The notes under the pieces are model-generated. The model worked only from the letters and a program-made list of their open reading frames with translations, made no database searches and was not told where the DNA came from. Position numbers and translations under genes: made by a program. From positions 66,526,001-66,590,000 of the forward strand of contig NC_043009.1 in NCBI RefSeq assembly GCF_006345805.1: a stretch of 64,000 nt of DNA, written 5' to 3'. Positions 1-64,000 of the stretch are shown piece by piece. How positions within the stretch are numbered: position 1 is the stretch's first letter; the number at the start of each line of letters is the position of its first letter. The DNA is from Octopus sinensis (lineage: Eukaryota).

Positions 1-519
1 CGCGTCACTGAAAACCGGCTTTATGGATTCTGCTAAGCCACTTTCTTAATTATATTTATTTATTTAGTTAGTTTTGCAACAACAACAACAATAACAACAT
101 CAGCAGCAGCACAAACAACAACAACAACACCAATAATAATAGTAATAGCAATCTCTGTTAATTTTGTAGCATAACTTCATTTAAGTACGATGAAGACAAA
201 GTGAAACTCAGATTGTCAGTAAACTAACTGGTGATGGTCTTTAATATTAGTCATTAAGTCAGTTCACTAAGTTCAATTACAGTAATTCTTTTCTCTTCAA
301 CACAGTTAAACGTTTCATTAACCTCGTACACAAAACTGTCTTACCATTAAGCTATTTGGGATAAAAATAAAGTTTTTGCCGTCGAACGAAGTCGGCGAAC
401 TGGCGGAATCCTTAGGAGGCCGGACAAAAAGTGGAGAAACCTGGTTCTAGCTTATGAGTTCAAATTCGGCCGAGGTCGACTTTCCTTTTCATCCTTTCGG
501 AAAGACAGACAAAATAACG

Positions 520-816
520 TTATTCTTTTCTACTCTAGGCACAAGGCCCGAAATTTTGGTGGAGGGGGACCAGTCGATTAGATCGACCCCAGTACGCAAC
601 TGGTACTTAATTTATCGAACCCGAAAGGATGAAAGGCAAAGTCGACCTCGGCAGAATTTGAACTCAGAACGTAAAGACAGATGAAATACCTATTTCTTTA
701 CTGCCCACAAACGAGCTACACACAGAGGGGACAAACAAGGACAGACAAACAGATTAAGTCGATAACATCGACCACAGTGCGTAACTGGTACTTATTTAAT
801 CGACCCCGAAAGGATC
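520..816 (-). mobile_element. 5'-truncated Tx1-tailed unit (690-816) joined to a host SINE remainder (520-689)
   Basis: Minus-strand junction AAAGAAATAG|GTATTTCATC at 690/689. The host ends in its own tail CCCCCTCCACCAAAATTTCGGGCCTTGTGCCTAGAGTAGAAAAG. Confidence 0.85.
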
Positions 817-2079
817 GAACTGTCAAACTTTTGCTCGTAAAAATTAACTTTTGCACTCAAATGCATTAAGTGTTCGATCTGCAGATACATCTCTCTCTCT
901 CTCTCTTTTCCTCTCGTCTCCTCTCTCTCCTCTCTCTCCTCTTTATCCTCTCTTTCCTCTCTCCATCTCTCTCTCTCTCCCCCTCTCCTCCTCTCTTTCT
1001 CTCCTCTCTCTCTCTTTTTTCTTTTGCTATACATGTAGGTGTGCATGTGTGTATGCGCACCTCTGTGTGTGTGTGTGTGTGTGTGTGAGTGTGTGTATTC
1101 ATGTATTTGTGTGTGTATGTGTATGTGTGCGTGCGTGTGTGTGTAAAAGGACATCTGAACCGTTTCTGTCAACCAAATTTCACTTTGCAATTTTCTGCCG
1201 AAACCGAGTTTATGAGAACTGACATTTCATCTTGAGATTGTTGCTCGATAGAATCGAGCCCTGAACCACGAAATTACGATAGAATTTCTTAGCCACACAA
1301 TATTAAAGAGTGTGGTGGGTGGGTGGATAATGGTGTGTTGTGTGGGTACTGAGAGGTGCCGAGTGCTAGTGTGTATGGAGTGGGAAGGTGTGTGCGGGGT
1401 TGTGGGAATCTGTGGGTTTGGTGTTGGGTGAAGAGAGGTGGCAAATTGAGACCATAAGGAGCAAAGGAATGAAGGAATATATATACATCCCCATACCCCA
1501 CCCTCACATCTCACTCCCACATACCCCACCCTTACCACCACATCCTCGCCCCAAACCCACACCCCACACTCACATCCCCACACTCTTCCCTTGCAACCCC
1601 ACACCCCAACACCGTCACACCACACACCACCATACCACATCACACCACACCACATCACGTGATCATCCACACACCCACACATTACAGATGCACACACTTA
1701 TATACGCACACATCTACGCATCAAACTCACCAGCCCATGTCCACAAGCACATTTACAAACTCTCACATGCGCATCTTCGTTTTGGGATCACCAATACTTT
1801 ATTATCTCCCCTTTTTCCTAGCCCTCCTGTCTAACCACCTCTGTCCAGCCAGCCGCCATGATTGACCGCTAACTTCAAAAGTTTTTTTATTCTCTCTTTT
1901 ATTTCCTCATGTTCCTTTCTGTTGAAGAGCGTAGGCTCGGAACGTAAAAGATTTTCTCACCTTCCTGAGCGTTAAACTAATACACCTGTTTTTTCTTTAT
2001 ACACGTCTTCGTCTTTTGTTTTTCTGTAAATTTCACCTATATATATACATATATATATATATATGTCTGTGTATTTATG

Positions 2080-2125
<46 letters not shown>

Positions 2126-2437
2126 CACACATATATATATGTATATATATATATGATCACGTGACCGACCAGTCCATCAGATGTAGTTACACATCGCTGG
2201 TCACAATGCGTTCGCATTGTTTTAGCCTTCGAACGATGCCACCCCGCTGGCTAAGCGAGCAGGCCAACAGAAGAAATAGTGGGAGAAAGAGTGGTGAAAG
2301 AGTACAGCTGGGATCACCACCCCCTGCTGGAGCCTCGTGGAGCTTTTATGTGTTTTAGCTCAATAAACACTCACAACGCCCGGTCTGGGAATCGAAACCG
2401 CGATCCTACGACCGCGAGTGCCTCCACATTGTGCCTC

Positions 2438-2536
<99 letters not shown>

Positions 2537-4710
2537 ATATGTATATATACAGTGAAAGTGCGTGGTGAAATGGATAGGGTATTACACCCATGATCGCTAG
2601 CTCGTGTGTTCACTCGATTATCAGACGCGTTGTATTCTTGAACCAAACGCTTTATATCACGTGCTTCTGTCCACTCAGCTGTAAATGGTTAAACTGACCA
2701 AGGGTAATGACGGTCTGCTCGCCCAGCGAAATGGCATCATCCAAAAGCTAAAGACGGTGCAAAGCAAATTTCTCAATAGTCCAGAGTAAGTATATTCTCT
2801 TTCTCACTGATCGTCAGTTTTATGCTAACATCTGATTCTCACAATTCTACAGTTGACTTCCACAACAGTATACAGTTTCTCTATATGTATGTACATATAT
2901 ATGTGCGTATGTATGTATGTATTTATGTGTGTGTGTGTGTGGGGGGGTGCTTCTTGAAAGTTATGAAAGTTCTCTTGGTATAAACCGCAGGACATGTTTT
3001 CGCTTTATTTTGACGTCATCAGTGATCACAGCAATTGAGCGAACACTTAGCGAACAGAAAAATGAAATTATTTCGCGAAAATAAATAATATTATTTGCTT
3101 AATATTGGTTTTTAAGCATTTTCCCGGCAGCTCCGGATATGTATCTGCGTCTATTTTGACGCCTGCAGCAACACGAAATGACAGGGGGCGAATCGCTGAG
3201 GAATTACATGAAAATTTAGATTAACTGGCGAGGAAAACTGGAATTGTTTTTGAAATTAAATAATTCTGAGAAGCCATCCATATAATGAAGTGATAGTATG
3301 TGGAAGTAAGCATTCTTAATGCACTGTGCCGACTGGCTGATCGGTTAAGACGTTCGTTTTACAATCACGGGATCCCGGGTTCAACCCCACTGCGTTGCAT
3401 CTTAGATAAATATCTTTTTTTTTTTACATTCTCGAGCAGAAAGGCGAGGAATTGGTCGGATCGTTTACAAGCCGGACAAAAATGCTCATCGGTGTCTTTT
3501 CCGGCTTTACGTTCTGCATTCAAACGTCGTGTCGAGAACGACTTTGCTTTTCAACCTGTCTGAGTCGTTAAAATAAGTACCAGTTGAATACTGAGGTCGA
3601 TGTAATCAACTAGCCCCCACGCTCACCCCCAATCATCTCAAATTTCAGGCCTTGTGTTGCCTTCTGTATTCTAGGATCATATTCTCGAACAGAAAGGCAG
3701 ACAACAGGTAGAAATGTTAAGACTCCGGGTTAAATGATTAACGCCGTTTACAGTTTGAAGTAACGTGAAATTAAGCGTTTCGTTCAAGAACACAGCGCAG
3801 AATAGAAATATAACCAAGTATATTTATACATGCATGTATCTAGTCGTAATTATATATATATATATATATATATATAGTATGTATATATATTATTAATATT
3901 TTATATTAATATTATTTTATATATATGTATTATTAATATTATTAGCATTCATCTCCGTCGTATAAAATGGAGCGATGTGCTTTGCGTGAACTTTTTGGAT
4001 CCTTCTCCAGACCTTTCCTTTCGGTACTGTGGGGATGTAAAACACTAGACACTCCAGAAGTGACAATCACAACAGAGTTTTCTAGTCTTCTATGTGATTT
4101 TGCCTTTCGATTCGCGCACATTCGGTTCCTGGTTATCGACTGCGTGTATAACAGCTTCGATTTCATAAACACAAAACACTCAAGGCCTTCACCACCAAGT
4201 GGTTAGATTTCTTAGCCAGGGACGGCGGACGGTCGCCTATTATAAGCTAATATTCAGAATGCATGCATTGGACACAATGGTTTTAATGACCAACTATAAA
4301 ATATGCTGCGTGTGATTTACCGATATAACAATCAGCAACTATGAAATAATGAAATATCAAGTGTTAAAATATTTATAGCTGAAATTACAATAAAACTTGA
4401 TAGTTTGATAGCAATAACGTCATAAATTACTGCAAGATATCTAGTGTAGGAGGTGGGGTATGTTTAATCGACTAACGACAAACCGCTTTCCCTAATACGG
4501 CCGTCCTTGTGACTAAATATTATATATTAGCAGAACGGCAGCAGAATAGTGAATTATACGACTTGTGCTGTTTGGTCGGATCATTCGATTCCCATAGTTC
4601 AAATCCACCGAGGTCAGCTATGCGATCTCTTTTCTGAGATCGATTTAATCGATTATGCTCCTCTTCTCAAGCATTTTGCCAATGTAAGAAACCTTTATTT
4701 CACTCAGCAG

Positions 4711-5070
4711 AGGCGGCGACATGGCAGAATTGTTTGCATGCCGGGCGAAATGCTTAGCGGTATTTCGTCTGCCGCTACGTTCTGAGTTCAAATTCTGCCG
4801 AGGTCGACTCTGCCTTTCATCCTTTCGGGGTCGATTAAATAAGTACCAGTTACGCACTGGGGTCGATGTAATCGACTTAATCCATGTGTCTGTCCTTGTT
4901 TGTCCCCTCTGTGTGTAGTAAAGAAATAAGTATTTTGTTCGTCTTTATGTTCTGAGTTCAAATTCCGCCGAGGTCGACTTTGTCTTTCATTCTTTCGGGA
5001 TCGATAAAATAAGTTCCAGTCGAGTACTGGGTTCGATATAATGACTTCCTCTCCCCTCAAAATCTGCTGC
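4711..5070 (+). mobile_element. Host SINE carrying an internal Tx1-tailed unit (4760-4929)
   Basis: Head 4711-4759, unit to AAGAAATAA, then GTATTTT.. restarts the SINE body, which ends in the non-Tx1 tail CCCCTCAAAAT. Confidence 0.85.
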
Positions 5071-5102
5071 TTTTATACCAAAATTGGCAGCCCTTAGCGC
5101 AG

Positions 5103-5620
5103 CAAAGGCGGCAAGCTGGCAGAATTTTTGTAACTCCAGGAAAAATGCCGCGTCCTTGTTATAAAAAGAATTACATTCTCGCGAGTAGAAAAGGCGGCAA
5201 AATAGCAGAATCGTTAATATGCCAGGCGAAATGCCGCTAAGCACTTTGTCTTCAAGTTCTGGGTTCAAATTTCGCCAAGTTCGACTTTACCTCCTATCCT
5301 TTCATGGTCGATAAATTAAGTACCAGTTGCGTACTGGGTCGATCTAATCGACTAGCCCCCTCCCCCCAAATTTCGACCCTTGTACTTAGAATAGAAAAGT
5401 ATATTTTCGAGTAGAAAAGGCGGCGAAATGGTCGAATCGTTGGCACGTTGGGCGAAATGCCGCGAAGCACTTTCTAATCATGTTCTGGCTCCAAATTCCG
5501 CCGAGGTCGATTTTTGCCTTCCATCCTTTCTGGTTCGACGAAATAAGAAGCAGCTGAGCGCTGGGGTCGGTGTAGTCGCCTTCCACCCCCGCCAAAATTT
5601 CAAGCCTTGTTCCAATAGTA
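5103..5620 (+). mobile_element. Head-to-tail cluster of older tRNA-derived SINE copies (GGCGGCG-headed family)
   Basis: Heads at ~5105, ~5190 and ~5418. B boxes GGTTCAAATTTC and GCTCCAAATTCC. Family tail CCCCC..AAATTTC..CCTTGT. Confidence 0.75.
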
Positions 5621-6389
5621 GAAAGGATTATTTAACTCAGGAGAATCTTTTAGCGATTATTCAGGGATGCAAATCTAACTCCCATAAATCTTTATTTCTC
5701 TAGGGTCTCCCAAAGTGTTGGCATGGAAGGAAGAATTTCTCCTCCAGCTGGAGCCCCAACCACAATGGTTGCAACAGAGTGAATTCGACTAAAGGCACCC
5801 AAATACCATTTAGTTGTACTTAAACGAGCGATAGATCAAGACTTCTACGCAGGAACTCAGAATCGTGTCGGGAAAATTCACAGAAGACATTTTTGTTCTG
5901 GGAAAATTTTCAAAAGGGAATGTCACCAAACAGGAGGCCCAAAAGCAGACTATAAACTAGATAACTCATTTTAAAGAAATTACCTTTTTTCCAATTGGTA
6001 GGTTAGTTGAAGTTGACATTTTCAGAAAAGAGATAATCTTTTTTTTTTTTCCCGCAATTTAATTTATTTTTTTGTTACGGCGAATTTTCCTATAACGACT
6101 CAAAGCACCGAGAACCAAAGCAAATATCATATTACATCTCAGCCGACGCTCGGCTTGTTGTGCCAATCCTCCCTCTTGGATTGGTATTTTATTTAAATGA
6201 TTTCGAAAAGATGAAAGGCAAAGTTGACCATCGCAGAATTTGATTTCAAAACAAGGAGTGAAAGTCGTTTTTCTCGTTTCTTGCTTTTTTTTTTATTGTT
6301 GTTGTTTAATGTCTTTGTCTAACTTCGTTGCTTAACTGCAATAATGTCGAGCAGAAGCCATTGTATTATTTACTTACAACTCTCCCTAC

Positions 6390-6927
6390 TGAGAGTTCAA
6401 ATTCCGCCGAGGTCGACTTTACCTCCCATCCTTTCATGGTCGATAAATTAAGTACCAGCTGCGTACTGGGTTCGATCTAATCGACTAGCCCCCTCCCCCC
6501 AAATTTCGGGACTTGTGCTTAGAATAGAAAAGTATATTTTCGAGTATAAAAGGCGGCGAAATGGTCGAATCGTTGGCACGCTGAGACCTCGACAAACTCA
6601 GCTTTACTTTGGGGATTCATTTTGGGATTCATAAAGTAAGAATCAGTCAGGTACGGGATCGAATTGATCGATTATCCAGTGTCACTAAAATTTATGACAT
6701 TGTGTGTATATTTAAAAAACAAACAATATTTTTTTTTCTACTATCGGAACAAGGTTGAAATTTTGAGGGGTGGGTGTTACCCGATTACATTGACCCCAAT
6801 ACTTAACCCCACAAAGAATGAAAAATAAATCGATCCCGGCAGAATTTGAACTGAGAACGTAAAGATGGATGAAACGCCGCTAAGCATTTTGTTCGGCGTG
6901 CTAACGATTCTGCCATAACGCCGCCTT
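6390..6927. mobile_element. Further copies of the GGCGGCG-headed SINE (6390-6590 plus, 6745-6927 minus)
   Basis: Same body and tail motifs. Additional copies at ~391-500 (+), ~3437-3660 (+) and ~37490-37685 (-). Confidence 0.75.
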
Positions 6928-6961
6928 CGTTTGCAACCAATATTATAATTAGGAAAATGGC

Positions 6962-7200
6962 AACCAGCTAGTAGAAATGTCATCATGCCGCACAAAATGC
7001 TTAGCGGTATTTCGTCTGCCGTTACGTTGTGAGTTCAAATTCCGCCTAGGCCGACTTTGCCTTTCATCCTTTCGGGGTCGATTAGATAAGTACCAGTTAC
7101 GCACTGGGATCGATATAATCGACTTAATCCGTTTGTCTGTCCTTGTTTGTCCCCTCTGTGTTTAGCCCCTTGTGGGTAGTAAAGAAATAGGTATTTCGTC
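6962..7200 (+). mobile_element. SINE head plus Tx1-tailed unit (7007-7190) followed again by GTATTTCGTC
   Basis: Junction AAAGAAATAG|GTATTTCGTC at 7190/7191. Confidence 0.85.
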
Positions 7201-7412
7201 GGTCTACATTATTTCAAAGAATGTATCTGTTACACCCAAAATGCTGATCACTGCAATGCAGTCTTCCTGTCACCAGATGAAACATCTTATAAGTAATATT
7301 TGAAATATATAACAGCACACTCTGTCTTCACACACATTGAGTACTTTTCCTTTTCATTTGCCAACATATTAGCTACATAAATAGGAATAGCTGCAGCGTT
7401 TGTGTGCGTGAG

Positions 7413-7445
<33 letters not shown>

Positions 7446-8669
7446 GAGAGAGAGAGAAACAGAGAGAGTAAATGAATGAAAAAGATGAATAATTTTCAAA
7501 TTATTGATACAGGGATCGATAAATAAAGAGATGTAGATACAGTGATATCTAGAAATATAACCAAGTATATTTATACATGCATGTATCTTGTCGTAATAAT
7601 ATATATATATATATATATATATAATGTTAATAAAATAGAATTATGCATATATATAAACATATATGTACGTACCTACCTCTACATGTACATATACACGCAT
7701 ATATTGTGTACAGGACACCAAAAAGACGTCGAACACATAGAGAGACGAAACACATAGACACAAACCAGGAACAAGACAAGCAAAAAAAAAGGGAGAGATA
7801 CAGGACAATAAGCACAACGAAAAACCCCTTCTTCAGTCGCTAAGATTTCATCTACTAAACGTTTCGAAGGATAAAAGCGAGACGTATACTTCGAAGAAAA
7901 ATTCCTTCCCGCGAAAAGCAAATCAATTAAAATTCTGAGATCTTTTCGCAGAGGGGTAAAAAAAACAGACGGTTAACGACAGTACAACATATAAACAGTA
8001 AAAAATATATATATAAACAGTGGAAAAATAAATATATAACAGTGAGAGACAAACAAGGAGAACAAGATAAGAAGGGCTGTTAACGCCAGACGAAAAAAGT
8101 ATTGTAAACGCTGGATTATCGTGGAAGACAGAGAGGGAAATTTTGTCAACCAGAAGCCTTGCAAGGCGGGCGAGAAAGGACAGGACAGCAGTCACGACGG
8201 AAGTATCGTCGCAGATGGATGACGGGAATGGGGGAGGAGGAGCAAGAGGAAGAGAGAGAAGAAGGGGAATGGTGCGAGGAGACCATGAAGAATGGTGAAA
8301 GGGAGAGAGAGAATGAAGAATGAGAGAGAGAGGAAGAGACAAGTTAAATGAGGGAAAAAAAGACGAAAAAGGGAATGGGAGAGAAAGAAAGAAAGAAAGA
8401 TGCAGAGTCGCGTGAGAGTTAATATCAAGGCTAACTTGATAAACAGAACAATCTTACTTAGTAGGTGCGTGCGTTAATCGTATAATATGTTAATAAAATA
8501 GAATATATGCATATATATACATATATGTACGTACCTACCTCTACATGTACATATACACGCATATATGGTGTACAGGACACCAAAAAGACGTCGAACACAG
8601 AGAGAGACGAAACACATAGACACAAACCAAGGAACAAGACAAGCAAAAAAAAAGGGAGAGATACAGGAC

Positions 8670-8707
<38 letters not shown>

Positions 8708-8903
8708 TTATTTATTTATATATATATATATTTATTTATTTATTTATATGTATGTATGTATATATATTATTAATATTTTATATTAATATTATTTTATATA
8801 TATGTATTATTAATATTATTAGCATTGATCTCCTTCGTATAAAATGGAGCGATGTGCTTTGCGTGAACTTTTTGGTTCCTTCTCCGGACCTTTCCTTTCT
8901 CCT

Positions 8904-8936
8904 AATTCTGACGAAGAGCCATGCTCGAAACATTAT
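8904..8936 (+). ncRNA. Minimal hammerhead ribozyme-like motif, probably inactive
   Basis: CTGACGA-A-GAGC-CAT-GCTC-GAAA-C: the catalytic core and a 4-bp stem II are intact, but stem III is broken. Confidence 0.5.
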
Positions 8937-9284
8937 ACACCTACTCTCTTTTTCCATCTTATACTTGTCGACACGCTAATACATTCCATGTGAACGTCCT
9001 TTTCACTTTTGCTGCTTTGTTATTTGCTGTTTTTAATTTTCCATTTGCCTCTGTGTGTGTGTGTGTGTGTGTGTATGTGTGTGTGTGTGTGTGGTGTGTG
9101 TGTGTGTGTGTGTGTGTGTGCCTGTGTGTCTGTGTGTGTGTATATGTGAGTACATATGTATACTTGTATTCATACATACATTCAGACGAAAACACCCTGC
9201 AGCAAAAGTTCGAAGACATTGTCAAACTTTTGCTCATAAAAATTAACTTTTGCACTCAAATGCATTATGTGTTCGATCTACAGA

Positions 9285-9331
<47 letters not shown>

Positions 9332-9679
9332 ATATATATGTGTGTGTGTGTGCATGTGTGTATGCGCACCTGTGTATGTGTTTGTGTGTGTGTATGTGTG
9401 TGTGCGTGTGCGTGTAAAAGGAGATCTGAACTGTTTCTGTCAACCAAATTTCACATCGCAATTTACTGCCCAAACCGAGTTTATGAGAACTGACATTACA
9501 TCGTGCGATTGTTGCTCGATAGAATCGAACCCTGAACCACGAAATTACGATAGAACTTCTTAGCCACACAATTATGCCTGCGTAATTGTTTCACGTTAAC
9601 TCTTTTATACATTTGTGCTTGACCAAAATAAAAGAACCGGACAACTGAACCTTTCTTGGTTCCTTTAATATTTTGACGA

Positions 9680-10055
9680 GGCGCAGGCATGGCTGTGTGG
9701 TAAGAAGCTTACTTCGCAACCACATGGTTCCGGGTTCAGCTCCTCTGGGTAAGGGGCTTCTACTATAGCCTCGGGCCCACCGAAGCCTTGTGAGCGGATT
9801 TGGTAGACAGAAACTGAAAGAATCCCATCGTATATATAAATATCTATGCATGCTTGTGTGTGTTTATGTGTCTGTATTTGTCTCTCACACCCGCTTGACA
9901 ACCGGTGTTAGTGTGTTTACATCCCCGTAATTAGCGGTTCGGCAAAAAACTTAAGAAAAGAAAATATGCATTGGGGTCGACTCGTTTGACTAAAATCCTT
10001 CAAGGCGGTGCTCCAGCATGACTGAAGCTTAATGATTGAAACAAGTAAAAGATAA
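9680..10055 (+). mobile_element. Second tRNA-derived SINE family with a CORE-like domain
   Basis: Head GGCGCAGGCATGGCTGTGTGGTAAG and B box GGTTCAG. The CORE-like motif GCACCTTGGGCAAGTG is clearest in the 11815-12200 copy. Tail GAAACAAGTAAAAGATAAAAG. Confidence 0.7.
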
Positions 10056-10130
10056 AAGAATGATACCGTCAAGCATTTATTTATTTATTTTATTTTATTG
10101 TATTTTATTTATATTATTTTATTTATTTCT

Positions 10131-10409
10131 TGTGGGAGTGGTGAGTACCTTCCTAGAGAGATAACTGATCCAGGAAGGATGGAACGGAATGTCGAGCTAG
10201 CCGTGAATTGAACGCGGGATATAGAAGGGCACAGTATAATACTTGAAGACAGCTCCACGAATTTCCGACAATTTCTGATGACTGGGCCAAGTGAGCCCTT
10301 CCCTCGGAGCAACAACTGATCGCAGTGCGTTCACGGAAAAGAAACTTCGTAGGTTTAGCAGAAACCGGAGTACGTGACTTTCTCGTAATTCCCAGGAAAA
10401 TGAATGACA
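10131..10409. mobile_element. Possible solo LTR
   Basis: GC-richer 279-bp block in AT-rich flanks, with TGT...ACA termini and flanking 5-mers TTTCT and TTACT (4/5 match). No second copy in the window. Confidence 0.35.
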
Positions 10410-10939
10410 TTACTTAAGTATCTTCAACTAGTAATGGCATATCATTAAAAACTATGCAATATTCAGTGTGAAAAAAATATTCATAGGAAAATTACACAGA
10501 AAATATATCTAATATCCATTTACGAAAATATAAGTGGTAATATTTAGTATGAATACAATGCTAGCAGTATTTTAATGACCAGCTATGAAATAATATCTTT
10601 TAGCACTTTGATAGCCATAATATAATGGATGTCTATGAAATATTCTTTATGAATACATTTGATAAGAATTATTGATTTCTCGTGACTAAGCACAAGGCCA
10701 ATTTGTATTGGGAATAAACATAAAAAAATTAACCAAGCAGACTAATGAAAACTGCTCTCAGATGTGGGAAGATGGAGAAGAAGAAGAAGAAAAAAACTAA
10801 ATAGCAATTGACTAAGAAAGAAAATCAGTGTATTATACTCACACAAAATACTAAGTCTATCAATTTTTCTAAGGTCTTGGGGGTTGCGAATAGACCGTGC
10901 TTCTCTGAAGAGGTCTACAGATACCGAAACATGCTCGAG

Positions 10940-12200
10940 ACTCTCTTTTACTCTTTTACTTGTTTCAGTCATTTGACTGTGGCGATGCTGGAGCACCGCC
11001 TTTAGTCGAGCAAATCGACCCCAGGACTTATTCTTTGTAAGCCTAGTACTTATTCTATCGGTCTCTTTTGCCGAACCGCTAAGTTACGGGGACGTAAACA
11101 CACCAGCATCGGTTGTCAAGCGATGCTGGGGGGGGGTACAAACACAGACACATATACACACACACATACATATATATTATACATATATACGACAGGCTTC
11201 TTTCAGTTTCCGTCTACCAAATCCACTCACAAGGCTTTGGTAGAAGACACTTGCCCAAGGTGCCACGCAGTGGGACTGAACCCGGAACCATGTAGTTTGT
11301 AAGCAAGCTACTTACCACACAGCCACTCCTACGCCTGTTACCTTTATTGCCAAAGTTTAAACTCATCCCTTTGTATGTCTACAATTAATGTTGGGGCGAT
11401 TGAAATTTCAGCCGTTCTCTCCCTCACCTTTTAGAGAGAGGGGGAGAAAGAAAAAGACAAAGTGGGGGTGGGAAGAGCAATTTTTATTAAATCTAAGAAG
11501 CTTTGTCCAAATGATTAACAAATATTTTCGGCTCTCCACGTTGTCTTTAGAATCATCTCTATCTTTCTCTCTCCACCACTCTTTCTCTCTCCCGTTCTCT
11601 CTCCTGTTCTCCTTCTTTGTTTCTTTCTTTCTCTTTGTATGCTCGTGTGGTGGATGAGAATATGTTAGTGAAACCATAGAATAACTAAGCACGAGAAACG
11701 GCTCAGGCTGATCAAACTCTCAAACTCCGAACTCGTATTGACGAAGAGCAATCCGCTAGAACAAGAATTGGTTGTAATTTCGGAGGAGTAGCAGACAAAA
11801 AGACGAAGAAGGGCAGGCGTGGTTGGGTGGTAAGAAGTTTGATTTCCAACCACATAGGTTCGCGTTCAGTTCCACTGCGTGGCACCTTGGGCAAGTGTCT
11901 TATTCTATAGCCTCAGGTCAACCAAAGCCATGTGAGTGAATTTGGAAGAGGGAAACTGAAAGAAGCCCATTGTGTGTGTGTTTGTGTGCGTGCATGTTTG
12001 TGTGTGTGTGTGTGCTTGAGCCCATCATCATGTTTGCGTACTTAAGTCCCCGTAACGTAGCGGTTCGGTCATAGAGGTCGATAAAATAAGTACCAGGCTT
12101 AGAATAATTAAGTATTTGGATCGATTCGTTCGAGTAAAGATTCCTCTAGGTGGTGCCCCAGCACGGCCTCAGTATAACGACTGGAACGAACATAAAGATA
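10940..12200. mobile_element. Two more CORE-like SINE copies (10940-11335 minus, 11815-12200 plus)
   Basis: Mutual similarity with 9680-10055. Fragments also at ~19237-19335 (-), ~34600-34830 (+), ~35530-35700 (-), ~60130-60230 (-) and ~61970-62160 (-). Confidence 0.7.
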
Positions 12201-12499
12201 AAATATAAACATTTATAGATTGTAGGAATGTTACATATGTATATTACAGACTGAAAAAAGTTTTACATCCGTTTCAAATATTGGCGAAAGGAACGATTGA
12301 TAGTATAAAATATATTCTAGAAACAGGTGTAGTCAATGAGGCAAATTTCACAAAGCATATTAGCAAAAGTGTTACCAACTCGCATGAAGCTCGATATGTA
12401 GGTATTTTTATGCGGACACCATCGAATATTCTCGTCGGAAGCATGATTAGCAAATGCAGCAAAAAAAAAATATTAACAAAAAATAATAATAAATAAATG

Positions 12500-12852
12500 A
12501 TTCCTTCTCCTCAAGTCATACTAGGAGCAGCACGAAGGTCGGTTTCCCAGTTTCAATGGCGTATACATTCCCCACCTGGATGGGACACCGGTCCATCGCA
12601 GAATGATTCCTTCTCAAGCCATGCCAGGCACATGAGGGCCGCTTTCTTGGTTTCGGTGACGTATATATCTCCCACCTGAACGGAACACCGGTTCGTCGCA
12701 GGATTAATCATTTCTACCAGCTGCGTGGACTGGAGCAACGTAAAATTAAGTGTTTTGCTCAAGAGCACAACGTGTCGCCCAGTCCAGGAATCGAAAGCGC
12801 AGTCTTAGGATCATGAGTCCGACACCTTGACCATTAAGCCATGCGCCTCCAC
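12500..12852 (-). mobile_element. Third SINE type (GTGGAGGCGCATGGC head) with a duplicated central domain
   Basis: tRNA-like head and B box TTTCGATTCC. The motif CTGCGA..ACCGGTG.(C/T)CC.T.CAGGTGGG occurs twice. Related copies at ~2155-2437 (-), ~2550-2780 (+) and ~62420-62795 (-). Confidence 0.6.
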
Positions 12853-13387
12853 CAGCAAATGCAGTAGTAACAGAAGATATATTTATGATCAGATCTGGCA
12901 TCAAGAATGTAGACGGAGGGGGAGGACAATGAGTAATGAGGTTGGATTACGGAAGAAGGTGAGGGTAAGGAACGCGAAGTTAAGAGAAGAAAGTACGTAA
13001 AATGTCGAAAGGGGAGAAAAGGGTAATGGACGAAGAAGAAGAAAATGAAAGAAATGAATGAAAGAGAAATGAGAGAGTCATTGAGTTGGTGTGGGATGTT
13101 TGACATTCAGAATGGATAAACCACATAATGAAAAAATTAGAGAGCAGAGATCACTGGAAATCTCTTAAAAAGAACGAGAGAATGATATTCTAAAATAGTA
13201 CCCCAACGGTACATGAAGTGGTTCTGTAAATTGTTGGTGATCTTGTTTCGTATAAGTGTTTTGTATGTGTAACTATGAAAGGAACCAGGAAAACATACAT
13301 ATAGAAGAAAATATAAAAGTAATGAACAGACCAAAATGTGGTTCGGCAGGCAATATTTAAATGTGAATAGCGGTATTTAGCCTGAGA

Positions 13388-13615
13388 AGGCGGCGAGCTG
13401 GCAGAAACGTTAGCACGCCGGGCGAAATGCTTTGCGGTATTTCGTCTGCGTTACGTGTGAGTTCAAATTCCGCCGAGTCGACTTTGCCTTTCATCCTTTC
13501 GGGGTCGATAAATTAAGTAAGTTACGCACTGGGGTCGATGTAATCGACTTAATACCTATGTCTGTCCTTGTTTGTCCCCTCTGTGTTTAGCCCCTTGTGG
13601 GTAATAAAGAAATAG
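13388..13615 (+). mobile_element. Full-length chimeric Tx1-tailed SINE directly upstream of the Tx1
   Basis: A-box-like TGGCAGAAACGTTAG (13399-13413), B-box GAGTTCAAATTCC (13459-13471), and a tail ending AATAAAGAAATAG joined to GTATTTCGTC. Confidence 0.88.
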
Positions 13616-13796
13616 GTATTTCGTCTGTCGCACATGTGTTCGTGAAGTAAGAATTGCTGTTTCGTGGTGTTAATATTGTTAACAACTGTTGTTTCTTGTT
13701 AAACTGTTGAATAACTTAACTGTTGGAGTTTTCAATTGAAAACACTTAGTGCTTGTGGTAGCACGCGTTGTTCATTCCCCCTTTGGGGGGAAGAAT

Positions 13797-15325
13797 GTCG
13801 TCTAGCATGGAGCCTACCGTTGGAGCAGAAATACTTGTTTCTCCTGTTGAGAGGAGGAAATACATGTCCGGCGAGGAGCCAACTACAGACAAGGAAATAG
13901 GGGTTTCCCCCGCTACAAGAAGGAATAGCAGAGAGGATAATATATTTGATATTTTTGGAGATGTGTCTGAGAGCTCGTCAGAACTTTCACCAGAAGAGTT
14001 TCCGACTTTGCCCAGAGAACAAAGGCATTGTGTCGAAGAGAATAATTGATGTGCCTAGCATCCAGATAGAACCAAAAAATGGAAAAAAAAGTTTTGCGTT
14101 GGCTGCTGGGGGTGGAACCCAGATACTGTCGACGAATAAAAGCGAAATTATGAAATACAGCAAAATGATGGAAATAAATGACAACAGTGTGAAAATTGAA
14201 CCTCCGCAAAAGTTATTACAGGAAGAAAAGCAAAAAACAATAATTTTCAAAACATATTGTCTACAAAATAGAAAAATTGAAAGAAAGATGTCAGAAGAGA
14301 AAATAGAAAAGTGCTTAAAGCCAATATTGGGCGACGTAGTATTTCTGAGAAGAGGAAAAAATTCGGAACGGTGGAAGTAAGGTTCACCAATAAAGAAATA
14401 GCACACAAGAACTCAGTGGAAACGTTGAAAACGAACGACGTGGAGTTAATACCCTATTATATGGGGATGAGGACGTCGCGAATAAAAATTACAAGGGTCC
14501 CGCCAGAGGTCGAACCTATGTGGTTGTTGGCGGCAGTCCTAATCAAAGAGGTAGAAAAATTACTCTCCTCCAGGCTACCGCTACGGAAAACCCACGCTGG
14601 GATGGTAAAACAATTAATCTTCTCATTCAAGCGGACCCTAAAATAATTCAAACAATTCCTGAGACAATTGAGGTAGGGGAGGAGAACCTCGTGGTGTTTG
14701 TTGAGGGCCGAAAACCTCGATGTTTTTATGTGGTCAATTAGGCCACATTCGAAGGAACTGCAAGGAAAATGAAGAAGAGGAGGAAGAGGAGAAAAAAGAC
14801 AAAGAGGGAAGATAAAGAAGAGAAACAGATGAGAAAAAAACAACAAACAAAAGAAAAATACAACCAGCAACCCAGCCGAGAGCGGCGACTACTACAGAAC
14901 AACGACCAAAAAAGACTGCCAGAAGAAGAAAGAAAGAAAAAGGCATAATAGCCGTATACACTAAAGATACTGAGCTCATGAGAGACATTCAACTCATAAA
15001 GACTGTAAAAAAAATTGATAACCTTTCAGAGGAATTTATCAATTACGACATATATGAAGTCTCAAATAAGACTTATAGAATTCTACAAAATAAGTACAGA
15101 AAGACTATATCTTCATTGAGATTAGATTTTAACAAGTCGATATTTCATGGATTACCAGCTCCGATCCCGCGAGAAAAGGAAAAGGTGGAGATTCCCCCTC
15201 CACCTGATAATTCTGTGTCGGTGGTGAGACGGGATTTTGACAAATCTATTTCCCAAGACCGTCCACCTCCGACCCTGGATAAAAAAAAGGTGGAGGGTCC
15301 CCCTCCACCGGACAATCCTAATTAA
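13797..15325 (+). pseudogene. Tx1 ORF1 (gag-like nucleic-acid-binding protein), frameshifted
   Basis: Overlapping ORF pieces 13768-14049, 13946-14380, 14311-14646, 14520-14741 and 14978-15325. A zinc knuckle CF.CGQLGHIRRNC is read across a frameshift at ~14718-14762, followed by a charged low-complexity stretch and a Pro-rich end. Confidence 0.8.
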
Positions 15326-15336
15326 ACAGGTAAGTG

Positions 15337-18300
15337 ATGGCTATTCACATTGGTTGTTTAAATGTTCATGGCCTGTTGTCAAGCTGGAAGCAAGGACGCT
15401 TTCTGAATGACATCAGGTCGAGAAATTTGGATGTAATTGTTGCAACGGAAACCCGGGTGAAGGGGCCAAGAGATCTGCTCCCCCTCCTGAACGGCTACGA
15501 GAAATACGTTTCTCCGAGTCGGGCGGGAGGTGGGGGTGGGGTGTTGGTCCTACTAAAAAGAAACCGGGTAGCCGAGAAAAAGTTGGTTTTTCTGACCCAG
15601 AAGGCAGGCTGGTCGTTCTCGACTTGACATTCAGTTGTGGCAAGACAATCAGGCTGGTCGCTATTTATGCACCAAACATTATTGGCCCGCAAACTGAATA
15701 TTTTCGTGGCCTAGGAAAGTTCCTAGCCACGTCGCATTCACTAGTAGTGTTAGGAGACTCTAATACAATATGTGCAGCACACACAGATTGTGTTGGCTCA
15801 AACTCGAACATGAACAGAAAATGTAACACAGGCTTTCGGGATCTGCTAAGTCAATTTCAGCTAGCAGATCCATATAGGTTGGAGGAGCACCCGAACACTC
15901 CACAGTGGACGTGGTCAAATAGTGAGGGTCTACCAGAACATATCTAGATAGGATTTTAATTAGAGAAAAAGATAAGTCCATAGTTGAGTGTCCACAGTTT
16001 TTCTAGTCAGCTACAGTGACCACAAGATGGTTACCTGTAAACTGACGGTAGATAAGTTGCATAGACAGGGATCTGGCTACTGGAAACTCAATACGTCCCT
16101 TTTGGCGATTGAGGAGTACAGAAAGCGGATCAAGATGTTAATACAGAGGGCATTAACAGGTACCATCATTAATAACAAATGGTGGTACGCCCTAAAAAGA
16201 GCCATCAAATATGAGTCTATTAGGTTTAGCATAAGTTTAGCTAAGAAGGGACGTAAAATAGGAGATGGTCTAGTTAAGGAACTAGAAGAAGCCTGGAGGA
16301 CTGGTAATACAGACCAAGCGAGGGTGAAAAGACTGGAGTTAAACCAGCATCTTGAAGCCCACCACATGGGAAGTATTACCAGAGCTAAGTTACGTGCAAT
16401 GGGAAGTGAAGGAATCAAAGCCGCTGGATGGGCCCGAGTGGTGGAAGCTCGGCAAGGAAATAGTTCCTCTATTCGGTCTTTGACGAATCAAAATGGTGTC
16501 TTGATAAACGAACCCGAGAAAATGTGTGAGGTCTTTCGGGAGTACTTCGCCCAGCTGTTCGGGGGTGACGGCGGTCCTGGTGGTGGGAGAGCCCTCGAGG
16601 ACTTTCTTACCGGGCTGCCGTGCCTCTCGGGGTCGGATGCGGAGTCTTGCGAAGGGCCAATCACACTTGAGGAGGTGATGGAGGCTTTGGCCGATTGTAA
16701 AGCGGGTAAGTCACCGGGACTTGATGGTCTTCCGTACGAGCTGTATAAATGTATGCCAGACTTGTTCGGGCAACTACTGACTGACGTGTACGCGAACTGG
16801 AAACAGAATGGGTTATCCCCAGATCTGTGCGCCGGGGGAGTAGTGACGTTGGTCAGAAAGGACCCGGACAAGGGGGACGTTCTAGAGAATTTCAGGCCCA
16901 TCACTCTGTTAAACGCAGCAGAAGTGAAGATTTGGCCAAGGTTCTAGCAAAAAGGTTGGCGCGTGTCGCGAATGGTATAGTCGGGGAGGCACAGACATGT
17001 GCCATCCCAGGCAGAACCATTCAGGATACCCTCCATCTTATTCGCTATACCATAGAGAGGTTGGTAATAAATCTGGCAAAGGTGGGGCATTGGTGCATTT
17101 GGACCAGTCTAAAGCTTTTGATAGGGTTGACCATCGATACCTAGCGACTGTACTTGCGCGGTTTGGCCTGGGCCTTGGCTTCCTCAGGTGGTTTATCGCT
17201 TTGTACCACAACATTGACTCGATAGTTCGGGTGAACGGTTTCCTTTCGAAGCCGTTCTGCATCAGACGCTCGGTTCGTCAAGGATGTCCGCTTTCACCAC
17301 TTTTGTATGTGATGGCTCTCGAGCCATTACTGCAAAGGTTGAGTGGCATCCCGAGAGAACCAGGACTAGAGGAGTTTGTTACGGCTTTCGCGGATGATAT
17401 CACTATCAGTGTAACCACAGTGGTACGCCCTACGTGAAGTAGGTAAGACTATTGAGGCTTACGAGGAGGTAGCAGGAGCAAAGATTAACCGGGAAAAGTC
17501 GGTCGCTTGCAGCTCGGCACCTGGGTTGGCAAGTCGATGCCTTCAGACAGTGTTGTTAGGCGCTGGACGGAGGGACCGGTTAAGTTGCTGGGAGTCTGGT
17601 TTGGACCAGGCCTCCAGATAGAGAAGAACTGGACGGAGGTATTGAGCAGGGTGGCTGCAGTAGTCAAGACTTGGTCTTGGCGGTGGCTATCCCTGAAAGG
17701 GAGGGCGGAAGTGGCCAATGTGTTTATCGCATCGGTCATTACCTACCGCCTGACTGTCGTGCCCTGTCCGGATTCGTGGTGATCAGTTGGTGGAGAGACA
17801 GCTCTTTCGCTTTTGTGGAAGGGCAGGTCGCCACTTGTGAAACGCTCTGTCTGCTGTCAAAAGCCTTTAAATGGAGGTTTAGGGATGCCTTGGTTAATGA
17901 TGCGCAGACATGCGTTGAGGTTGAGGCACCTCTGGATTCTCCTGGATAGTGAACGGGTGTGGTCTCCGCTGGCCAGACAAATGTTCCCTGAGTTCAAGAG
18001 TTTTTGCGAACAGGAAGCCTGGTGTTCTCGTAGACCGAGGTCGAGTGTGAGTGGCATAAAGAGTGCCGTAAGGCCCTCTTGCTGTTCCGGCGCTCGGGCA
18101 ACGCCAGCGCGTGGTGGGGGTTCCACACGGATTTTATAGTGGGTTGGTAGAGTCTGAATGCGACGATGGCCTGGGGTCGACTCTAGGTCTCGGATTTATT
18201 CAACTGGACAGCTTGTTTCATCGTACATTCGGGTTGAGAACGTTGGACAACTTCCAAAAGTCCTTACCTGGCAATGCTACAGAGGTGCCTTGCCCGTTTG

Positions 18301-18740
18301 GGATAAGCTCGCAAGACATGGTAAACGTCAGTCGCCGACCTGTCCAAGATGCGGTGGGGACAGGGAAACCGTCCCTCACGCTATTGTTCAGTGTCCGGAG
18401 ATAACTGAAATGTGGGCTTATGCTGAACATCTGTTGTCCGGCGAAGGAAGAGTACGGCTGTCGACTGAGTCAATTAAAAAATTGACCACCGGGAGTTCTA
18501 ACGAACGAAGGTAAGAATTGTTTTCTCACGGTTGTAGCAATAGCAAAAGAGGCTGTATGGAATACTAGGATAAAAGGAATTAAGACAGGCAACTTTATCT
18601 CTGGTGACACATTTACGATCCTTTTTTTCTTTTCATTTGAAAAGGAAACTGTGGCTGGAGAAGAGGTGTCTGTCAGAGTGTACGTTCCAAAGAGATGGAA
18701 GTATGTTGCACGAGTGTTGTGCGTGCAAGGAACCGTGTGA
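15337..18740 (+). pseudogene. Tx1 ORF2 (APE endonuclease - reverse transcriptase - zinc finger), multiple frameshifts and stops
   Basis: MAIHIGCLNVHGL..DVIVATETRV, RLVAIYAPN, VVLGDSN, SDHKMV, GSGYWKLN, GKSPGLDGLPYELY, FRPITLLN, LDQSKAFDRVDHRYL, VRQGCPLSPLLY, AFADDITI, VKLLGVWF, GGLGMP and CPRCGGDRETVPHAIVQCP are spread over ORF fragments 15334-18514. Confidence 0.92.
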
Positions 18741-18990
18741 ATAGACGAGGAAAAAAAAAAAAAAAGGAAAAATAAAAAGGTATCAGCGGTAGATCGGGGC
18801 TTGTGGGATCGGAGCGTAACTTGATCATCGCTTCATTTGTATTGTTTTTGTACTGTGTATTCCATTCGATTTTTATGTATTGTATTTTATTTTTGATGTC
18901 ACAATTATGTAAAATCATATCGATTCACTGATCCCATCAGTTGTATTGTCCATATCTATGTTTGGCCCCCGGTGGGCAATAAAGAAATTG

Positions 18991-19236
18991 GTATTTCGTC
19001 TGCCGTTACGTTGTGAGTCCAAGTTCCGCCGAGGTCGACTTTACTTTTCATCCTTTCGGGGTCGATTAAATAAGTACCAGTTACGCACTGGGGTCGATAT
19101 AATCGACTTAATCTGTTTGTCTGTCCTTGTTTGTCCTCTTTGTATCTAACCCCTTGTAGGTAGTAAAGAAATAGGTATTTCGCCTGTCGCTACGTTCTGA
19201 GTTCAAATTCCACCGAGGTCGACTTTGCCTTTCATC
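18991..19236 (+). mobile_element. Headless Tx1-tailed SINE unit (18991-19174) followed by host SINE remainder
   Basis: The unit starts at GTATTTCGTC and ends AGTAAAGAAATAG, then GTATTTCGCCTGTCGCTACG.. resumes. Truncated by an oppositely oriented SINE head at ~19237. Confidence 0.85.
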
Positions 19237-19340
19237 CTATAGCAGAAGACTCTTGCCCAAAGTGCCATGCTGTGGGATTGAACCCGGAACCATGTTGTTG
19301 GAAAACAAGCTTCTTTCCACACATCATGCCTGCTACCTTG

Positions 19341-19427
<87 letters not shown>

Positions 19428-19510
19428 AAGAGGGAGAGAAAATGAGAGACAGAGAGTGGGAGAAAAATGACAGAGATGGATAGATTGGAAATAGAAAGAC
19501 AGACAGACAG

Positions 19511-19545
<35 letters not shown>

Positions 19546-19719
19546 CAGATAGATAGATAGATAGATAGATAAATAGAAAGATAGATAGACCATTCATAAT
19601 ATATAGATTCCGACATGGTGGTGATGGTAGCGATTGCAGTGGCGACGTGGGGTTGGGTTGGTGCCGGTGTTGATGGTCGCAATAGTTGTGTGCGTGCTGA
19701 GTGTTATTGGTTTCTTTGC

Positions 19720-19767
<48 letters not shown>

Positions 19768-19789
19768 ATTCTGTGACTGATTAACTGGT

Positions 19790-21370
19790 CAGGCGTGTAG
19801 AGTTGTTTTGTTGATTCTGTGCTGAAAGTGTTTCTTCTTCTGCGAGCGAGTGGTTGCGATTGGATATCGCACGTGACGACGATGGTAGGAACTGTGGCAG
19901 GGTGGTGGAGGGCGATGTTGGCGGCGGGGGCACGGCGGTGCTGGGGTTGGTGCCGGTCTCAGCTCAGTTTGTTGCAATGATGATGATGATGATGATGATG
20001 ATGATGGTGATTGTATTGTAGCATTGGTAGTGGTGCAGGTAATAAGTAGGGTGGTAGCGATGGTGAGTGTAGCCGTGGGGGGGATTAGAGGTGCTGTTGT
20101 TCCTATCAATTGTGGTGGTGGTGGTGGAGGAAATAATGCGCCATTGTTGGGGTGGCCGAATAGAGGGGGGAGTGATGGGACTAGAGGGGATGTTGATGAT
20201 AGCGTAGGGGGCTGTGGTACTATTAGCACTGGTTGTGGTGGTGGTAGTGGTGGTGGTGGTGGTGGTATTGATGGTGGTGGTCGTGGTGTGATATAGGTAG
20301 TAGTGGCGGTTGATGTAGGTGGTAGTTGTGGTTGTGGTTGTGGCTGTGACGGTAGGTGGGGTCGTTGTTTTGTGGTGGTGGTGATAATGGTGGAAGTGGT
20401 GATAGAGGTGGCGGTGCTGGTGACGTGATGATGATGATGATGATGATGTGAGGAGGAGGATGGTGATGATGGTGGTGATGGTGGTGTTGGCAGTGATAGT
20501 TGAGGTAGTAGTAGAGGTAGTGGTGGTGGTTGACATGACGGTGTAGTGGAGATGTCGGTGGTTGTACTGATAGCGAGGTCACGCTGCCTTTGACGCTGGT
20601 AGCGCCACTGGGGGCGGCAGTGGAGGCAAGTGGCGTCGGTGGCGCGGCTGTTGCCGCTGTCTGTTGTGACGACGATGGTGGTAGTGTTCTTGTGGTTATT
20701 GATAGAGCATCATTGTGATGGTGTCGGCGATGGTGACATTAACGGCGTCAGCGATGGTGGTCTCGTGTTCGGGGTGACGGTGACGGTGGTGATGCTGGTT
20801 GTGGTGGTGGTGGTGGTGGTGGTGGTGGTGGTGGTGTTGGTGGTTTTGGTGGTGGTGGTGGTAGTGATGGTTGTGGTGGTGGTGGTGGTGGTGATGATGG
20901 TTGTGGTGGTGGTGGTTGTGGTGATGATGGTTGTAGAGGTGGTGGTGGTGGTGGTGGTGGTGGTGGTGATGATGGTTGTGGTGGTGGTGATGATGGTTGC
21001 GGTGGTGGTGGCGATGATGGTTGTGGTGTGGTGGTGGTGGTGGTGATGATGGTTGCGGTGATAGTGGTGGTGGTGATGCTATTGTCTGTAATTGCAACGG
21101 ACGTTTCTTGTGGGGACATCGGTAGCGGTGGTGGTTCTGGTGAGGATGGTGGCTCTGATTACTGGTGGTTGGTATGGACGGACGGTGGCAGCGTTCGTGC
21201 TGTTGATGATGATCATGGTGCCGGCTGGCGTGGGAGCGGGGAGAGGATAGCTGGCGGCGTAGCGATGGAAGTTAACATTCTTTGAGATGGTAGTGATGGT
21301 GTTGGTTGTAGTTACCGGTGGTATGGAAGAGTATTGTGGGGGGTGGGGGTGGAGGGGCAGGGGGGGGGTT
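19790..21370 (+). repeat. (GGT/GAT)n-rich low-complexity region
   Basis: Trinucleotide-phased G/T-rich sequence. Its poly-V, poly-H, poly-T and poly-P ORFs are artefacts. Confidence 0.9.
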
Positions 21371-21819
21371 AAGGACTAGATCAAATATAAACTAAAACTG
21401 CAGTCGCATCCAGAGAAAATACTAAGCTGTTAATTTCTTGCATGACTGCAAGCAATAAGCACCAAACTGTAACACCAACACCACTTCAACTACCACCCAT
21501 ACACACACTGCAACCGCCACGCGTACATTACAACTAATACTACTACTGCTGCTGATGATGATGATGATAATGATGATAATGATGATGATGATGATGATGA
21601 AGGTATGCTGATGATGATCATGGTGATGCGGACAATATATTTATCACAATAAATTCATGTGCACTGACACGCTTGCACACGCCCTACCTTAATCAGCGTA
21701 TGTATGTATGCATGTATGTATGTGTGTGTATGTATGTATGTATGTATGTATGTATGTATGTATGTATGTATGTATGTATGGTATGTGTATGTATGTATGT
21801 ATGTATGTATGTATGTATT

Positions 21820-21864
<45 letters not shown>

Positions 21865-22127
21865 CAGCAAGTGCAGTTTTGGGTTATATAGACTCAAAAC
21901 TGCCCAAATGCCAAAAACTACAGGCTCTGCTGTCATTAATTTATATCCTGCTTATGTCCTATACGACTCACAGACGCTCATCCATTACACGTTGACATCA
22001 CTTCTATCGTGTGTGTGTGTATATATATATATACACGCATCACTGTTTCATCTCTATTTGTATACATATATATAAAATATTAATAATACATACACACCCA
22101 TATATATCTGCATGCACATATACATAC

Positions 22128-22180
<53 letters not shown>

Positions 22181-22859
22181 CGTACACACACACACACACA
22201 TACATGTGGTATCACGACTATAATCAGAAAATTACAGTGGCACTAGTATATGCTAACATATAATGTAATCTGAAGTTTACTAGTCCGAACAAAGCATACG
22301 AAAACTGGATGGCGATGAGTGGAATACCTTGTACAATATGCTCAGTCGATCATGGTTACCTATGGCTAAACAACAGCAACAACAACATCAGCATGTCTTC
22401 CATCATTCCTATCATGGCCACCACGGCTGACATTATGCTTACAATCGACTTCACTGCTTGTATCCACGCGTTTATTGACAAAATTGCTGATTATAGTAAG
22501 CCTAGTATGGCCGAATAGTTAAGGAGTTCGTTTTGTAGCAAAGAGGTCACGGGTTTGATCCCAGCGCATGGTACCTTGAATAGATGTCAGTTTCGATAGA
22601 TTTGAGTCGTTATATATCTTCGGAATAAAACTGGGTGGATGGAAACTACGAGTCGGATGATTTGTACCTGTATTTCGAAAGTCACAGCCTTGTCACGCTT
22701 TCACGGTCCTGCCAGGTCACGTGACTGCGTAATGCCCAACCACATTCACCTACACATCCACGCCCACCCTCACATATACGTACACGTTAATTCAGCTGAA
22801 CCCACACTGTCAAACGACGGCGTGAGTCTGTGATAAGAAGCTTGCTTCCAAACCACATG

Positions 22860-22990
22860 AGATCTACTGCGAGCAGTTTCAGTCAGCGCTAGAAGAAAAA
22901 CGACCGTCTTTGGTTTCAAAGATGTTCTTCTGTCAGGATAACGTTTGGCCAAATACAGTGAAGATGACAATTCAAAAGCTGGAGTAGAAT
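22860..22990 (+). mobile_element. Internal mariner fragment related to the 36241-37481 element
   Basis: Nucleotide similarity to 36570-36710 in reverse orientation. Translates IYCEQFQSALEEKRPSLVS..FFCQDNVWPNTVKMTIQKLE. Confidence 0.75.
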
Positions 22991-23212
22991 TCTTCTCAGA
23001 TTGAGCAATTTTTTCAGTCACGGTCGTTGTTGTTGTTGTTGGTGGTGGTGGTGGTCACGGTGGTGGTTGTCACGGTGGTGGTGGTCACGGTGGTGGGGTT
23101 CACGGTGGTGGTGGTCACGGTGGTGGTGGTCTCGGTGGTGATCCGGTTTCTGTTTTTTTAATCACTGTTAATACGATTGTTATTCTTACTGTTATTGTTA
23201 ATAATGAACATT

Positions 23213-23248
<36 letters not shown>

Positions 23249-23604
23249 TAGATGATGGTGGTGATGATGGTGATGATGGTGGTAGTGGTGGTGATTGCTA
23301 TCGTGGTTTAAATATTCTTTCATTTTGTTGTTTTCGGTATTGTTTTTGTTCTTTCCAAGGTTCGGCCATATTCGACTGATCAGACATGCTGTTTTTGCTG
23401 TTGGTGGTGGTCATTGTGGTATTAATGGTGGTGGTGGTGGTAGTGGTGGTGGTGACGATGTTCGGGTTGGTGCTGGTGATGGTGGTAGTGTCGGGGTTGG
23501 TGATGGTGGTAATGGTATTAGTGATGTTGTTGGTTGGTGGTGGTGTGGAAATTACTAAAGTTTAGTGCAGTGTGACTGCTTTCTTTTGTTAGGTGGTAGT
23601 AGTC

Positions 23605-23637
<33 letters not shown>

Positions 23638-23638
23638 A

Positions 23639-23706
<68 letters not shown>

Positions 23707-24090
23707 ATGATACTAGTGAGTGAGGAGTTACTTGTATTCGCTGTAGTAATGTGAGATTGTGCGGTCACTCTGTGGGGGTGGGCACTAGTGGCTTCTGTAA
23801 TGATGACGATGATAATGTTGGTGTTGTTGTTGTTGTTGTTTGTAGGGTGTGTTCGTACGGAGTGAGCGTTGGTAGCCTCAACCGGTACACGCACCTCTTG
23901 GTAAAACTAACTTCCTGTCTAATCTGTATCGATTGAATTTGTGTCAGCCAAAATGGCCGACCTCCGTGTTTAAGCCTGAAGCGTCCCCATTCAAGCAAAA
24001 CACCTTCGCGCTATATGACGTTAGAAGAGTCTAAAGTAAACAGTCTCGCCAGATTAATCGCTCAGCCAATATCTATAGGGCTACTTCTGC

Positions 24091-24128
<38 letters not shown>

Positions 24129-24479
24129 TCATTTTAAACTATCTTCCGCTCTCTCTTCTATTTCACTTCATCTCTAATATCCAATATCAATCGTTCGCCA
24201 TCTTTTTCTCTTTCATTTCCCACATTCTGTCATACGCCATATGTTCCCCCTCTTCGTCTCTCCTCCGCTCCGCTCTCTCTCTCTCTCTCTCTCTCCCTTC
24301 TCTCTCATTTTCTATTTCTGCTTCTTCTACCCTTTCTAAATCTATTTTTTTTATTTCAATGTATCTCAACACAGACACACCAAAACACTCAAACAAGTGT
24401 GCGCCTGAGCATACGTACGTGTATTTCTATATATTTCTTTGTATATACACATGTACAAACACATATAAACAATTTGACT

Positions 24480-24541
24480 CTCTCTCAATTTCTCTCATTA
24501 TCTATCTTTTTCTCTTTGTATAGTTGTGTATATGTATATAC

Positions 24542-24583
<42 letters not shown>

Positions 24584-24698
24584 ATACATATATATATGTA
24601 TATATATATACACACACAAACACATATACACAGATACACAGATGCATACATACATACGCACGTACATACATACATGCATAGATACATACATGCATACA

Positions 24699-24732
<34 letters not shown>

Positions 24733-25243
24733 CATATATACAAACATGCGTACGTGTGTACATATATATACACACATCATTATACACAACTAAAAGCAGG
24801 CTAAAAGAGCAAACAGAAAGGGCAAAGAAGAGAGAGAAGGAGGAGAAAGCGAGAGAAGGAGGGAGAAAGAGAGAGAGATAGACAGACAGACAGACAGATA
24901 AAGAAAGAGATAAAGAGAGACTTAGATAGGAAGAGGTAACGTGTGCGTGTGTGTATGTGTGTGAAAAAGTGAGAAAAATAAATATATATCCTTTCTGTTT
25001 TTTTTTTGTTTCGGTTGTTCATTCTTTTGCCATCAGCTTTCTACTAAATCACTACCACTCCTCATTTTGCATCCAACCACTCCTCTTCCGCTTCCTCCTC
25101 CACCTCCTCCTCTTCAATCCTGTTATTTTTGTATCAATAGTGATGTCAATATGTACTTATCTTTATCATTGGCGTGTGTTTGATCTTTTGTGTGATTGCG
25201 TTGTACGTGTGTATCGTTCTGTGTCTGGTTCCCATATATATAT

Positions 25244-25308
<65 letters not shown>

Positions 25309-25735
25309 ATAAATATATAGGTATATGCATGTATATGTGTGTATAAATATATAGGTATAGCATGTATATGTGTATATATAAATATATATACATATATCTA
25401 CATATATATTTGTACGTAAATATATATGTACATATATATGTATATATATACATTTACACATTTATATATATATAAATATATATAAGTATTATATATATAT
25501 ACATTTACACATTTATATATATATAAATATATATAAGTATATATATATATATATACATTTACACATTTATATATAAATATATATAAGTATATATATATAT
25601 ATTTATATATATATATATACATTTACACATTTATATATATATATATATGTATGCATGTATAAATATATATCGGTATGCGTATAAACATGTATAAAAATGC
25701 ATATATACAAATATATCTCTGCATGCACGTATTTT

Positions 25736-25773
<38 letters not shown>

Positions 25774-26161
25774 CATAAATATATATACATGTATGTATAC
25801 GCATGCATCCGTGTTGCCCTTTCTCTCCATCTGCCTTCTGTGTCTTGTTCTCTATATCAGTGAATTTTAATATATATGTGTGTGTGTGTGTGTATGTGTG
25901 TATGTGTGTGCGTGCGTGTATCTACACACACACGCGCACACACATGTACATATATATATGTGTATGTATGTATGTATGTATGTATGTATGTATGTATGTA
26001 TGTATGTATACAGAAATAGAACTATCTCTTCATGTCGACGCACACACGGATATCTTTATGCATACCTATACATACACACACGCGCACACACACGCACACA
26101 CAAACACAGACACACACATATATATATATATCTATATATATATATATATATATATATAGAT

Positions 26162-26225
<64 letters not shown>

Positions 26226-26230
26226 ACACA
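24480..26230. repeat. Compound microsatellite field: (TA)n, (TACA)n, (TG)n, (GATA)n, plus a small AT-rich minisatellite at ~25440-25640
   Basis: Directly visible. The unit ACATTTACACATTT(AT)n.. occurs four times. Confidence 0.9.
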
Positions 26231-26947
26231 CACACACTGAGTAGGTCTTTTTGTGAGATTAGAAATTAATATTGTCTGTGCGTATATAAACATGGCCGTG
26301 TTTATGTTACATAAGCAAAGCTAGCTTAACTTCCGATGTCACCAAGCGTTAATGATGTTGTTGGGAGCGGACTGTGATACAGGTGGTCGCTGTGTGTGAG
26401 GTGGTAGCGGTGGGAGTGGGGTAATGTGGCGAGAGAGAAAATAAGTTGGAATGAGGGAGAGATAGTGTAAAGAGGCAGAAGAGAATGTTGGGATGAGAGA
26501 TAGTGGGAGAGAGAGAGAGAGAAGCGATGTAAGATTGTGTGAATGTTAGGAGAGAAGTTTAGAATATCAGGAGAGAATGAATTGGAGTTTTTGAGAGAGA
26601 GAGATGCGCTGCAGAAGAGATGTGGGACGCTGGAGACAGGTAGAAGCAAGTAGAATGTGACACACGATGAGGGATACAGAAGAAAGGTAGGATAATCGAG
26701 TGGTGTGTGTGAGAGAGAGAGAGAGAAAGATAGAGAGGGAGACAGAGAGACAGAGAGACAGAAAGACAGAACGATTTAATATAAACAAAAATGAGTTAAC
26801 CGAAAAAACACTTGTATTACCGTGTTGCTCATTTTTGTCTATTTTACGCAAATAACTTACGCCATAAAGATTTAGTACGGTTTCCTTTTTTTTTTAATTT
26901 TTTCGCATATATCTTTGTCTTTGCTGATGGAGACAGCTTGCGCAATT

Positions 26948-26988
<41 letters not shown>

Positions 26989-27265
26989 AATGATGATGAT
27001 GATGACGATGATGATGATGAAGTTGATGATGCCTATCTGAGACAGAAACACGTGTCCACGACTGTCCTGCAATCTCCAAACAATAAACTTGTCTTTTTCC
27101 CAAATGGCATATCAACTTTGAAGAATTTTGGGATCTTGAAGTTATCTCCCCTTTATGTTGCATGGTATTTGATATACTTGTGTTTGTCTATGCAGTTCAT
27201 TTACATGCCATTAGCCAGCTTGGTTTATTTCTCTTTAATGCAGAAACGCATATATACATACATGC

Positions 27266-27359
<94 letters not shown>

Positions 27360-28339
27360 GCGGACGGACGGACAGGTAGGCAGGCAAGCAGGTAGGCAGA
27401 CAGATAGGTAGACAGTTAGACAGACAAATAGACAGATAGATAGATAGACACAGACAAACAGGAAGATAGACAGACCGGTAGACAGACAGGAAGATAGACG
27501 GACAGACAGGTAGACAGACAGGAAGATAGACAGACAGACAAGTTGATAGGTTGATAGATATTAACATCAGCTGTGGTTATTCTTATCATAGGAACTCTCC
27601 GAGAATAACCACAGCAAAGAATGGTTCTTGTTACAGTTATTGTAATATTTGCGATATATTGGTCTTCTACCCGTCACAAAAAAAACAAACAGGTGTTATT
27701 TAAGAAGCTTCGGTTTTTACATGTCCCTTTTCTGATTAGGAACTGTAAACTTCTATAAACCTTTCGGCCCATTCGTTGTCGAACAGGATGGTCGCTACAA
27801 ACACCAGATACTTGCTTCTGGTGGCACATCCGATGCCGTCTCCTTCATTAAGCGTTTCCCTTTGCAAGATGGAAAGACGTCAAATGCTTTTCGATGTGTC
27901 GTGAAATGTTTTTCCTCGCTTCAGTTCTTCAAACAATTTTCACATCCACTTTGGTAAATTAGCTGTCGCCTGACAAATGTTTCGTAATCGAGTTCGGACC
28001 ATACTTCCATCAGTGCATGGATCAGTTTTTCTGTCACTTGATTTCATTCGAACTTCTGTTCTGACGAAGCATGTTAAGTGTGAGACTTGCGTTTTCTACG
28101 TCTTGCAAATCTCATGGCCTCTTTGTATTATCTCCCTTTTCCAGTTTGCCTTTGGTTTCGCTGTGGTTTCGCTTCTTTCTGCAAAAGCAGCATTACTCAC
28201 TCTGCTCTGCTTAGACATTTTGTTGTTGCTGTGATCCGGCTATGCTTTCCTTGGTGTTACTATTACGAATTTCGAAAGCCGTAGTGGTGGTGATGTCTGG
28301 GTTAACAGAAAAAAAATTAGTGTCAATTTTATCACATTC

Positions 28340-28590
28340 TGCCACAACAGCATTGGTGGTGGTGGAGGAGGAGGAGGAGGAAGAGGAGCAGCAGAAGCAG
28401 GATGAACAGGAGCAGGAAGAGGAGGAGGAAGAAGAGGGGGAGCAACAGGAGGAACAGGAGGAGTAGTAGGAACAGGAGGAGTAGTAGGAAGAGGAGGAGT
28501 AGTAGGAAGAGGAGGAACAGGAGGAAGGGAAGGAGCAGGAGGAAGAGGAGGAGCAGGAGGAGGGGAGAGGAAGGAGGAGAGGGAGTCTAG
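28340..28590 (+). repeat. (GAG/GGA)n purine-rich repeat
   Basis: Directly visible. Confidence 0.9.
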
Positions 28591-29354
28591 GAATTTGAAG
28601 TTTGCTCACCATTCAGTCGGTTCTGACTTCGTTGTTTTTGGCTGAACGCTTTTGATGTTATTAATGTAGCTCTTTGTGACAGAGTTGTTCTGGTGTTGCT
28701 CTTAACACATGGCATGTAGTAGTAGTAGTAGTAGCAGCAGCAGCAGTTATTTTCTTATTGCTGTTGTTACTGTTGTTGTTGTTGTTGTTGCTATTCACAG
28801 TGACAGTGGTAACGCTGTTAGTTTTTCAACTGTGGATCAGGGATGGAAAACATTCGTCCATAAACGAGCGTGGAAGAAGCTTCGAGTGAAAGTTCCATTT
28901 TCCTCTCCCGCCGCTGCTGGCTTTGCAAATACGATGCGAACTCTTAACTTATTGCTTTTGAAAATCGCAATTTTCAGAAATATTCTTTGCAAATTTTAGC
29001 AACAGGCTCATAAAAACAAACGAACCACATATGTCTTCTAGGGATCTTGGGCAGCCACCAATAAACATTAGGTTTTTATCTTTAAATTTCTTCCCTGGAA
29101 CCATTCCTGGAATTAATAAGTCATGATTTTTTTTTTTCACATTCTTTGTATCTCTGGAGAATTGTTCTTGTAAACTGCATCTTTCTAGTGCTTTCCTCTT
29201 TTTTTGTCTTTTGTTTTTATTAATTATCTTCATTTGGATTGCTTTCTCTTTTAGTTCAACACCAGCAAAATCTAATTCTACTGCAGCATGTTTAAGTAGT
29301 TCGCCGTCATCATCAGCAGTATTGCTGCTGTTGTTGTTGTTATTATTATTATTA

Positions 29355-29437
<83 letters not shown>

Positions 29438-29438
<1 letters not shown>

Positions 29439-30093
29439 TAGTTTTATTTTTATAGCGTGTTTTCACTTCACTACCGAGCGCAGCTCTGTGTGCCTTGGGT
29501 ATGTGCTGTGATTTGTTGTGATGCTCTGATGGTTATTGTATGGAAAGTATTCTGCGTAGGATGTGTGCAGTGCCTAGTAGTGCAATTTTCTGTATGTTAT
29601 ATGTGTTTGTAAGTCCTGGTGTTTTTGTTATGTATTTGTCTGAATATTTTTTAATCATGCCTAATGCACCTACTATGATAGGAATTGTTTCTGTTTTCAG
29701 GCTCCACATTCTAGTTACCTCTATTTCCAGGTCTTTGTATTTTGAGAGTTTCTCCATTTCTTTTAGAGACATGTTGTCATCTGCCGGTATTGATACATCA
29801 ATTAGAAAGCATTTTTTTTCTTCATGATCTCTGACAACTATATCTGGTCTGTTGGACTTAATTTCTCTATCTGTGTGTATCGGCATATCCCAAGTATGGT
29901 TGCTTTCTCGGTTTCTGTGACCTTTTCTGGTGTGTGTCTATACCATCTTTTTTCTATTGTTATTCCATAATGTTGGCATAGCTTCCAATGTATGTAGGTT
30001 CCAACTCTGTCATGTCTGTGAATATATTCCTTCTTAGCCAGGACTGGGCAGCTAGAGATAATATGATTTATTGTTTCTTGTCCATCTCCACAT
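29438..30093 (-). mobile_element. Second, distinct 5'-truncated R4/Dong-type RLE element
   Basis: CGDGQETINHIISSCP..RHDRVG, then a frameshift, then ORF 29533-29886 with RPDIVV..LIDVSIP..KLSKYKDL..PIIVGALG. ~95-bp 3' UTR ending CTACTG then (AAT)n. The 5' end also abuts (AAT)n. Confidence 0.9.
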
Positions 30094-30101
30094 TATTATT
30101 G

Positions 30102-30161
<60 letters not shown>

Positions 30162-30162
<1 letters not shown>

Positions 30163-31221
30163 TTTTTTTCTTCTTTCAAATTTGCTTCCATTTCTTGCCG
30201 AGTGTCTTCCCGACACCTAGGGCAAAGAAACTCATAGTATACATTGGTAGGCCATTAAACCAAACTCAGTAGTTCGTTCTTTTTTTTTTTTTAAGTTAAA
30301 TTAAAATACATGAGCAGCAACAGTTCTCACATCGACAATGCTCTTCTCAATACGTGTGATGTACCAGTTAAGACAATCTTTTGCACTTCTTGCAGGGATG
30401 GTAAGCCAGGGATCATTCTCATATAATTTTCGGTTCCCTTCTTGATCATTCCTAGTGCTCCTACGATCACTGGTATTGTAACCGCCTTGAGATGCCACAT
30501 TTTCTCAATTTCAATGAGTAGGTCTTTATATTTTCTGAGCTTGTCAAACTCTTTCGCTGAGATATTATGATCACAGGGGATGCTCATGTCGATCAATAAG
30601 CAAACTTTATTGTTTTGGTCTTTCACAACAATATCTAGTTTATTGGCCTTGATGGTTCGGTCTGTATGTACTGGAAAGTCCCACAGAATGGTTACATTTT
30701 CTCCTTCAGTTACAGCCTCAAGGTGGTGATTATACCACTTGTCCGCAGTTTTGATATTGTAATGCCGACTTATTAGCCAGTGGAGATATTGGCCAACTCT
30801 GTCATGTCTTAATTTATACTCCACTGGTGCTAAGACTTTACATCCAGAGATTAGGTGGTCCACTGTTTCAATCATGTCGTTGCAGAATCGGCATTTTGGG
30901 TCTGCTCCATTTTTCATCACATTGGCCTGGTAGTTCCGAGTTAATAGGCTTTGATCTTGAGCAGCCAGGATGAAACCTTCGCTCTCTGCTTTTAGCCCTG
31001 AGCTCCGTAGCCACTGATGGGTTTGCTTCTGGTCAACATCAGCTTGTTTGCTGCGGGTCACATATTTGCCGTGCAGAGGTTTCTCCTCCCACCTATCAGC
31101 CAATTGCTCGTGCGCTTTTTTCATTGCCATCATTTTCACCTTCTTTGCAACAATAGTTGCCGTACTTCCCTCGGGTTGTTCAGTTTGTTCAGTTTGCACG
31201 AGATCAATAGCAAATTTTTTG
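30162..31221 (-). mobile_element. 5'-truncated R4/Dong-type RLE non-LTR retrotransposon (open 290-aa C-terminal frame)
   Basis: ORF 30327-31199 has EGFILAAQDQSL, the CCHC motif CRFCNDMIETVDHLISGC, RHDRV, and the RLE domain KLDIVV..LIDMSIP..K.RKY.DL..PVIVGALG. Short 3' UTR. (AAT)n on both flanks. Confidence 0.9.
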
Positions 31222-31222
31222 C

Positions 31223-31270
<48 letters not shown>

Positions 31271-31295
31271 GATGATGATGATGATGATGATGATA

Positions 31296-31333
<38 letters not shown>

Positions 31334-31351
31334 CATCATCATCATCATCAT

Positions 31352-31430
<79 letters not shown>

Positions 31431-31859
31431 GCAGCAGCCGCAACATCATTACTTATTTACATTATTGTTGCATTGTTTTATACAATTTGTTCCAAGTTTC
31501 ATCCAGGGACCTCAGGTAATAGCAAGTTGGGTATTTTACAAAAAGGCTACATTTACGATTTAGCAATGATGTATTGTATGGGAAGGGGAGCGGAATCTGC
31601 AAACTAAGATTCTGTTAAATTTGTAAAAAATTCAATTATTAAAAGAATTTTAAGAGAATCAAATATATTCAAGTTGACAATGTTTTTTCTTCGGATGTGG
31701 GCAGAACCCACGAAAACAATTTTTTTGTAGTTCTTTTGAGTTTCTTGGTATTTGGCTATAGTACTTAAGAGTGCCTTTTGGTATTGTCTCCAAAGCTCTG
31801 CAGCCGATTAACCTATAATTTTGCTTTGAGTCTTGGAGAGATCATTGCGATCTCCAAGT

Positions 31860-32100
31860 TCAGAGTGTATGACCTTCAGCCTCTTCAACAAAGAGGTGGT
31901 GGACGCTTCAATGGAGAAGTTCTTCGCTTCGAAGGACAAGAACTGGTATCAGCGTCAGATCAAAGAACTGGCAGAATACTGGCTTCAGGCGGTGCAATAC
32001 GATGGCCTCTACTTTGTATTCTAGGCTGCTATTGCTGAAACTTAACTGATAAAGTAATTAAGTTAACAAAATATTGCAAAACTTTTGACTCAACATAGTA
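31860..32100 (+). mobile_element. Mariner transposase C-terminal remnant with probable 3' TIR
   Basis: ORF 31833-32024 ends FFASKDKNWYQRQIKELAEYWLQAVQYDGLYF, followed by a TIR-like end AAAACTTTTGACTCAACATAGTA. Confidence 0.7.
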
Positions 32101-32844
32101 TTGTAAAAAACCAGGAATATGCCCTTGTCGGGGGAGTTCCTCCACTCACATTTGTAAATTGCTGTATTTCTTGTAAAGATTTCCATACCCCTACTGGACT
32201 CGTTTCTCGTTGATAACAGTCCCGCTCATCTCAGCAAGACACAACAGGGAATATGAACATAATAACCGAATGTTTTAGGTTAATGCTTCTGTGTTTAGAA
32301 AAAAGAAGGGAAAATCTAAAAAAAAGAAGGTACATGGAATCCAGAATTGGTGCCGCCTATACGAAACATTGAAACTCATAAAACCTCATGATATACTAAC
32401 GTGCATGGGTTCGAATCTCGTGTGAACACATTGCTTCTTTTGTGTCTCCTTGTTAGTTAGATGTTGCTCCGGCGCTGTTTCTGGCGACTTCGATTCCTGT
32501 AATAAAACGTGGAATTTTGTTTAATGATACAAGAAATGTATCCAGACACTTTATCCAAGGTATTGAGTTCTGTGCTGTACTAAATGTATTTTGATATAAT
32601 TTGCAAATCCTACACTATGGTATGTATGTATGTATGTATGTATGTATGTATGTATGTATGTATGTATGTATGTATGTATGTATGTATGTATGTATGTATG
32701 CATGTATGTATGTATGTATGTATGTATTATTTGAGTGTGGAGGAGAGTGTGAGAGAAAGAGAAAGTGAATATATTCGCCATCAGATTAGTCACTTTATGT
32801 ATTCAGAGAAAAAGAAAGCTGATGAGTCATGAATAGATTAACAA

Positions 32845-32937
<93 letters not shown>

Positions 32938-32947
32938 GAGAGGGGGG

Positions 32948-33006
<59 letters not shown>

Positions 33007-33100
33007 ATGGAGATCAGATGTATGGAGAGAGGAATAATAAGGAGCGAAAAAGAAAGATAGTTCAGCTGAAAGATAAGTAGATAGATAGATAGAGATAGAC

Positions 33101-33196
<96 letters not shown>

Positions 33197-35200
33197 GTAG
33201 ATAGATAGAAAGGTAGATAGACAGAGAGACAAACCGACAGAGAGACGTCTAATTTGACTAATTCATTGATTGATTGATTGGTAGTTGTGAATACCTACAT
33301 ACATCTGCGAGTGCGGGTGTAGGTATGTATGGCTATATGTTCGTAGCTATGAAGAAGCGCGAGTGTGTGTGTGTGTGGTGTGTGTGTGTGTGTGTGTGTG
33401 TGTGTTAGAAACCTCTATAGATCATGTGTTATATCGGTAATTTATCCTTGCTCTTTGTTACAATAGGTCAATTTAAAGCAACACTCATTAAGGGCATAAT
33501 ACTGTGTTCTCTTCTGTTAATACTCATAGTATCTCTCCTCCCCTTCCTTCTTCGTCTCCTCTCCCTCTCTCTCATCTCATCTCCTCTCACCCTTCTCGCT
33601 ATCCGTTCAGATTATGTTTTAATGACTATATATTTAACCAATTTTTGCTCTTCGAAAATTTATCTCTTATTTATTTCTTTTATGACAGGTATTAATTATT
33701 ATTCACCAGTTTGCGTCGCTCTAAGAAGATTTCACTTCAATTACTAACAATAGCTCTGTTAATTCCATAAGTATTGGTTTTGGTAACAAATTAATACGTC
33801 TGCCTTTTTTTTCTTCTTTAACTGTAGTTTGCTAAAATTGGTTAACTAGCCATAATTGTGTGTTTCTTTTTAACACAAGTAGGAGATGAAATGGAAATGA
33901 ATCTAGGATACACCATTTCACTAAACATGTCTTAAATGGCGAGCAAATTTTTATTTTTTTGTTATTTCACACTGTGATCAAAAGGCGAAGAATTCGTTTG
34001 ATCTGAATTGCTCTTTTCTTTACTAAATTGCACGGAAGTCATATTGTAACAAACATAGTTTGGAATCGTAAAACCAGATTTTTGTGAAATATTTTCGTTT
34101 TAATTTTAATTTATTTTGGGGAATCTAAATTTTGCTTTGTGATATATTTTGGTTTCTTGATTCTGTTTTTGATATTTCTTCCTTGTTTGTGGAGAATTCA
34201 AAAATACTAAACGAAACGAAACAGCATTGAATATACAAAACCAGTGGACTTTCAGAGAATGACTGTTATCAGAAATGTTCAAACTAAATGGATGAATAGA
34301 AAATGTGTGTCAATTGTGCTCTCTTCTTTCATTGAGATCGTCTGCTTCTCAAGGTTATTTCTTAAACAGTTTCGTGACACAATAAGCCATACCAATATTT
34401 ATTGGTAAAAACTAAAAATATACAAGCTGTCTACAATAACAGAAGATTTTTCTATAATTTCGCCATTGATATTTTGGGTTTACTTAACTTTAAATCTAAT
34501 ATTCATATCGCTAAATAAAATGATATTTTCAAAACTATATAAATTTTACTTTTTAATCACAAACAGTAATAATTTCTCGTGCAAGCAGAATACCATATAG
34601 GCGCAGGCGTGGCTTTGTGGTAAAAATTTACTTCTCAATCACACGGCTCCAGGTTCAATCCCACTGCATGGAACTTTTGGCAAGTATTTTTACTATAGCC
34701 TCAGGCCGACCTTGTGAGTAGATTTGGTTAACGGAAACTAAAAGAAGCCCTTCGTATGCGTGCGCGAAAGTGTGTGTGTTTTTGTTTTATGGTTTTCCCC
34801 CACCACTGTCTGAAGACCCGTGTTGGTGGTTTTACATTAGAATGTCTCCTTTCAAAAGGATGCTGTGACAACAGTTAGGGATCCACAACTGTCGGTAGTT
34901 TTCCAGTTTTTCGACAGCCGATAGCTTAACAAAGTTCACCCTCCATTTGACAGGTTTTGTTTTTTGTTCTGCGGAGTATACAATGAAAAGCATCTTCTTT
35001 AGGAAGCAAGCTTGATAGGGTTGCCGGTTTAGTTTTCCGGTGCCCCAAGCATGCGACAAGTTGCACATACATACATACATACATACATACATACATACAT
35101 ACATACATACATACATACATACATACATACATACATACATGGTGGTTGTCAACTCCTTATGCAGAATCTGACAACCTCTTGTACCTACACCTTAGATCCC

Positions 35201-35500
35201 TCATGACGTCTGATGTGGCTTTTTAAACAAGACAATGTTTTTGAAAAGACACCCACATAGATTGCATATCTGATTTGGACCACCAAGAGCTGCAGTTAAG
35301 TTCTGACCTTTGTGGATCTTAAAATGTCTTTTGAGACCTCCGTTATATTTGTAGACCTTATGGCATACATGGTATTGGAAGGTGTGCACAGGTATATAGG
35401 CAGAATAGTTGGTCGAGGCTCGCTTTTCATGGGTCCTCAAATGAAATTTGATCTCAGAAAAAGAAATGCATGGTCTGTCACAAACTGTGCACACATACAT
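35201..35500 (-). pseudogene. Degenerate triple C2H2 zinc-finger coding fragment
   Basis: YVCTVCDRPCISFSEIKFHLRTH is canonical. YHVCHKVYKYNGGLKRHFKIH and ICNLCGCLFKNIVLFKKPH are degenerate. Linkers are not TGEKP-type. Confidence 0.55.
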
Positions 35501-35914
35501 ACGTTATCCACCCGGATAATGGCTGACGTTTATCTTTTACTTGTATCTGTCATGTGACTGCCGTCATGCTGGGTCACCGCCTTCAAGAATTTTTAGCCCA
35601 AAGATTCGATTCCAGTACTTATTTTATTTTAAAACCTAGCATTTGTTCTATCGTTTCCTTTAGCCGAACCGCTAAGTTACGAAGACGTAAACACGTGATG
35701 ATAGAGTACAAAAACAGACACACACACGTGCGCACGCATTCACACACACAGACACACATACAAACACACACACATACATACATACATACATACATACATA
35801 CATACATACATACAAACACACACATATACATACACACACATACATACATACATACATGCATACATACATGCCTGCATACATACATACATACATACATACA
35901 CATACATACATACA

Positions 35915-35950
<36 letters not shown>

Positions 35951-36240
35951 TATATGTCCAAACTTGAAAACACAAAGAGAAAATACAAGAGAAAATACAA
36001 ACTAAAACCGCATGACTTATCTACATACCCACATCTTATGTAAAATGGTGCTAGGGTTTACGGCCCCCATGTGGTAAAGTGTAGGTAATCTACGACAGAA
36101 ACACAAAAGATAGTAAAATAAGGCACCTACCCACAGAGCACAGAACTATGCACAGCTATGCATTGACATCACGTAACATATAATTAAAACTATTGAAAAA
36201 TATATAAGAATTTTGATAAAAGTAATTATAATTCTTTGTG

Positions 36241-37481
36241 TTGGGTCATCCCATAAATAATGCGGTTTTTATATACTTCTTTTAATTTTCAAAATTAAGA
36301 TAAGCAAAGTTCTTTCTTAATCTAAAATATACTCCCCTTCATTTTCTACAATGCTCTTTCATCTATCTGGTAGACTTGCAAGGCTCCTCTTCCAAAATTC
36401 ACTTGTCTGTGACGAAATATACTCCCCAATACTGTTCTGACCACATCTACAGAATCCATATTTTTTCCGTCCAAATGATTTTGAAGACTGCGGTATATAT
36501 GATAATCAGATGGAGCAATGTCTGGTGAATATGGTGGGTGGGGCATCATTTCCCATTCAAACTGCTCCAGCCTTTGGAATGTCGTCCTCACTGTATGTGG
36601 CCGAGCATTATCCTGATGGAAGAACACCTTTTGAATTGAAACCAAAGATGGTCATTTTTCTTCTAGTTCTGACTTAAGCTGCTCAAGCTGCTCACAGTAG
36701 ATCTCTTTTGTTATTGTTTAGTTTGGGTTTAAAAGTTAAAAGTAGACTAAACCTTTCATCTCCCATTAAACAGATAACAACATCTTACATGGGGGAAGAA
36801 CTTATTTAACCTAGGGTACCGGTGTTTCTTCTTTTCCTACCCACTGTCTTCGGCGTTTGACATTATTATAGAGAACCCATTGGTTCATTCGTGAGACATG
36901 ACAGCAAAGAAGAACACGCATTCACTCTCTGTGCGCGATTAGACTCGGAAAGTTTGTGGGGGACCCATTGACCCAATTTGCTGACTTTTCCGATGGCACA
37001 CAGCTGTCGATGAATGGCGGAATGACCAAATCCAAACTTCTCTGCTAGTTCCTCAACAGTTACGATGGGATTTTGTTCCGCCAGTGTTTACAGGACGTCG
37101 AACTCTACAGATCTTCCAGGACAAGGCTCGTCTTCTAGTCTGTAGTTTCCGGCTCAGAACTTCTGGAACCACGCTGGCTTCCACTTATTGTCCGATCCCC
37201 ATATACTATATTAATATTCCTCACACATTCTGTTACATTGGGCCTTTATTGAACTCATAAAGCAAAATATGCTAAATATGCTCCTTTGTCACTTCTATTA
37301 TAGCTTTGAAAAAATAATTGTTAAAATCGAACTGCACTCATCAAGATTTGTACTAAAATAAGTCTGAGATAAAAATTACCACCTACTTTTATAGCAAGTT
37401 GATGCAGCTAGTTTACCCCATCCCCCTCTGGCTTTTAGTTCATGCAACTGAAAAAACCGCATTATTTATGGGATAACCCAA
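36241..37481 (-). mobile_element. Full-length mariner (Tc1/mariner) DNA transposon with decayed transposase
   Basis: ~30-bp TIRs TTGGGT(C/T)ATCCCATAAATAATGCGGTTTTT at both ends. TA at 37482-37483 (TG at 36239-36240). ORF 36346-36645 has HQDNARPHT and HPPYSPDIAPSDYH. N-terminal HILLYEF..WFQKF at the other end. Length 1241 bp. Confidence 0.95.
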
Positions 37482-38049
37482 TACTATTTCCACAAGGCCT
37501 GAAATTTTGGGGGTAGGAAGGTAGTTGATTACATTGACCCCAGTACCTGACTGGTATTTATTTTATTGACCTTGAAAGGATGTAAGGCAAAGTCAACCTC
37601 AGTGCTGTTTGAATTCAGAATGAAAAGAGACGGAAGAAATGCCGTTAAGCATTTTGTTCGACATGCTAACAATTCCATCGACTAACCTCCTGAATAGAAA
37701 TAATAATAACAATAATATTAACGACGATAATGATGATAGTAATTATGTTGATGATGATGATTGTGATTGTGGTGAAATGTTGATAGCGTTTATCGATTTT
37801 GGAGAAGAGGAGTTAAAGATGAGATCTAAACAAATAACCAGTCAGGAATTTGTTGCGGCAATCGATATTTATAGAATTACCGTGAAAAGAAAGAGTAACG
37901 CTTCCAGGATCTTTGATGAAGAAGATTTGAAGACAATGCTCGAAGGAAGGCCATTTCAGGAAGGCCATTTGAGTGACTTGAAAACGATTTTAGTTTCAAT
38001 AAAACAAGAAATTCTCACAAGACCACACGAAATATAGTTTAAGGTCCAG

Positions 38050-39250
38050 GTCAGACCTGGTCAGGCAGATTTGCTCCTTGTTCCGGGGAGAGTCAGTGTT
38101 TCATTGTTGTTACCTAATCCCAGGGCATTCTAAGGTATTTAATATGTATTTCAAATGTAACATTGCTTAATGCCTCCTTATTCGTTTGTGAAAATACGAG
38201 GGTGTCAGTAACTATTTTTTTTAAAGAAGCATGAATGTCTGGCATCGGGGTATCTTCTCAATGGCCTCTTGTAGAAAAGACGTGTTTCTCTAGTCAGACA
38301 GTTCATCTACTGCTAGAAAACTCTCCATGATTGGCTAGGTATGCTGTGGTTATTGACGCGCAGGGACTAGGCCACCTGCTATAGATTCCTGGATGTTGAG
38401 TGCGTGTGGTCTCCTTTAGGAACATAGAATTTTCTGCAACACGTTTTCTTGACGGAAATGCCGTCTTGTGTCAAGTAAAGCTGAGGCTGTACTTGGTATC
38501 TGGAATATTTCCAGGCACTTACTGTCGTTTATAAGGCTAGCAATGGAATTGAGGAAAGTTCCACTCTAATAATCGATAGAGGGACATGGTGAGGAAGAGT
38601 GACGATGCTCTTGGCGAAGCTCTTGGTTTCGGCGAAAATGGATTAGCCAGTATATTACAGAGGATTTTCGGGCCGAGGACTACGATAGATAATATTCGGA
38701 AGTACTTGACCTAGCAGTGCCACTGAGGGGCGCTATCGAATGACGCTACTCGATTCGAGATAAACTTTACAGGCGCGGAAGTACTGTTAGACAGTCCAGT
38801 TTGAAATTATGCTTAGAGGGTGACGAAACTGTTCTGCAAGATCTCATTCAGTGTTTTCGGATATTGGGGACTTGTTCTTTTATGTGGAACTGTTGTTGCC
38901 GCATATAAGACAGATCGGCTACCAACTGAGCCTATAGTGAGGTGCGACTCGCGATCCCTTCTTAATCTAAAAGGCAGGGCAGATTCTTCTGTCTGATGAC
39001 TACAGCAACAGTTCTGAACGAAATTGAAAGCTCTAAAGACAAACACTCATGAACTCTATCGAGTTTTACCGAAAAGTAAGAGTAGAACGGGAGATGTTAT
39101 TCTCAAAATATTGAAGACTGGAGTAACCGAGACCGCCTTGAGTACACAACGAACGGAGAGGGCACTTGTACTTCTTCGGGTTTGCTGTATTCGTGGATCT
39201 GTCAGGTTTCCTAACTGGCTTCAGAAGGAGTCCCTCCTCCATTAGAAGGG
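38050..39250 (-). mobile_element. Very old LINE reverse-transcriptase remnant (Jockey/I-like)
   Basis: Minus-strand motifs in the expected order: PDRSTNTA, LYAATTV (YADD-like), QWHC*VKYFRI (VKYLG-like), KFYVP. Heavily decayed. Confidence 0.4.
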
Positions 39251-39399
39251 CTCTAGTATAAACATTACACTGTATTTTTACACCGTGTTTACTTATCCTT
39301 CACATTTTTCTTTCCTCAAACAGATTTCCTGTGGAAACCCTCACGCTTTATGTCTGCTTTTGTAGTTGTTTCTCTCATCATTTGACCTGGTCACAAATA

Positions 39400-40535
39400 T
39401 AGAAACTATCATCATCATCGTTATCGTCGTCGCCCGCTTCGTCATCATCGTCGTCGTCGTTGTCGTCGTTGTCGTCGTTGTCGTCGTTGTCGGCGTTGTC
39501 ATCGTCGTCGCCGTCATCATCATCATCTTCACTATTACCAACGTCGTCGTCATCATCATCATCATCATCATCATCATCGTTACCGTCGTCGTCGTCATCG
39601 CTCTCGTCGTCTTCATCTTTGTCGTCGTTGTCGTCGTTGTCATCGTCATCGCCGTTATCATCATCATCATCATCATCATCACCATCACCATCACCAACGT
39701 CGTCATCATCGTCATCAGCGGCATCAGCAGCATCATTATAGAATAATCGGATTTGCCATTTGGTGCTAATTGTCCTGATTACACGAAGCTGACAGCGCCA
39801 CCTACATTACCGCACTAACCATCATTACTACCATGCACACCAACAAAGCCATTCGTTCTTCTTCGATATTCTACACAAAGTCATCGTCTCTCCCCCTCTC
39901 TCCCTCTCCCTCCTTTCTCTCCTTCTCTCCTTATCTCTCCCCTTCACCCGTTTCCTTCGCCTCTTCCTCTTCCATCTATTTCATGCATCCCTTTGAAACT
40001 TTGTCAGTCTCTCCTCTTTCTACCGCCCTCTATCTCTTTCTCTTTCTCTTTCATCCTTTACCTCCTCTTTCCCTCCCCTTTTTCTCCTCCTCTTTTTCTC
40101 CCTGTTAATTTCCTTCCCTCTTTCGTTCTCCCTTTCCTCTCTTCTCACAATCTTCCTTTCTGTTTATCACCCTTCTTTTTTCCCTCTCCTTCTTTTTCTC
40201 TCCTATTTCTACCCCTCCCCCACCTATCTTTAACTCTTCTTTCTTCTCGTTTCTTAACTCCCCCTCTCTCTCTATCTCTGTTCCTCCATCCCTATCACCT
40301 CTTCTGCTTCCCCCTCATTCCCGACCATCAACCCTCCCTCTTCCACTCTCATCTCAGATCTTCATCAATTCTCCTCTTTCTCTCTCATCTCATTCTTCTC
40401 ACCCACCCTCTGTCTTTCTCTCTCTCCACCCTTTGACTTCCCTTTCACTTCTTACCATTCCCTCATCACTTCACAATATAGTTTAAGCTCTTCTACATCC
40501 TATTCTCTCTGTGTGTCTCTCTTTCTCTCTTTCTT

Positions 40536-40573
<38 letters not shown>

Positions 40574-40575
40574 GA
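39400..40575 (+). repeat. (CAT/CGT)n tract followed by ~700 bp of polypyrimidine low-complexity DNA
   Basis: Directly visible. Confidence 0.9.
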
Positions 40576-41349
40576 ATCTTAATGACTTTCCCATTACCCC
40601 CCCTTTACTTCGCTTTTACTTCACACCTCCATTTAATTTAAAGTGAATACCGTCAAAAATTATCGTCTGCTTTCTGTAGCCGGCGGCTGATATATCTGTC
40701 TGTATTGTCTGCAATTACCGCATTTCATAAGAGCATAAGAACTCCTACTGAGTTAATCACATGCATGATTAACCAATCTAATAGTGACAGTTTGTATATT
40801 CAAAAGAGATACTGCAGTTCTGCACATTTGAAATGCATCGGAAAGGACTAACAATTCCAACTGTGAGCCATCAGGAAATTTACTTGTCTTCTTCTTAAAC
40901 TGCATGTGTAGGAATTCTTCAATGCTTCCCTTGTTAGATTTTTGCTAGTTTCTCGGAGATAGTAAAATAGGAAGAAATAATGTATATTGTATTTTACTTT
41001 CAAGAAGAGAGAAGGAAATAAAATTAAATTTAAATACAGATCTTTTCCATTAAAAGACATTTTCGTTCCCAAACAGCTACTAAACTCATCTCCGAAAGAA
41101 ATTTTCTCTTTGGATTTTATATCACACAGGAAACTTTATTATTACGGAAGGTCTACCCCTTACTAGGGTGAAACAACAAGTTCGATATTTAAAGATATCG
41201 TCAGCTTGTTTTAAAAATCTAACACCAAGGAAAAATAAAACGGCTTCTGTCCACAAATACGCCTCTCAGGATGGTTAACGTTTTGAACGCGTATATGTCC
41301 TCCACTCAAAATTTTATTACTGTTAGCTACAGAAAGCGGTTTTACGGGA

Positions 41350-41860
41350 TTCAAGCCTCTTCTCCTTATCTCCTCAAAGACATACAGCATCTCGAAAGAG
41401 TCCAGAAGCTGGCTACCCGCATGGTTCATGGTCTCAAATATTTGTCCTATAAAGAAAGGCTGAGGACGCTCGACCTTTATTCTCTTGAAAAACGCCGCCG
41501 CCGTGGTGATCTCATTCTCGCCCACAACATCATAAGCGGAAAGTGTAACCTCTCGAAAGAGCTGTTCTTCACTCCTGCTGCAGAGCGTCGGCTGCGGGGT
41601 CATTCCGAAAAGCTCTACCTGCGACGATTTCATCTCAATCGAAGGAGAGGAGCTTTCTCCGTCCGGGTTGCGGATCCGTGGAACAAGTTGCCAGACGAGA
41701 TGGTGAAGATGCCGACGACCGCTTTGTTCAAAGTCTCCATTGACCTCAAGTGGCCTGAACTCTTTACATGAACACCACCCTGTACTTAACTCCATGTCCC
41801 CCTACATGGCCTTGCTATTTGCTTTTGAGCCAAATTAACTAACTAACTAACTCACTAAAC
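41350..41860 (+). mobile_element. 5'-truncated CR1-type LINE 3' end
   Basis: ORF 41271-41771 contains PYLLKDIQHLERVQKLATRMV..SYKERL..L.LYSLEKRR.RGDLI..LRGHS.KL..FSVRV..WNKLP. Ends in an (AACT)n microsatellite tail. Confidence 0.9.
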
Positions 41861-43531
41861 TACCCATGGGTTTGGAAAAAAACCTCTTCTTACGCTACGA
41901 GAAACGGAAATCTCCCAGTAGCCTCTTTTATAAAAGACAATTTCTTTCAGATTTTCTAAGTTTTTTCACAGATTTTCATCAAATATCTCTTTACTAAGTA
42001 AAAATCGAATACTTTTAGTGGTGGATATGAAAAGCGTATCTACAGAAGATACTGAAAAAGTATTAAAGAAGCAGAAAATACCAGTTCTATTGTTTTGGTT
42101 GATAATTAACATCATTATGGAAATGATCATGGAATCTAATTATGCAGTCAAAGGGCTGAATAAACAAAGCAAAAGATGCGACAAACGAAAGGGAAAAAAG
42201 TGTAAAAAGATTTTAATGACGTACAAACAAGAAACAAAAAAATAAATAAAAAGAAAGAACAAGCGAATCGGACAACGTAACATAATTGTGAAAACAGTAA
42301 CAGCAACACCAACAAGAACATGATACCTACTCGTACCGAGTGAAATGTAATTAGGAATGATAGAACGCTAACTTTTACAAACAACTCTCAATTTCTCTCT
42401 ATATAAAGCTGAAGTTGTCTCTGTGTGAGTATGGCAGGTTTGGTAGCCTTCATCTAACACTATCTCCTCCGAGACCCTGCGGCGCAAGTTGACCAAAATT
42501 GAGAGTATGATAGATGAAGGCTTGCTCTTCCTTCCGTAGAAAAAAAAATTCAAATCGGACCATGTTAACACAAAAAATTATTTACATCAAAAAGGTGCTT
42601 TTTTCGATGAAAATCCCTATTTTTTTAATGATTTTTTGACTGCTGTGTCGCCATGTTTCGGTGTATTCAACCAGAAAACTGTTCACTTAAAGAGAATAAC
42701 AAGCTACATGAAGAAAAAATTTTACTTTTCAAAAATTCCAATTCTAAAGGGTCGAAGCAAACCCGAGCAACGCCGGACGATACTGCTAGTTTAGAATATT
42801 TTGCTAAAATGGACGTAATGAAACCGCATCCTGTCCATCACAAGACAGGTTTCAAACTGTCCCCAAACCGTCAGAGGAGGAGGAGGAGGAGGAGGAAGAG
42901 TATTACTTAGTAATTTTGCAAAAATACGGTGGGAAAACAGTGCTTCTGTATGTTTTAAGAGAAATTTCCTGTGGTAAGAGTTGTGAGGGAGAAATATTCC
43001 ACGATATGTTCGGTCTTGAAAAACAAGGCACCGAGCAAAAAGAGAACACACCCAAAGTGTAGGAAATCATCCTGACCATTATCTGGTTTACCGCCATGAA
43101 TAGAGGTGGTGACATCAACGCCTGGCTAGAGTCACAGCCGTTCGCAGCGGTGACTCGTCAAAGTGTAGTGAGAGCTGCCTTTGAAAGTGTAAGCCTTCTT
43201 TTAGAGGTTATTATCAAACCCAGTGACTGATAACAGATTATGGAAACCAGCCACTCGTTAGCGCCTTTCCACCGTTTTCTGCATCTTGCTGCTGACGCTT
43301 CCATTCCAAGCTTCATTTCATCTGTTTTTTTTATGCAGAAGTGTTTATTACGAAGCGAAGTTCCGTTGGCATTGGTAACCAGGGTGGATGCGTTGTGGCT
43401 AAACAGACGTAGGCAGGCAGCTTTCTTTAGAAAAGGATGAGGAGAAGAATCAGTCTTCGGTGATATTTAGTGAGAAACCAAACAAGAAGAGTGAGACAGA
43501 GTGAAACACAGAGAGAGAGAGAGAGGGGTGG

Positions 43532-43562
<31 letters not shown>

Positions 43563-44089
43563 AAAGAAAGAAAGAATGAAGGAAAGGAAAAGAAAGAAGT
43601 AAAGAAAGAAAGACAGAAAGGAAGAAAAGCAGAAGGAAAGAACGAAAAGAAAAGAAAACAAAAAAAAGAAAGGAAGAAAGAAAAGAAGAAAGAAAAAAGG
43701 AAGGAAGGAAGGAAGGAAAGAGATTGTGATATGGTATCGTCAGAGTGTTACCTCATTTCGAAACCTTTGCAGCCATTTGTATATTTTATCGAGTATATTT
43801 TATGTGGCTGGAATTTGTTTTAATGGCAGTGATGTGTAAAACTCATATAAAAGGATACAAATACACAGACATACACTCTCTCTCTCTCTCTCGCTTTCTC
43901 TCTCTCTCTCTCACACACACACTCATACAGACATGAATGAGTGTTTGTCTATGCATTAACTATAAACATATCTATCTATATACATATATGTGTGTGAGTG
44001 TATGTATATATATATATACATATATACATATATATATATATATACATATATAAATATACACATACAGTGAGAGAGAGAGAAAAGAGAGA

Positions 44090-44129
<40 letters not shown>

Positions 44130-44139
<10 letters not shown>

Positions 44140-44900
44140 GGGCTCAGCAAAAAAATTTGCTTTGCCACATACCGAACTTTTAGAAATAGCAGCCAAAGAA
44201 TTTAGCTATTTCTTCTACTATAAGAAGAATCTCCCAGACAACGTATACTCAAAAGCAATTCACGTAGGCATAGAGGGGGAAATAACGAAAGTTCACCCGG
44301 CATTTGATTACTTGTGGACGCGTTTCTGGGTTAGTTAGATATAGAGATGCTAGAAATACATCCCTGTTCTAACATTCCTGTCATCAGCACAAAGATTTCA
44401 GTAATTTTAAATTTGAGAGCACTAAAAATCGAACACATCTATCTGATTAAGACAAACCATCCTCGATATCCAGTACTAACGAATTCATAACATACGAATG
44501 AGGCTCCGCATTCTCCCCTGTCCACCCACGTGAGTTACAGAGCAACAAATTCGTACAGAAGAATCTGTAGTTTATTATCAGGGAGAGAATTATATTATCA
44601 ATAATAATAAAGGGTAAAATTAATTAATTAATTAGTAATTAATAATTTTACCAAGCAGTGTTCAGTATGTTAAAAAGACCATTTACGGTAAACTTAAACA
44701 TTACTTTATATAATTAGGGTTCAGCAAAAAAAATTGCTGGGACAACAATTTGCTGCTACACCAAGCACCTGAAGTGACTCAGCCTGCACTGATTAATGCA
44801 ACACAACCAGATGCACAATATCTTATGGAGCAGATGCAGGATGTGTCGAAACGATCGTTTGCTCAATAAAGATTCGTACTAAACACATCTTCCTTTTCCA
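44130..44900 (+). mobile_element. Probable Penelope-like non-autonomous element remnant
   Basis: Direct repeat ATAATTAGGG(C/T)TCAGCAAAAAAA.TTGC at ~44133 and ~44711. Hammerhead-like remnant at 44828-44864 directly followed by AATAAA. Confidence 0.35.
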
Positions 44901-45065
44901 TCATCAGTTATAAACTCAACAAACACTGTGGATTTCCTGACGTAGATCCAGTGAATATCATATCGTTACTGTGGATGACATCAGGTAGCCGAAAACGGAG
45001 AATGTGCTTTAATCGACATAGTAATAGACATATAGCAAAGTCTAAATAGTTACACACACATGCAA

Positions 45066-45128
<63 letters not shown>

Positions 45129-45996
45129 CATATGCACACGCACATACGTGGTTACGCAAAAATGAGTGCAAGTGTATTACAAATGTATCTGTCACATGGA
45201 TAGCATTCAGAAATGATCGACTTGATGGATCTATTTTGTTTGTCCACGAATTCAATATTGAGAATTAGTTTTTCTCGATTCATCTGAGAAAATAATTTAC
45301 AAGCTCTACAGAACAGAGAAGTCAGCTCATAACACCATTTCTCCGATGATTTACTGGAGAAGAAAATACAAACCAACGGCTTGTATTATTTCTTATCACT
45401 TGCATTGTTTTGGCTTGCAAAAAAAGGAAAAACAAGTATCTATATTAGACGATGTTTCATGCAAACTTTCCTAAAATAATATCAATATTAAAATCAAGGA
45501 TAAATATAATACATTGATCCACTAGATCGATCATCTGTAAGCCTTTTAACAGTTACACTTGTAAAATGAATTGCATTTGTGTATGTCACTAACTAGCTTA
45601 ACTTCAAAGTAAGAAATATGGCGCACCCTACAATGTACGGACAACGATCACACAAAAACCTCCCATGAACGAATACAATAGAAGAGCTATAAGTATAGGT
45701 GAAATATTCAGTGAGTATCCATATTTGATACATGCTGTAGTTGGACACAATTAGTCATTCAACAGAATCAATGAGGCTAGCTTTCATCACATTTTACATG
45801 ATACAATATTATTAAAATTTACAGAATCAGTTTACATACGCGAGTGTGAACCGAGTTTCAACTGGAAGAACGAATGACATATCATCAATGAACCATGCTT
45901 ATGTTCATCTACATAAGAATTATATAAGCTTTATGTACACATACATATTCGTATGCATATGTCTGTAGGCACATAGATAAGTACACACACATATGA

Positions 45997-46068
<72 letters not shown>

Positions 46069-46600
46069 TTATATAATATGTGTGTATGTGCGAATGATGG
46101 AGGTTGTGTATGCAGATATTTTAAGCATACATAGATATATTTCTAATTCAAATACTCAACGCGAGACCCCTAAGAAAAATAATCTATTTTTAATAACTTT
46201 TCTTTATTTAAAAAATCGATCGACTTAGAATTACGTAACAGAATATCGAAGGAAATAACGAGGAAATATATTTTAAATAAACATGACATCCACATGTAAA
46301 AAAGTTCAACCAGGAACAGCATAGTAAAGCCAGGAAGAGGTAGAGTGTCTCACACACAATATGACCAAAAGAAAAAGGAAATTGTTTTATATATCAAAAT
46401 GATGACCCAAGTGTTGGAGAGAGCTAAGAAAAGAAAGAAGCGAATTAAAAGAATAAGCTAAGAAGAAGAGAGCAGAAATGAAGAAAATTTGCCGAATCTT
46501 ATAAAAGTTGCCACTGATTTTTAATAAGGATAGTGAAATTGTGTGTGCAACCAGGTCGAAGAAGAAAACAAGGGAACCCTTTCCTATTTTATAATAGACT

Positions 46601-46672
<72 letters not shown>

Positions 46673-47039
46673 TGAGGGCATGCGCTGTAACATAGCGTCG
46701 CTGCATTCACCATTTGTTGGTGATTGCCTATTCCTGAAGATTGACACCTTTACACCACTTAAGCACCAGTCCTCGAATCCATGGCTTTGTTTGTAGTCGT
46801 TGCTGGTGAGCGTTTTGGGAGGTCAGAATGCAAATCCTATCTCAGCCCCTTTCAGTCGCCTTTTACGACCCGCCGATGAAACGTTGGCCCTATCCTTTGA
46901 CATGCTGGTCCCCTAACAGCACATAGCCGACTGTACTCTTGAGAAATAAATGAAAAGGAAATATTACAGGTTCTGTGTGTTTCTAATACGAAAATGATGC
47001 ATTTTGTTACAATATCAAAACATAATCTCAAGTGATGTC

Positions 47040-48560
47040 ACTTGTCAAACATTTACGACTCTGGCAACACGACCCTTCATTCATCTCGAAATTACCTCAA
47101 CCATGCAGCAAACACATGCAACCTGGACGATGCATGTCAAACCTGCATTGATTCCACACGCAGAGATCTTCAGAGAATCTTTCAGTGGGGACATACCAAC
47201 CATGTCACTTTCAACAGCTAAAAATAAACTCAATTATTACACATACAAAGAAAATGTCACCACAACCAAGCCTTTATTAAGCATGAACAGTAGTCGTCAC
47301 GATCCCCCACATTCGTTCTAAATGGTTAGCCTCCATTTCAATGAGTATCTTTCTTGGTGAAAGTACATCCTTATCATACCTATAACTGCACCTCAAAGGC
47401 CCTCTTCAAAGCTAAAAAAAAGTATATCATCCTCTGCCACACGGCTGCGGATTCTCTACAGTAATCACATGAAGCCCACAATGGAGTGCTGCTCCCACTT
47501 CTAGGATGGTGATGCTACTACACCAAGGGTTATAAACCTGGCTCCCTATGGCCTTGGCAGGGGGGGGGGGCGTCATATAAGATTTTATTATTTTAAATTA
47601 AGTGCAATAAATTGGTTTTATCCCTACAATACACAAAATATTTAAACAGCTTTTTAAATACAATTCCAAATAATATTTAATCATAAAAATATAATAGTTA
47701 AAAATAATAATGGTATTTTTATATAAGCTTAAGGCTTATGACGATCACCGTCCAATGACTAAGGAAAATAGTCTAATAAAGGGGCACATAAGCCCTTCGA
47801 TAGAAAAAAAAAAAGGTTTACCTATCCGCGTGGGAGCCGAAACCACATCCCCTATTAACGAGTCTAAATTCTTTACCTTTACACCAGCGAATCAGTCTCC
47901 GTTTTTCTGTCAAATTTAAGAACTATAATAGTTCGTGTTTGATTGTTTTTTATGTAAACAAACTTTCAATATTCTTTCGGTGTGAATGGCTTTTCATACG
48001 GCGCCGTTTTTACAATCCTATAATTAATAATAATGGTTTTAATTCTACAAAGCACAAATATTCTAACAGTTTTTAAGACTATTTTCCTTAGTCATTGCAC
48101 GGTGATCGCCATAAGCTTATAGAAAAATAACATTATTATTATTTACAGGATTGTAAAAACGGCGCCGTACATAAAACCATTCGCACCGAAAATATACAGG
48201 TGAAATGGCTATGAGGTCCCAGAAGAATAAAATAGGGACCAAAGCGGAGTCCATAGGTAAAAAAGGGTTCAGAATCACTGTTCTGCAAAAACAGATATAC
48301 AGAATCCTATTCTGTCTGGGACCACTCGACTCATCGCTATGCAATTACTTACGCACAGGTCCTTGTCTCTGGTCCAATGTTTTGCTTTCTCTTCATTTGT
48401 CTTTTCTATTGATCTTCTAATGGATTGTTTTCCTCGAAACTGGTCAGTCTCGTGCTATCTCTAGTCAGGTACCCCCGGCCCATTCATACTTCCAACTCAC
48501 GTCAATCTTAACGCATCTCTCCCCGACCCCTTTGGTTCTTTATTTAACACCATCTCCAGT
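47040..48560 (+). mobile_element. Highly degraded CR1/L2-group LINE remnant split by an ~0.8-kb AT-rich insertion
   Basis: Manual translation gives RDLQRIFQWGHTNHVTFNS and MKPTMECCSHF*DG (47040-47520), resuming NGLFSSKLVSLV at ~48415. Confidence 0.55.
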
Positions 48561-48693
48561 CTTACTCAACAAGAACATCGGCTCTGCATCCTGCTTCGGT
48601 CTTTTTGTATGCAATGGTTTAAACGGAACACGAAGTTACAACCAATATTGTTTCATTTAGCTCGAACACAAAAAAAATATACATACAGTCACA

Positions 48694-48744
<51 letters not shown>

Positions 48745-48964
48745 ACATACACACACACAAACACACATATACACACAGACACACGTAAATTCGTACATCT
48801 GTTCAACCAGTGATCCATCCATCAAACAGGCAATACATATCTGCATACGTACATACATGCACACATACATACACAGACATATGTGTGTGTGTGTGCATGT
48901 GTGTGTGTATACTTACATATAAATATGTGTGCGGATGTGTACATGATTACATGTATGGATATAT

Positions 48965-49029
<65 letters not shown>

Positions 49030-49404
49030 GTGTATGTATGTATGTATAGGCGTAACAATATATACATATATCTACGTGTATGGGAATACGTGCACACGCA
49101 CACGCACACACATACGTACACACACACACATATATGTATGCATGTGTGCTCGCGCATGCGTGCGTGTGTCAGGGTAGCATAACAGAGCCATAAATCCTGT
49201 CCGGTGTTAGTCCCAATAATGTGATCTCAGCGATGAGATAAGGTAGAACCAGCGGATGTCACTGCGAGAATTTATGGACAAGAATATGATGGAGGAGGAG
49301 GAGGAGGTGGAGGAAGAGAATGTATTGCATCAGTTCAGTCTACAGCATCCTAAATGATACTGCTGTTGCTATACATATCGCTTCATGTTAGCCGTGTCAT
49401 ATTA

Positions 49405-49431
49405 GTTGCCATGACAACTCTGTTGACGTCA
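49405..49431. promoter_or_regulatory. Candidate RFX X-box plus CRE composite site
   Basis: GTTGCCATGACAAC (49405-49418) and TGACGTCA (49424-49431), 5 bp apart, in non-repetitive DNA. Confidence 0.4.
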
Positions 49432-49510
49432 TTAACATAGAAACACTGAAATAGTAGATAATATTCTGCTTTCATGTGTCAGCTTTTCTCTCGTTATGTT
49501 TCGTGGATGC

Positions 49511-50050
49511 GGCTGGGTGCGGCTGGGTGCGGCTGGGTGCGGCTGGGTGAGGCTGGGTGCGGCTGGGTGCGGTTGGGTGAGGCTGGATGCGGCTGGGTGC
49601 GGCTGGGTGCGGCTGGGTGAGGCTGGGTGCGGCTGGGTGCGGTTGGGTGAGGCTGGATGCGGCTGGGTGCGGCTGGGTGCGGTTGGGTGAGGCTGGGTGC
49701 GGCTGGGTACGGCTGGGTGAGGCTGGGTGAGGCTGGGTGAGGCTAGGTGCGGATGGGTGCGGGTGGGTGCGGGTGGATGTGGCTGGGTGTCCCTAGGTGC
49801 GGCTGTGTGAGGCTGGGTGCGGCTGGGTGAGACTGGGTACGGCTAGGTGCGGCTGGGTACGGCTGGGTGTGGCTGGGTGAGGCTGGATGCGGCTGGGTGC
49901 GGCTGGGTGAGGCTGGGTGCGGTTGGATGCAGCTAGGTGCGGCTGGGTGAGGCTGGGTGCGGCTGGGTGCGGCTGGGTGCGGCTGGGTGCGGCTGGGTGA
50001 GGCTGGGTGCGGCTGGGTGCGGCTGGGGGTGGCTGGGAGCGGCTAGGTGT
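49511..50050 (+). repeat. Decamer minisatellite (GGCTGGGTG[C/A]) x54
   Basis: 54 consecutive 10-bp units stay in register, with substitutions only. Confidence 0.97.
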
Positions 50051-50099
50051 GGCAGTGATTTAGCCGTTGCAGAGGCATGAGTGGACGTGATGTGACCAC

Positions 50100-51300
50100 C
50101 TGACAGGTCGTCGGAGTGTTGTTGTATGTCGTGTTTATTGTGTTGTGTTGCTTTGTGTTACGCAATATGTTTTTACTACGATCTGTTTTTAGCTGTCTTA
50201 TAACAGATGCCGGATGTGATGTGTTGACAGTTGCGGCGTGTTACCATGTACTGTACTGATGTGTTGTGCTGTTGCAGACTTTTGGTATCGCGTTGTGAGG
50301 TGTGTTGTGAAGTGTGTTACGATGTGCTGTTGTGTGTTATGTTGTGAGCTGTTGTGCCGCGCTGTGTTGTCAGGTGTTTTGTACTGAGCTGTTGTGCGTT
50401 ATGTTGTGAGGTGTGTTGCGGTGTGAAATGTGTTGTGCTGACGCTGGTATTAATGTGATGTTCTGTTGTAAGATGTATTTTGAGGTGTGTTGCGAAGTGC
50501 TGTGGTGTGTTATGTTGTGAGCTGTTGTGCCGTGCTGTGTTGTGAGGTGTTTTGTACTGAGTGCGTTATGTTGTTAGGTGTTTTGCAGTGTAAGTGTGTT
50601 GTGCTGACGCTGGTATTAATATGATAATTCTGTTGTGAGGCGTGTTCTGGTATAGTGCGTTCTGTTCTGCCGTGTATTGTGATGCAAGGGTTTGTATGTT
50701 GTGATTTGTTGTTGCCGGGTTTGGCGTATCGTCATGATGTGTGGTATGCAATGATGTGATACAGAGTGGTGTCTTGCACTCTGCTGTGTTGTAGTATAGC
50801 ATGGTGGGATATTGTGAAGTGCAGAGTTGTATAATATACCGCAGGAAATTGTGCGGTACAACGTGGTGGTATAAGGTGTTGTGTGCTGAGCGGCTGCAAG
50901 TTGTGTTGTAGAGTGATGTTGTGTGGTCGTGTTACAACGTTGCAGGTTTTATTGTCTGTGGTGTGTTGAGATGTTTTCGGGTGTAATGCGATGCTGCAGG
51001 ATGAGATCTTCTGTGGTGCTGTGCCGTATCATGTCCTGTGCCGTTTTATGGCATTCTTTTGAGGCTATGCAGTAGATACTTCTACTGGAGTGGGTTTTGC
51101 TACGTTCTTCGCAGTATGGCACTTTAAAAAAGAGTGGTGTGCTATGCTGTAGTGTGGCGTAGTATTATTTGATGGGGAGCCAGTAATCATTGAGTAGTTG
51201 GTGTCGCATAGCATGTTCTGTTGTGGCTGTACAGGTGGTAATATCATATGATAATTCTGGGTGCGGTGTCATGTTTCGGCTCGATATGGGACCGTTTGGT
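50100..51300 (+). repeat. Degenerate TG-rich repeat domain with an internal ~170-bp tandem duplication
   Basis: TGTTG/TGTG[A/C]-type short units. 50335-50475 is similar to 50507-50642. Confidence 0.75.
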
Positions 51301-51438
51301 GAGATATGATATCGTGTCTAGATGTGTAATGAGTTGAAGTTGCATAATCCCACATCAAGCTGATTGAGATCTCTAACCAAAGACATTCCACCTGTGGCTG
51401 TTCCGTCTTATTTTTTGTTAATGGTATTGAATATCAAA

Positions 51439-51640
51439 AGGCGGCGAGCTGGCAGAAACGTTAGCATGCAGGGCGAAATGAGTAGCCGATTTCGTCTGCC
51501 GAGTCGACTTTGCCTTTTATCCTTTCGGGGTCAATTAAATAAGTACCAGTTACGCACTGGGGTCGACATAATCGACTTAATCCGTCAGTCTGTCCTTTTT
51601 GCTCCCTCTGTTTAGTCCCTTGTGGGTAGTAAAGAAATAA
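51439..51640 (+). mobile_element. Full-length chimeric SINE (tRNA-like head + body + Tx1-like 3' tail) with a 15-bp TSD
   Basis: Head AGGCGGCGAGCTGGCAGAAACGTTAG and tail ..CCCTTGTGGGTAGTAAAGAAATAA. Exact flanking repeat GTATTGAATATCAAA at 51424-51438 and 51641-51655. An internal deletion between two GCCG motifs removes the B box. Confidence 0.9.
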
Positions 51641-52010
51641 GTATTGAATATCAAATTTTATGCACCGTATCTATTTTAGAACCGTGTGAGCTGTTTTGTT
51701 ATCGTGCGTAGAGAGATAAAAACTTTTCTTTTATGCAATATCTTTGTGAACTGAGAGGGATAAACGGAACCCATTTCAACCTTTGAGTTCGAATCTTATA
51801 AGCGACAGAACACTCTAAATAACACCCATAGAAATACCTTTTTGCTGAAGCTATTTTCAATAAGAGTTGTAGAAAATTGACTGAACCGATGAGCATAACG
51901 AAACGCGTTCTGTGAAATCAGTCTGAATAATAAATCATTACTTTATTATCACTGTTTGCTTTGACTCAACGATGTTCTAAAGAATGAAGTTCGTGTGTGT
52001 GTGTGTGTGT

Positions 52011-52048
<38 letters not shown>

Positions 52049-52278
52049 TCGCGTGCATATATATGCATGTGTGCGGTTGTATATATAACTCCTAAGTTTA
52101 ACTTCATCATTCTTGAAAGATCAAAAACAGGAGACACTGGTTATAAATCGTAAAGATTTAGTTTCAATGAACACCTGTGATGAACACTACGCTTTTGGTA
52201 TTGAGTACTTTACAGCGTGACACGTACTCATCCATGTATACATATGCGCAAATATATGCATATATATACATACATACT

Positions 52279-52343
<65 letters not shown>

Positions 52344-53374
52344 GGAACAAAAACGCAATAGAAAACATTAAAAAGCATTCGGACAGATGGACGATACAAA
52401 GGCGGACAAGAGAAACAACAATTTGAAGAACAGGCAAAAAACGACGGGTCATTCGTGGCTGTCTTTCCTCAGTCAAGTTCCAGAAGTCACGACCATTTCG
52501 AGCAGTTGAGATGATTCGATCTGGTTGCCCAGCGATCACCATGTAAATGGCCAAGGAGAATAAGAGAGAGAGTGTGTATCTGTGTCGCCTTTTATTAATC
52601 TCTCTCTCCCTCCCTCTCTATCTATCTATGTTTCTATCTCTATCTATCTATGTATTTATCTATTTATCTATCTGTCTGTCTGTTTGTCTATCTATCTGGC
52701 TATCTGTTTTGTGTATCTCACCATTTTCAGTTTGTCTCTATTCCTCTTATGGAATTGTTGTTATTCAGAATGTGAAAAGGCGATCGTCTGCTGTCTTCGC
52801 AACTTGATTGGCACATCTTCTGCCCATGGTATTGTTGCGTCTTCGTTATCATATTTCTTCTGATTAATGTTCATTAATGTTGCAGAGTTCCGTCACATTT
52901 CCACGAAAAGTTGTTACGAGAGAATGATGCTTTGTTTTGCTTTGAGTAATGTGGGACATAGAGACAACTAAAAATCGAAGAAAACTGAATACATCAATGT
53001 GAGCGAGAGACAGACAGACAAAGACAGGCAGACAGACAGATACACGCACACACAGAGGGAGATAGTTGCACGTAAACAATGAAGGCCATTATTTAATAAA
53101 GAATTCAATATATTTCAAATGTGAATAGTATATTCCTTTATTCATAAGATGGCACGCAAAACGTTTCAATGTATCACCACAGTTTTTGAGGTCGTCAAGT
53201 AGGAGATCTCTTGAGAGAAGGAAATAATATAGATTCGAACGGTTCACGAATTGTAAGATTAACACCATGATTGTGTGTATATTTGTGTTTTGCGATGCAT
53301 GCATGTATGCGTGTAGGAATATACATACATACATACATACATACATACATACATACATACATACATACATACAT

Positions 53375-53419
<45 letters not shown>

Positions 53420-53426
<7 letters not shown>

Positions 53427-54325
53427 AACAGTGTGAAGAAGATAGTAACATTGACATGTAGCGAAGCCTCTGTTGGACTTGTGACCACTGCATCACACCA
53501 CACTTCAAAAGCTATGCATTTGCAATCAAAGAACAGGAGATTGCTACAGAATACCTAATAAACAAAAGAGACCCTAAATCCCTTGGAGTTCCAAGATACA
53601 ACTGTGAATGTAGATTATGACATCCCACATGTGGTTATCAGCTGACCAAAAATGTCATCAAGACACTACCTCCCTATGCGACACAATGTTGTTGCAAATA
53701 CAATATACAACGCCATCTGGAAAGAAGACTGTCCTGGAATAAATATAGAGAATCCCCTGGTTTTTTAAAGCATACAAAAACACCAATACAAGGAATACGG
53801 GTGGAACATTCTCATCAAAACACTTATCAAGTGTGAACATAACAGGCTGGATATTGTTGTTTGGGACGGACAAGAAAAAGTATGTAGCATCATAGAGGTC
53901 AGCTGTCCTGCTGACGTGAATACCGATTTGAAAGAAGGTAACTATGGACAGCTGCTTGGAAACCTCCAGTTTCTATATCCAGAGAATAAATCCACATTTA
54001 TACCAATAATAATTGGCGCACTTGGTTTTGTGAGTAAATACCTTAACCGACATTCTGGATAAGCTTGGATTTTCAGAAAAAGAAATCGACCAACAAACTT
54101 ACACTTTACAAATACAATCTGTGAGCGGAACAGTAAAGATATGCAAGTCTTTTCTCAGGTTTAAAATGTGATGTTGTTTTCGATATCTACATTCCAACGA
54201 TGGGGCTTTGTATCTTTGGTTCGAAACCAGCTCCTTCCTCAGAGGAAGAATTCAAATGATTAAATACAGAAGAGACGTACATACATCTACCGTGAATCCT
54301 CGTAAAATCGTAGTAATAATAAGAA
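53420..54325 (+). mobile_element. Degraded RLE-type non-LTR retrotransposon 3' fragment
   Basis: Manual translation: FAIKEQEIATEYL, CECRL.., MRHNVVA, HNRLDIVVWD..CSIIEVSCPAD..FIPIIIGALG, ending KSFLRFKM*. Many frameshifts. Confidence 0.75.
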
Positions 54326-54549
54326 AGATGTCCGGTTTAGCTGATTGTCCGAGTTAACCGATAATAGGTGTTAATATTGCAAGCGTATACCATAGTTAGA
54401 AAATAAAAGAAAATACTAGAAATCCCATACGATTAAATAAACCTTAGCTAAATATTGCAGATTTGACATTGTAGTTTTTGATGTCACTGTGAGTTGCTTC
54501 ATAAAATTATTTAACAATATGTAAAAGCGTGAAGCACTGAAACTGCAAA

Positions 54550-55600
54550 TGTCTAATTTCATTTGCCCTTGGCAATTCTTTTGTAGCATCAGCTTCGCTT
54601 GTTCTCTGATGTATCCAAAGAAACTCGTTTATCTCGAACCCTTAAAAATGGTATTCTACCTTCACATAGAACAGAACTTTCTCCAAGCATTGGTTAGAGT
54701 GATAGACGCCTGTGCCTTCCAAGAAACTCAGCTGAAGATTGAAAAACTTGAGATAGTAGTTTTTGATGTTACTGAGAATTGTTTGCTCACGTTTCTTTCC
54801 TAAGGTCGTTGGTAGAATCTCGAATAAATTACAAAATATATTTTGGTACATTGACTGTATCATGAATTTAACACTGATTGACAACAACATGTACTTAATT
54901 TTTTTACCATCATTGCTGACGAGTTACCAACTTACCTGTGAGAATGAACATGCTGCCCCAAAATGTGTTGTCCCTTCGCTAAGTCAGCAGAAAGTTTGAG
55001 GAAAGCTTTTCGGAATCGACGTAACAGAAGAATGAATAATTATTTACCAAAGATATGCATCATTGATTACGATTTCTCAGAATAGTAATAGCACACTACC
55101 AGCTGGTGTATTGTGGAGTTGATGAGCTCTATATTACTAAGAATTTTAAAGGAAGCATATTGTCTGTGTCCGCACAATACAACCTAGAAAAAAACCTTCC
55201 TTACTTGGTTTGCGACCATTCTTAAATGCTTGTGTATTACGAAGCAGTGACCACGTGTACAACCCAGATTCAACCTCGTTATACATTTGAGAAATTAGGA
55301 TCCATTCACACTTAATTAAATCATTTAACCTCTTCCTGAAAAGTTCCATTTCCTCGGTTGGTGTAACATTCCATGTTTCACAATGAGTAATTTTATTACC
55401 GATTCTATGACAATTTCTAAATTTCCATAACCATTCGTCACTAACTTCGAAATTCTTGATGTTATATGCCAGTTCATTTAGAAATAACCTTTAGAATTCC
55501 TACAAAACGAACGTTGGTACTTGAGAATTCTTGAAGAACAAACTTCTTCATCATTGCTTCCTCAAGGCTTGTATTTTTTACTTCTCTATCTCTCTCTCTT

Positions 55601-55640
<40 letters not shown>

Positions 55641-55870
55641 CTTTCTTTCATAAACAGATACTGACTGAGAATTTTCATTTATTTATATTTCAAAGAAAGT
55701 ATAAAAAGATTATCTGTAATTGTGCATTCTGTTCGAAATATCGCTTTTTTAATGTCATACATTTTACAAATTTTTGCCTCCGAAGCACCAGCATTTAACT
55801 CCCTTTCAAATTCCAGTTTGTTTGGGAAATTACAAGCTTCTGTTTTTAGATTAATACTCACACTTTAAGA
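54550..55870 (-). mobile_element. Decayed pogo/Tigger (CENP-B-like) transposase remnant
   Basis: KLEFERELNAGASEAKICKMYDIKK (HTH_psq-like, 55679-55861), SDEWLWKFRNCHRI (CENP-B HTH-like) and QMYNEVESGLY (YNADETGL-like, 55146-55349). Interrupted by (CT)n at ~55585-55640. Confidence 0.75.
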
Positions 55871-56009
55871 AACGGCGCGGTTGAATACAGCGTGATCACG
55901 GGAACACAAGTTATATTGTGTGTTCTGCTGGCTTTAATCACAACGAGTGCGTGGTTCGCTGCTAATCTTACTAATTCTGATAAGGATCACTGAATGTTTC
56001 TAACACACC

Positions 56010-56126
56010 AGATCCCTGGCCGGGTAGTGTCATCGAGAAGCGCTGCCCATTCGGGATAAGTTCTACAGACATGGCTCGAGAAACACCAGGCCAACCTGCC
56101 CGAGATGCGGTCAGAGCGACGAAACC
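56010..56126 (+). mobile_element. ~115-bp internal Tx1 ORF2 fragment bracketed by a 30-bp perfect inverted repeat
   Basis: Translates RSLAG*CHREALPIRDKFYRHGSRNTRPTCPRCGQSDET, matching copies A and B. 55990-56019 is the exact reverse complement of 56125-56154. Confidence 0.88.
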
Positions 56127-56362
56127 AGGGATCTGGTGTGTTAGAAACATTCAGCTACTTCGACCTAACTTAATCATTGGTTTTGATTTTGTATAATTTG
56201 ATTTGAAAATAAATAGCACTCAGGTTCAATATCGAGGTTAGCACAAGGGAAATGAGGAATAATCTCGATTATGTTTAATAAATCTTCGAGAAATTTCTGC
56301 ACAGAAATTTTCGCCACGAAAAGGTATCTCTTGCAAGGGAAGTAAGTAAAAAAGGAATGAGT

Positions 56363-56435
<73 letters not shown>

Positions 56436-56544
56436 CAGACAGACATACAGACAGTCAAGCAGGCAGGCAGAAAGACTGACAGACAGACAGATAGACTGAC
56501 AGACAGACAGATAGATAGTTAGATTGACAGACAAACAGACAGCC

Positions 56545-56605
<61 letters not shown>

Positions 56606-56606
<1 letters not shown>

Positions 56607-58455
56607 GTTTCTTTATTGGCCACACAGGGCTGCACACAGATGGGACAAGTTACAAGGTAGAGCTTTTCTTTTGGGGGATGAAGAGAACAAAAAGCAAAAG
56701 AAAAAAAAAGGAAGGTGGCGTAGGTTTTCGATCAAGAGATATCGTAAAAGGGAAGAAAAGAACAAAAACAAAAATAAAAATTGAATAAAATAAAAAGAAT
56801 AAAAAGAAAAAAAAGGGAAAAGGAAAAGGAACAAAAGGTAAGAGAAATGAAAAAAGAAGAAAAAAGGGGAAAAAAGGGGAAGAGGGAAAACAAGAACGAT
56901 CAATAGGGATCGTGTATCACAGTGTTATGATATATGGTGTAAAGGGGAAAGCAAGTAAGGTTTATCCGTGGGAAGAAAAGCCTACGAAAAAGACCACGGT
57001 AACCTTGGTCAATATTGTTATATGTTACCACATTTGTTTGCAAGTGGGTAACCCTCTGTTTTCAATTTCTGGGTTCATAGGATTATGCTCAAGGTGGCTT
57101 CGTCATTCATACGTGCCATCCTTGCTACATTCACCCATCTTTTTTTAAAACATTCGCTAGACAAAACTTGCCTCTCTACTCTCACTTTCCTTTTCAAGTG
57201 GTACTTGAAGAAGTTGATGAGAGATTGACCAGAGAGGAAAGTGTTTGTCTCCAATCCTTTCAGACGCGTCCACCAGATACATTCTTTCGCCATAGCCACA
57301 AGGATGATGAAAATAGCTCTTCCTTCCCGTTTGAAGGAAGGAGGCGTGACAATATTGACGATAGACTCAGCTGATAAACCGACTCGTCCCACACGTGACA
57401 GCAGTTGTTCGACATAAGCCCACAGGTCGGAAATTGTTGGACACTGCACGAGTGCGTGCAGAACGGTTTCGTCGCTCTGCCCGCATCTCGGGCAGGTCGG
57501 CCCCGTGTTTCTCGAGCCGTGTCTGTAGAGCTTATCCCGAACGGGTAGCGCTTCTCGGTAGCACTGCCAGGCCAGGGATCTCTGGAAGTTGTCCATGGGC
57601 CCTGGCCCGAAAGTCGTCCTGAACAGGCGGGTCAGGTACTCCTCGTCGACGTCCAGGTTCGCCCCGAGCTCGTCGTCGTACCTCCCCTCCACTAATCCCC
57701 TATAGAATGCTTTGGTTGTGTTGAAGTCACTCAAGGTCGATCCGGGACGGCAGAGTTGCTTGAGAGCAACGCGACACTCGCGGTGCCAATCGCCCTTCCT
57801 CGGCCTCTTTTTGATCCACGACTGCAGTTCGGTCATGGAGACGAGCTGCGGGAAAGCGTGCCTCACAAACGGCGTCCACACCTGTTCACCGTCGTCTACA
57901 TAGAGCCAGAGATGTCGCAGTCTCAGCGCGTGTCTGCGCATCATCAACCACGGCATGCCCAGCCCTCCTTTTAGCGGGTGTTGACAGCAAATGGATCGCC
58001 TGACCATCGGGATGCATCCTTTTCACAAGAAGCGAATGAAAATGCGTTCTAGTTTGGTGATGGTAGGGTCGGGACAAGGCACGACAGTCAGGCGGTAGTA
58101 GATGACGGACGCGATTTCGCCACCTCCACCCGACCTTTTCGGGGTAGTTTCCTCTCGGCCCATTGCCGGGCGAGTGTGTCACCCTACTCGTTATCTCGTT
58201 CCAGTTCTTCTCCACTTGGAGGTCCGGACCAAACCAGACCCCGAGCAACTCAACCGGGCCGTCGGTCCAGCGTCCCACGACGGAGGCGCTGGTGGACGGC
58301 ATGGGCTTGCTTCTCCAGGTGCCTAGTCGCAAGCCCACTGACTTTTCCCGGTTGATTTTCGCTCCTGTCACCGATTCGTAGTTTTTCAGTGTCTCACCGA
58401 CCTGCTCGATGTGCTCGTGGCTAGACACTATGACGGTGACGTCGTCCGCGTATGC

Positions 58456-58456
<1 letters not shown>
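56606..58456 (-). mobile_element. 5'-truncated Tx1-type LINE (copy A) inserted in a (GATA)n/(TATC)n tract
   Basis: ORFs 57886-58428 and 57075-58007 encode the RT C-terminus from [27 protein letters not shown] and CPRCGQSDETVLHALVQCP. 3' tail GTGTGGCCAATAAAGAAACT. (TATC)n on both sides. Confidence 0.93.
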
Positions 58457-58538
<82 letters not shown>

Positions 58539-58675
58539 CAGACAGGCTGGCAGGCAGGCAGACAAACTGACAGACAGATAGACAGAGAGACAGACAGACA
58601 GACAGATAGATTGACAGACAGACAGATAGATAGTTAGATAGACAGACATACAGGTAGACAGACAGACAGACAGAC

Positions 58676-58756
<81 letters not shown>

Positions 58757-58859
58757 TACAGACAGTCAAGCAGGCAGGCAGGCAGAAAGACTGACAGGCA
58801 GACAGATAGACTGACAGACAGACAGATAGATAGTTAGATAGACAGACAAACAGACAGAC

Positions 58860-58916
<57 letters not shown>

Positions 58917-60071
58917 TGTTTCTTTATTGGCCACACAGGGCTGAACACAGAGGGGGCAAAATACAAAGTAGAGCTTTCTGTTAGGGAAAAGAAGAAAGAA
59001 AAAAAAAGTGGGATTAGAAACTCGATCAAAAGGGATCATGGAAAAAAAAATTCGATGAATAGGGATCGTGTATCACACAAATGTCATAATGTAAAACGAG
59101 GAAAGAGATAATCCGTGGGAAGAAAAGCCTACAGAAAAGACTACGGTAACCTTGGGCAATAGTGTCATGCAAAAAGAAAACACATTACAGTAAGTGGCTC
59201 TCTTTTTTACTTTCTTTTTCTTTTTTTTTTTTGGTTCATAGGATTATGCTCAAGCTGGCTCCGTCATTCGCACGTGCCATCCTAGCTACATTCACCAATC
59301 TTGTTTTGAAAAGTTCATTAGACAAAACTTGCCTCTCTACTCTCACCTTCCTCTTCAAGTTGATGAGAGATTGGCCAGAGAGAGGAAAGTATCTCTAGTC
59401 CTTTCAGACGCGTCCACCATACACATTCATTCGCCGTAGCCACAATTACGATGAAAATGGCTCTTCCTTCCCGTTTCAAGGAAGGAGGCGCAACAATATT
59501 CATGATAGACTCGGTTGATAAACTGACTCGTCGCACACTCGATAGCAGTCGTTCGACATCGGCCCACAGGTCGGAAATGGTTGGACACTGTATGAGTGCG
59601 TGCAGAACGGTGTCATCGCTCTGACTACATCTCGGACAGGTCGGTCCCGTGTTTCTCGAGCCATGCCTGTAGTGCTTATCCCGAACGAGTAGCGCTTCTC
59701 GATGGCACTACCCGGCCAGGAATCTCTGGAAGTTGTCCATAGGTCCCGGCCTAAAAGTCGTCTTGAACAGGCGGGTCAGATATTCCTCGTCGACGCACAG
59801 GACGCCTCGAGATTGTCGTCGTGCCTCCCCTCCACTAATCCCCTATAGAATGCTTTGGTTGTGTTGAAATCACTCAAGGTCGACCCGTGACAGCATAGTT
59901 TCTTGAGAGCAACGCGACACTCGCGGTGCCATTCGCTCTTCCTCGGCCTCTATTTAATCCGCGAATGCAGTTCGGTCGTGGAGACGAGCTGCGGGAAAGC
60001 GCACCTCACAAACGGCGACCATACCCGTTCACCGTCGTCTACGTAGAGCCGGAGATGTCACAGTCTCAGCG
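58917..60071 (-). mobile_element. 5'-truncated, degraded Tx1-type LINE (copy B) with its 3' end in (TATC)n
   Basis: Homologous to copy A from RLRHL through the zinc finger region (ORF 59318-59536 RRVSLSTESIMNIVAPPSLKREGRAIF). 3' tail GTGTGGCCAATAAAGAAACA abuts (TATC)n at 58916. Confidence 0.9.
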
Positions 60072-60595
60072 GCCTCTGTGGTTTATCGCTCACCACCACT
60101 TGTTGGTGTTGGTGTGTTTATGTTTCATTTTTACAAAACTAAGTACTGAGGACGATTGAGTGGATTAAAAATTCTCCAAGGTGGCGCCCCCACCATGGCC
60201 ACAGTCTAATGACTAAAACATATAAAAGACAGCGAAAATGCATTCGACAAATGTAGTCTAAGACATATACAAATACGGGAAGGTCAAGGCTGGAATGCCT
60301 ACGACAGTGGGTCTGCTTGTTTAGAGCTGACCCCGGGCTAAACACAAATCACAACATACTGACTATGCAAAACTTTCAACAACATCTCAGAATGAATACG
60401 AAAAGAGATTATAAAAGACAATGGTTAGTATCTCCATTGTAGCACAACAGACAACAGCATGCATGGTTGAGTCGAGCATTGTAATCTTATTAGAAGCAAC
60501 AGAATGGCTGTATGTATGTATGTGTGTATGTGTGTATGTATGTATGTATGTATGTATGTATGTATGTATGTATGTATTTATGTACGAACGTATGA

Positions 60596-60627
<32 letters not shown>

Positions 60628-61033
60628 GTATATGTATATATATGTATATATATATATATATGTATGTATGTATATATATATGTATATATATATAAAATAT
60701 TATTAGAGACATATATATACACATACACACGCACACACACACAAGTATGCACGCGTGCGTGTGCCTTGTTTTCTTAACACTATCGATATGTGCGTGCATG
60801 TATACGCACACAAACACACGCATACACACATGTGTATATGTACATATGTATGTGTGTGTGTTTGTACACATATATATATATATTTATGCATATATACTCA
60901 TATATGTACATTTGTACGTATATTGTATGTATATTCATTACAATCTCAACATTATGTATGTGTATATATATATATATATGCATTTATATGTATATAATAT
61001 ATATATATACATGTATATATATGTATGTATATG

Positions 61034-61065
<32 letters not shown>

Positions 61066-61583
61066 ATATTATATATATATATATATATATGTTAAAAGGA
61101 AGTCACTAAAATATCTATTTTCACAAAACATAGATTGTTTATTTTGTTCTATGGTTATGAAATATGGCCATTAATATTCAAAACAGTTGAAGTGGTTCCA
61201 CCATATGCGTGTTTACCATTCTTTTTTCTTTTATATACAACCATACGCCACCCCCACCGCACCCACTTATCGCGTTTCAGTAGCGTCACGTTTCAGGAAT
61301 AGCTTGCCACAACATCAAATTCCGTAACGTGAATTATGCTATTCGTTGATTTCCGTATTTTTCCGGCTTCCACGTATCATCAAAATCAATAGGAAAATTC
61401 CAAAAGAACCTCTTGAAAAGCCTTTAAATCAGATCTGAAAAAGGCAAGGTAATATTGAAAGTGAAAGTTGTGAAGATGGAGTAACATTAAACACAAAGTG
61501 TCGAAACATGGTGACAGGAAGCGTTTTAAAGAGGCAAAACTGGAACATGTGGCTAGCAAAAGTAACCGTATGGATCTATTATC

Positions 61584-61957
61584 TATTTCTTTATTGTCCA
61601 CAGGGGGCTAAACATGGAGGGGAGAAACAATGACAGATAAAGGGATTATGTTGATTACATCGACCCCAGTGCGTATCTGGTACTTATTTAATCGACCCCA
61701 GAAGGATGAAAGGCAAAGTCGACTTCGGCGGAATTTGAGCTCATAACGTAGCGGCAGAGGAAATACCTATATTTTTACAACCCACAAGGGGCTAAACACA
61801 GAGAGGACAAACAAGGATAGGCAAACGGATTAAGTCGATTATATCGACCCCAGTGCTTGACTGGTACTTATTTAATCGACCCCGAAGGGATGAAAGGCAA
61901 AGTCGACCTCGGCGGAATTTGAGCTCAGAACGTAGCGGCATGCTCACGTTTCTGCCA
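61584..61957 (-). mobile_element. Nested dimer of Tx1-tailed SINE
   Basis: Internal junction AAAAATATAG|GTATTTCCTC at 61767/61766. The outer boundaries are flanked by GATAA(C/T)AGATC (61958-61968 and 61573-61583). Confidence 0.85.
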
Positions 61958-63449
61958 GATCTGTTATCTTTTACTTGCTTCAGTCATTGGACTGCGGCCA
62001 TGCTGGGGCATTATCTCGAAGGGGTTCAGCCACACAAATCTACTCCAATGTTTGTTTATAAGTTTGGTACTTATTCTATCAAACTCTTTTGCTGAAGCGA
62101 TAAGTTGCAGGGACATAAAGAAGCCAACACCGGTTGTCAAGTGGTGGGGCGAGGGCTGACACAACCAGTATTATACATACATACACGCACTCGCACTTAT
62201 ATGTGGGTCAATATTAGTCTGAAAAGATATATGTACGCATTCACCATCCATTGACAAAATTCTGCATGGCATTTAATCGAAAGGAGATATACCCATACAT
62301 ACACAAATCTACGATTATATATATATATGTGTGTGTATGTTTGTGTACGTGTGTTTGTATGCGTGTGTCTATGTGTGTGTGTGTATGTGTTTGTGTGTTT
62401 GTGTAACAATACGTACACAGTTTTAAGTTTAGTATTTATTCTATCTTCTCAACACTGGTTGTCGAGAGGTAAGAGACAAATTAGAGCATACCCTTCGGTC
62501 ATGAATGACCATGGGATTGCACCTAGAAAGTTCCCCTCCGAGACACAAGTCTGGGCAATGTTGTTTATGGAAGACCAGCAGTCGCCCATTCATATCACTC
62601 ATGTTATCTGAGGGAAAGGCAAAAGGGCCGATACAGCTTGGCACCAGTGACGTTGCAACTCATTTCTACAGCTGAGTGAACTGGAGTAACGTGAAATAAA
62701 GATGTTTTGCTCAAGAACACAACACGCAGCCCGGTCCAGGAATCGAACTCACAACCTCACGATCATAAACTCGACCATCTAACCACTGAGCCATAAAACA
62801 AATACAAGCACAAAATCCCACATACACATGCACACATACTTAGATACATATAAACACGTATATTTACATATACAGCTACACATATCAAACATAAACACAC
62901 ATGCATACGCACACCTGATTGTCAGATTTTACCGTTTCACATCTTCAGTTTACTGAGAGCAACTCCTTTTATTCGAAGGTGACATATTATTCTTATGCAG
63001 ACAATTCCTGTAAATTATTGAAAGTGTTTTACACATATTTCATACGCAGTTTACGTTCAACAAGCAAATATCTCTGGAAAAGAAATCTATATGTAATTAA
63101 TTCAAAAAATACACATATTTGATTTTTTTTTCAGTCTTTTTAACTTACATATAGAATTCAATCACAAAAATAAAAAGTTTCTTGGTTGAAATCAATAAAT
63201 AAAAACAACAAAACACTAAAAAGAAAAAAATGGTGGTACAAGTGATTTTGTTGGATTTGCAGTTTTTATTCAGAAATGGATCAAAATTTAGCTGCTTTAC
63301 CTTCTTCTTGCTTCTAAACAATTAATCACAGCCATTACTGGTATGCTGGCTTACATTCTTCGTTTAGAATTTAGGTTGTTATATGGAAGTCGTGCTAAAG
63401 CTTGTGTTATTTCACTAAAGCTTTTTAGATAAGATCACATCCTGTCTAT

Positions 63450-64000
63450 TTGAATTAGAGACTAGTTTCTGTTCACTTTATAAACGTTGTCTTCTTGTTT
63501 GCATGACTGTATGTCCTGAATATCACATACCTCATCTTCTTCGTATCCCACTCTCCGTACCATTCACACAAGCTTGAGACCGTTTCATCGTCTGCCCTGT
63601 TGTTTTACTTTCTTACATTTAAACAATCTTTTTATTGCGAACTGTAGGGTATCTTTTGTGGTTTCATTGCTTGCATAACGATTTCTTTTTCTCCAGAAAC
63701 GTATGACACACTGTAATCAACTGACTTATACTTCTTCGGGGGTTATACGCAGTAAAAGCTGAAATAACTCTCTGAACCATTGGTTGTAATGATGCGGTTG
63801 TGTTTGGTAAAATGAAAATGACTGCAGCATGTCTGTATGTTTGAAGTGAATTAAGCTTTGACTGATAACCGTGAGCGTTGACAGAAAGCAGATATTCTGT
63901 GGCTCGTAACTTTTGATTGCAGAGCATAAATGTTCAACGAACCAACATTCAGTCAAGAAAAACAAATTCCATGTAAGTAAATCTTAGATTTCCTTATAAC
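63450..64000 (-). mobile_element. Decayed pogo/Tigger DDE-domain remnant
   Basis: ORF 63664-63927 LLSVNAHGY..IFILPNTTASLQPMVQRVISAFTAY resembles the DDE_1 motif FLPPNTT..LQPMDQGVI..FKA.Y. Confidence 0.75.

What the first reader, a model, noticed from the sequence alone, without database searches (positions are those of the whole stretch)
13373..19236. Candidate new system: a Tx1 LINE that homes into a SINE, with a chimeric SINE that uses the LINE tail and targets itself
Seen: the full-length Tx1 (13631-18990) is flanked by a 15-bp duplication GTATTTCGTCTG(T/C)CG. That sequence lies between the A box and B box of the GGCGGCG-headed tRNA-derived SINE. On both sides of the LINE are SINE units whose last ~45 nt (TTGTCCCCTCTGTGTTTAGCCCCTTGTGGGTARTAAAGAAATAG) match the LINE's own 3' end (TTGTCCATATCTATGTTTGGCCCCCGGTGGGCAATAAAGAAATTG), and each is again joined to GTATTTCG. 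A further target-like 15-mer (aaatg..tagcg|GTATTTAGCCTGAGA, 13373-13387) precedes the first SINE head, so the locus looks like a stack of 3-4 insertions at one site. Established: Tx1-clade APE elements include sequence-specific families (Tx1L/Tx2L into other repeats, Keno into U2, Mutsu into 5S, Dewa into tRNA arrays, Kibi/Koshi into microsatellites), and SINEs are mobilised by LINEs that share their 3' tail. Inference: the LINE uses an abundant SINE as a safe-haven target, and a SINE derivative that captured its tail carries its own target site. This gives self-nesting amplification. I know of no description of this exact pairing but cannot search.
Basis: partly seen in the sequence, partly recalled or inferred. 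Interest (0 to 1): 0.9.

Follow-up and report, generated by a model that had tools for sequence, protein, structure and literature searches.

The report
Site-specific LINE with self-targeting partner SINE
A dead but complete jumping gene (a Tx1-like LINE) sits at one precise spot inside a short repeat (SINE) that shares its tail, and SINE copies have landed at that same spot in each other to build head-to-tail stacks; this is a neat variant of a known behaviour of these elements, not a new kind of system.

Summary
A 5,360-bp L1/Tx1-type LINE (13631-18990) has ORF1 with a CCHC knuckle, an endonuclease, RT and zf-RVT, but many frameshifts and stops. It is flanked by a 15-bp duplication, GTATTTCGTCTG(T/C)CG, which is positions 50-64 of a GGCGGCG-headed SINE. 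A SINE subfamily ("type 2") ends in a ~48-nt tail about 80% identical to the LINE tail. Of 9 such tails in the window, 7 are followed by SINE position 50 onward and 8 by GTATT. One solo SINE has a perfect 15-bp duplication, GTATTGAATATCAAA, at a non-SINE site.

Neighbouring units in a stack are no more alike than units at different loci. Two stacks join a type-2 unit to a unit with a different tail. Both facts favour repeated site-specific insertion over local duplication.

Limits: there is only one LINE copy. The tail matches a second, (TATC)n-targeting Tx1 family in the window just as well. Specificity is not absolute. No other genome sequence was reachable.

Crocodilian Tx1-Mar/SINEU (Kojima 2015) already shows a Tx1 LINE and partner SINEs sharing a transposon target with tandem insertions. 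What is new here is that the target lies inside the partner SINE itself. Verdict: new variant of a known kind, moderate interest.

The parts
13359..13372 (+). Remnant of the head of an older, outer target SINE ('X'): AAATGTGAATAGCG, matching SINE positions 37-49
   Evidence: Local alignment of 13280-13387 to the SINE head scores 28; 0/500 shuffles and 1/1000 genomic windows reach it
13373..13387 (+). Left copy of the outer target-site duplication, GTATTTAGCCTGAGA (first 12 nt are 11/12 identical to the right copy at 19175-19186)
   Evidence: It shares the GCCTG variant with 19175-19189; the other copies read GTCTG
13388..13436 (+). Head (H) of a full-length type-2 SINE, with an A-box-like TGGCAGAAACG and the 5' arm of the hairpin
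13437..13615 (+). Body and tail of the type-2 SINE unit 'Ba', ending ...GCCCCTTGTGGGTAATAAAGAAATAG
13616..13630 (+). Left copy of the LINE target-site duplication, GTATTTCGTCTGTCG (SINE positions 50-64 of unit Bb)
13631..18990 (+). LINE-A, an L1/Tx1-type non-LTR retrotransposon. 5'UTR 13631-13794; ORF1 from ATG 13795 with a CCHC knuckle near 14715-14760; ORF2 15337-18514 (endonuclease, RT, zf-RVT); 3'UTR 18515-18990 ending ...GGCCCCCGGTGGGCAATAAAGAAATTG. Complete in architecture but inactivated by frameshifts and stops
18991..19174 (+). Type-2 SINE unit 'Bb' (positions 50 to the end). Its first 15 nt, GTATTTCGTCTGCCG, are the right copy of the LINE duplication
19175..19238 (+). Rest of the outer target SINE X (positions 50 to ~112). 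Its first 15 nt, GTATTTCGCCTGTCG, are the right copy of the outer duplication. It is cut off at 19238 against an inverted, unrelated SINE
51424..51655 (+). Solo type-2 SINE (51439-51640) at a non-SINE site, with a perfect 15-bp duplication GTATTGAATATCAAA (51424-51438 and 51641-51655)
61583..61962 (-). Type-2 dimer: a 5'-truncated head lacking the hairpin plus body (61962-61767), then a body starting at position 50 (61766-61583). It is flanked by a ~11-bp duplication GATAA(C/T)AGATC (one mismatch) at a non-GTATT site, so it moved as a unit
   Evidence: (TRF period 184)
4711..5110 (+). Hybrid stack: type-2 head, body and tail (4711-4928), followed from 4929 (GTATTTTGTTCGTCT) by a SINE body that carries a type-1-like tail
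520..815 (-). Hybrid stack: a type-2 unit 5'-truncated at about position 106 (815-691), followed from 689 (GTATTTCATCTGTCT) by a SINE body with the type-1 tail ...TAGAGTAGAAAAGAATA
6954..7207 (+). Full type-2 SINE (6954-7190), followed by an orphan 17 nt, GTATTTCGTCGGTCTAC, and then unrelated DNA

Best explanation
LINE-A is a target-specific L1/Tx1-type retrotransposon. Its endonuclease nicks the bottom strand just 5' of GTATTTCGTCTG. On the top strand this reads ...G|GTATTTCGTCTGCCG|TTACG. The second nick falls 15 bp downstream, which gives a 15-bp duplication. This sequence is positions 50-64 of a family of GGCGGCG-headed SINEs.

One SINE subfamily (type 2) replaced its original tail with the ~48-nt tail shared by the local Tx1 lineage. 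The LINE's reverse transcriptase therefore copies it in trans, and it lands at the same site. Because the site lies inside the SINE, type-2 copies insert into each other and into the parental subfamily.

The 5' end of a new copy is joined in one of two ways:
- as a full-length copy with a visible duplication (the outer event at 13373/19175);
- more often by annealing at the 15 nt that the cDNA and the cut target share. This hides the duplication and leaves head-body-body stacks whose internal junction is always tail|GTATTTCG.

Such stacks have no internal run of four T. They can therefore be transcribed from the first head and moved again as multimers.

Shown: the anatomy, the duplications, the recurrent junction, the hybrid stacks, and the lack of extra similarity between neighbouring units. 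Inferred: which protein does the nicking, trans-mobilisation by this LINE family, and homology-guided 5' joining.
For: 1. The LINE has a 14/15 duplication exactly at SINE positions 50-64.
2. Of the 9 Tx1-type tails belonging to type-2 SINEs or LINE-A, 7 are followed by SINE position 50 onward and 8 by GTATT. The junction 21-mer occurs 6 times against 0.00 expected.
3. The solo SINE at 51439-51640 has a perfect 15-bp duplication that starts with GTATT. This is the same length and the same first bases as the LINE's duplication.
4. By my count, about 5 of 10 SINE-context sites are occupied by independent events, against 1 of 38 other GGTATT sites. Fisher p = 8e-4. Recognition therefore extends beyond the hexamer.
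5. Neighbouring units are no more alike than units at different loci. Ba-Bb is 90% and D1-D2 is 85%, whereas Ba-C and Ba-B are 94%. There is also no first-unit versus second-unit pattern. This argues against both local duplication and a dimeric master copy.
6. Two stacks join a type-2 unit to a body with the type-1 tail. These are insertions into another subfamily.
7. Two of the three headless type-2 units start at exactly position 50.
8. The tails are shared: 38/48 identities, 0 of 1000 shuffles.
9. A sister Tx1 family in the same window sits twice in (TATC)n with the same kind of tail. Target specificity therefore runs in this lineage, as it does in the Tx1 clade generally (Kojima 2015, PMC4494074).
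Against: - There is only one LINE-A copy, and it is inactive.
- All evidence comes from one 64-kb window. Scans of the metagenome, prokaryotic-genome and viral collections and of the protein collections found no other copies.
- The SINE tail is slightly closer to the (TATC)n-targeting family's tails (scores 45-49) than to LINE-A's (42).
- Some tail-to-position-50 junctions may be inherited rather than new, because the dimer at 61583-61962 moved as a unit to an unrelated site.
- Two tails are followed by only 15-20 nt of target-like sequence (7191-7207; 520-503 on the minus strand), which the model does not predict.
- The unit at 815-691 has no head or duplication upstream.
Confidence: 0.7

Rival explanations
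1. Short-motif preference only. The endonuclease recognises little more than G|GTATT, much as L1 recognises TT|AAAA. SINE hits are then frequent simply because the SINE is abundant and carries the motif, the way Alu accumulates in the A-rich parts of other Alus. There would be no real homing into the SINE.
For: The solo SINE at 51439-51640 used a non-SINE site that shares only GTATT with the SINE site. The dimer at 61583-61962 used an unrelated site. The upstream context varies: head ...TAGCG| in some cases and tail ...AATAG| in others.
Against: The window has 48 GGTATT sites. Of the 38 outside SINE context, only 1 carries an insertion, against about half of the SINE-context sites (p = 8e-4). 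The outer target at 13359-13387 matches the SINE over 25 nt, not just 6.
Confidence: 0.15
2. The body-body stacks are local tandem duplications, unequal crossovers, or copies of one dimeric or multimeric master SINE. The LINE then happened to land at a junction, and the SINE does not target itself.
For: TRF reports the dimer at 61598-61940 as a 184-bp tandem repeat. That dimer has its own flanking duplication, so multimers do move as units.
Against: Neighbouring units are as diverged as unlinked copies and show no position-specific similarity. Hybrid type-2/type-1 stacks exist. The stack junction coincides to the base with the start of the LINE's duplication and with the GTATT start of the solo SINE's duplication. 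Creating a tail|position-50 junction in the first place already needs an insertion at that site.
Confidence: 0.08
3. Carried-along flank. GTATTTCGTCTG... after the tail is read-through sequence that belongs to the RNA (3' transduction from a master copy), or the whole head-body-LINE-body block moved as one composite transcript into the outer SINE.
For: Orphan 15-20-nt target-like pieces follow tails at 7191-7207 and at 520-503 on the minus strand. The outer duplication (13373-13387 and 19175-19189) brackets the entire SINE-LINE-SINE block.
Against: The solo SINE at 51439-51640 ends at ...AAGAAATAA and runs directly into its own duplication, with no carried GTATTTCG. The 15-mer also stands before the LINE's 5' end, which only a target duplication explains. 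A 5.8-kb composite could not be a Pol III transcript.
Confidence: 0.05

Closest known systems
Tx1-Mar LINEs and SINEU-1/2/3 SINEs of crocodilians (Kojima 2015, Genome Biol Evol, PMC4494074)
   Same: Both involve a Tx1-type LINE and its non-autonomous SINE partners that share a preference for one defined site in an abundant transposon family. Both have a ~16-bp duplication, tandem SINE insertions at the same site, and partly relaxed specificity (13-90% of copies on target).
   Different: In crocodilians the target is a Mariner DNA transposon, unrelated to the SINE. Tandem copies there sandwich a visible duplication. Here the target lies inside the partner SINE and its parent subfamily, so the SINE is its own landing pad. 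Most internal junctions show no separate duplication. The SINE heads also differ: GGCGGCG-headed with Pol III-type boxes here, snRNA-derived there.
Tx1L inserted in Tx1D, and Tx2L in Tx2D, of Xenopus laevis (Christensen et al. 2000, as cited in PMC4494074)
   Same: An APE-encoding LINE with ORF1 and ORF2 inserts at one sequence within another repeated mobile element, creating composite elements.
   Different: The Xenopus target is a piggyBac-type DNA transposon, and no tail-sharing SINE that carries the target is described. Endonuclease specificity was shown biochemically for Tx1L, but not here.
Kibi and Koshi (microsatellite-targeting Tx1) and Dewa (tRNA-array-targeting Tx1) (Kojima and Fujiwara 2004, as cited in PMC4494074; the Dewa target is from my own knowledge)
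   Same: LINE-B in this window behaves like Kibi and Koshi: two copies end directly in (TATC)n. LINE-A's target lies in the part of the SINE that carries Pol III-type boxes, which recalls Dewa.
   Different: The repeat unit differs, (TATC)n versus (TC)n and (TTC)n. LINE-A's target is a SINE body, not a tRNA gene, and no tRNA model matches it.
Human L1 and Alu
   Same: A LINE mobilises a SINE in trans. The SINE carries sequences the endonuclease likes (A-rich linker and tail), so Alus accumulate in and next to Alus. 5' ends are joined by microhomology. (All from established knowledge.)
   Different: L1 recognition goes through poly(A), not a specific tail. Its target is a loose TT|AAAA, with no fixed position and no regular head-to-tail register.

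Membership tests
APE-type non-LTR retrotransposon (LINE) of the L1/Tx1 group | ORF2 with an N-terminal apurinic-type endonuclease, a reverse transcriptase and a C-terminal zinc-binding domain, with ORF1 upstream | tested here: met
   Pfam RVT_1 1.3e-16 and zf-RVT 2e-9. Residues 5-692 of the stitched ORF2 query align with human L1 ORF2p (E 7e-47), and residues 5-234 align with L1 endonuclease structures. ORF1 has a CX2CX4HX4C knuckle read across a frameshift.
Tx1 clade specifically (as opposed to L1 proper) | RT-domain phylogeny places the element with Tx1L, Keno, Mutsu, Kibi and Koshi rather than with L1 | tested here: inconclusive
   No reference Tx1 sequences were available. The best named relative is 'Transposon TX1 uncharacterized 149 kDa protein' of Stylophora (30% identity, 282 bits), compared with 163 bits to human L1 ORF2p. 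Octopus genomes are annotated with L1-Tx1 families (PMC13282606). This is suggestive only.
Target-specific non-LTR retrotransposon (criterion of Kojima 2015: one sequence type in >20% of flanks) | Independent copies flanked by the same target sequence at the same position | tested here: inconclusive
   Only one LINE-A copy is present, and it is on target with a 15-bp duplication. For its presumed SINE passengers, 6 of 8 tails are on target. Genome-wide counts were not possible.
SINE-LINE partnership through a shared 3' tail (Ohshima/Okada 'common tail' type) | The 3' end of the SINE is homologous to the 3' end of the LINE | tested here: met
   38/48 identities with LINE-A, and 0 of 1000 shuffles reach the score. 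The match is not exclusive, because the LINE-B tails score 45-49.
SINE-LINE partnership through a shared 3' tail | A conserved tail stem-loop recognised by the RT | tested here: inconclusive
   A 4-bp GCCC/GGGY stem is paired in 89% of cells but exceeds the shuffles in no measure. The RNAalifold consensus energy is only -0.7 kcal/mol.
SINE-LINE partnership through a shared 3' tail | Trans-mobilisation demonstrated experimentally | not testable with these tools
   This needs a retrotransposition assay.
tRNA-derived SINE (SINE2) | The head is recognisably derived from a tRNA, with internal Pol III A and B boxes | tested here: inconclusive
   A-box-like TGGCAGAAACG and B-box-like GAGTTCAAATTCC are present, and the 5' GGCGG can pair with CCGCC. 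However, Rfam (E up to 1) and ARAGORN find no tRNA.

The most novel reading that the evidence does not exclude
A LINE/SINE pair in which the endonuclease's target is part of the SINE's own body. Each SINE copy is then both passenger and landing pad. Homology between the incoming cDNA and the cut target resolves the 5' end in register, so retrotransposition alone builds regular head-to-tail arrays. This would be a direct, recombination-independent route from an interspersed SINE to a satellite-like tandem repeat. It would also be the first SINE-targeting Tx1 family.
Probability: 0.4. Interest if true: 0.65.

Novelty: new variant of a known kind. Interest (0 to 1): 0.5.

Why it matters
Target-specific LINEs are studied both as models of how endonucleases choose DNA and as leads for site-directed gene insertion. 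Each new, well-defined 15-20-bp target adds a natural specificity to compare.

A SINE that carries its partner's target would be a clean natural example of self-nesting amplification. It would offer a mechanism for turning dispersed repeats into tandem arrays without unequal crossing-over. That bears on how SINE-derived satellites arise, and on why SINEs make up such a large share of octopus-type genomes (11.6% in O. vulgaris, PMC13282606).

It also matters for repeat annotation. Body-body stacks would be mis-called as new 'dimeric' families or as tandem repeats.

Tried and rejected
1. More copies elsewhere. DNA pattern scans of metagenome contigs, prokaryotic genome contigs and viral contigs gave nothing or chance hits. 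L004 and L009 were read and rejected.

2. Protein route. Two homology searches gave at best 56-63% identity. Their contigs (L001-L003, L005-L008) lack the SINE and mostly lack the tail. Only L008 ends in a similar ...GTGGCCAAT tail. An exact look-up of a window ORF found no record.

3. tRNA origin of the head. Rfam at E up to 1, Rfam gathering on the whole window, and ARAGORN all returned nothing.

4. A conserved tail hairpin. It is not supported beyond chance.

5. Local duplication as the source of the stacks. Rejected on pairwise identities.

6. Dimeric master copy. Rejected for lack of position-specific similarity. Multimers do move, however (61583-61962).

7. Literature. No paper in the searchable library describes a SINE-targeting Tx1, a self-targeting SINE or these sequences. 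Repbase and Dfam could not be consulted.

8. Source organism. An octopus-like cephalopod is my recollection of the SINE and the microsatellite-rich context. It was not verified.
Full report
**What is at the locus**

Reading 12800-14000 and 18700-19900 and checking coordinates gives this order on the + strand:

| Coordinates | Feature |
|---|---|
| 13359-13372 | AAATGTGAATAGCG, remnant of an older SINE head |
| 13373-13387 | GTATTTAGCCTGAGA |
| 13388-13436 | SINE head, AGGCGGCGAGCTGGCAGAAACG... |
| 13437-13615 | SINE body and tail (unit Ba), ending ...GCCCCTTGTGGGTAATAAAGAAATAG |
| 13616-13630 | GTATTTCGTCTGTCG |
| 13631-18990 | the LINE, ending ...GGCCCCCGGTGGGCAATAAAGAAATTG |
| 18991-19174 | SINE body and tail from GTATTTCGTCTGCCG onward (unit Bb) |
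| 19175-19238 | a third SINE body from GTATTTCGCCTGTCG onward, cut at 19238 by an inverted, unrelated SINE |

- Numbering the copy at 13388-13615 as 1-228, the 15-mer is positions 50-64.
- It lies between an A-box-like and a B-box-like motif. It forms the 3' arm of a 13-bp hairpin whose 5' arm is ...GGGCGAAATGC in the head.

**The LINE**

- The element is 5,360 bp. It has a 164-nt leader and an ORF1 starting at 13795, with a CX2CX4HX4C knuckle that is legible only across a frameshift.
- ORF2 (15337-18514) is followed by a 476-nt 3' UTR.
- Pfam finds RVT_1 (1.3e-16) and zf-RVT (2e-9).
- A stitched ORF2 aligns from the endonuclease through the RT with human L1 ORF2p (E 7e-47) and with L1 endonuclease crystal structures.
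- The best named relative in 5.8 billion proteins is a coral protein called 'Transposon TX1 149 kDa protein' (30% identity). The closest unnamed relative is 56% identical.
- It is therefore an L1/Tx1-group element. The assignment to Tx1 rather than L1 is plausible but was not tested by phylogeny.
- The copy is dead, with at least five frame changes and six or more in-frame stops in ORF2.

**SINE subfamilies**

BLAST of the copy at 13388-13615 against the window, followed by reading the loci, separates two groups.
- 'Type 2' copies align over the full 228 nt. Eight units carry the type-2 tail.
- 'Type 1' copies align only to about position 163 and end in a different tail (...CCAAAATTTCGGGCCTTGTGCCTAGAGTAGAAAAGAATA).
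- One type-1 variant is 89% identical to type 2 over positions 49-162 and carries the same GTATTTC... site (689-572, minus strand).
- Type 2 is therefore a chimera: the head and core of that SINE, plus a new tail.

**The tail**

- The type-2 tail matches the LINE-A tail at 38 of 48 aligned positions (score 42). None of 1000 shuffles reach this score.
- It matches the tails of a second Tx1-like family (LINE-B) slightly better, with scores of 45 and 49.
- LINE-B is present as two 5'-truncated copies on the minus strand (56608-58473 and 58919 to about 60036). Each ends ...GCCCTGTGTGGCCAATAAAGAAAC and runs directly into (TATC)n.
- The tail is therefore a property of the lineage, not of LINE-A alone.
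- Two things tie type 2 to a LINE-A-like driver. The last bases agree (AAATAG and AAATTG, against AAAC in LINE-B), and the target is the same.
- A small GCCC/GGGY stem in the tail is usually pairable but not beyond chance.

**Recurrence of the junction**

- The 21-mer spanning tail and target (up to 3 mismatches) occurs six times against 0.00 expected.
- Counting all nine tails of type-2 SINEs plus LINE-A, seven are followed by SINE position 50 onward. These junctions are at 689 (minus strand), 4929, 7191, 13616, 18991, 19175 and 61766 (minus strand).
- An eighth tail, on the solo SINE at 51439-51640, is followed by GTATTGAATATCAAA. This is a perfect 15-bp duplication of the sequence before its head.
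- It has the same length and the same first five bases as the LINE's duplication, but at a non-SINE site.
- The ninth tail (61583, minus strand) closes a head-body-body dimer flanked by a ~11-bp duplication GATAA(C/T)AGATC. That dimer therefore moved as one unit to an unrelated site.

**Is the SINE context preferred, or only GGTATT?**

- The window has 48 GGTATT sites. Ten of these are in SINE context.
- Taking a conservative five independent occupied sites out of about ten in SINE context, against one occupied out of 38 elsewhere, gives Fisher p = 8e-4. The counts are mine.
- The outer target at 13359-13384 resembles the SINE over 25 nt spanning the nick (0 of 500 shuffles).
- Recognition therefore reaches beyond the hexamer, although it is not absolute.

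**Insertion or duplication?**

- Neighbouring units are no more similar than unlinked ones. Ba-Bb is 90% and D1-D2 is 85%, while Ba is 94% identical to the units at 7007 and at 4760.
- First units do not resemble first units more than they resemble second units.
- Two stacks are hybrids, with a type-2 unit followed by a body carrying a type-1 tail (815-520 on the minus strand; 4711 to about 5110).
- Two of the three headless type-2 units begin exactly at position 50.
- These facts fit repeated insertion at one site. They fit poorly with unequal crossing-over or with a single dimeric master copy.

**History of the main locus (inferred)**

1. An older SINE X, itself 5'-truncated at about position 37, received a full-length type-2 copy or dimer at position 50. 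This left the duplication GTATTTAGCCTG(AGA) / GTATTTCGCCTG(TCG). The two copies share a GCCTG variant that the other units lack.
2. The Ba|Bb junction arose either in the source copy or by a further insertion.
3. LINE-A then inserted at the Ba|Bb junction with a 14/15 duplication.

**Mechanism proposed**

- The bottom-strand nick falls just 5' of GTATTT, and reverse transcription is primed from that nick on an RNA bearing the Tx1-type tail.
- The top-strand nick falls 15 bp downstream.
- When the RNA is itself a SINE, the growing cDNA comes to contain the complement of positions 50-64. The free top-strand end (...GTATTTCGTCTGCCG-3') can anneal to it.
- The new copy is then joined in register, the head is not duplicated, and no separate duplication is visible. 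This is microhomology-mediated 5' joining, as known for L1 (from established knowledge), using 15 nt.
- The steps from 'which protein nicks' onward are inference.

**Comparison with what is known**

- Many Tx1-clade families are target-specific. Known targets are DNA transposons, LTR elements, U2, U5, 5S, satellites and microsatellites (Kojima 2015, PMC4494074).
- That paper also shows Tx1-Mar LINEs and SINEU SINEs sharing a site in Mariner-N4_AMi, a ~16-bp duplication, tandem SINE insertions, and on-target fractions of 13-90%.
- The present case works the same way. It differs in that the target is a SINE, namely the partner itself and its parent subfamily. This makes the system self-nesting and gives in-register arrays.
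- I found no description of this in the searchable literature. Recent octopus repeat surveys list L1-Tx1 and SINE families but not their targets (PMC13282606, PMC8967140).
- Repbase and Dfam could not be checked.

**Verdict**

- It is best filed as a new variant of a known kind: target-specific Tx1 plus co-targeted SINE.
- The main weakness is sample size, with one LINE copy and one window.
- Interest is moderate (0.5). It is a tidy natural experiment in endonuclease specificity and in array formation, but a mobile-element specialist would not find it very surprising.

**Unexplained**

- Orphan 15-20-nt target-like pieces follow tails at 7191-7207 and at 520-503 (minus strand).
- The truncated unit at 815-691 has no head or duplication upstream (note).

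Noticed in passing
window 56363-60036 (minus strand): A second Tx1-like family (LINE-B, about 46% amino-acid identity to LINE-A in the RT C-terminal region) is present as two 5'-truncated copies in tandem: 56608-58473 and 58919 to about 60036. Each ends ...GCCCTGTGTGGCCAATAAAGAAAC and runs directly into (TATC)n (56363-56605 and 58456-58916). It looks like a microsatellite-targeting relative, in the manner of Kibi and Koshi.
   Followed up: partly
window 7191-7207; 520-503 (minus strand): After one type-2 tail and one type-1 tail there are only 15-20 nt resembling SINE positions 46-66 (GTATTTCGTCGGTCTAC; ACGTTATTTTGTCTGTCTTT). Unrelated or inverted DNA follows. These may be 3' read-through carried along from a source copy, or target SINEs cut by deletion or inversion.
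   Followed up: partly
window 61930-61962 (minus strand); 51487-51510: The head of the dimer at 61962 lacks exactly the predicted hairpin (SINE positions ~34-62), deleted between two GCCG repeats. The solo copy at 51439 lacks positions ~64-91, also between GCCG repeats. Both are short-direct-repeat deletions within SINE copies.
   Followed up: no
window ~5353-5440 and ~6486-6560: The same junction between a type-1 tail and the next SINE head (...TAGAATAGAAAAGTATATTTTCGAGTA(G/T)AAAAGGCGGCGAAATGGTCGAATCG) occurs at two places. Either type-1 SINEs also travel as dimers, or a local segment was duplicated.
   Followed up: no
window 19239-19345: A different SINE with a tRNA-like B box (GGTTCCGGGTTCAATCCCA on the minus strand) abuts and truncates the outer target SINE at 19238. 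Another tRNA-like fragment in reverse orientation lies at 12800-12857.
   Followed up: no
window 49504-50053; 20230-21075: There is a 10-bp minisatellite, TGGGTGCGGC, with 55 copies, and very long (GGT)n/(TGG)n tracts. The window as a whole is extremely rich in di-, tri- and tetranucleotide repeats (80 TRF rows), including seven (AGAT)n-type (AGAT/ATAG/TAGA) arrays, of which only two carry a LINE-B.
   Followed up: no
L008 1700-1781 (ENA ERZ25513664): A 47%-identical relative of the LINE-A C-terminus ends ...CTCTTGTGGCCAAT, followed by CAACACACACATC at the contig end. The tail motif is similar, and the target may be a (CA)n-like repeat.
   Followed up: no
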